A stretch of DNA of 37,605 nt from an uncultured Bdellovibrionales bacterium (lineage in GTDB: Bacteria; Bdellovibrionota_C; UBA2361; SZUA-149; DAOLCO01), in NCBI GenBank assembly GCA_964472005.1, contig CAYYIQ010000002.1:1-37605 (forward strand). Reading direction: 5' to 3'. The notes under the pieces are model-generated. The model was not told the origin of the DNA and did no database searches. It saw only the letters and a program-made list of their open reading frames with translations. The position numbers and the translations under genes are program-made. Each line of letters starts with the position of its first letter. Within the stretch, counting starts at the first letter, position 1. Positions 1-37,605 of this stretch are shown here, piece after piece.

Positions 1-25
1 CTCGAACCCGTGTTAATGAAGAAAT

Positions 26-109
26 TGGTGGGGATAGGATTTGAACCTATGTAACGCGAAGCGTAACGGGTTTACAGCCCGTCCCCTTTAACCACTCGGG
101 CACCCCACC
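26..109 (-). tRNA. tRNA-Tyr (anticodon GTA), class II with long variable arm, CCA not encoded
   Basis: The reverse complement reads GGTGGGGTGCCCGAGTGGTTAAAGGGGACGGGCTGTAAACCCGTTACGCTTCGCGTTACATAGGTTCAAATCCTATCCCCACCA (84 nt). Acceptor stem is GGTGGGG/CCCCACC with discriminator A. Anticodon stem is ACGGG/CCCGT with loop CTGTAAA, giving anticodon GTA at 75-73. Variable arm is ACGC-TTC-GCGT and T arm is ATAGG-TTCAAAT-CCTAT. It is very close to the E. coli tRNA-Tyr architecture. Confidence 0.92.
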
Positions 110-553
110 ATATAAAAATAAATAAAAACATTTTTGCATTTAAATTTTCTAAATTAATTCAAAAACAAAACGAATTTCGATGCCTTCTACATATCAATTA
201 GAAAAAAAAAGCAAGCACTAAAATTTTATTTAATCAAAAATTTAAATACTTAATCGATAAAAACTTTAAAAAACCAAATAGACTGGCCTTGAACATTCAC
301 TTATTAATTTCAAGACTCGCTCACAAACAAGCTGGAGCAACTTCTACCAGCTATTTTTGCCATAAGAAAATCCGAATCGCAGCGATTAGGATGATTGCAA
401 TATGACTACGTATAATGTTGCTATCATTTTAAACGAAAGAAAATCGACTTTCAACAGAGCAAAAAACTAAATCCCCTCTGACCGACATCTGGAATAAACT
501 GCAAATTAACGACCAGGTTTAAGGGCGAGCTCTCAAAAAGTTTATTCGAATAA

Positions 554-577
554 AAAGGTGATAGAAAAATCACCTTT
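554..577 (-). terminator. Hairpin downstream of the 631-912 ORF, a probable intrinsic terminator
   Basis: An 8 bp stem AAAGGTGA/TCACCTTT (554-561 / 570-577) with an 8 nt loop. On the minus strand it is followed by TTATT, which is a weak T-tract. Confidence 0.5.
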
Positions 578-630
578 CATAACTAATATAGAGGTTTTCC
601 TCTTGTTCATCGGGCGTCAAATCTTTCGAT

Positions 631-912
631 TTATTCGTCACCACTGTCGTTAGAACTGCCGCTATCAGAACGTGGTCCGTTACCACCATCTCTGCTGTAG
701 TTACGAGGTCGATTAGATCCTTGGCTTCGGCGTCTATTATTGTTAGAACTTCTTCCTCCACCTGAGCCATTACTACGGCCCCGACCTTGTCCATCGCCTT
801 GGTTATTCGAATGGCGACGACCGCCTCTTCCTCCATCTTGTCCCGATGAAAACCCTGAAAGACTATGGTGTGTAAGGGGTACGTACCCTGGTGGGTATCT
901 ATTTTCGCTCAT
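631..912 (-). CDS. Small (93 aa) Arg/Gly/Ser/Asn-rich low-complexity protein (RGG-like, predicted disordered), function unknown
   Basis: Open frame with AGGAA 5 nt upstream of the ATG (AAGGAAATGTATG on the minus strand). It sits 45 nt after the accA stop and has a hairpin downstream. The composition is dominated by RGG/GRG/SNN repeats. The overlapping frame 570-836 is also open, as expected for a GGN-rich repeat, so frame choice is uncertain. Confidence 0.5.
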   Translation of the reverse strand: MSENRYPPGYVPLTHHSLSGFSSGQDGGRGGRRHSNNQGDGQGRGRSNGSGGGRSSNNNRRRSQGSNRPRNYSRDGGNGPRSDSGSSNDSGDE

Positions 913-957
913 ACATTTCCTTAATTATTTTATTTTTTTATTAATCTTTAACGAGAA

Positions 958-1944
958 CTACTTTTCGTCAAAAGAACCAATTTTTCTAAACTTTTGATAC
1001 CGCTTTTGAGCAAGCTCATCGACTTCTTGACCAAGTAATTCTTTTAAATTCCTTGCAATAGCCTGCCCTAAAAACTCAGCAGCTTTGTCATGGTCTCGAT
1101 GCGCGCAGCCATCTGGCTCTTTTACAATTTCGTCAATTACTCCCAATTGAAGAAGCGACTGAGCTGTAATTTTTAATGAATCCGCTGCAACCTCTGCCAT
1201 ACCAGCAGATGAATTTTCGCCTTCATTTCCTTTTCCCCATAGAATTGAAGCACAACCCTCAGGAGAGATCACGGAATACACAGAGTTCTCTAGCATCAAC
1301 AGCCTATCGCACACTCCAAGTGCCAAGGCACCACCACTACCACCCTCTCCTATTATTATGGAGATAACTGGAGTTTTGACTCCACAAAGATCGAAAATAC
1401 TTGATGCTATAGCTTCCGCCTGCCCCCGTGCTTCGGCGTCGATTCCTGGATAAGCCCCTGTAGTATCAATGAATAATAGTAAAGGAAGCTTAAATTTTTC
1501 AGCTAATTTAAAAAGTCTCTGGGCCTTTCGATTACCTTCTGGCATCGTCATCCCAAAATTCCTTTTAATCCTTTCTTGAGTGGTTCGTCCTCTCTGTTGA
1601 CCAACAAACATAACGGGGATGTTATTGAATCTACCAATTCCACCAACCATTGCACTATCATCACCAAATAATCTATCACCGTGTAGCTCTGAAAAATCGG
1701 TTAAAAGTTTATTAACATAATCAAGCGTAAACGGCCGATCGAAATGCCTTGAAAGTCGAACCCGTTGATAGGGCTTTAAGTTACCGTAGATATCATTCCG
1801 AACTTTTGAAAGTTTTTTCTCAAGTTTGCTGAGATCAGCAACTTTCGTTTTATCTCCAGCATCAAGAACAGCTTTCGTCCGAATAATTTCTTCTTCTACT
1901 TCGACTACTGGCTTTTCGAAATCTAAATATTGACTAAAATCCAT
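958..1944 (-). CDS. accA: Acetyl-CoA carboxylase carboxyltransferase alpha subunit
   Basis: 328 aa, a typical AccA length. N-terminal DFEKP...L motif region, RP.TLDY, GRF..IPVM.VGQQ.GR, FGM..PEGYRKA-like segment and the oxyanion region IIGEGGSGGALA. Confidence 0.9.
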   Translation of the reverse strand: MDFSQYLDFEKPVVEVEEEIIRTKAVLDAGDKTKVADLSKLEKKLSKVRNDIYGNLKPYQRVRLSRHFDRPFTLDYVNKLLTDFSELHGDRLFGDDSAMVGGIGRFNNIPVMFVGQQRGRTTQERIKRNFGMTMPEGNRKAQRLFKLAEKFKLPLLLFIDTTGAYPGIDAEARGQAEAIASSIFDLCGVKTPVISIIIGEGGSGGALALGVCDRLLMLENSVYSVISPEGCASILWGKGNEGENSSAGMAEVAADSLKITAQSLLQLGVIDEIVKEPDGCAHRDHDKAAEFLGQAIARNLKELLGQEVDELAQKRYQKFRKIGSFDEK

Positions 1945-1966
1945 AACGTTAAATCACTTTAAATTC

Positions 1967-3268
1967 TTAAATAAGGGCTATTTTCCCGTAATAAACGCGC
2001 TCCGAGCGTCCGTCAGAATCATTCTCACATTTTAAAGCTTGAAAGCAATTACTTAAATCCTGTGACAAGAATTCTTTGACAATCTCCGAGGTCGCTTCTA
2101 ATCCATCAACAAAAGATAACTCAAACAATCTTTCTTCATCTCTTTTTAATTGCTGAAGCTCTAATTGCCTATTCTTTTTCGTGCGTCCCACTGTTCTAGG
2201 TTTACGCGGATCTAAAGTAGTATCCAGATCTAGATTTTCTGACAATGGCGAAAGTTTGGAAGATTCGGTCTTCTCCCCAGCCCCGCAATTATCATACGAC
2301 CCTAAATTTTGACCTAATTTATTAGCGCGCATGCCAAAATCTTTATTAAAGATTGATAATTTCTTTAGCGGAGTCCAACCCAGTGTATTAGGCTGATTAT
2401 TCCACCAAGTCCTTTGGCGTTTCGCGAATCTTCGAGTATCACGCTGAATATTTTTTATCAAGGACATTATATCTAATATTTTCAATCCATTAGATGTTCC
2501 TAGCTCCTCAGCGATATGACGATAACCTATTGCCTTAAGACCAGGGGCAAGAGAATTAGCTTCAATGATCTTCTCAACCTCAGAAACCCACCCTTGATCA
2601 AACATTTGAATAACTCGTTGATCAATTTTTTCATATAATTTTTTACTGTCTTCTTCTAAGATAATCACCAAACCAAGCAGGTTAGAATCAGGTTCGGCAA
2701 ATATCCTGCGATATTCAGAACTTTTAACCCCACTTGAAAGAAATAACGATAAAGATCTTCTAATTCGAAAAAAATCTTTAACATCAATTCGGCTAGCAGC
2801 TTCCTTGTCAAGAATCATCAATAGTTGATAACACCAACTTTGAAACTCTGCTCTATCCATCTTTTCTTCAATCTTTGAAAGACAATCGTAATCTTGGCTC
2901 TGTCCGTATGAACTCATAAAGTTTGAAAACAATGCACGAAGGTACATTCCAGTACCACCAACAATAATTGGTATTTTACCACGTTGATGAATATCCTGAA
3001 TTGCTCCTAACGCCTCCCGTCGAAATCTACCCGCTGAATATTGTTCAGAAGTCTCTACATGAGAAATTAAATGATGCTTAACTCGATTCAACTGTTGATC
3101 GTTGACTTTTCCACTTCCGATATCGAAGTTTTTATAAACCTGCACAGAGTCAGCATTAATAATTTCTCCACCAATCTTAGTCGCAAGTTCGATTGAGAAA
3201 TTAGATTTTCCTGAAGCGGTAGGTCCACTAATGCATATAACTGGAAGTAAACTATTGTATTCGGCCAA
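1967..3268 (-). CDS. miaA: tRNA dimethylallyltransferase (MiaA) with a long non-canonical C-terminal extension
   Basis: P-loop ISGPTASGKS, then DSVQVYK..DIGSGK, IIVGGTGMY and RQRTWW motifs. The canonical MiaA core ends about 20-30 aa after RQRTWW, yet about 140 more residues follow. The start overlaps the mutL stop by 17 nt. Confidence 0.85.
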   Translation of the reverse strand: MAEYNSLLPVICISGPTASGKSNFSIELATKIGGEIINADSVQVYKNFDIGSGKVNDQQLNRVKHHLISHVETSEQYSAGRFRREALGAIQDIHQRGKIPIIVGGTGMYLRALFSNFMSSYGQSQDYDCLSKIEEKMDRAEFQSWCYQLLMILDKEAASRIDVKDFFRIRRSLSLFLSSGVKSSEYRRIFAEPDSNLLGLVIILEEDSKKLYEKIDQRVIQMFDQGWVSEVEKIIEANSLAPGLKAIGYRHIAEELGTSNGLKILDIMSLIKNIQRDTRRFAKRQRTWWNNQPNTLGWTPLKKLSIFNKDFGMRANKLGQNLGSYDNCGAGEKTESSKLSPLSENLDLDTTLDPRKPRTVGRTKKNRQLELQQLKRDEERLFELSFVDGLEATSEIVKEFLSQDLSNCFQALKCENDSDGRSERVYYGKIALI

Positions 3269-5090
3269 ATTCTTTCTCTAAGTCGTTTTCATTTAACCAC
3301 CAAATTACCGGCCGACCATGCGGACACCAACCTGACAAATCAGCCTGTTCTAACTGAGACATCAACTCATACGCTTCCTCTGCCTTAATTTCACGGCCTC
3401 TTCTAATTGAGGCATGACAGGCAAGACGCGAGATATAGGAATCTAAATATTTACCTAGTTCAGCTTGGATCCCTTCTGCTGGCGCCTTATCTAAAATTTC
3501 GACCAACAAATCAGAGACTCTTCCTTCTTTAAGCAATGGTGAAATTCCTCGCACTAATATCTCATTATTTCTTAGTTCGGCTTCAATTCCAATCAACCTT
3601 AAACTCTCAAGCTTTTCTTCAATGCCTTCTAACGATACTAGACAATCAATGGTTAGCGAAACCGGAACCAACAATTCTTGAATTTTTATATTACTGTTTA
3701 AAAATTCTTCTTTCAGTCGATAAAAAGTCACCCTTTCATGAGCCGCATGCATATCAAGAATCGCAACTTTTTCAGCACTTGCGAACAGTAGATACAATTT
3801 AAAAACTTGGCCTAAATATTTAAAGTTTTGGGCGCTAAATACTTGACTACGACCTTGACCTTCAATATTTTCAGAAACATTGGATTCAGCTAGATTATTC
3901 GGTAAACTTTGGTGTTTAGGTTGGTCTTCATCATTATTTTGAGCTGAATAAACAGCTCCATTTCCAACAAAACGTATCTCTTTTTGTTCACTAAATTGGT
4001 TTGTGTTAGCACTTTTAAGGGAATAAACTCTTGCAATATCGTTCCCAAAGTTCGTAGAAAAATTGGTTTTTTCAGCTGCAATTTTATCTAACGCAGCTGA
4101 AACTGCTCGCTTAACCGATGAAAAAATTAAGCCCTCGTTACTGAACCTTATTTCAGTTTTTTGAGGATGGACATTTACATCTAACTCACTAGGAGTTATT
4201 TCAATTGAAAGAAGTCCGCTCGGGAAAAATCCATATTTCAGTAAACTATCATAGCCATCTCTTACAGCCCTCATCAAAAACTGACTTTTAATAACCCTAT
4301 TGTTCACCAAAAAACGCATTTTTGAACCAATCTTAGGGCAAAATAACGGTTCACTGAGAAGACCTGAAATAGTTAAACAACATTCCTCATTACGATCATT
4401 ATTGAACATTCTCTCGCTCGAGACTTTAACGCCGGGACCATGGAGTAAATTCAACTTACTAACTCTGTCGCTAAGCCCATCTAATGCATTGAAAGAAATA
4501 ACTTCTTTGTCGTCTTCTTGAAGCAAAAAAGAGACATCGGGTCTAGCAATTGAAAAATCAGCCACCACCGACTTTACCGAATTAGCCTCAGTTCGAAGTG
4601 ACTTTAAGAACTTTTTCCTTGCAGGAACATTGTAAAATAGCTCGCGAACCTCAATCGAAGTACCCTTGTCGCAATCAATCTCATAAACATTTTTTTTACC
4701 ATTTTCGCTATATTCTAATAGAATCCCAGTATTAGAATTTTCAGACTTAGTCTTAATGTTAAATCTAGAAACCGACGCTATCGACGGCAGGGCTTCACCT
4801 CTAAATCCATAGGTATTAATTCGTTCAAGGTCTCCAGAAGTCCTTAATTTTGATGTCGCAAATCTCTCTACTGAAAGAATCAGATTTTCTTTAGACATTC
4901 CAGACCCATCATCCGAGATCTTAATAAGATCGACCCCTCCCCCTTCAATTAAAATTTGGATATGTTTTGCACCTGCATCGAGCGAATTCTCAATTAATTC
5001 TTTCAATACTGAAGCAGGTCTTTCAACGACTTCGCCCGCTGCAATCTGATCGACTACAATCGTATCTAAAACTTCAATAGAATTATTCAT
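3252..5090 (-). CDS. mutL: DNA mismatch repair protein MutL (endonuclease-type C-terminal domain)
   Basis: GHKL ATPase N-terminus IAAGEVVERPASVLKELIENSLDAG. The C-terminal domain carries DMHAAHERV, ACHASIR and CPHGRP motifs. I place the start at ATG 5090 (MNNSIEVL...). The longer track ORF starting at 5198 would overlap the upstream hldC-like gene by 89 nt. Confidence 0.88.
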   Translation of the reverse strand: MNNSIEVLDTIVVDQIAAGEVVERPASVLKELIENSLDAGAKHIQILIEGGGVDLIKISDDGSGMSKENLILSVERFATSKLRTSGDLERINTYGFRGEALPSIASVSRFNIKTKSENSNTGILLEYSENGKKNVYEIDCDKGTSIEVRELFYNVPARKKFLKSLRTEANSVKSVVADFSIARPDVSFLLQEDDKEVISFNALDGLSDRVSKLNLLHGPGVKVSSERMFNNDRNEECCLTISGLLSEPLFCPKIGSKMRFLVNNRVIKSQFLMRAVRDGYDSLLKYGFFPSGLLSIEITPSELDVNVHPQKTEIRFSNEGLIFSSVKRAVSAALDKIAAEKTNFSTNFGNDIARVYSLKSANTNQFSEQKEIRFVGNGAVYSAQNNDEDQPKHQSLPNNLAESNVSENIEGQGRSQVFSAQNFKYLGQVFKLYLLFASAEKVAILDMHAAHERVTFYRLKEEFLNSNIKIQELLVPVSLTIDCLVSLEGIEEKLESLRLIGIEAELRNNEILVRGISPLLKEGRVSDLLVEILDKAPAEGIQAELGKYLDSYISRLACHASIRRGREIKAEEAYELMSQLEQADLSGWCPHGRPVIWWLNENDLEKEFGRIQ

Positions 5091-5109
5091 AAAATTTCTA
5101 AATATAAAT

Positions 5110-5529
5110 CTAATCTCGATAAACTGACAAAATACGTTCAATAGTTCCTGTCGTGGACTTACCTTCATGGAACGGTAAAGAAAGAACTTCCCCCCCATTT
5201 GCTAGAACGATATCCGAACCTACAATTTTATCAACAGGCCAATCACCGCCCTTAACAAGAACATTAGGCTTAATTAGGTTAATCAGATTAAAGGGAGTTT
5301 CCTCTGAAAAAATAACTACTTCGTCAACTGACTTAAGGCCTAGTAACATTTCACGACGCTCGTCTTCGGGAACAATCGGACGAAGATCACCCTTCAATTT
5401 CTTGATACTAGAATCACTATTGAGCCCCACTATTAACTTGTCACCTAATTCCCTCGCATCTTTAAGGTAACGTAAGTGGCCAACATGTAGAATATCAAAA
5501 CAACCATTTGTAAAAACTATTTTTGCCAT
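5110..5529 (-). CDS. hldC: D-glycero-beta-D-manno-heptose 1-phosphate adenylyltransferase-like cytidylyltransferase (RfaE domain II / HldC type)
   Basis: 139 aa. Nucleotidyltransferase motif TNGCFDILHVGHLRYL, then LIVGLNSD.S...LKG..RPI, and VLVKGGDW. Confidence 0.75.
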   Translation of the reverse strand: MAKIVFTNGCFDILHVGHLRYLKDARELGDKLIVGLNSDSSIKKLKGDLRPIVPEDERREMLLGLKSVDEVVIFSEETPFNLINLIKPNVLVKGGDWPVDKIVGSDIVLANGGEVLSLPFHEGKSTTGTIERILSVYRD

Positions 5530-6085
5530 CTGCTATCCTCTCTGTAAATTAAGGGACTAAGTATTTAAAGGGACCCTAGATAATCTAAAATTTAAAAATC
5601 AAATTTCTGAAATGTAAATTAACACTGTCTACGAAATTATCATAAAGCTAGAATCAAAAATAACCGGATAGATAGCCACCATAGAAAAAGAGGTTCTGCC
5701 TAAAAGAGACTAAGAATTTAGCAATCCTACACCATTCGGAACGGTTTTATGACGTTTATCTATTTGAATAATATAGTATATATTTTACTATATTAGCCAG
5801 TTTGAAAAATCCGGAATTACTGCCCAATAGTGAGAGTTTAATAGAGTTATGGGCTTAAATTGCTCTCGTGCGTTTAGGCAACTACAATAGCAAATACTGC
5901 ATAAATGTTGGTCATCAATATATGCGACATTAAATCATTGGCATTTGGGTAAATAGCTTTTTATGGATTTCCAGTGTTAAAATTTATATGAGGATAGGTA
6001 TAATTGATAAATGTCTAGCGGGTCACACTCCAACGAACTAACAAATTCTGCTAGAATTAAAGAAGAAATTAATATTAAAGGATAA

Positions 6086-7126
6086 ATGGAAAATCTTGAC
6101 CTACTAACATCGACTAAAAACTGCTCTCTTTATAAAATCAACCAAATTGGGGTCGAAACAGAAGTATTATCTTTATTAGCCTCAACTCCCGAGACTAGAG
6201 CAATCGTAAACGATCCTTTGATTTGTGGAATTAAATATACCGACACCCTTCGAGACGCTTGCGCTCAAATATTAAAGTCGCTACCAAATGTCATCCCGCC
6301 GTCCATCTCCAACACGATTAACGAATCTAATACCAGCGTTTTAAATATTCTTAGAGGAGGCCTTAATTTTGGTTTGCGTGAAGCACTTGGGAAGGCCTAT
6401 TCATGGAACAATCATTCTGCCGCATTTATAAGCGCTCAACGCGTTAGAGATTCCAAGAATACCGAAGAATGGTATATCACCGAAAGCAATTACCAAAAAG
6501 TATATTTACCAGACAATCCAGCGATAATTTTCGGAGATGTTGTAGCGACTGGAACAAGTTTGGAATTTGCTCTAAACGAAATTTTAGAAATCGCCCAAAA
6601 AACCAATCATCCGATTGCATCATTTATATTTTTTACAATCGGTGGACCACGCTCGACAGAAATACTCGAGTCAATCTCCAAAAAAGCTAAAAAAATCTTT
6701 CCGGAATTTGCTGGCTCAGTTGTCGTATACCTCGAAGGTTGCTTCTCGGTCGCGTCGCCAGAAAGCTCTCTAAGCATTAAAATTACCGGGACTGACCTTA
6801 TACGGAGAGAAAGCATACTTGCGCCTGAATTTATCGCCTCACAACTTGAGTGTCCTAGCTACCCTATAGAAAGATGTACTATTTATGACGCTGGATCAAG
6901 AGCATTTTGGTTACAAGAATATTTTCAGGACATTTTAGAATACTGGGAATTAACAAAAAAACTTGGAGAGGACGGCTTAACCTATACCGAATTGCTATCC
7001 GAAAGATTTCCTGAATTCAAAGAATTCGCTGACAAAGAGAAAAAAATGCTATTATCAGATATAAACTTAGTAAAAATTTGTGAGAATCAAATTTCAAAAA
7101 TACAAAATTTGATCGGCGTCTCGTAA
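6086..7126 (+). CDS. Divergent type I phosphoribosyltransferase-fold protein (uracil-PRTase-like core plus extra N- and C-terminal regions), function unknown
   Basis: ILRGGLNFG resembles the Upp ILRAGLGM segment. The PRPP-binding loop is AIIFGDVVATGTSL (Upp has ALIVDPMLATGGS). A later IYDAGSRAF resembles the Upp GLGDAGDR. At 346 aa it is much longer than the ~210 aa of Upp. Confidence 0.5.
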   Translation: MENLDLLTSTKNCSLYKINQIGVETEVLSLLASTPETRAIVNDPLICGIKYTDTLRDACAQILKSLPNVIPPSISNTINESNTSVLNILRGGLNFGLREALGKAYSWNNHSAAFISAQRVRDSKNTEEWYITESNYQKVYLPDNPAIIFGDVVATGTSLEFALNEILEIAQKTNHPIASFIFFTIGGPRSTEILESISKKAKKIFPEFAGSVVVYLEGCFSVASPESSLSIKITGTDLIRRESILAPEFIASQLECPSYPIERCTIYDAGSRAFWLQEYFQDILEYWELTKKLGEDGLTYTELLSERFPEFKEFADKEKKMLLSDINLVKICENQISKIQNLIGVS

Positions 7127-7299
7127 CTTTTGCAACTTGAGGTTTAAATTAACACTTTCAACCGATAGAAGCTCGCAAACAACAAAATTGGCACACCATC
7201 TAAAATAGAACTCACCTTACTTCGATCAACTACGAACTTTAAGTGATACTAGAAAAAGTTAAGTGTGTTCAAAATTCAAATCTGATATATTAGAAAGCA

Positions 7300-8298
7300 A
7301 TGCCAAATAATAAATCTAAAAATAAATCTCTCTGGATAACGTGGGAGACTCAAAGACGTAATAAAGAACTTGCTAAAGCATTCGATTGCGAACTTAAACA
7401 GTTTGATTACTCATGCTTAAATAGACTCAAGCGATATATTAAGTCGACGTCTAAAACGTTTCAAACAATTTGGACATATAAAAATAAAGATTTAAAAGTA
7501 TACGCTCAGTGTCCTTCTGCTATTCTATGCCTTTTTTTGACTTTCTTAAAACCTATATTCAAATTCGTCCTGATAATTGATTGTCATAACGCTATCTTTA
7601 ATTACCTTAATCACAACGGACCATTTATTAGACTGATAACTATCTTCTTTCTAAAACGAGCTGATTTATTAATCGTAACTAACGAATATTTCAAAGAGTC
7701 TGTCCCAACTACGCAATCAAAAATTTTAGTCTTACCAGACAAACTTCCTGCAATAGATTTTCAGAATGAAACACCTAAGACCTTTTCTAGCGAAAAGCAG
7801 AATGTCGTCTTCATTTCATCTTTCTCGAACGACGAACCGATTTATGAATTTTTGAAAGCCGCTAAGGAGCTCACAAATTTTGCCAGGTTTTTCATAACAG
7901 GCAAGAAATCAAAGGCTGATTCACTTTTACTATCATTTGAATCGAACGATATCGTCTTTACCGACTATTTGAGCGAAAAAAACTATGAATCACTAATTAC
8001 CCATGCTGATGTAAACATTGACCTAACGACTCAAAGTGACTTATTAGTTTGTGGTGCTTACGAAAGTCTGTCTGTCGGTGTACCCTGCATCCTGTCAGAC
8101 ACTAAGATACAAAGAGAAATTTTTCCCAAAGGTTATCTTTATACATTCTGTGATTCAGAAAGTTTAAAAGAAACAATTTTGGAATCTTTTCAATTGAAAA
8201 ACAGACTTAGAGAAGAAATTGACGAATTCAAATCCGAATTTGTTAATAATTGGGAGATCTCGTTTAAAAATTGTCGACAAACAATCGAAAACTTATAG
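7300..8298 (+). CDS. GT-B fold glycosyltransferase (group 1 / GT4-like)
   Basis: 332 aa. N-terminal WITWETQRRN segment and a C-terminal half with the pattern VCGAYESLSVGVPCILSD (E-x7-type motif typical of GT4 retaining transferases). Confidence 0.55.
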   Translation: MPNNKSKNKSLWITWETQRRNKELAKAFDCELKQFDYSCLNRLKRYIKSTSKTFQTIWTYKNKDLKVYAQCPSAILCLFLTFLKPIFKFVLIIDCHNAIFNYLNHNGPFIRLITIFFLKRADLLIVTNEYFKESVPTTQSKILVLPDKLPAIDFQNETPKTFSSEKQNVVFISSFSNDEPIYEFLKAAKELTNFARFFITGKKSKADSLLLSFESNDIVFTDYLSEKNYESLITHADVNIDLTTQSDLLVCGAYESLSVGVPCILSDTKIQREIFPKGYLYTFCDSESLKETILESFQLKNRLREEIDEFKSEFVNNWEISFKNCRQTIENL

Positions 8299-8344
8299 AT
8301 ATTATTTACCTATTCGACATCTAAAATTGAATAGATTAACAAAT

Positions 8345-10207
8345 TTAAGGCATAGAAGAAAATTCAAGTCTTCTTAAATCGTCAACCGTATAGCTACAGG
8401 TTGCAGTATTTAAAAGTGCCTTATTTGCTTGACTAAAAATATGCGCTTTTACGAGTCCGTCTGCTTGCTTAATGCAAAGATCATATTTTGCACCCTTCTT
8501 AACATTCGCACTAGAGGCACAAACAAATTGCCTGAAATTCTGTAAACACCAGTATGAAGTTTTTTGGAATTCGTAAATAGTACAGGTTGGCACATACTTA
8601 GAATTCTTTTCGATAGCTCTGCTTTGTCTTGCTAAACACGATTCATACCCAGATTTATCAAAATTGACTTCGGGAACACAATCATAAGGCCTTAAAGGAA
8701 CCTCGACGTAAGAATCAAAACTATGGGCGCCCGGCTTTAAACTTATACCATCGCTATCGAATTCAACACCTGCAGAACTTGTACGAATTAACTTTACGGA
8801 GGAGTCACATTTTACATAATAGACCAAAGAAAGCTCCGACTCATCAAGTTCTGGACCTAGATAACCTTTAGCAGGTGAACAAGATGAAGATATTAATCCC
8901 AAGCATAGTAAGATCCCCACCAGCCCGATCCTCTTGCAACTTTCAAATATTTCAAGCGTCGCACCTTTTAACTTTGTATAAATATCGAAACTCTTAACTC
9001 CCATCTCCACATTTTTATCAACATCGAAAGTTAGTTCGACTATTTTTTGAGCAAGAACTTCCTTATTTTCAACTTCTATCAGTGCTCCCCCCTCTTCTAA
9101 TAGCAACTTAACGTCTTTGACGTTACCGGTGTTAGGTCCTACTAAAATTGGCTTACCAAAATATGCAGGCTCTAGGATATTGTGGCCGCCTACATCTGAA
9201 AAAGTTCCTCCAACAAAACAAATGTCTGCTTTACGATATACTTCTAAGAGTTCGCCCATTTTATCGACGACGATAACTTTACCAGAGCTTGGATCAAAGC
9301 GTTTTCCAAAGCTATTTGGATCATCTGAACGTCTAACCACGTTAAATCCACTTTCCAGTAAATCTTGCGAGTACTTCGTGAAACGTTCAGGGTGTCTTGG
9401 CACAAGCAAAGCAATAGGAGTTACATCGAAATCTTGTAATTTGGTGAAAATTAATTCGATGCTTTCTCTGATAAGTTGTTCTTCTTCCTCTCGAACACTC
9501 CCAAAAGCTATAAAAAGCGATTGATCTGAGAAAACTAAACTTTTACTTATTTGATTCCACCAGCTTTCAAAATCCGGCTGTGAAGTAGGAATTGGAAAAT
9601 CATATTTTGTTGAACCAGTTTGAATAATTGATTTAGGATCCGCACCGATTGCAATAAACCGATCTCGATCTTTCATTGATTGCACGAATATCCGTTTAAA
9701 ACACTTTATAACGGGAGCGAAAAAGAAATTTAGTTTAGTGTACTTGGAAATAGTATGATCTGAGATTCTTCCATTCACCATAACGCAGCTTACCTGTCTT
9801 TTTACAGACTCATGTAAAAGAGCAGGCCATATTTCGGTCTCGTTTATGATAAGAATCTCTGGCTGATATATGCTTAAAAAGTTTCTTATAGTTCTTGGAA
9901 CATCTAAGGGTGCGAACCTCGATTCGATATCGGGAAGGTTCCTCTTGGCTTCTTTTAACCCCGTTTCGCTTGTTGTGGTCAGAAATATTTGACTACTTCC
10001 AACCTCTCGCTTGTACATTTCAATTAATGGGAGAATTCCCCGGACTTCACCTACCGATGCAGCGTGAAACCAAACTTTCTTTTTACTTCCTCCCGAAAAA
10101 CGAACTCGATCTTTAAAGTTCGACACGGGTGATAAATTCACGAAGTTTAGAATTCCGATAATCCAAGATAGAATTGTAGTAAAAACGCCATAAACAAAAT
10201 AGAACAT
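8345..10207 (-). CDS. waaA: 3-deoxy-D-manno-octulosonic acid (Kdo) transferase WaaA fused in frame to a ~194 aa hydrophobic-helix plus Cys-rich C-terminal module
   Basis: The N-terminal ~426 aa form a full-length WaaA: a TM anchor, WFHAASVGEVRGILPLIE, and a GGTF...GGHN.LEPA C-terminal half. It continues with no stop into KRIGLVGILLCLGLISSSC and a 10-Cys domain. The start overlaps the msbA stop as TAATG. Confidence 0.85.
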   Translation of the reverse strand: MFYFVYGVFTTILSWIIGILNFVNLSPVSNFKDRVRFSGGSKKKVWFHAASVGEVRGILPLIEMYKREVGSSQIFLTTTSETGLKEAKRNLPDIESRFAPLDVPRTIRNFLSIYQPEILIINETEIWPALLHESVKRQVSCVMVNGRISDHTISKYTKLNFFFAPVIKCFKRIFVQSMKDRDRFIAIGADPKSIIQTGSTKYDFPIPTSQPDFESWWNQISKSLVFSDQSLFIAFGSVREEEEQLIRESIELIFTKLQDFDVTPIALLVPRHPERFTKYSQDLLESGFNVVRRSDDPNSFGKRFDPSSGKVIVVDKMGELLEVYRKADICFVGGTFSDVGGHNILEPAYFGKPILVGPNTGNVKDVKLLLEEGGALIEVENKEVLAQKIVELTFDVDKNVEMGVKSFDIYTKLKGATLEIFESCKRIGLVGILLCLGLISSSCSPAKGYLGPELDESELSLVYYVKCDSSVKLIRTSSAGVEFDSDGISLKPGAHSFDSYVEVPLRPYDCVPEVNFDKSGYESCLARQSRAIEKNSKYVPTCTIYEFQKTSYWCLQNFRQFVCASSANVKKGAKYDLCIKQADGLVKAHIFSQANKALLNTATCSYTVDDLRRLEFSSMP

Positions 10208-11976
10208 TACTGTAAATTTCCTAACGATGGGAGCGGAGAATCAATATTAGTATCCCTAAATTGAATCTCATATAATCGCGAATATTCTCCCTTAGAAGCT
10301 AAAAGTTCTGAATGCTTCCCAGTCTCAATTATTTTACCGTTTTTCATTACCAAAATTTGATCAGCATTTCTAACCGTTGAAAGTCGATGTGCGATCACAA
10401 AAACAGTTCTCCCTTTCATTAACTCATCGATAGCTTTTTGGACTTGATCTTCTGAATCGTTATCAAGACTTGCAGTTGCCTCGTCCAAAATTAAGATCGG
10501 GGAATCTTTTAAGATAGCTCTTGCTATTGCGATTCTTGCTTTTTGCCCTCCTGATAGACGTCCTCCAATTTCCCCAACCGATGTTTCAAATCCGTTAGGT
10601 AATTTATCTATAAATTCGGTGGAATATGAAAGTTCTGCAGCCCTAATAACTTCCTCTTTCGAAGCACCTTGTTTACCGTATGCAATATTGTTGTAGATGG
10701 TGTCATTGAAAAGAAAAACATTTTGTCCAACAAACGAGATACTATTCCGAAGTGAAACCAATGAGTAATCTCTTATATCGTGGCCATTAATTAATATTCT
10801 CCCTGCGGTCAGATCGTAAAATCGAGGGAGGAGGTTAACCAAAGTACTCTTCCCAGACCCACTCATTCCAACTAGCGCATTGGTTGAACTTTTTTGGCAT
10901 TGAAAAGAGAGGTTGTCCAGGGCTTTAAAACCAGTTGGGTAACAGAATTCGACATTTTCAAAAATCACGCTTTCGATTTCGTCACTAACTTCTCTTTTTC
11001 CATTGTCGACAACAGTTTCAGGCTTGTCGATTATCTCAAAAATCCTATCAGCTGCGGCTATTCCAGTTTGTAAGCTTGTATTAACACGACTTAATTTTTT
11101 GAATGGCTCATACAGCAAGAAGATTGAAGTGATGAAAGCTATAAAATCGCCCTGGGTTCGTACACCATCGATAACACTTAACGCACCGTAAACAATGATA
11201 GCAGCAATCGCGAGCGTCGCTAAAACCTCATTCGTCGGAGCGGAGAGCGCACCATATTTTTCGGCTTTCATCTGAATTTTTGTGAATTCATCATTTTCTT
11301 TTTGAAATCTAGTATTTTCAAAATTTTCGCGTTGAAAAATCGTAACAATTTTATGTCCTTGAATTATTTCACTTAATAACCCCGTCATTCCGCCAAATTG
11401 CTCCTGACCAGTTCTACTTAATTTTTTAACTCGTTTTCCAAAACGAATTACGGGATAAATGCACAACGGGAAGCCAACAACAGCGATGCACGCAAGAAGA
11501 GGATCCAAATAGATAGCAACGGATAATAGTGCAATTATTCTAACGGTATCACGCATTATTGAGGCTCCCGCATCTGTTAATGCTGTTCGAACTAATAATG
11601 CATCATTCGTAATTCTTGAGATTAATCCGCCTGAACCCTGACTCTCGAAAAATTCGGGAGAATGACTGATCAATTTTTTGACAATATCATTACGAATATC
11701 TCTGACGACCGAATGCCCAACGCTCGCAGATAAATACTTTTCAAAGAAACCAAAAACACCTCGAATAATTGAAAAACCAAATAATGCGGTTACAATAAAA
11801 TATAAGGTATCCTTATCACCCTTGCCAAAAACATCATCTAGAACTGTCTTTAGCAAATATGGGATTCCACCATCAGTAGCCCCATATATTGACATCGCAA
11901 CGATTGCGAAAATGAACTTAACTTTATACGGAATTAAGTATTTTAATAGTCTGCGGTATGTTTTAGTAGAACTCAT
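10207..11976 (-). CDS. msbA: Lipid A export ABC transporter permease/ATPase MsbA
   Basis: 589 aa with six predicted TM helices, then Walker A GMSGSGKST, signature LSGGQKARIAIARA and Walker B ILILDEATASLD. It sits between lpxB and waaA with 4 nt and 1 nt overlaps. Confidence 0.88.
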   Translation of the reverse strand: MSSTKTYRRLLKYLIPYKVKFIFAIVAMSIYGATDGGIPYLLKTVLDDVFGKGDKDTLYFIVTALFGFSIIRGVFGFFEKYLSASVGHSVVRDIRNDIVKKLISHSPEFFESQGSGGLISRITNDALLVRTALTDAGASIMRDTVRIIALLSVAIYLDPLLACIAVVGFPLCIYPVIRFGKRVKKLSRTGQEQFGGMTGLLSEIIQGHKIVTIFQRENFENTRFQKENDEFTKIQMKAEKYGALSAPTNEVLATLAIAAIIVYGALSVIDGVRTQGDFIAFITSIFLLYEPFKKLSRVNTSLQTGIAAADRIFEIIDKPETVVDNGKREVSDEIESVIFENVEFCYPTGFKALDNLSFQCQKSSTNALVGMSGSGKSTLVNLLPRFYDLTAGRILINGHDIRDYSLVSLRNSISFVGQNVFLFNDTIYNNIAYGKQGASKEEVIRAAELSYSTEFIDKLPNGFETSVGEIGGRLSGGQKARIAIARAILKDSPILILDEATASLDNDSEDQVQKAIDELMKGRTVFVIAHRLSTVRNADQILVMKNGKIIETGKHSELLASKGEYSRLYEIQFRDTNIDSPLPSLGNLQ

Positions 11977-13160
11977 GCTTGCGCCTGTAATTGTGTTATA
12001 TGTACAGCTTGGATTTCACTATATATTTCTTTTGCAACCTTCTCTGCGACACTGGTCAAATCCCCAGTTTCTAACTTTGCTTTCACCGCAGCTAGATCTT
12101 CCATGATTTGTTTTCTATATTTATCGTCAAACACCAAACGCTCGACTTCATTTGCAATACTGCTTGGGTCAAATTTATCTTGCACAAACTCTCTGACAAT
12201 TTCTCTATTGGCAATCAAATTAGGCATCCCAATGAACTTCACCCCTCTTATTAGCAATTTACCGATTAGATAAGTCAACTTGGATACTCGGTAACAAATA
12301 CAAAATGGGATTCCAGATAATGCCGCTTCAATTGTAGCGGTTCCAGATGCGATAACACCCGCGTTAGCCACATGTAATAATTCTTTAGCTTGCCCCTCTA
12401 TGAACGAAACTCCTTTGATGTCTTTTTTATAGACACTTACTATTTCAGATACTGAATGAGCAACAGGAATAACAAAACATAAGTCAGGGTGTTTATTAGC
12501 TAAAATCTCAATAGACTCCAACATTATCGGCAAATTCTTAATGATTTCTGCTTTGCGACTTCCAGGTAGAAAAGCAACAATTTTCGATTTCTGCTCTATC
12601 CCATTATTGATCAAGAACTCGTTTCTGTTAACCGAATCCAAAACTTCATCGGTATATGGGTGACCTACGTATTTTGCACTGACACCTTTGTCTCGATAAA
12701 AATCTTCTTCAAAAGGAAATATTGGAAGTATCTTATCTACATACTTTTTCATCAGCTCTATTCGACCACGCCTCCAAGCCCATAGCTGAGGACTAATAAA
12801 ATAGACAACTTTAATTCCACGCTCATGTAACTTACGTGCCATTCTCAAATTAAAATCCGGGAAGTCGACCAAAACGGCAACTTTAGGTTTTCGCTCATCG
12901 ACTTCATCTAATAGCTTCCAAAATGCTTTATATAGCTGCCCTAATTTTCCAACGACCTCTGTGAATCCCATCACTGAAGCTGTAGTTCTAGCATCAACCG
13001 TCAGCTCCATCCCGTTTTTCGAAAGCTTAGCACCGCCCATCCCAAAAAATTTAGTAGTAGGAAGCAATTCCCTTAAATATGGAAGGACTAAGGCCATGTG
13101 TTCATCACTGGATGTTTCACCACAAACAATTAAAATGGACTCTTCTTTAACATTTGTCAT
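11973..13160 (-). CDS. lpxB: Lipid-A-disaccharide synthase
   Basis: 395 aa. N-terminal ILIVCGETSSDEH, then VVYFISPQLWAWR, FLPGSR..E and ASGTATIEAAL motifs typical of LpxB. Confidence 0.9.
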   Translation of the reverse strand: MTNVKEESILIVCGETSSDEHMALVLPYLRELLPTTKFFGMGGAKLSKNGMELTVDARTTASVMGFTEVVGKLGQLYKAFWKLLDEVDERKPKVAVLVDFPDFNLRMARKLHERGIKVVYFISPQLWAWRRGRIELMKKYVDKILPIFPFEEDFYRDKGVSAKYVGHPYTDEVLDSVNRNEFLINNGIEQKSKIVAFLPGSRKAEIIKNLPIMLESIEILANKHPDLCFVIPVAHSVSEIVSVYKKDIKGVSFIEGQAKELLHVANAGVIASGTATIEAALSGIPFCICYRVSKLTYLIGKLLIRGVKFIGMPNLIANREIVREFVQDKFDPSSIANEVERLVFDDKYRKQIMEDLAAVKAKLETGDLTSVAEKVAKEIYSEIQAVHITQLQAQA

Positions 13161-14155
13161 TGATTAAACACCTTTTGAAGTTCTTCAGGAACTTGACCGA
13201 ATTTTTGAGCAGACAATTGCATCGCATCTCTAATTTTATCAACTAGTTTGATAGCGTTAAGACCGTCCTGCCCTGACACCACAGGTTTTGTTCTCGATCT
13301 AACGCAATTTACGAAAGATTCTATCTGATCCCTCAAGGCATCACGAGGATTAAGTTTTTCCTCCTTTTGGTTAATGTTAGGAACACCAAAAATACTTTTC
13401 CCCTCTCCTTTGGTCGAAATTTTTATTTTTTTGGCATCGAGATCGAGAGATAGATACGAGTTTGGTTGAAATACTCTAAAACTTCTTTCTGATGTAAAAG
13501 CAGCCCTACTTGTGTTTATATTAGCTATAACACCGCCTTCAAATTCAATTCTCACATTTGCGATGTCAATAGCTCCAGTTAGGACGGGAATCCCCACGGC
13601 TTCAATTTGCACAATAGGTCGATCAACAAAATACAATAATAAATCAATATCATGGATCATTAAATCCAAAATCACATCTACATCTGCGCCCCTTCCCTTA
13701 AATGGGGCAATTCTTCTAATCTCAAAAAACCAGGGGTTGGAAAGAAAATCTTTCATCCGAACTATCGCAGGATTAAACCTTTCTACATGCCCAACCTGTA
13801 AAATTCGTTTATTTTTGTCAGAAAGGTCGACTAAAATTTCAGCTTCATCCAAAGTCGTAGTAATCGGTTTTTCGACTAGAACGTCAACGCCATTTTCGAG
13901 AAAAAATTTAGAAGCAGCAAAATGACTCTTAGTATCAGAAGCAATACTTACGCAATCTAAACCTAAATCTTTAAGTTTTTCGTAATCATCGTAAAAGGTC
14001 GACGAATACTTTTTAGCTATTTTTTTTGACTTGGAAATGTCTAGATCACAAACGGCCAATAATTCGACATTGTCTAAACCTGCATATTTTTCAGCATGAT
14101 AGGAGCCAAGGTGACCGCAACCGACTACAGCGGCCTTTATTTTAGAATCTTTCAT
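13157..14155 (-). CDS. Gfo/Idh/MocA family NAD(P)-dependent oxidoreductase, first gene of the lpxB-msbA-waaA operon (candidate UDP-GlcNAc 3-dehydrogenase, GnnA-like)
   Basis: Rossmann N-terminus KAAVVGCGHLGSYHA, an EKP motif (LVEKPIT), and HVERFNP in the C-terminal domain. It overlaps lpxB by 4 nt. The GnnA assignment is inference from gene context only. Confidence 0.7.
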   Translation of the reverse strand: MKDSKIKAAVVGCGHLGSYHAEKYAGLDNVELLAVCDLDISKSKKIAKKYSSTFYDDYEKLKDLGLDCVSIASDTKSHFAASKFFLENGVDVLVEKPITTTLDEAEILVDLSDKNKRILQVGHVERFNPAIVRMKDFLSNPWFFEIRRIAPFKGRGADVDVILDLMIHDIDLLLYFVDRPIVQIEAVGIPVLTGAIDIANVRIEFEGGVIANINTSRAAFTSERSFRVFQPNSYLSLDLDAKKIKISTKGEGKSIFGVPNINQKEEKLNPRDALRDQIESFVNCVRSRTKPVVSGQDGLNAIKLVDKIRDAMQLSAQKFGQVPEELQKVFNQ

Positions 14156-14691
14156 TTTATTCCCTATTTTGTGATTTGCGCGACAAATTTCTAAGAGAGT
14201 GACTTCAGTTCTCGCTTTTAAGCAGATACATAAAATTTATCGAAATGATATCTAACATAAGCTGCGCTATTGAATCAAAGAAGAATAGCCCAGACTCAAT
14301 TAGAACAATTTTTTATGCATAAAATCACCAATCAACAGAATCTACACCAGAGGCAGGAAAACTCGGGTTTTCGATCCACTCATGCGCTGTTTAGGAAAAT
14401 TAAATCCCAAACACAAGTTTTACATAAACATGTCATCAAAGATTGAATTCTTAGTCCGATCATCTAGCACAAATTAGTCTTAAATTCAGCCCACAGTAGT
14501 AAAATTAATAAGCAGTAATTAACCTGAATGAATGAAAAACTAGAAATTCACCATTCCCTACCTATTTAAAGAACAATACCGCTAAGCTTTGCTCACAGTT
14601 TCATGTGTATTGCATTTAAAGTACTCGAAAATATCTAAGAGATCACAACCTTTCTATTAGATAAAACATCTAAATTATTATAGACTTCAGC

Positions 14692-14723
14692 CCGAATTTA
14701 AATGAACACATTATTAAATTCGG
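14692..14723 (+). terminator. Intrinsic-terminator-like hairpin in the long spacer upstream of the GDH gene
   Basis: A 10 bp perfect stem CCGAATTTAA/TTAAATTCGG (14692-14701 / 14714-14723) with a 12 nt loop, followed directly by TTTCTTATTT. No plus-strand gene lies upstream of it in this spacer. Confidence 0.45.
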
Positions 14724-14890
14724 TTTCTTATTTGGACAGTGAAAAGTTTGAATTAAAAATTCTCTCGTTTGCGCAAAAATGAAAAACAAAAGTTTCTTTA
14801 AAATAGATTGGTAATTGTGTTTGAAGATTCAAGCACAGGCATCATACAAAAGTAATAATAACTAAATATCAAATTCAAATCATACAGTAA

Positions 14891-17800
14891 ATGAAATTAG
14901 TCGGCATAAACTCTTCTGAAAAACCTTCAAACTTAGTCAAATCACTTGTAGATTACCTTTCTGAAAAAGGTGGCAGCAACCTAGGTGAAAAAATTGAGGT
15001 TGCAAAAGGTATATTTCGTAAGATGCCAAGTTATCTTGCTCAAGAAAGTGACCTAGTTAACCTCGAAAAAATCGTTGATAATTCGCTTGAGGTCGTAGAT
15101 GTATATACCAGCGGGAAAGACCAAATTATCACGTCCTGCTTCAGCACCCCTGGTGTTGTTGATTCAATTGGATTTACCATTGCTCTTGGTGATAGACCGT
15201 TTATTGTTGACACGATTAGAGAATACTTCAAAGCAAAGAAAATTACCTTATTGTGTTTCACTCACCCAATCTTAGAATTATCTGATAAGAGACAGGTGTC
15301 TTTAAGTTTCTTCCAAATTGAAAAAGGCATCCACGTCAATGAGAGTCTAATTTTAAACGATCTAAAAAACCATTTAGATTCTTTAATTATTGCGACCGGT
15401 GATTTTCCAAAAATACTCGATCAACTCAACATTGCAATAAAGGAAATAAATGAAAGTAATGATTCATTTAAAGAGGAGGTAACTTCTTTTCTAAAATGGA
15501 TGCGAGAAGACGGGTTCATTTTTTTGGGTTACAACGAGAACGTAAACGACCAAAATCAATTAGGGATACTGAAACAAAAATCCGACCCTTTGGTGAAATC
15601 ACTCAACAACGCCCTTGCCCAAAATATCGATTTCATTAATTCCGATGACAGATCATTTTTCTGTTCGAAAACAGCTATTAAAAGTCAAATACATAGAAGA
15701 GACTACTTAGACATCATCTCCGTAAAGAGTGGTTCAAATTTTGTTCGAAACTTTGTAGGACTTTTCAGTTCTAAAGCTAACAACCAAGAAGTATCTTCTG
15801 TCCCGATATTGAGAAAAAAATTAGCTGATGTTTTAATAGAAGAAGGGCTAGTACCGAATTCTCATGATTACAAAGAAATTATCAATCTTGCAGATACAAT
15901 TCCAAAAGCTGATTTTCTGCAATATTCAAAAGAACAAGTTAGAGCTTATTTCCAAGAAATTACAAATGCTCATATACAAGGCAAATTAAAACTTATTCAT
16001 ATTGTCGACCGACTTGAAAGATTTCATTATTTTACCGTTGCGCTTCCGCGAGATCGATATTCTCGATCAGCTGTAAGTGCAATAGAAAGTATATTAAAAT
16101 CATCTTTCACATCGACCCCTAGTGAAGTTGAAACGCATGCGGTGCTAGGAGATCATCCTCTAGTACTTGTCAGGACCATGGTTCCATACAGCCCCAAGAC
16201 ATCGCTAAAAAGAACTATCGATGAGCTTGAAGAAATTATTTTAGAAAAAACGATAAGTTGGGATGAAAAATTTCAGATTTACCTCAGTGAAGAATACGAT
16301 GAAGTGAAAGCCCTAACACTTTACAATTTCTACTCTGGAGCGTTTTCTAAAACTTACCAAAGTTCCCATGACGCTAAAGATGCACTTTCTGACATACCTA
16401 TTCTTGAAAGCCTTTCAGTTGAGAACCCATTAGAACTTTCTTTTTCAGCACAAGAATCATACGATGACTCTCCTAATTACCTTTTGAAGGTGTACAAACG
16501 CGGAGAAGCGTTAACTCTTAGTAACATCGTTCCATACTTAGAAAATTGTGGTTTTAATGTCCTAAACGAAATAGTATCACCTATTGCAACCGAAGGTGCT
16601 GTTTGGGCTAATATTTACAATTTCTATTTAACTCCGAAACAACCTAGCCAGATTTCACAGGACAGAGCGACTAAAATTCTAATTCCTGGGTTAAAGGAAA
16701 TTCTTTCAAAGAAATCAAGCAATGATTTGCTCAATAGCCTGTTGATTGAACCAGGATTATCTCTACATTCAATTGCGATACTAAGGGCCTACGTAAGGTA
16801 TTTGACCCAAATTAAAATTACCTCAAGTCCTAAGCATGCGATGATTGCGCTTATCAACTACCCAGATATCGCCTGCTTACTCGCTGAGTACTTTGATCAG
16901 AAGTTTAACCCACATGGATCAAGAGAATCGATACCATCACATGAAAGATTCAACCTAATAGGCATCCTCTCACAGAAATTGAATAAGGCCTTAAAAAAGG
17001 TGTCAAACCTTAGTCACGATAGAATTCTTACGTCTTTAATTCAGTCAGTAGACGCGACCTTACGAACTAACTGTTTTGTAGAAAATGGGAACCAAGTAAT
17101 TTCTTTAAAGATTGATTGCTCTAGAATTACGAATATTCCGACTCCCATTCCATATAGAGAAATATTTGTTAGTGCACCTGATTTTCAAGGAACCCATCTC
17201 AGAGGTGGAAAAGTTTCTAGAGGTGGATTGCGATGGAGTTCAAGACCTGACGATTTTAGAACAGAAGTTCTTGGCCTCATGAAAACTCAAATGGTGAAGA
17301 ACTCGATCATTATTCCCGTAGGCGGAAAAGGAGGATTCATTCTCCACGAAGAACCGACTGAGAGAAAAGACCTCCAAAAGAAAGTTGAAAATACCTATAA
17401 AAAATTCATTCGGGCTCTTTTAGATATCACAGACAATCGGATTGGCTCCCATATTAAGACACCGCTGAACTGTATTTGCTATGACGAGTTAGATCCTTAT
17501 TTGGTAGTTGCTGCAGATAGAGGAACTGCGACTTTTAGTGATATTGCCAATGAAATAGCGACAAAAGAATACTCATTCTGGCTTGGCGACGCTTTTGCAT
17601 CAGGTGGGAGTGTTGGCTACGACCATAAAAAGCTTGGTATAACAGCCAAGGGAGCGTGGGAGTGTACAAAACGACATTTTGTTGAGTTAGGAGTAGACAT
17701 TGGTACCCAAGAATTTACTGTAGCTGGGGTTGGGGACATGTCGGGAGACGTATTTGGCAATGGGATGCTATTAAGTGACAATATAAAGCTAGTTGCAGCA

Positions 17801-19609
17801 TTCGATCACCGTCATATCTTCCTTGACCCAGATCCAGACTCAAAAATTTCTTTCGCTGAAAGAACACGCCTATTCAATCTCCCGACTTCAAGCTGGAACG
17901 ATTACGACAGAAGCTTATTAAGTAAAGGTGCTCTAATCATTCCAAGGACCGAAAAATCGGTTACCTTGACACCCGAGATAAAAAAAGTTTTGGAGACAGA
18001 AGTAGACAATTGTTCAATTAACGAAATTATTCAGTTGATTTTAAAAGCACCTGTAGACCTTCTCTGGAATGGCGGAATCGGTACTTATATAAAATCTTCA
18101 GAAGAGGATCATTCAAAAGCTGCTGACAGAACAAATGATGATGTCAGGGTTGATGCGAGAGATCTTAGAGTTAGAATCATCGGCGAAGGCGGTAATTTGG
18201 GACTCACTCAAAAAGCTCGTATTGAATATGCGAGAATAGGTGGTCGTATAAATACTGATGCTGTCGACAACTCAGGTGGTGTTGACATGAGCGATCTAGA
18301 AGTCAACTTGAAGTTACTTTTTAGACAACCTATCTCTGACAATACTATTACAATTGAGAATAGAAATATAGCCTTGCGAGCGTGCGAAGAAGAAGCTTGT
18401 GAAAAAGTTAAAAATAGAAACAACTCTCAAAGCCTTGTCCTTAGCCTTGCCGTCAAACGAAGTCGTACTAACCTTTATTCCTATAAAGACCTTATTACAT
18501 TTTACGAGAAACTTAATCGTTTAAATCGAGAACAAGAAAGTCTTCCTTCAGATGAAGTATTTGAGAAGCGAAAACTTGCTAAAGCTGGACTTTCACGACC
18601 AGAATTGGCAATCCTTGTCGCACACACGAAGATGTGGGTTTTTGATGAATTGATGGAATCATCAATTCCAGATGAAAAGCTGTTAGAAACATTTTTGTTT
18701 TCTTATTTCCCTAAAGAAATCTCTAACCAATTTTCCACTATTCTTCCCCAACATCCACTTCGCAAAGAAATTATTGCAACTCAGATTGCAAATTCATATG
18801 TCGAAAAAATGGGATGCACATTTGCTTTACGGGTAGCAAACCAGACTGGTTCTTCATTTAATGAAATCTTCAAGGCCTACTTAATTTCCGACTCGATCTT
18901 CAATTCGAGTTTAATTTCGCAAAAATTAAAGGTTTTAGATAGACCAACTTCATCTAAGATATACCTCTCAACATTGCTCAGAATACAAGCAACACTTGCA
19001 AGCATGACCCAATGGTTCTTAAATAGCATAGATAAAAGCCAATCTTTCGAGGCCGTCGTAGAGGGCTATAAGAATGAGTTTATTGATCTATTAAATTCGA
19101 CGGATAAGATTCTATCTCCAAAAGAAAAGAACGAATTCGACGATGCAGTAAGAGATTTATTAATCAATGGTGTAGCTAAAGATGCTGCGACAACATTAGC
19201 CGCATCTTATTATGCTCCAGTATACCTAGACATAATTAAGGTTTCAAAGAAGACCGATCTACAACCGATTGAGATAGCAAAACTATACTCAAGGTTAGCT
19301 ACTGAGTTGAATATCAACAAACTAATTGATTACGCGAACAATACTACTTTAGAGGATCAGTGGGATAACTTAGCTTTGAGCACTTTAAGCGTTAAAGTCA
19401 GAGCAAGTGTTGCCAATTTATGTCAAAGTATTATTGCTGAACAAAAAGATACTAGTGAAGATTCTATCGTCAGTTACTTCCAAAAAAGAGCTAACCAATT
19501 TGAGCAGTATAAATTGATGGTTCACAACCTAAAACAAAACAATCTGACAATTTCTACCCTATTTATTGCAGCGAACATGGTGGAAAGTTTATCCTCAAAA
19601 GAGCTATAA
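14891..19609 (+). CDS. gdhB: NAD-specific glutamate dehydrogenase, large (~180 kDa) class
   Basis: 1572 aa. Diagnostic core [40 protein letters not shown], plus [16 protein letters not shown] and the NSGGV..SD.EVN.K segment. Confidence 0.92.
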   Translation: [1572 protein letters not shown]

Positions 19610-19677
19610 ATAATATTCGCAGAATGGGCGGTCTTAAGATTCCAAGTAGAAGCTGGATTCAAATAAAGTCGAGAATA

Positions 19678-20922
19678 CTAAACCGCCCACCACTTCATTA
19701 GGACTCCAAAGAGTAATGTCGTCGAAATAATAATCGAATAAACGACCATCGCATTTTCAACCTTCAATGATTCCGACTTCCTAAAAGCTAAATATAAAAT
19801 AAAAAGCGGAATTGAATATCGATGCTCAATAAGTTGAGAAGGTACTAACGCAATCGGTATCACAGGAAACAAAGCATAATAACTTCTCGCCTTCAACGGC
19901 GTAATTAAAAGCAGTCTAAGAGATAATAACACTATAATAGAGTAGAAAAATTTGTGTATCGCGTTTTCATAAAAGAAAACTAGACAACGGTTTCTCAAAA
20001 ACATTGAGATTTGATTATAGGGGTGTTCTAAACTCGAGAGGAATAAAAGAGAAACAAGCGTAATCCCAACGAGAAGAAAAAATGAATTCCCAAGGGAGGA
20101 ACTGTTCTTTATAACTCCAAAATTTGCACCGATGTGGAACGGCAGTAATAAAACAAAGTAAAGAAAAAGAAAAAAAACTGTATTACCACTATAGAGTCCA
20201 ATTACATGATTCGATCTGTCACCGATTGCAACACCACCATTTTCAACAATAAATAAAACTTCGATGGCTATAAATAGTAGTATAACTACAAACGGAGAGA
20301 TATTATTAGTGATAACTTTCTTTAAACTGCTCGGTTTAAGAGTAGGCAATAAATCACTTCGCAGCAAAAGATATAGAATTTCAAAAATTAAAAATATTAT
20401 ATTGGTTTGTCGAATATAAAACGACGCGAAATATAAGATCGCTGCCAAGACGGACTTTCCCCTGACAAGAAAAATAGTCCCCCATACTACGACTAATAGT
20501 GACAGGATATCGGTATAAAGAAAAAAATAATAAAGAAATAACGGTGGAAGAAAAGACATCTGCACGGCACGTTGTAGTGAATACTTCTGTCCTGCACTTT
20601 TCGCCAAATAAAAGAAAGAAGGTACTAAGAGAAGTGATAAAAATGTGTTCACAAATCTTAGGATAGCTAAATTGTTCGATCCCATGGAACGTCCAAAGAA
20701 TGCAACAAGTTCATGATATGTCGTAAAAGTAGTGATATAACTATATATTTCATGACTTCCGCTCATTATTAGATTTATTTGAAAATAGTGGAAATTTTCA
20801 TCTGAATAGAGTCCTGAATTCCGAACGACCAGGAAGGTAAAAAGTATAAATAGTTTTGTAAAAATCAGCCCGTAAATTTGAGTTTTACTCAAATTGAATA
20901 AACTATTTTTTTTCAGGAACAT
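19678..20922 (-). CDS. Polytopic membrane protein, probable GT-C fold glycosyltransferase (DE-x-FH first-loop motif as in the ALG10/DIE2 and PMT/ArnT-type families)
   Basis: 414 aa with about 11-12 hydrophobic segments. After the first TM comes the motif SDENFHYFQ, which resembles the eukaryotic ALG10 DEIFH.PQ and PMT DE.HF loop-1 motifs. The start overlaps the crcB stop by 10 nt. Confidence 0.4.
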   Translation of the reverse strand: MFLKKNSLFNLSKTQIYGLIFTKLFILFTFLVVRNSGLYSDENFHYFQINLIMSGSHEIYSYITTFTTYHELVAFFGRSMGSNNLAILRFVNTFLSLLLVPSFFYLAKSAGQKYSLQRAVQMSFLPPLFLYYFFLYTDILSLLVVVWGTIFLVRGKSVLAAILYFASFYIRQTNIIFLIFEILYLLLRSDLLPTLKPSSLKKVITNNISPFVVILLFIAIEVLFIVENGGVAIGDRSNHVIGLYSGNTVFFLFLYFVLLLPFHIGANFGVIKNSSSLGNSFFLLVGITLVSLLFLSSLEHPYNQISMFLRNRCLVFFYENAIHKFFYSIIVLLSLRLLLITPLKARSYYALFPVIPIALVPSQLIEHRYSIPLFILYLAFRKSESLKVENAMVVYSIIISTTLLFGVLMKWWAV

Positions 20923-21287
20923 AGCCTAATTCCCAAATACGTAAAGAATGTTCCCAATAGAATTGACGAGAACACGTAGATAAGAGCCACTGTGAAATTA
21001 CCATTTTTTATAAGAGTAACTGTTTCGATACCGAACGCTGAAAATGTGGTGAACCCTCCAAATAAACCTGTGATTAACAAGAGCTTAAGAACATCAGACG
21101 ACAGGTCGATTTTTTGCAAAAGGACAAAAAAACATCCAATTCCGAAACATCCCAAAAGATTTACGATGAAGGTTCCGTATGGATACACAGATCCTACTGC
21201 ATATCTAGATATTAGCTGCGATAATACGTATCGTAAGACACTTCCAATCATCCCACCAAACCCAACAGCTAGAACTTCTTTAACCAT
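20913..21287 (-). CDS. crcB: Fluoride ion channel CrcB/FluC
   Basis: 124 aa with four TM segments. GGMIGSVLRY near the N-terminus and GGFTTFSAF in TM3 are typical CrcB signatures. Confidence 0.88.
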   Translation of the reverse strand: MVKEVLAVGFGGMIGSVLRYVLSQLISRYAVGSVYPYGTFIVNLLGCFGIGCFFVLLQKIDLSSDVLKLLLITGLFGGFTTFSAFGIETVTLIKNGNFTVALIYVFSSILLGTFFTYLGIRLCS

Positions 21288-21627
21288 ATACAGTCTACAA
21301 ATATTTGTTTCCGTTAGAATACGTATTTAAATCACAAATTATCTATTATTTTAGACAAGATACCTGATTCGGTTTGTAGGAATCGCTATTACCCTAGCCA
21401 TGTTCAAATAGAATTTAATACCAAATAGAACTCACTCGATTTAACATCACCATAAAAATTCAGCATCTATTAAAATAGAATCTCTACAGATAATTTCAAA
21501 CATAAAAAGCCTCTAATAATCAAGTATTTAAGTAGCTTTAAGAGTTAGTCTCGATATCACACACTTTAATATTGATTTTTCAACTTAATTATTGTTTTAT
21601 GATTGAATAAAGTAATAATTAACCAAG

Positions 21628-21642
21628 CTAAGTTCGTCAGTA
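21628..21642 (+). repeat. Direct repeat copy 1 (CTAAGTTCGTCAGTA)
   Basis: Matches 14 of 15 positions with 21733-21747 (CTAACTTCGTCAGTA). The copies are offset by 105 bp, in the spacer between crcB and the 21839 ORF. Confidence 0.5.
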
Positions 21643-21732
21643 TTCTATTAATCCATGAAATGGATTGGGGAAACCGACTAGAGCAGTGAGTTTTTATTGC
21701 CATAAGCAGAATGTTTTGGGTAGAGATAATGA

Positions 21733-21747
21733 CTAACTTCGTCAGTA
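21733..21747 (+). repeat. Direct repeat copy 2 (CTAACTTCGTCAGTA)
   Basis: See copy 1. This copy forms the 5' arm of the 21738-21769 hairpin. Confidence 0.5.
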
Positions 21748-21769
21748 GTTATGAACGACTACTGGCGGA
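21738..21769 (+). promoter_or_regulatory. 12 bp stem hairpin about 70 nt upstream of the 21839 ORF
   Basis: TTCGTCAGTAGT (21738-21749) pairs with ACTACTGGCGGA (21758-21769), including two G-U pairs, around the 8 nt loop TATGAACG. Confidence 0.35.
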
Positions 21770-21838
21770 GCGCGTATATAAGGTTCTGTTACAGGTTTCG
21801 CCATTTTCCTTTGTCTGACCATTTACAAGGATTTTCTG

Positions 21839-22201
21839 ATGTCAACTACACTGGATCAAGAAGTAAAAACTGATGATGAGACATTAGCGAAAATTTTGAT
21901 TGTTGATTCTATTATGGAATCAGGGAGATCACTAGATTCGTTTTACAAAATATGTGAGCTATGGCCAGTAAATGTGCGTCCATTGCCCGAGCATCCGATT
22001 CTCGAAAGAACATTGCGTAAGATTGAAAGTGATCTTACTGAAAAACTACTAGATCCTGAGGTCAAGCAAATATTCTCCGGAGTAAGCAACGATCGACTGA
22101 TGAACACTCTACTACTGAGAAAAGTTTGGTTATACATTCCTAGATTGAGTTGTCACGATCATTTGATTGATGAGATGTACCCAGAACTCTTATCTTCTTG
22201 A
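21839..22201 (+). CDS. Hypothetical protein (120 aa)
   Basis: Open frame with AAGGA 8 nt upstream of the ATG and a hairpin downstream. I recognise no motif. Confidence 0.5.
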   Translation: MSTTLDQEVKTDDETLAKILIVDSIMESGRSLDSFYKICELWPVNVRPLPEHPILERTLRKIESDLTEKLLDPEVKQIFSGVSNDRLMNTLLLRKVWLYIPRLSCHDHLIDEMYPELLSS

Positions 22202-22227
22202 TACGGAATATTAATTATACTGGATAA

Positions 22228-22256
22228 TCTACGAGGATAGTTAAAGCCCTCGTAGA
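22228..22256 (+). terminator. Hairpin after the 21839-22201 ORF
   Basis: A 9 bp stem TCTACGAGG/CCTCGTAGA with an 11 nt loop. The trailing sequence AAGATATTATTT is a poor T-tract. Confidence 0.4.
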
Positions 22257-22471
22257 AAGATATTATTTAATACGCACTCCGTTCCTATTTAAATGCTAAT
22301 GCTATTTCTTTATTTAACTGAAACACCGAGGATTTCTTTATTGTTAGCCCTACAAGTGCTATTTAAAATTAAAATTCTCTAAAGTTACTTTAGATATTCC
22401 CATCTAAATTTACGACCGACATATTAAAATTTTAGGCGTTACTTGCCTGGCAGAAAGATAGACCACTAATT

Positions 22472-23323
22472 ATGAAAGAAATTTTAAGAAATGAATTTAT
22501 AAATTTTAGTCTAATCTTTACCGGTATATTTTCAGCAGCCATGGGCATTCACGGCTTCCTTGATGCTAGCAATTTCATCGATGGTGGAGTTATGGGGATT
22601 TCAATGCTTGTAGCTAAAAGCACTAAACTTCCTTTAAGTCTACTGATCCTACTTACGAACTTCCCGTTCCTTATTATTGCATATAGAATCATGGGTAAAG
22701 CCTTCGCAGTTAGAAGCGTAATCGCAATAATTGGCCTATCACTTGTCCTCGCCTTAGTACATTTCCCTGCTATAACCTCTGATAAAATTTTAATAGCAAT
22801 TTTTGGTGGCTTTTTTATTGGAACAGGAATCGGGCTTACCATTCGAGGCAGCGCCGTCTTAGATGGAACAGAAATTGCGGCGCTTCTGATTAGCAAAAAA
22901 AGTACTCTTTTCAGAGTTGGAGATATCATCCTGATTTTCAACATTAGTCTATTTTTGTCTGCTATCTATTTACTAGGTGTTGAATCAGCTCTTTATTCTA
23001 TTCTAACATACATGTCTGCTGCCAAAACATTAGACTTTGTAATTCATGGTCTCGAAGAATATACAGCGGTAACAATAATCTCCGGGAAGGCCACAACAGT
23101 AAGAGAAGAAATTATTAGCCAACTAGGGAGAGGAGTTACAATATTTAAGGGGACTGGCGGACTAAGTGGACGCGATCAAGAAATTCTTTACTGCGTTGTT
23201 ACCAAACTTGAAATTGGTTCATTGAAAAAATTAGTCCGAGAAATTGATAAAGATTCATTTGTCACATTCCACTCTCTACTCGACGCAGAAGGCGGCGTCA
23301 TAAAAAAGAAAGCACTCCACTAA
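22472..23323 (+). CDS. YitT family membrane protein (DUF161 membrane domain plus C-terminal DUF2179)
   Basis: 283 aa. N-terminal multi-TM region with GGVMGISML and DGTEI segments. The soluble C-terminal domain TIISGKA..VREEI...LGRGVTIFKGTGGLSG...ILYCVVTKLEI..LK..V.EIDKD.FVT is typical of DUF2179. Confidence 0.75.
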   Translation: MKEILRNEFINFSLIFTGIFSAAMGIHGFLDASNFIDGGVMGISMLVAKSTKLPLSLLILLTNFPFLIIAYRIMGKAFAVRSVIAIIGLSLVLALVHFPAITSDKILIAIFGGFFIGTGIGLTIRGSAVLDGTEIAALLISKKSTLFRVGDIILIFNISLFLSAIYLLGVESALYSILTYMSAAKTLDFVIHGLEEYTAVTIISGKATTVREEIISQLGRGVTIFKGTGGLSGRDQEILYCVVTKLEIGSLKKLVREIDKDSFVTFHSLLDAEGGVIKKKALH

Positions 23324-23418
23324 ACTATATTTAGCTATGAATAAATTATTTGTTTGATAGATTAGATTATAGATAATCCTATTTATGTCCGGTAGTGGCA
23401 TTTGATCGGTAGTTTAAA

Positions 23419-24522
23419 ATGACTAGAAAGATAATTCATGTTGACATGGATGCATTCTACGCATCAATAGAGCTTCGAGACAATCCCGAACTACTCAACA
23501 TGCCAGTTATTGTTGGTGGAGATCCATCTGGTCGTGGTGTTGTTGCAACGGCGAACTACGAAGCAAGGAAGTTCGGAATCCGATCCGCCATGTCTTCAAG
23601 AATGGCACAAAAGTTATGTCCCCACGTAGTATTCATTCCTCCAAGATTTAACGTCTATAAAGATACAAGCAAAACAATCAGGGAGGTCTTTCTATCATTT
23701 ACACCCAACGTCGAACCACTTAGCCTGGATGAAGCATACTTAGATGTCACCGAAGCTTCTAAAGTATATGGCTCTGCTCAAGCTTTAGCAGTTGAAATTA
23801 AATCTCAAATTCGCATTAAAACTGGATTAACATCTTCAGCTGGTATCGGTCCTAATAAATTAATTGCAAAGATCGCTTCCGATTATAAAAAACCTGATGG
23901 GATAACAGTTGTTTCACCTTTAAAAGTTCTTGAATTCCTAGAAAACTTACCCGTTCGAAAAATTCCAGGTGTTGGCCCCGTAACGGAACAAAAGCTAGCC
24001 GCAAAAAACATCTTAACTATCAGCGAACTTAGAAAAACTTCTGAAAGAGAATTATTCGAAGAGTTCGGTAAAACTGGTCTTTGGCTTTTTAACGCCGCAA
24101 GAGGCATCGATGAGAGGGAAGTACAAAACTCCAGAACAAGGAAGTCAGTAAGCGCTGAAGACACATTTGCAAAAGACCTTACGGATCTGGATGAGATACA
24201 GAAAAACCTATTTATCATTGCATCTAAGGTAAGCAAAAGATTGGATGTAATCTCTGAGAAAGGTAGAACGATTACTTTAAAGATAACTTTTTCGGACTTT
24301 TCTAAGGTAACTAGGTCAAAGACTCTCGCAATAGCCACATCTGATCCTAACCTACTATTTAACACAACACTTGAACTTCTTGTAAATAACTCTATTCATA
24401 CCAACACCATTCGCCTTTTAGGTATCGGGGTATCAAATTTGCTTTCTACTGAAAAAAAAGTGGAAAGCGTTTTTTCTAGTGAGCTATTTGGAACTCAACT
24501 CTCATTTGCTTTTAAAACTTAA
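23419..24522 (+). CDS. dinB: DNA polymerase IV (Y-family translesion polymerase)
   Basis: IIHVDMDAFYASIELRDNPEL, SLDEAYLDVT, GIGPNKLIAKIASD.KKPDG and IPGVGPVT motifs. 367 aa. Confidence 0.92.
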   Translation: MTRKIIHVDMDAFYASIELRDNPELLNMPVIVGGDPSGRGVVATANYEARKFGIRSAMSSRMAQKLCPHVVFIPPRFNVYKDTSKTIREVFLSFTPNVEPLSLDEAYLDVTEASKVYGSAQALAVEIKSQIRIKTGLTSSAGIGPNKLIAKIASDYKKPDGITVVSPLKVLEFLENLPVRKIPGVGPVTEQKLAAKNILTISELRKTSERELFEEFGKTGLWLFNAARGIDEREVQNSRTRKSVSAEDTFAKDLTDLDEIQKNLFIIASKVSKRLDVISEKGRTITLKITFSDFSKVTRSKTLAIATSDPNLLFNTTLELLVNNSIHTNTIRLLGIGVSNLLSTEKKVESVFSSELFGTQLSFAFKT

Positions 24523-24791
24523 TACAACACCAGATGCGTAACAATAAGGAAGCAGTTGACTTGAAAGGGCCTGCGCTTAGCGGAGACGTAAGTTCCCCAT
24601 TTTAATGCACTATTATTTTTTAACTAATCTTCAAGTTTCAATCGAAGTAAGACGATTTTAAGAAGAGAGGCTGGTTTAGGTTTGAATACTGGATTAAAAC
24701 TCAGACATTGGTCGCCCGACGATAGATAGAGCTACTCAGTTTTAGAGGTATATTCAACAATGTAACTTTATTCAAACGATGAAATACAGTT

Positions 24792-24821
24792 CGTAGAAAA
24801 AGAGTTTAAGAATTTTCTACG
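24792..24821 (+). other. 9 bp stem hairpin between dinB and the 24884 ORF
   Basis: CGTAGAAAA/TTTTCTACG with a 12 nt loop. A T9 run (24833-24841) follows only after an 11 nt gap, so this is not a canonical terminator. Confidence 0.3.
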
Positions 24822-24883
24822 CAAGCATTCTATTTTTTTTTGAAATTTTTTAATTTAAATAAATATGTGGTTTTTATAAAACG

Positions 24884-25414
24884 ATGATTGAAGATTTCAA
24901 ACCCGACATTGTAAACAATTTAAAAAATCCTGCTTTAGAATCTGCAATTAGAGCTGTATACTTTTCACCAAGTAAAACAAATATATCTGGATTTTTTAGA
25001 GTCCTCATTGAGAGTACAATGGTAGTATTAACTCTATCTGCACCAAAAAACGATGATGGTATCAATTACTCAGACGAATCTGGATTTAGCCGTTTTGATA
25101 TTGGTACAAAGATAGAGCTCGTTCAATTAAAAGATGAAAATGAGGAATTAATACTTCCGATTTTTACAGAAGCAAAACACGTTCATCGAGTTGCTGGCCT
25201 CGAAAATTTTCACGGGATGGCGATTTCAGCCCTAAATATTCTAGAAATGGCAATTGCCGCAAAGTCGGCCAAAGTTGTTTTCAACCTTGGCTCCGTCGAA
25301 CAACTAGAATTGGATCGTCCCCATATGATGGAAATTGTCAAACAATTCAGAAACTTCAACCTTCTACCAAACGATCCAATAATGAAAAACGAAAGCAGTT
25401 CTACCCAACTTTGA
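24884..25414 (+). CDS. Hypothetical protein, possibly SseB-family-like
   Basis: 176 aa. The pattern N..L..AI, F...L..S...V, then E.LILPIFTE, then VVFN.GS resembles SseB N-terminal domain proteins. The Shine-Dalgarno sequence is weak. The resemblance is judged from memory only. Confidence 0.35.
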   Translation: MIEDFKPDIVNNLKNPALESAIRAVYFSPSKTNISGFFRVLIESTMVVLTLSAPKNDDGINYSDESGFSRFDIGTKIELVQLKDENEELILPIFTEAKHVHRVAGLENFHGMAISALNILEMAIAAKSAKVVFNLGSVEQLELDRPHMMEIVKQFRNFNLLPNDPIMKNESSSTQL

Positions 25415-25471
25415 CCTTCCACTTATAAATCGTTATTCTAGAACAAAATTTGATTAAATTTCACACCGAAT

Positions 25472-25498
25472 CGTAGCAAATGTATCGCATTTACTACG
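25472..25498 (+). terminator. Intrinsic terminator after the 24884-25414 ORF
   Basis: An 11 bp stem with one mismatch, CGTAGCAAATG/CATTTACTACG, and a 5 nt loop, followed by TTTTAAATTT. Confidence 0.6.
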
Positions 25499-25580
25499 TT
25501 TTAAATTTATGCGAATTGCAAGGTGCTATTTGCGGAGTTGCCTAACTCCCGCTTTAGGTTTTTCAACAAGGAGGTTCTAA

Positions 25581-25892
25581 ATGGAACCGTTACCACTTAC
25601 GCAGCAAGAAATCGAAGATCTGTTTTTTAACGACACTTCGAAGCTAAGAAATGAAAACTTAGCCAAGCGTAGAGCAATGGCCGAGGAGCTGAAAAGGATT
25701 GGCTCATACTATGAGATGGGCCTTCTGTGGCAGTCTTTCATTGACGAATTTGATGGCGGCAAGATCAAGCCCCACCAAGCAATCACTAAGGTAGTTAATA
25801 ACCATAGTGGTGTTAACAAAGGCGTGAAGACTAACTTCTTACGGATGTTGGTGAAGCATTGTAGTAGTAACAGTACAGCGAAGAGTTCTTAA
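25581..25892 (+). CDS. Hypothetical protein (103 aa)
   Basis: Strong Shine-Dalgarno AAGGAGG 6 nt upstream of the ATG. No motif recognised. Confidence 0.6.
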   Translation: MEPLPLTQQEIEDLFFNDTSKLRNENLAKRRAMAEELKRIGSYYEMGLLWQSFIDEFDGGKIKPHQAITKVVNNHSGVNKGVKTNFLRMLVKHCSSNSTAKSS

Positions 25893-25924
25893 ACTTTTTT
25901 TGCTGTTCTCATTTAACATAAAAA

Positions 25925-25956
25925 AACGAGCAGGAATTTAAAAACTCCTGCTCGTT
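25925..25956 (-). terminator. Intrinsic terminator between convergent genes (T-tract on the minus strand, so it serves the lipoprotein gene; possibly bidirectional)
   Basis: An 11 bp perfect stem AACGAGCAGGA/TCCTGCTCGTT (25925-25935 / 25946-25956) with a 10 nt loop. On the minus strand it is followed by TTTTTATG. Confidence 0.7.
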
Positions 25957-25997
25957 GATGAAGGAAGGCACCTTGTATCGCACCACTTACTACCTAT

Positions 25998-26612
25998 TTA
26001 CAATACTGTAATACTTGTAGATGCTTCTTCCCCAAAATTCTTTCCACAGCCATACGAAAGAGAATTATCAGCAGCGCCAGCCGACAAAATATTCAGTCCT
26101 GTAGGCGACATTCCATCAACTCCCATAACTAATTCAAAATCAGCATCCTGCCTACCGTCCGGATCAATAGACGATTTCAATTCATCAGATCCCAAGTCAT
26201 AAGCTACGTAACTTTCTCCATCAGGACAGGTAAGAATATCAGGGGATGCAGTTGTTGAAGAGTTTTCGGTCACAATCCCAGTTGAATCCGCTTGATAAAT
26301 CGCTCCCGCAGGCAATTTGATAACCAAAACCACCCTCTCACCTCCTTCAAGAACCCGTCTTTCTGCATAAGTAACGTCTACTCTTAACAAAGCCGTATCT
26401 CCAACAGCAAAAGAGGGTTTATCAAGACTGATACTAACGACCCTCGCGTCTGCCGGCTCTCCTGCTGACGGATCAGCTACCGGATCCACTTGAACTGGAG
26501 TGCCTTCGTCTTGCGTATTGTCATCACCACTACTCCCACCACAACCTATACCTAAGAGCGGAGTGATTAACAGACATAGCAAAAATTTAAATTTCTTGTT
26601 ACTTACTTTCAT
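25998..26612 (-). CDS. Predicted lipoprotein, function unknown
   Basis: Signal peptide MKVSNKKFKFLLCLLITPLLGIGC with the lipobox LGIGC, then a Gly/Ser/Asp-rich linker. By eye it is noticeably more G+C-rich than neighbouring genes. Confidence 0.75.
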   Translation of the reverse strand: MKVSNKKFKFLLCLLITPLLGIGCGGSSGDDNTQDEGTPVQVDPVADPSAGEPADARVVSISLDKPSFAVGDTALLRVDVTYAERRVLEGGERVVLVIKLPAGAIYQADSTGIVTENSSTTASPDILTCPDGESYVAYDLGSDELKSSIDPDGRQDADFELVMGVDGMSPTGLNILSAGAADNSLSYGCGKNFGEEASTSITVL

Positions 26613-26735
26613 TTGACCTCTTTCTAGATAGATAAAATTTTTTTAACGCGACTAACGATAATAAAAAACTTTCTTATTAGTATATTGAGATCAAAAGTAG
26701 ATATATGAGGATAATCATGTAAGGGAAGGTCGAAG

Positions 26736-26745
26736 CCCCCCCCCC
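26736..26745. repeat. C10 (G10 on the minus strand) homopolymeric tract
   Basis: Ten consecutive C counted at 26736-26745. The tract is 18 nt past the otsB-GH15 stop and 124-133 nt upstream of the lipoprotein ATG. Confidence 0.95.
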
Positions 26746-26763
26746 ACTTCTAGCAGTAAAAGA

Positions 26764-29292
26764 TTAGTCCTCCAATGCACATGCTGCATTGATTAGTCCT
26801 AAGTGAGAATATGCTTGAGGGTAATTTCCTAAAGCACAGCCATTGTCAACGTCCCACTGTTCAGCAAGTAGACCTAAATTATTCATCCGTGAAAGCATTT
26901 CGTCAAAATACATTTTCGCTTCGTCTTTTCGTCCTACCTTTATTAAGGCTTCTATTAGCCACGATCGACAGATAATAAATTCCCCTTCTTGTCCGAGTAA
27001 AGCATCATCAAAATGATAACGGTATACACTATCATTATGCACCAGTTTTTTAATTATATAATCTAAAGTTCCCAAGCAACGACTATCTTTCGGGTCATGG
27101 AAACCAGAAAGAATGATCCATAACAACGCGGCATCGGGCTCATCAAGATCATACGCAGCTACATAACTATTCAACTCTCGATTAAATCCACTTTCCTCGA
27201 TTTCAGTTCGAATCCTCGTCGCTAAGTCGTCCCAATCTGATCTTTCATAACCTAAATATTTTGAAATCCCAGAGCAGCAATTGACAGTGTACCAGCACAT
27301 CAACTTAGAGTGTACAAAATGTCGTTGAACACCACGAACTTCCCAAATTCCACTGTCTTTATCATTCCAGCGTAAATCGACGAGATTAACCAATCTTTCA
27401 GCCAACTGAAGATGCTCTTCGGTTAATGCTCCTCCCTTTTCAGCAAGTTTCCACATCAACTCTGCTATCGGACCTAGCGAATCTAATTGAAGCTGCTCGG
27501 CCGCCAAATTTCCGATTCTAACCGGTCGGCTTCCTTTGTACCCTATCGCCTCTGGAACTTCAGCCTCACCGGGAACGGCTCTTCCCGCGACGGTATAAAG
27601 AGGAGCCAAGAAACCTACGTCTTCCGAATCTATGACAACTTCCAATATCCAATCGAGTAGCCTCATTGCATAGCCAGTCGCATTTAAACGAGAAAGTGCA
27701 GTTGCTGTTAATGAGGCATCGCGCGGCCAACAAAAACGATAATCCCAGTTTCGACCACCGCCTAAAGTTTCAGGCAAACTAGTTGTCGCAGCAGCAGCAA
27801 TCGCACCAGTTGGACCGTAGCATAAACCTCGAAGCACTGAAGCGCTCCTTTTAACCAACTCCGAGTTATATTTTGGAAGCTTTAACGTATTAGACCAAGA
27901 ATTCCAGTACAATTGGTTAGCTTGATGTAGTTTTATAGTATCTTCAATCGGAGCTGACCCAGAAGCTGTTCCAATCAAAAGAATTAACTCTGTTCGACTG
28001 TTCTGAAGATTAATCACAGATTTTGCAACATCATGCATGCCATCGTGGGAAACAACCCAATCTACTCCTTTACTAATCAGAACAGCTCTTTGTTGACCAC
28101 ATTCGATCCTTAAGCCGTTTTCAATTTCATAAAGTTTAGTTGGGACACGTCCAAAATTATACTTTGGAGCAAATTCGATTTCGACTGTACCACTTCCCTC
28201 AATAATCCGTATAAGATCACTTCTCCCCGCTCTCTGATAGGTCCTTCCGTCACTGCAGTCTAAGAAATCAGTAAGCATGAATCCATCGAATTGAGTTTTC
28301 CCGATAAGCCCGTCATCGTAAATTTGCTTGCCTTTAGTTTTGCCAGAAACCCGAAAATAGCCGGCACTAGGTCCGCCAACTAAAGAACCAAACAAAGGCG
28401 TACCGTCAAACTTAGGAGCACACAGCCAACTCACAGTCCCCATACTATCGACAAGAGCCATAGATCTTTGATCAGACAAGAATAAATGTTCATCAATGGG
28501 AGAACTAGAGAAGTTCTTCATCCACTCGTCTCTTCTCTCGCTGATTCTAATTAAAAGTTTAATCGCGGCTGGAATTGAAGATACTCTATATGTTGCACTA
28601 GTTTCAGAATCTCCCACTTTTACCGACACGTTAGCATCACCTAAATGCTTAAACGCGGACTCATCTGTAACATCATCACCTATAAAAAAAGTTATGCTTG
28701 GTGTTAGTTGTTCTTGAATTCGTGAAAGAGCATGGCCTTTATCAGTCGTAACGATACTGTATTCTAGAACTTTATTACCGTCCCTAATTAAGCCTTCTCC
28801 CAAAGAGTTCAATTTACTCTTTATAATATTTAATTCTGCAGTTGGTGCTTCAGATAAAACTCTGAAATGGAATGCTACTCCATGCGGCTTAACTTCGAGG
28901 AGACTACCAGGATGTTTTTTTACACTTTCTTTTACAATTTGTATCGCACTTTCCAGCTGAATCTGTTGAGCATCACTAAGTGTCGCCATTTTGTCTAAAT
29001 CAAATTCATGACCGTGACTTCCTACCAAACGAACTCTTTCTATTTGGTTAAATTTAGTCGTAAGATCAGCCAATGATCGACCTGAGATGACTGCTACAAA
29101 TGTATTAGGTAATTCCGAAAGTTTTCGCAAAGCAACTCTAGCTTCCGGTTCTAAAAGGGCGTCCTCTGGACGTTCGGCGAAGCTGGATAAAGTTCCATCA
29201 AAATCTGACGCAATTAGTAGTCTAGTATGCGAAGCTAACAGTTCAATTACCGACTCTTCAACTTCCTTGTTTTTCTCTAAATCTATTGCCAT
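26764..29292 (-). CDS. otsB: Bifunctional protein: N-terminal trehalose-6-phosphate phosphatase (HAD, OtsB) fused to a C-terminal glycoside hydrolase family 15 domain (glucoamylase/trehalase-like)
   Basis: HAD motifs LIASDFDGTLS, VISGRS and FIGDDVTDE in the first ~250 aa. The GH15 part carries GGRNWDYRFCWPRDAS, LLAEQWD and NYPQAYSHLGLI. Confidence 0.85.
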   Translation of the reverse strand: MAIDLEKNKEVEESVIELLASHTRLLIASDFDGTLSSFAERPEDALLEPEARVALRKLSELPNTFVAVISGRSLADLTTKFNQIERVRLVGSHGHEFDLDKMATLSDAQQIQLESAIQIVKESVKKHPGSLLEVKPHGVAFHFRVLSEAPTAELNIIKSKLNSLGEGLIRDGNKVLEYSIVTTDKGHALSRIQEQLTPSITFFIGDDVTDESAFKHLGDANVSVKVGDSETSATYRVSSIPAAIKLLIRISERRDEWMKNFSSSPIDEHLFLSDQRSMALVDSMGTVSWLCAPKFDGTPLFGSLVGGPSAGYFRVSGKTKGKQIYDDGLIGKTQFDGFMLTDFLDCSDGRTYQRAGRSDLIRIIEGSGTVEIEFAPKYNFGRVPTKLYEIENGLRIECGQQRAVLISKGVDWVVSHDGMHDVAKSVINLQNSRTELILLIGTASGSAPIEDTIKLHQANQLYWNSWSNTLKLPKYNSELVKRSASVLRGLCYGPTGAIAAAATTSLPETLGGGRNWDYRFCWPRDASLTATALSRLNATGYAMRLLDWILEVVIDSEDVGFLAPLYTVAGRAVPGEAEVPEAIGYKGSRPVRIGNLAAEQLQLDSLGPIAELMWKLAEKGGALTEEHLQLAERLVNLVDLRWNDKDSGIWEVRGVQRHFVHSKLMCWYTVNCCSGISKYLGYERSDWDDLATRIRTEIEESGFNRELNSYVAAYDLDEPDAALLWIILSGFHDPKDSRCLGTLDYIIKKLVHNDSVYRYHFDDALLGQEGEFIICRSWLIEALIKVGRKDEAKMYFDEMLSRMNNLGLLAEQWDVDNGCALGNYPQAYSHLGLINAACALED

Positions 29293-29297
29293 TTTCT

Positions 29298-30797
29298 CTA
29301 AATATCAAAAACGTTAGTAATTCTTTTTAGCCTTTCCCATATTTTTGTCGATCGGTTAGAATCATCAGGGGTGTGACTTTCCCAGTTAGCCGCATTCAGA
29401 AATGAATCTGCCCAATAGAAAACATCAGATTTTTTAACGATGTCTCTTAGACCAATCATTCTTTCGTTATTACTGCTTTTAGAAACAGCCAAAGCTTCTC
29501 GCAAAATTTTAGCTACACCGTCTATGTCATACGGATTAACTAAAAATGCAAAATCTTTGAACTCATCAGCCGCTCCTGCAAATTCGCTAAGCACCAAAGC
29601 ACCAGCATTATTAGTTTTAGCTGCACAATATTCTTTACAAACCAAATTCATCCCGTCTTTTAAGGGAGTGACAAGCGCTACGTCAGATGCCGAATACATT
29701 GAAATGACATCTTCTTTAGTTAGAGACCTGAAAAGATGGTGCACAGGAACCCAACCCGGCTCACCGTATTTACCATTTACTTGAGTAACCAATTGTTCGA
29801 TTTCAGATCTCAATACCTGATACTCTGGCACCTCGATTCGACTAGGAACTACGACTTGTAATAAACCAATTCTTTCTTTTAATGTAGGATCAATTTCTAA
29901 CAGCCTTTGAAAGGCTTTAATTCTGTCAGGAATTCCCTTTGTATAGTCCAAACGATCTATACTTAGAACTAGGAATTCTACGTTCATATCTTTTCTTATC
30001 TTTTCTGCGGCGACTGCAACTTCATCTGATGACGCAATCTCTTCAATTTCATTGTAGTCAACACTAATTGGGAAACTTCCTAACAAACATTCTTCTGTTT
30101 CGGTTTTGATGTTGACTAGACTTCCAATTTTAGAAGTTTGAGCTTTTGTTAAGACATCAATACATTCGACAAAATTTTTAAGGTCTCTTTGAGTTTGGAA
30201 ACCGATAATGTCATAACTTAACATAGAGTCCATTACATCCGACCTCCAAGGCAGTTTCAAAAAGATATCTGGGCCTGGGAATGGAGTATGAAAGAAAAAT
30301 CCAAATTTATTCTTAATTTTTTTTCTACGTAGCGCACGACCAAGTCCAAGCAAATGGTAGTCTTGAACCCAAACTAAATCCAAGGGTTGAATATGTTTAT
30401 ATACTTCGAGACAAAATTTTTCCTGCACTTCAAGATAAGTAGACCAGAAATCTGGTTCAAAATTACAGCGGGTTTGTAGATCGTGAAAAAGTGGCCATAT
30501 AATACTATTAGAAAATCCCTCGTAGAACCCTTTAACCGCATCCTGATCCAAAATCACTGGAAACAATTCAAATTCAGATTGCTCAGAAAATTCTGCTAAC
30601 GACCTGCTTACTTGCTCATCCGATGCGGAAACAGCACCTGGCCAACCAATCCACATACCACTAGATTTACGAAGAATCGGGCCAAGAGCAGAAACAAGAC
30701 CACCCGTGCTAGGCTGAAAGGTTATTCCCTCCGAGTCCTCATGAGCACTAATCGGTAAACGATTTGAAACACATATAATGCGCGGCTGATCATCCAT
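29298..30797 (-). CDS. otsA: Alpha,alpha-trehalose-phosphate synthase (UDP-forming)
   Basis: VSNRLP, GGLVSAL, WIGWPG, WVQDYHL, GFFFHTPFPG.DIF..LPWR, DRLDYTKGI and TPL.DGMNLV.KEY motifs. 499 aa. A GGAG sits 7 nt upstream of the ATG. Confidence 0.92.
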   Translation of the reverse strand: MDDQPRIICVSNRLPISAHEDSEGITFQPSTGGLVSALGPILRKSSGMWIGWPGAVSASDEQVSRSLAEFSEQSEFELFPVILDQDAVKGFYEGFSNSIIWPLFHDLQTRCNFEPDFWSTYLEVQEKFCLEVYKHIQPLDLVWVQDYHLLGLGRALRRKKIKNKFGFFFHTPFPGPDIFLKLPWRSDVMDSMLSYDIIGFQTQRDLKNFVECIDVLTKAQTSKIGSLVNIKTETEECLLGSFPISVDYNEIEEIASSDEVAVAAEKIRKDMNVEFLVLSIDRLDYTKGIPDRIKAFQRLLEIDPTLKERIGLLQVVVPSRIEVPEYQVLRSEIEQLVTQVNGKYGEPGWVPVHHLFRSLTKEDVISMYSASDVALVTPLKDGMNLVCKEYCAAKTNNAGALVLSEFAGAADEFKDFAFLVNPYDIDGVAKILREALAVSKSSNNERMIGLRDIVKKSDVFYWADSFLNAANWESHTPDDSNRSTKIWERLKRITNVFDI

Positions 30798-31313
30798 TTC
30801 TTATCTCCATATAATCACAAAGTGTATAATAAAATTTACTCCCCGTTAATCAAAAACAGGGCTGCCTAATTTTAAAGATTCAAAACTTTAAAATTTTCAA
30901 AATCGAGGAACATCCCTGTCTAATTCCGACCCAGAAAATCGTAAATAGCAAAGGCTCTATCATGCAACTAGAATTGATAGTTCCAAAAACAAAACTTAGC
31001 ATTTTGCAAAGTGGTTTTAACTAAAAATTCTTTAGTTAAACTGTAATAAGTAGCAACTAACTAGTATCAATTTTTAACATTTTCCGAAACAACCTTAGAA
31101 TTGAGGTAAAATCCATCCCTGAAAGGTACAAACACTAGCTCATTAAGTTACTTCGATCATGAAGCCACTCAGAATTCTAAATTGAGATTACTGTCTCCAA
31201 GTTTAATGTTTTAAATTATCCTAAAGAGTTCCAGCACAAAGATCAGATTCAAAAAATGTTACAAATCTTAAGGTAGCAGAAAATAGAGTCTGTTCTCTAT
31301 GACTTAGAACATC

Positions 31314-32051
31314 CTATTTTAGCAAATCAGCCATCCAAAATAACGAAGTGTTTGGAGATTTCGTTACTTTCTGTGATCGTCTAGTGTGCGTTTTGGGTGA
31401 AAGCCTTGCAGCAGTCCACTGATCGTCGTCTTTTTCAAACTTAATTCGGTCGTGCAACCTTCCTGGACGACCCTGCCAAAATTCAAAGGTCGAAGGGACT
31501 ATTAAATAACCGCCCCAATGGCTAGGTCTTTCAACAGCCTTTCCCTCATATCGAGCTTCAACAGCTCGATAGGCGAGCTCTAATTCTTTGCGATTATCAA
31601 CTACGCTAGATTGAATAGAGCTTAATGCTGATAATTGCGAAATCCGAGGCCTTGATCTAAAATATTTATTTGATGTTTGCTCTGATGTTTTTGAGGCCTG
31701 TCCTTCAACGCGAACCTGCCTTTCAAGTGAATCCCAAAAGAAACTTACGGCAACGTTTTTATTGTTAGAAATATCAATTGCCTTTGGACTATTATAATTG
31801 GTGAAAAAATAAAGTCCGTTTTCATCGAACCCCTTAAGAAGAACGTAACGCAAGCTAGGTTTGCCTGTTTTTGACACCGTCGCCAGAGACATCGCATTTG
31901 GCTCAATTAAACCACCCTCAATTGCCTCATCCATCCAAATCTTAAAAATCTCAAAAGGATCCAATCCTCCGACATGATCCTCTATACTACCTAACTGATA
32001 ATTTCGTCTAAGACTATCTAACGAACTTTTTTCCGGATTCTTCTTGCTCAT
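31314..32051 (-). CDS. pdxH: Pyridoxamine/pyridoxine 5'-phosphate oxidase with a ~26 aa basic C-terminal tail
   Basis: PNAM.LATV...G.PS.R.VLLKG, RQVR.EG, YF.SRPR.SQ, RPSHWGGY and FEFWQGRPGRLHDR motifs. Canonical PdxH ends at the RL(A/S)P motif, which is present here but followed by KTHTRRSQKVTKSPNTSLFWMADLLK. Confidence 0.88.
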   Translation of the reverse strand: MSKKNPEKSSLDSLRRNYQLGSIEDHVGGLDPFEIFKIWMDEAIEGGLIEPNAMSLATVSKTGKPSLRYVLLKGFDENGLYFFTNYNSPKAIDISNNKNVAVSFFWDSLERQVRVEGQASKTSEQTSNKYFRSRPRISQLSALSSIQSSVVDNRKELELAYRAVEARYEGKAVERPSHWGGYLIVPSTFEFWQGRPGRLHDRIKFEKDDDQWTAARLSPKTHTRRSQKVTKSPNTSLFWMADLLK

Positions 32052-32054
32052 TTA

Positions 32055-33146
32055 TTAAAGACTCTCCGACCTACTTTTCCGGATTGATGCGTAGATACGC
32101 CTACTCTTTTTGTTATTAAAGAGATAATAAGCCGCGAGTGGAAGAATAAAAACTAAAAGCAATTCGCTAATTACTGGTGTCGAAGCATGATCTTTTGCAA
32201 CTAGGATTAAATAAATAATATACGAAACATACAATCCCAGTAATAATAGCCCTTCTCCCCTAGTAATTTTTCGATCGGTAATAACAATCGGCAGACATGC
32301 TGCGGCTGAAAAAAGCAAAATGGGTATATCAAAGCTCAACGCTGCGAGAGGCACGGGCACAGATTTCAACATTGAACATATCCCCATGACACCAAGAACA
32401 TTCAAAATGTTACTACCAACCACATTGCCAATAGCTAACTCACTTTCGCCTTTCCTAGCTGCGACACAAGAAGTGACAACCTCTGGCAATGATGTTCCTA
32501 TAGAAACAATCGTAAGTCCAATTACCAATTCACTAATACCAAACGCCCTAGCTATTTCAGTGGCACCGAATATTAACAATTTTGATCCTATTAACAATGC
32601 AACGAGTGAAGCAAAAATATAAAGTAGTTCTTTCTGAAAACCGTTCGACTCAAGCACATCTTCCGTTGCTATTTGTACTTCTTCTCGCTTAGATTTTTTA
32701 ACTGAATTGATTTCGTACCGAGTTAAAAAGATTAGTAACCCAAACATTACAAGCCCATCAAGTCGGCTAACCACTAAATCAAGAGACAATAATAAAAACA
32801 ACATGCTCACCCCAATCATAACTGGGATATCCTTATTAATTGTCCTTTTTGATATCTTAATAGGCGATAGTGCGGCACTCAACCCTAGTATCAACAAGAC
32901 ATTAGTAATATTACTTCCGACGACATTTCCGATTGCAATCTCCGATTGACCAAATAATACACCCTGAGCAGAAATAAATAACTCGGGCACACTTGTTCCA
33001 AAGGAAACGACGGTTAAACCTATTATCATTGGATCAATTTTTAGCTTTAGACCCAAACTTTTAGCGTTATCGACCAAAGAATCGCCCGCAACGAATAAAA
33101 TGAAAGCTCCCACAATCAGAGATGTTAAAACCAATATCAAACTCAT
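32055..33146 (-). CDS. Ca2+/Na+ (cation) antiporter, CaCA/YrbG family
   Basis: 363 aa with about 10 TM segments. Two alpha-repeats are present: GTSVPELF...GNVVGSNITNVLLILG and GTSLPEVV...GNVVGSNILNVLGVMG. Confidence 0.85.
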   Translation of the reverse strand: MSLILVLTSLIVGAFILFVAGDSLVDNAKSLGLKLKIDPMIIGLTVVSFGTSVPELFISAQGVLFGQSEIAIGNVVGSNITNVLLILGLSAALSPIKISKRTINKDIPVMIGVSMLFLLLSLDLVVSRLDGLVMFGLLIFLTRYEINSVKKSKREEVQIATEDVLESNGFQKELLYIFASLVALLIGSKLLIFGATEIARAFGISELVIGLTIVSIGTSLPEVVTSCVAARKGESELAIGNVVGSNILNVLGVMGICSMLKSVPVPLAALSFDIPILLFSAAACLPIVITDRKITRGEGLLLLGLYVSYIIYLILVAKDHASTPVISELLLVFILPLAAYYLFNNKKSRRIYASIRKSRSESL

Positions 33147-33587
33147 AGACTAAAAAACTCGCACTCTTAAAATATATTAATAACTATCTAGAAATATTTG
33201 TAATACTTACCAATACCAGTATCTGATGGGAACTGTACAATGGTTTATTTTAGTAATAGTGTGTCTAAAAACATTTATTCTTCATAACAATAGAGATATT
33301 AGATATTTCAAGAATGGTGATACCCAAATATGTGAGATTTCCGTGAATTTCGTTAGTCTTAAACAATGCGACCGAGTTTCCGCTTTAATAACGACGCTTA
33401 GCATAATTTAGCGTTTTTGCGCTCTATAACTTGAACTAGTTACAAGATATATAGGTCGAGCTTAAATCACTATTCTTGAGATAGAAATAAAAGGTTTTTA
33501 AATTTTTACGGAGAAGGACCTGGTGTACTTATCGAGTATAGCAGGCCCTTCTCTGACAATATGGATGTCAGTGTTTCAAACTTAGTT

Positions 33588-33609
33588 GCAACGTAAGGGA
33601 TAGTGTTGC
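33588..33609 (+). promoter_or_regulatory. Stem-loop presenting GGA in its loop, in the leader of the tandem csrA gene (candidate CsrA binding site)
   Basis: A 5 bp stem GCAAC/GTTGC (33588-33592 / 33605-33609) around the 12 nt loop GTAAGGGATAGT, with GGA at 33598-33600. A second GGA lies inside the Shine-Dalgarno GAGGA at 33622-33626. Confidence 0.35.
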
Positions 33610-33633
33610 TGCTTCATCGGCGAGGATATGCTG

Positions 33634-33969
33634 ATGTTAGTTTTAAGTAGGAAGATTGGCTTTGGTGTCATGCTTGGTTCGGACGTGCAAATCACTCTGA
33701 ATCGTAGTACAAGCACTCAAGTAACGCTATGGATCAAGGCCCCACGGAACAAGTCAGTTCGAAGATCTAAATTAGATCCTCAAACTCCAAGCTTGGAAAC
33801 CAAGATTTCAAATTTGGTTTTGACTTTGAAAGTGGGCGAGAGTTTAATTGTCGATGAGACGACCACACTCACGATCCTCAAAAAAGGTGGAAGCATTCGA
33901 TTCGGAATCAATGCTCCACGAGACATCAGAATTCGAAGAACTGAACTTGATGATCTCAATGTAGCGTAA
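33634..33969 (+). CDS. csrA: Tandem (two-domain, single-chain) carbon storage regulator CsrA/RsmA-family RNA-binding protein
   Basis: Domain 1 is MLVLSRKIGFGVMLGSDVQITL....QVTLWIKAPRNKSVRRSKL. Domain 2 is NLVLTLKVGESLIVDETTTLTILKKGGSIRFGINAPRDIRIRRTEL. Both match the CsrA pattern MLILTRR.GE...IG.....V......QV..GI.AP....V.R.EI. The start at ATG 33634 has GAGGA 7 nt upstream, and an alternative in-frame ATG lies at 33628. Confidence 0.8.
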   Translation: MLVLSRKIGFGVMLGSDVQITLNRSTSTQVTLWIKAPRNKSVRRSKLDPQTPSLETKISNLVLTLKVGESLIVDETTTLTILKKGGSIRFGINAPRDIRIRRTELDDLNVA

Positions 33970-33985
33970 ATCTTCTAAAGGACGT

Positions 33986-34047
33986 CCGATTTCGAAGCTA
34001 TCTGTGAAATTGACTTAAAATTCAATATCCAGATAGCTTCGATTCGG
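33986..34047 (+). terminator. Long hairpin terminator after tandem csrA, between convergent genes
   Basis: A 13 bp perfect stem TCGAAGCTATCTG/CAGATAGCTTCGA (33992-34004 / 34030-34042) plus an outer 4 bp CCGA/TCGG, followed by TTTTAAATTT. Confidence 0.65.
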
Positions 34048-34057
34048 TTTTAAATTT

Positions 34058-34981
34058 CTATCTCTCCCACTTGCCATTGATCGCTGACAAAATACTTTCA
34101 TACACTTCAATTAACTCCTTCCTTAGGGGGACGGACTCATCATGTATCTTCTTTTGTTCGCTTACGTATTGTTCGACGCCATCCGAAGTTTCAAGCTTCA
34201 ATGGCTTAACGTCATACTCGGACAGATCGTATGGACTTGCTTTCATATCAATTAGGCGGGCATTCTTTGCCAATATAAATAACCGACTAAGTAAATTTGA
34301 TGGAATAAACGGCGCAATTTTATAGCCAAATTTGTAAAGATCCATGTTCGCATGGATACAGCCCGCTTGATCATGTTCAAGAACCTCGTCTCTACGTAAT
34401 TGAACTTTATTCAATGGAGATGAACTAGGTGTAAAAAAACGAAAAGCGTCGTAATGTGTACAACAAATCTGCCTGGATTCAACAAATTTAGATATTTCAT
34501 TTTCGCTAACTCGGAATGGCGTCTCGGGATGTTGCCTCCTATCGGCTTTATAAACCATCGCCCATTCGTGCATTCCAAAACAATGAAAAACTGGAGGTCG
34601 ATCAAGAGTAATGCGAAGATACTTCAATGCCCATTCTAAAAACTTCTTTCTTTTAAGTGGAAATAAATGGATATCAACATATTCACTATTATTTGAGATC
34701 TTTACATGATCTGGCCATTCAATCAGGCTCGGGAATGAAGGTTCCCCAGTGCCCGGTTGATATATGATTTTAGACTTTGTGCCAGGAGACCATCGAAGAA
34801 GCTGTCCAGTGGAAAAACTGTAATAGCTAAAAAGAAAGTCATACACTGGATGCTTCTGGCCACGAGTTCTCCAGTATCTAAAATCATTAACAAACGGCGA
34901 GATAAGTCTTTTGTGTTCTTTTTTCAAATATATTGCTTCACTTTCCGATAAAGAAACAATATATTTAGCTTTGTTTAACAT
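34058..34981 (-). CDS. Conserved-looking soluble hypothetical protein (307 aa)
   Basis: Long open frame with no antisense competitor of similar length. Segments such as HPVYDFLFSYYSF, LLRWSPG and MDLYKFGYK...IDMKASPYDL seem familiar from a family sometimes auto-annotated as 3-methyladenine DNA glycosylase. I cannot verify that from memory. Confidence 0.55.
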   Translation of the reverse strand: MLNKAKYIVSLSESEAIYLKKEHKRLISPFVNDFRYWRTRGQKHPVYDFLFSYYSFSTGQLLRWSPGTKSKIIYQPGTGEPSFPSLIEWPDHVKISNNSEYVDIHLFPLKRKKFLEWALKYLRITLDRPPVFHCFGMHEWAMVYKADRRQHPETPFRVSENEISKFVESRQICCTHYDAFRFFTPSSSPLNKVQLRRDEVLEHDQAGCIHANMDLYKFGYKIAPFIPSNLLSRLFILAKNARLIDMKASPYDLSEYDVKPLKLETSDGVEQYVSEQKKIHDESVPLRKELIEVYESILSAINGKWER

Positions 34982-34992
34982 AGAAGTTTATA

Positions 34993-35331
34993 ATGAAAAG
35001 TTTTGCCTGTTATTTAATTGCGATTGGAATATCTGCTGGTGCATTTGGTGCCCACTCTTTACGGCACTCAATTACACCCGAAAGATTGGATGTTTTCAAT
35101 ACAGCTGTTTTTTATCAAATTACAATTTCCATATTATTGCTGAATTTTATCAATATGAATAGTATCTCCTCAAAAGTAACACTGACTTTGGCAGCTGGGA
35201 TCATCATATTTTCAGGATCTTTATATACGTTGGTTTTATTTGACCTACCATGGTTAGGAGCCATCACTCCGGTTGGCGGGCTTTTAATGATTTTGTCGAT
35301 AGTTGCTGCGGGTTTTAAAATTAAAAATTAA
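34993..35331 (+). CDS. DUF423 family small membrane protein (YgdD-like)
   Basis: 112 aa with four hydrophobic helices and the GAFGAH motif near the end of TM1. Confidence 0.7.
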   Translation: MKSFACYLIAIGISAGAFGAHSLRHSITPERLDVFNTAVFYQITISILLLNFINMNSISSKVTLTLAAGIIIFSGSLYTLVLFDLPWLGAITPVGGLLMILSIVAAGFKIKN

Positions 35332-35382
35332 ACACTTCGTCAAAAGAAATAAGACGGGCACAGGTAATCTTCGAAATTTGCT

Positions 35383-35940
35383 TCAAATCAGCAGGTTTTT
35401 CCCCATGGCGAGTAGTAGTATATTAGGAAAGAGTCCAATTACGCTACCAAATGTTACCATCAATGGCCTAATTCCGATTTGTCCTAAAGCGATATTTACG
35501 ATTGTGTATGGTGCAACTGGAACATGTCGAAGAAAAGCTACCGAAGCTATTGAGCGGAACTCCACCCAGAGTTTTCGCTCCTCGGAGAAACTCAACATTT
35601 TCTCCCTTAAAATTGTTATAGTTTTAGATTTTAAATCAAAGGCTCCCCTATCTCCTAAAAAAGCTCCGAAGTAACTTGAAATACCAATGCCAAGTAGTAG
35701 CGAAGGCACACTGATATCGTGATTTACAAAAAGAATTGTAGAGATAGTAACAAGTGGAACTGGGACGAAAAAAAGTAATAGTAAAGAAGTTAAAAGAGAA
35801 ACTGCTAAGAAAACCAAAACTAAATCGTTTTCAATAGATAGTCCTAATAAATTTTCCAAAAAGTATGGGAAAATTTGGTCAACAATGTCCTTAATAAGAA
35901 CTACAAATCGACTATTCTTTATATAATCAAAGTAAACCAT
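35383..35940 (-). CDS. TVP38/TMEM64 (VTT domain, DedA-superfamily-like) membrane protein
   Basis: 185 aa. The pattern FLRHVPVAPYTIVNIALGQIGIRPL.VTF.GSVIGLFP matches the R..P..P....N...G.......F......G..P VTT-domain motif. The ATG directly abuts the stop of the upstream gene (TAGATG). Confidence 0.6.
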   Translation of the reverse strand: MVYFDYIKNSRFVVLIKDIVDQIFPYFLENLLGLSIENDLVLVFLAVSLLTSLLLLFFVPVPLVTISTILFVNHDISVPSLLLGIGISSYFGAFLGDRGAFDLKSKTITILREKMLSFSEERKLWVEFRSIASVAFLRHVPVAPYTIVNIALGQIGIRPLMVTFGSVIGLFPNILLLAMGKNLLI

Positions 35941-36453
35941 CTATTTGTTAATCTCTTCATAATAGGATGCTCTTAATCGTTCCAGGTATTCCCCAGAAAA
36001 TTTACCTTGTACCAGCCCATTCTCATGGTGATGCTCCCAACTTGTCACACATTCTACCAATGATGTGATATCTATTTTTCTTTGAAGAACAAGTATTACC
36101 CTTTTTAATCTTCGATAGAACATTTCAATCCTTTGAGAAGCACAAAGTCTCTCAAAATGTATTTCGCAATATGCGGGTTTCTGATTTCTATTTCGAACTC
36201 TTCCAAGGGAACAAACAAATTCAACTGTCGGATCATCCGTATTTACATTTGCGACTAAGCCTACCAAGCAGAATGCCCCCTTATTAGAAAGTCCCAATTG
36301 TTCTAGTTTTGAAACTATTGGGAGAATTTCAACGACATTTTTAAATTGGTTGAGATCAGACGTATTACGAATCTTTTGAAACCCTTTGCAATCAGGTCCC
36401 AATTCCTCATGCCACATCTTTAAAACTGACGATACTTTTTCTTGATTAGACAT
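35941..36453 (-). CDS. Small helical protein with a Cse2/CasB-like sequence pattern (tentative); otherwise hypothetical
   Basis: 170 aa. W..EL...C..FQKIRN.SD (E. coli CasB has W..L....CAQIRRVSE), then SLGR, then E.HFERL...Q..EM..RRLKR...L.....ID...L...V..W. This mirrors the CasB SLGR...ERR.FQL......M..LRRL.......LDW..L....W pattern as I remember it. No other cas genes are nearby. Confidence 0.3.
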   Translation of the reverse strand: MSNQEKVSSVLKMWHEELGPDCKGFQKIRNTSDLNQFKNVVEILPIVSKLEQLGLSNKGAFCLVGLVANVNTDDPTVEFVCSLGRVRNRNQKPAYCEIHFERLCASQRIEMFYRRLKRVILVLQRKIDITSLVECVTSWEHHHENGLVQGKFSGEYLERLRASYYEEINK

Positions 36454-36564
36454 CTAGTTCCCACCAAATAATAATACTTCACAGTCTCAAACCGAAGGAT
36501 AATCAAAATAATTCTTATTAAAATCTCAAATAGTTGGTTTTAGCTACCCACAATCTCGTCGATG

Positions 36565-37209
36565 CTAACTATGTAAATCTTTTTCCAATTCCGTTTCTGA
36601 ATGGATTATGTCTTCAGTTCCTTGGTCTGGAACTTCTTCTGATTGATCATATTTAACACCTTCTGCAACTATCCTTGTTAACAACTCCTGTAGGCCAATT
36701 GCAGAATCTCTACTAAGTCCGCTAATGCGGCCATAATTGTAAGACATATCGTTCGCCGTTGAAAAATTGAGGTTATAAAGAAAAAATATTAAATCCAACC
36801 ACCCGCGATTCATATAGAGATCGGTAATTTTATTAAGGGGGTAAGAACTACGTCGTTTAGTAAACACACCTTGTACGATAATCAAACTTCCCGAATCCAT
36901 TCCATAATAATAACTCGCATGAAAAAGTTCATGATAAATCGACATTAAGGAAATCACCAACAACCCACCAAAAAAAATGTTAAAAATCAATTTTGACAAG
37001 ATATCAAAGAAAAGACCGTCATCGATATTATCTGTAATATTCTCACCAAGCTGAAAAAAAGCAATGGTTAAAATGATTACATAGCCCGCAATGAAAACAA
37101 ATTCATTTCTCAGTGTATTGCGCCAGGGCCTCGGAAAATGCTGTCTCAAATCTACCGAGAAGTCCTTTGCTCCCAAGGCGTCTGAATAGTCAAAAGTATA
37201 TCCCATCAC
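36565..37209 (-). CDS. Membrane protein with a bacterial PH domain (bPH_2 / DUF304, YdbS/YdbT-like)
   Basis: 214 aa. Two TM helices, then the pattern Y....SGSLIIVQGVFTKRRSSYPLNKITDL......LD.IF.LYNL typical of the membrane-flanked PH-like domain. Confidence 0.55.
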   Translation of the reverse strand: MMGYTFDYSDALGAKDFSVDLRQHFPRPWRNTLRNEFVFIAGYVIILTIAFFQLGENITDNIDDGLFFDILSKLIFNIFFGGLLVISLMSIYHELFHASYYYGMDSGSLIIVQGVFTKRRSSYPLNKITDLYMNRGWLDLIFFLYNLNFSTANDMSYNYGRISGLSRDSAIGLQELLTRIVAEGVKYDQSEEVPDQGTEDIIHSETELEKDLHS

Positions 37210-37243
37210 ACTCCAATATATAACTATCTACCTATAAGTCGCA

Positions 37244-37552
37244 CTATTCCCTCTCGTCGTCGATGATTGGGGTGGGAATCTTTTTTTCATCCAACTTTCC
37301 CTTTGGAGCCAGGGCATCAGCGACCGCAAGTGCCATTTTATGGCCACGAGTAGATGTGGTCCAATGAGTTTCATCTTCATCTGTCCCAATCTTTTTAGAA
37401 TGATCGGGTAGGGTTTCATTTTCCCTTTCAACCTCATCATTCGCATATTGGTCAATTGTAACTACTGGCTGCATGAACAGAAGGATTAAAAATGAAACAA
37501 TAGCAATTGTAGCAAAAATTGCGATACGTATAGTTGGTCCTACAATTTTCAT
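37244..37552 (-). CDS. Small N-terminally anchored membrane protein with an acidic tail (102 aa), hypothetical
   Basis: Open frame with one N-terminal hydrophobic helix (IRIAIFATIAIVSFLILLF). It ends 34 nt upstream of the bPH gene on the same strand. Confidence 0.45.
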   Translation of the reverse strand: MKIVGPTIRIAIFATIAIVSFLILLFMQPVVTIDQYANDEVERENETLPDHSKKIGTDEDETHWTTSTRGHKMALAVADALAPKGKLDEKKIPTPIIDDERE

Positions 37553-37605
37553 AAAACTATAAACCCATTTGATTTACATGATAGTACTACCACCTTGGTC
37601 ATTAA

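Follow-up and report, generated by a model that had tools for sequence, protein, structure and literature searches.

The 37.6-kb window (the whole stretch of DNA that was analysed, from an uncultured Bdellovibrionota bacterium) carries a gene for a protein of 111 amino acids (aa) consisting of two diverged CsrA domains joined by a short linker. The data as a whole are best explained, in our judgement with moderate confidence, by a single-chain pseudo-dimer with a standard RNA-binding face (face A), a remodelled one (face B), and autoregulation through the leader of its own mRNA. Few bacterial post-transcriptional regulators have been studied as thoroughly as CsrA, whose mechanism is understood in terms of a symmetric homodimer offering the same RNA site twice. 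A naturally fused chain in which the two sites are not equivalent amounts to an evolutionary experiment on this model; it suggests that the CsrA dimer can be hard-wired and its faces then diverge, one of them even losing a salt bridge described as indispensable.

The tandem csrA gene and its relatives

The preliminary description assigned the protein to an open reading frame (ORF) at positions 33628..33969 of the forward strand. This ORF is present in the sequence and codes for the tandem CsrA, but the start codon is likely the second ATG, at 33634, which gives a product beginning with MLVLSRK; the in-frame ATG at 33628 would lengthen it by Met-Leu. The downstream start is likely because the gene callers chose it on the other contigs and because the GAGGA Shine-Dalgarno sequence precedes it by 8 nt, as against 2 nt for the upstream one. 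The gene and its surroundings comprise the following features:

33476..33504, forward strand: candidate sigma-70-like promoter, TTGAGA-17-TAAATT, with 9/12 matches in a consensus scan; weak
33634..33969, forward strand: tandem CsrA coding sequence (CDS), 111 aa and stop codon, from the ORF list, gene callers on six contigs (protein P0001) and GAGGA at 33621-33625
33634..33774, forward strand: CsrA domain 1 (aa 1-47), from the Pfam match, AlphaFold2 (AF2) strands and mapping onto E. coli CsrA
33775..33810, forward strand: 12-aa linker DPQTPSLETKIS (aa 48-59), in the place of the domain-1 alpha-helix, from AF2
33811..33966, forward strand: CsrA domain 2 (aa 60-105) with C-terminal helix and tail (aa 103-111), from the Pfam match, PDB sequence matches, AF2 and residue mapping
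33993..34051, forward strand: terminator-like hairpin with a 12-bp outer stem CGAAGCUAUCUG / CAGAUAGCUUCG, then AUUCGGUUUU; dG -27 kcal/mol, z -6.9

The tandem csrA is the sole CsrA-bearing ORF of the window. Its neighbours code for a Na/Ca exchanger, a PNP oxidase, a DUF423 protein and unknown products, with no fliW or flagellar gene among them, and neither fliW, a second csrA nor an Rfam Csr/Rsm RNA was found in the 37.6 kb, where the Rfam scan returned one tRNA and no other family. For the leader and the 3' hairpin, Rfam gave no family at gathering or permissive thresholds, only generic hairpin noise. The candidate promoter would imply a leader of ~120 nt; the number of sigma-70-like sites found in the region by the consensus scan does not exceed that in shuffled sequences. 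The terminator-like hairpin is situated between csrA and a convergent gene (34058-34981, reverse strand), and its stem is kept in the orthologue described below by a compensatory change of U-A to C-G.

That one ORF holds two diverged, complete CsrA copies, as previously proposed, is borne out by profile searches: scanned alone, each half matches Pfam CsrA (PF02599, cut-off 27 bits) independently, aa 3-49 with 44.0 bits (E 2e-11) and aa 63-107 with 42.8 bits (E 5e-11). The whole protein scores 75.8 bits against NF002469 (cut-off 73) and 72.8 against TIGR00202 (cut-off 70.1), cut-offs passed only by adding both domains. NCBIfam and PDB sequence searches agree with two CsrA domains, and CsrA/RsmA chains are the best PDB sequence matches of domain 2 (aa 61-107). 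The motifs quoted in the preliminary description (MLVLSRK / NLVLTLK for beta1, ..AP....VRR / ..AP....IRR.EL for beta5, and the linker sequence) were read correctly; the linker, put there at ~13 aa, has 12 when counted between CsrA positions 47 and 1', near the short end of the tandem-CsrA range (9-51 aa, median 19). The tail past beta5' is just 6 aa long. The two domains are 29% identical, in keeping with the earlier view of strongly diverged halves and no recent duplication, and an old duplication behind them is supported.

The same DNA, 100% identical across the ORF and its flanks, occurs in five other contigs from five samples (three from ENA, two from JGI; source metagenomes ERZ27293413, ERZ27293376, ERZ27293392, JGI 3300008093 and JGI 3300004186), and an orthologue (P0002, locus L085), 56% identical, likewise has an uninterrupted 111-aa frame, so that the fusion is no artefact of assembly or frameshift. 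The tandem csrA is under purifying selection: dN/dS against the orthologue is 0.24 for the whole CDS, and 0.18, 0.31 and 0.26 for domain 1, the linker and domain 2, respectively, with dS of ~1.4; the linker is the least conserved segment (44% nucleotide identity). Two neighbouring csrA genes wrongly joined in sequencing or assembly, or a pseudogene undergoing decay, would be hard to reconcile with six identical independent assemblies, with the frame kept in the orthologue, with the dN/dS value, or with a linker devoid of a Shine-Dalgarno sequence, start or stop and followed by a domain whose first residue is Asn, not Met. Nothing was found in favour of such an artefact, the probability of which we regard as negligible, and it was rejected.

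Relatives came from an exhaustive search of representatives, a word-indexed protein search with the single sequence having retrieved only the query itself. Among the best 150 representatives of 50%-identity clusters, 66 comprise two CsrA domains, one comprises three and three comprise four, and a profile search added 20 further two-domain proteins. Examples are P0003, P0004, P0159 and P0169, the four-domain P0005, P0010 and P0030, and P0011 with the order S17-CsrA-CsrA. The other multi-CsrA proteins are encoded by stand-alone chromosomal genes and have linkers of 9-51 aa. Apart from the orthologue, none among the matches listed exceeds 42% identity to P0001, whose halves show one of the lowest identities (29%; the median in 86 two-domain CsrAs is 48%). 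In our reading, tandem CsrAs arose by repeated independent duplications. Scans of genome and metagenome contigs gave, among the matches listed, nearly exclusively single-domain csrA, with no closer orthologue and no taxonomic spread for the tandems; the Planctomycetota labels in the contig scan belong to single-domain matches. The long tblastn matches L006, L010, L013, L045, L065, L096, L157 and others were discarded as single domains with spurious extensions.

According to the preliminary description, tandem CsrA is not known as a described architecture. Literature searches for a tandem, fused or single-chain CsrA gave no description of one, nor did a domain-wide survey from 2026 that covers about 7,500 CsrAs, and in public databases the tandem proteins bear only the generic name 'carbon storage regulator'; the architecture is nevertheless recurrent, though neither annotated nor described as a family. 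Since it occurs in dozens of sequence clusters and is absent from that literature, family analyses trimmed to the Pfam domain may overlook a whole subclass. As a minority possibility, multi-CsrA proteins (with two or four domains, fused to ribosomal protein S17, or as modules within a giant ORF) would constitute an unrecognised branch of Csr regulation.

Predicted fold and the two RNA-binding faces

AF2 folds the single chain into one compact, confidently predicted globule (pLDDT 92.7, pTM 0.84), in which the beta1-beta5 pattern is found twice, with strands at residues 2-6, 11-14, 18-25, 29-37 and 42-44 in domain 1 and 58-66, 70-73, 77-84, 87-93 and 100-102 in domain 2. A helix (103-110) follows domain 2 only, the place after domain 1 being taken by the linker; residues 45-57 are neither helix nor strand (pLDDT about 86-91). 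Foldseek gave no match in the PDB (best E 0.31), a result both expected and uninformative because the solved CsrA structures split the fold across two chains. We infer that the two domains and the 12-aa linker would form, within one chain, the interdigitated (swapped) beta-sandwich usually made by two; the structural check proposed earlier yields a confident globule of putatively swapped topology. Interdigitation would fit both the pTM value of the single chain and the joint replacement of a cross-interface pair, R6' of domain 2 and E46 of domain 1. This co-variation (Leu65/Lys46) needs only heterotypic pairing of domains 1 and 2, intramolecular or not, and would equally suit an arrangement in which domain 1 of one molecule pairs with domain 2 of another, giving either dimers or chains of open length, with at least four RNA sites; the linker is short relative to those of other tandems, and four-CsrA-domain proteins exist. 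We consider this arrangement quite improbable, as AF2 confidently puts both halves, linker included, into the single-chain globule, and the distance from the end of beta5 to the start of the neighbouring parallel beta1, ~20-24 A by geometric estimate, could be spanned by 12 residues.

In CsrA each RNA-binding site is composed of beta1 and beta5 of opposing monomers, with L4 and R44 critical (PMC7652899). R6 and E46 form an inter-subunit salt bridge of the swapped dimer (PMC3791407), termed indispensable for the structure and activity of RsmE, and the E. coli alanine mutants with the strongest effect are those of R44, V42, L2, I47, V40, L4, R6 and R7 (PMC6692469). As each site combines beta1 of one protomer with beta5 of the other, the fused protein would have two different ones; being built from one chain with domains 29% identical, they are necessarily non-identical. 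Face A consists of beta1 of domain 1 (MLVLSRK, with the canonical L2, L4, R6 and K7) and beta5 of domain 2 (IRIRRTEL, with the canonical I40', I42', R44' (R102), E46' (E104) and L47'), so that all the expected residues are present. Face B consists of beta1 of domain 2 (NLVLTLK) and beta5 of domain 1 (KSVRRSKL, with no C-terminal helix after it); L2', L4', K7', V42, R44 and L47 are present, while R6' is replaced by Leu65 and both V40 and E46 by Lys. Both partners of the R6-E46 salt bridge are thus lost from face B (Leu65, Lys46), and the linker stands at the usual place of the helix. The non-identical faces foreseen in the preliminary description are more sharply asymmetric than it proposed, with Leu65 matched by Lys46 and the Lys at V40, which marks one face as remodelled (PMC3791407, PMC6692469, PMC7652899).

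This remodelling is rare. In the 86 two-domain CsrAs, the R6 position of domain 1 is Arg in 84 and a gap in two, and that of domain 2 is Arg in 76, a gap in seven, Leu in two and Lys in one. Leu occurs only in P0001 and its orthologue, in which domain 1 shows K/N instead of E46 and K/R instead of V40, positions belonging to the same face as the Leu; coming from two sequences, the co-variation counts as one evolutionary event. The beta1' and beta5 strings of face B are conserved between the orthologues, including R43, R44 and L47.

Face A includes the sole alpha-helix and has retained all residues that are known to be important for GGA-hairpin binding; it is most likely the classical translational repressor site. 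Face B has retained L2, L4, V42, R44 and L47, and the orthologue conserves it; it is probably functional with altered affinity or specificity, and may serve as a second RNA site that binds more weakly or is tuned differently. The same R44, L2, L4, V42 and L47 equivalents on both faces, together with recognition of GGA largely through backbone contacts (PMC6692469), could also mean that the two faces bind GGA hairpins about equally and that the substitutions are neutral drift allowed by the covalent link, the gain from fusion being stability, assembly independent of concentration, or protection against mixing with other CsrA paralogues. Most other tandems keep R6 and E46 in both domains, which implies that fusion as such needs no asymmetry, and many are recent duplicates (halves at least 60% identical in 21 of the 86). 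R6, V40 and E46, all of which score in alanine scans, are however altered on one face only, and this face lacks the helix, which in RsmE provides a looped-out base with a hydrophobic patch (PMC3791407). Moreover, the orthologue shows the same or similar derived states although synonymous divergence is saturated; this pattern fits selection better than drift, and a functionally symmetric covalent dimer appears unlikely to us.

Slightly less probable still is a face B dead for RNA, serving either as an inert structural half, so that the protein would in effect be monovalent, or as the surface on which a protein partner such as a FliW/CesT-type antagonist docks. The loss of the bridge described as indispensable (PMC6692469), the V40 to Lys change and the missing helix speak for it, as does an engineered CsrA with one dead face, which binds RNA yet represses glgC less (PMC7652899). 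Across the tandems, substitutions of R6, R44 or E46 affect this face in nine proteins and the other in five, gaps excluded, a trend in the same direction which is not significant and too weak to claim a general degeneration of face B. A dead face fits poorly with the lowest dN/dS falling in domain 1, with the conserved beta1' and beta5 strings, with a face more basic than that of canonical CsrA, which suits nucleic-acid binding, and with the lack of fliW or another candidate partner gene nearby. A remodelled face B might also have acquired a new ligand, a non-GGA RNA element or a protein, making the fused protein a bifunctional adaptor that would hold GGA-marked mRNAs on face A and a second partner on face B; we regard this as a minority possibility, about as probable as the symmetric dimer. 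If true, the protein would act in a way that is closed to the symmetric CsrA homodimer.

Leader hairpins and putative autoregulation

The region upstream of the start codon can form four hairpins:

33509..33555, forward strand: 5'-proximal leader hairpin with two GGA buried in the stem (5' arm GGAGAAGGA); dG -29.6 kcal/mol, z -7.0, 0/200 shuffles as stable
33553..33571, forward strand: leader hairpin a, CUGACA[AUAUGGA]UGUCAG, with GGA 33563-33565 in the loop, then UGU
33588..33609, forward strand: leader hairpin b, GCAACGU[AAGGGAUA]GUGUUGC, with GGA 33598-33600 in the loop
33615..33636, forward strand: leader hairpin c, CAUCGGC[GAGGAUAU]GCUGAUG, with the Shine-Dalgarno GGA 33624-33626 in the loop and the start codon 33634-33636 in the 3' arm

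The leader is 93% identical (84/90) to that of the orthologue, compared with 64% for the CDS, with synonymous sites saturated. The 3' arm of the 5'-proximal hairpin is conserved in the orthologous locus L085. Hairpin a is identical there and close to the SELEX consensus RUACARGGAUGU (PMC6692469); in hairpin b the upper stem differs by three substitutions that preserve pairing (G-U to A-U and U-G to G-C) around an invariant loop; and hairpin c (dG -9.2 kcal/mol, z -3.2, 0/200 shuffles) is again identical. Singly, hairpins a and b are no more stable than shuffled sequences (z -1.6 and -1.2). The leader comparison comprises two sequences and one compensatory pair. The spacings between the three loop GGAs, 35 and 26 nt, fall inside the range of 10-63 nt published for dual-site bridging (PMC7652899). 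This GGA-in-loop cluster is the only one on either strand of the window, and 15 of 200 simulated windows hold one anywhere. AGGA is not enriched over the whole window, its count being actually low, hence the leader signal lies in the placement of GGA in loops, not in motif density. Of 29 start regions scanned for a GGA hairpin at the Shine-Dalgarno sequence, none besides that of csrA gave a convincing target.

In E. coli, CsrA inhibits translation of its own mRNA by way of leader sites, the Shine-Dalgarno sequence among them (PMC7652899). Three GGA-loop hairpins, the last over the Shine-Dalgarno sequence and the start codon, in a leader so well conserved despite saturated synonymous sites, point to translational autoregulation here as well; the tandem CsrA would most likely repress its own translation by binding them. 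Alternatively, the leader may be bound by a different CsrA whose gene lies outside the window. With its three strongly conserved hairpins next to the gene, the leader is a candidate cognate RNA, and the tandem CsrA would offer a ready-made system in which to weigh dual-site bridging against single-site binding in regulation.

Comparison with known systems

The two halves match the profile of canonical CsrA/RsmA/RsmE (PF02599), with E. coli CsrA (1Y00), Y. enterocolitica RsmA (2BTI) and P. fluorescens RsmE (2JPP) as the best PDB sequence matches; they share its predicted beta1-beta5 pattern in each half and all the canonical RNA-contact residues on one face. Canonical CsrA consists of two identical chains of 60-75 aa, each with five beta-strands in succession and then an alpha-helix, whereas the protein described here is one 111-aa chain with non-identical sites, a single C-terminal helix, and a second face without the R6-E46 salt bridge and V40. 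The GGA hairpin over the gene's own Shine-Dalgarno sequence resembles the autoregulatory arrangement of E. coli csrA (PMC7652899). In systems with FliW-partnered CsrA (Bacillus/Campylobacter type) fliW lies beside csrA in a flagellar operon and CsrA has an extended C-terminus, neither of which is seen at this locus, and the systems with sponge sRNAs of the CsrB/RsmY/RsmZ type rely on a multi-GGA sRNA antagonist, while the 37.6 kb contain no GGA-hairpin cluster other than the csrA leader. The other multi-CsrA proteins share the duplicated architecture, but nearly all of them, unlike P0001, keep R6 and E46 in both domains, and many are recent duplicates.

Rearranged versions of the fold are known. 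RsmN of P. aeruginosa (PMC3791407), a member of the CsrA family, is a non-swapped homodimer with an alpha-helix of ~16 aa inserted between beta2 and beta3 that keeps the R-E salt bridge and the key arginine, which indicates that the family tolerates topological change. The tandem CsrA arose by duplication and fusion and has no such insertion, its predicted beta2 (11-14 / 70-73) and beta3 (18-25 / 77-84) being 3 residues apart in both domains. In the C-terminal domain of the YqeH GTPase (PDB 3EC1; PMC2954204), too, one chain folds two structural repeats into a beta-sandwich that resembles the CsrA dimer. This domain is part of a GTPase, no homology to CsrA is detectable in its sequence, the relation of its compact repeats to CsrA is one of segment swapping, and it is not among the Foldseek matches of the tandem CsrA. 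A parallel is offered by an engineered heterodimer of wild-type and R44A CsrA (Mercante et al. 2009, per PMC7652899), which likewise has two non-equivalent RNA faces and with which dual-site bridging across 10-63 nt was demonstrated (PMC7652899). The engineered protein consists of separate chains with a deliberately dead site (R44A); the tandem CsrA, fused, with R44 on both faces, differences at other residues and leader GGA sites 26 and 35 nt apart, would be its natural counterpart.

The tandem csrA gene and its setting

The ORF at 33628-33969 (+) is present in the window and is matched twice by PF02599 (CsrA), each half, scanned apart, scoring above the cut-off of 27:

Domain 1, aa 3-49: 44.0 bits, E 2e-11
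Domain 2, aa 63-107: 42.8 bits, E 5e-11

The thresholds of the NCBIfam csrA equivalog are reached only when the scores of both domains are summed, and the top PDB sequence matches of the protein are solved CsrA/RsmA/RsmE chains. No further CsrA domain was found by hmmsearch in the six frames of the window. The second ATG, 33634, is the likely start, since it restores the MLVLSRK N-terminus of the CsrA family, is preceded by GAGGA 8 nt before and is the choice of gene callers on other contigs, where it yields the 111-aa protein P0001.

DNA 100% identical over the ORF and ~200 nt on either side occurs in five other contigs from five different samples (three from ENA, two from JGI). When 1.84 billion cluster representatives were searched exhaustively with phmmer, an orthologue emerged, P0002 (111 aa, 56% identity to P0001), whose frame on contig L085 is uninterrupted. 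Between the two genes dS is ~1.4, i.e., saturated, and dN/dS is 0.24 overall, with 0.18 in domain 1, 0.31 in the linker and 0.26 in domain 2 (Nei-Gojobori). The first residue of domain 2 is Asn, and the linker contains no Shine-Dalgarno sequence, start or stop. Two adjacent csrA genes and a frameshift artefact were both rejected on the basis of the identical contigs, the intact orthologue, the dN/dS value, the Asn start of domain 2 and the linker devoid of signals. The preliminary description of two independent CsrA domains, strongly diverged (29% identity of domain 1 to domain 2) and joined in one continuous polypeptide, is therefore upheld, with no stop or frameshift between the halves in the window or in L085.

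The window is chromosomal and its G+C content is 37%. Its ORFs comprise, by eye, housekeeping genes (accA, miaA, mutL, lpxB, msbA, kdtA and others), the Pfam check of gene identities being limited to ORFs near csrA. AccA shows 64-74% identity to proteins from MAGs that carry the NCBI labels Oligoflexia, Bdellovibrionales or Bdellovibrionota, which places the organism, an uncultured bacterium, in the Bdellovibrionota. The matches listed for GTDB species representatives include none closely related to the csrA gene. csrA stands alone:

Upstream: Na/Ca-exchanger gene, divergent, 487 nt from the 33634 start
34058-34981 (-): 307-aa gene, convergent with csrA

The 307-aa gene has no Pfam match and adjoins csrA also on L001, L004 and L005, contigs of the same organism. 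A Pfam scan of the neighbours found no fliW or flagellar genes, and one tRNA is the only Rfam family in the window. A 170-aa ORF at 35941-36453 (-), whose Pfam-scanned neighbours code for a VTT-domain and a bacterial PH-domain protein, gives a borderline match to PF09485 (CRISPR Cse2; 24.1 bits vs a cut-off of 24.6), and its Shine-Dalgarno region is overlapped by a hairpin that has G-U pairs and contains GGA. AGGA is rarer than expected on both strands of the window (250 vs 303 +/- 15 in dinucleotide-preserving shuffles, 100/100 of which contain at least as many), a deficit for which plain codon usage, or avoidance of stray Shine-Dalgarno or CsrA sites, could account.

Predicted structure and RNA-binding faces

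The AlphaFold2 model, built from an alignment of 21 tandem CsrAs, has a mean pLDDT of 92.7 and a pTM of 0.84, a value which, for a two-domain chain, indicates that the halves would be packed in a defined way. Strands are predicted at 2-6, 11-14, 18-25, 29-37 and 42-44 in the first half and at 58-66, 70-73, 77-84, 87-93 and 100-102 in the second, followed by the sole helix (103-110); the linker (45-57) is without regular structure yet confidently placed (pLDDT ~86-91). Foldseek against the PDB gave no match below E 0.3 and no single-chain equivalent among solved structures, a result attributed to solved CsrA folds being divided between two chains.

The RNA site of CsrA is formed by parallel beta1 and beta5 from opposite monomers, with L4 and R44 being critical (PMC7652899). 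The strongest alanine mutants of E. coli CsrA are those of R44, V42, L2, I47, V40, L4, R6 and R7, and the R6-E46 salt bridge has been termed indispensable to structure and activity (PMC6692469); in the swapped dimer it is an inter-subunit contact (PMC3791407). R62 of RsmN is the equivalent of R44 of RsmA (PMC3791407); by extension of this numbering, RsmN R8/E64 would correspond to RsmA R6/E46. Alignment of both domains onto E. coli CsrA gives two predicted faces:

Face A: beta1 of domain 1 (L2, L4, R6, K7), beta5 of domain 2 (I, I, R102, E104, L), and the helix
Face B: beta1 of domain 2 (L, L, Leu65, K), beta5 of domain 1 (Lys40, V42, R44, Lys46, L47), and the linker

By this mapping face A is fully canonical, and face B is changed at three positions (Leu65, Lys40, Lys46) and lacks the helix, in agreement with the earlier proposal that the RNA-binding faces are non-identical. 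Of the two salt bridges, one has both its residues substituted together (Leu65, Lys46) and the other is intact. P0002 follows the same pattern, with Leu at R6 of domain 2, Asn at 46 and Arg at 40. Among 86 two-domain CsrAs, position R6 is occupied in domain 1 by Arg in 84 (gap in 2) and in domain 2 by Arg in 76, a gap in 7, Lys in 1 and Leu in 2, the latter being P0001 and P0002 alone. The co-variation of Leu65 and Lys46 is as expected from a contact between beta1 of domain 2 and beta5 of domain 1, and speaks against a homotypic arrangement in which like domains pair. Face B does not appear to be decaying, since dN/dS is lowest in domain 1 and the beta5 string of this domain is kept between the orthologues. 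Judged from sequence and model, the most fitting description is that of a naturally occurring, asymmetric CsrA in a single chain.

The csrA leader

The 90 nt before the start codon are identical at 84/90 positions in the P0001 and P0002 genes, whose coding sequences are only 64% identical and saturated at synonymous sites. RNAalifold predicts three leader hairpins (a to c), each with GGA in the loop; these and two further hairpins are:

33509-33555: very stable hairpin 5' of hairpins a-c, z -7
33553-33571: hairpin a, GGA at 33563, loop AUAUGGA, then UGU
33588-33609: hairpin b, GGA at 33598, loop AAGGGAUA
33615-33636: hairpin c, GGA at 33624, loop GAGGAUAU, which is the Shine-Dalgarno sequence, AUG in the 3' arm
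33993-34041: terminator-like hairpin 3' of csrA, z -6.9, with a compensatory change in the orthologue

The loops of hairpins a-c do not differ between the orthologues, and three substitutions in hairpin b keep the pairing (G-U to A-U; U-G to G-C). No shuffle is as stable as hairpin c (z -3.2); taken singly, a and b are not exceptional. Three GGA-loop hairpins within 110 nt form the sole such cluster on either strand of the window, and 15 of 200 simulated windows had one anywhere. Successive GGAs lie 35 and 26 nt apart, inside the 10-63 nt span published for the bridging of two sites by a single CsrA dimer, and in E. coli the translation of csrA is repressed by its own product via leader sites including the Shine-Dalgarno sequence (PMC7652899). 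The conserved hairpins, their spacing and the E. coli precedent suggest that the tandem CsrA autoregulates at translation, the three-hairpin leader being probably autoregulatory; alternatively, the leader could be the target of another CsrA of the same genome.

Multi-CsrA-domain proteins

Domains were counted with a CsrA-domain HMM made from single-domain matches. Among the best 150 50%-identity cluster representatives, two CsrA domains were found in 66, three in 1 and four in 3, and a profile search of a 5.8-billion-protein set added 20 two-domain proteins. According to Pfam, P0005, P0010 and P0030 carry four CsrA domains per chain, and P0011 (255 aa) a ribosomal-protein-S17 domain with two. 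P0097 has three by the domain HMM; it and the four-domain proteins are 275-310 aa long. Half-vs-half identity in the 86 two-domain proteins ranges from 19 to 90% (median 48%; at least 60% in 21/86). This wide range, and the fact that domain-1s are no closer to one another (0.418) than to domain-2s (0.408), indicate that the fusion arose many times. Three tandem examples for which longer contigs exist stand by themselves in housekeeping surroundings (gyrB, hisS, greA; toxin-antitoxin pairs) that lack fliW.

A 12.3-kb locus, L087:1-12324 (JGI contig Ga0247727_10000609, 87.5 kb, positions 64569-76892, reversed), is a single open frame of 4,108 codons without a stop, the remaining five frames having 115-300 stops (G+C 46-51%). 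It comprises protein-sized modules, including phosphoglucomutase, a 6-phosphogluconolactonase/GlcN6P-isomerase-like module, unknowns, and two separate tandem-CsrA modules (four CsrA domains). The peptide R-[SA]-E-[VI]-R separates the modules at 16 sites, in many cases directly before the Met of the next module, as in RSEVR|MLVLSRK (twice) and RSEVR|MTRREFLRTAG, by eye Tat-signal-like. Synonymous variants of the motif, which had no match in the literature searched, suggest selection on the peptide. In appearance the locus resembles an operon whose genes have merged to encode one polyprotein, with a processing site repeated along it; an unknown form of recoding is the alternative.

Some proteins listed in InterPro carry PF02599 twice. 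Where named, tandem CsrAs carry only 'carbon storage regulator'; the architecture is recurrent but not annotated as such. The preliminary description was correct as to the two domains and, in its interpretation, as to the differing faces, but not as to rarity, the tandem being less unusual than it implied (66/150).

Neither 'tandem CsrA' nor 'CsrA domains' occurs as a phrase in any of ~8.3 million full texts, and other phrase searches of the literature for tandem CsrA gave nothing relevant. The words 'tandem', 'fused' and 'fusion' are absent from a comparative-genomics review of the family (PMC7366521), as are 'tandem', 'duplicat' and 'two domains' from a 2026 domain-wide functional survey of ~7,500 homologues, where 'fused' denotes reporter fusions only (PMC13443453). 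The survey trims sequences to the Pfam model, by which a tandem architecture would be hidden; it also shows that Bdellovibrio bacteriovorus has a single-domain CsrA that works as a repressor (PMC13443453). The window protein belongs to a recurrent multi-CsrA-domain class of which no description was found in the literature searched, and it matters mainly because it lets the two-site model of CsrA action be tested on a natural protein. Compared with other tandems it lies at the diverged end (halves 29% identical, linker of 12 aa, C-terminal tail of 6 aa). [quoted passage not shown]
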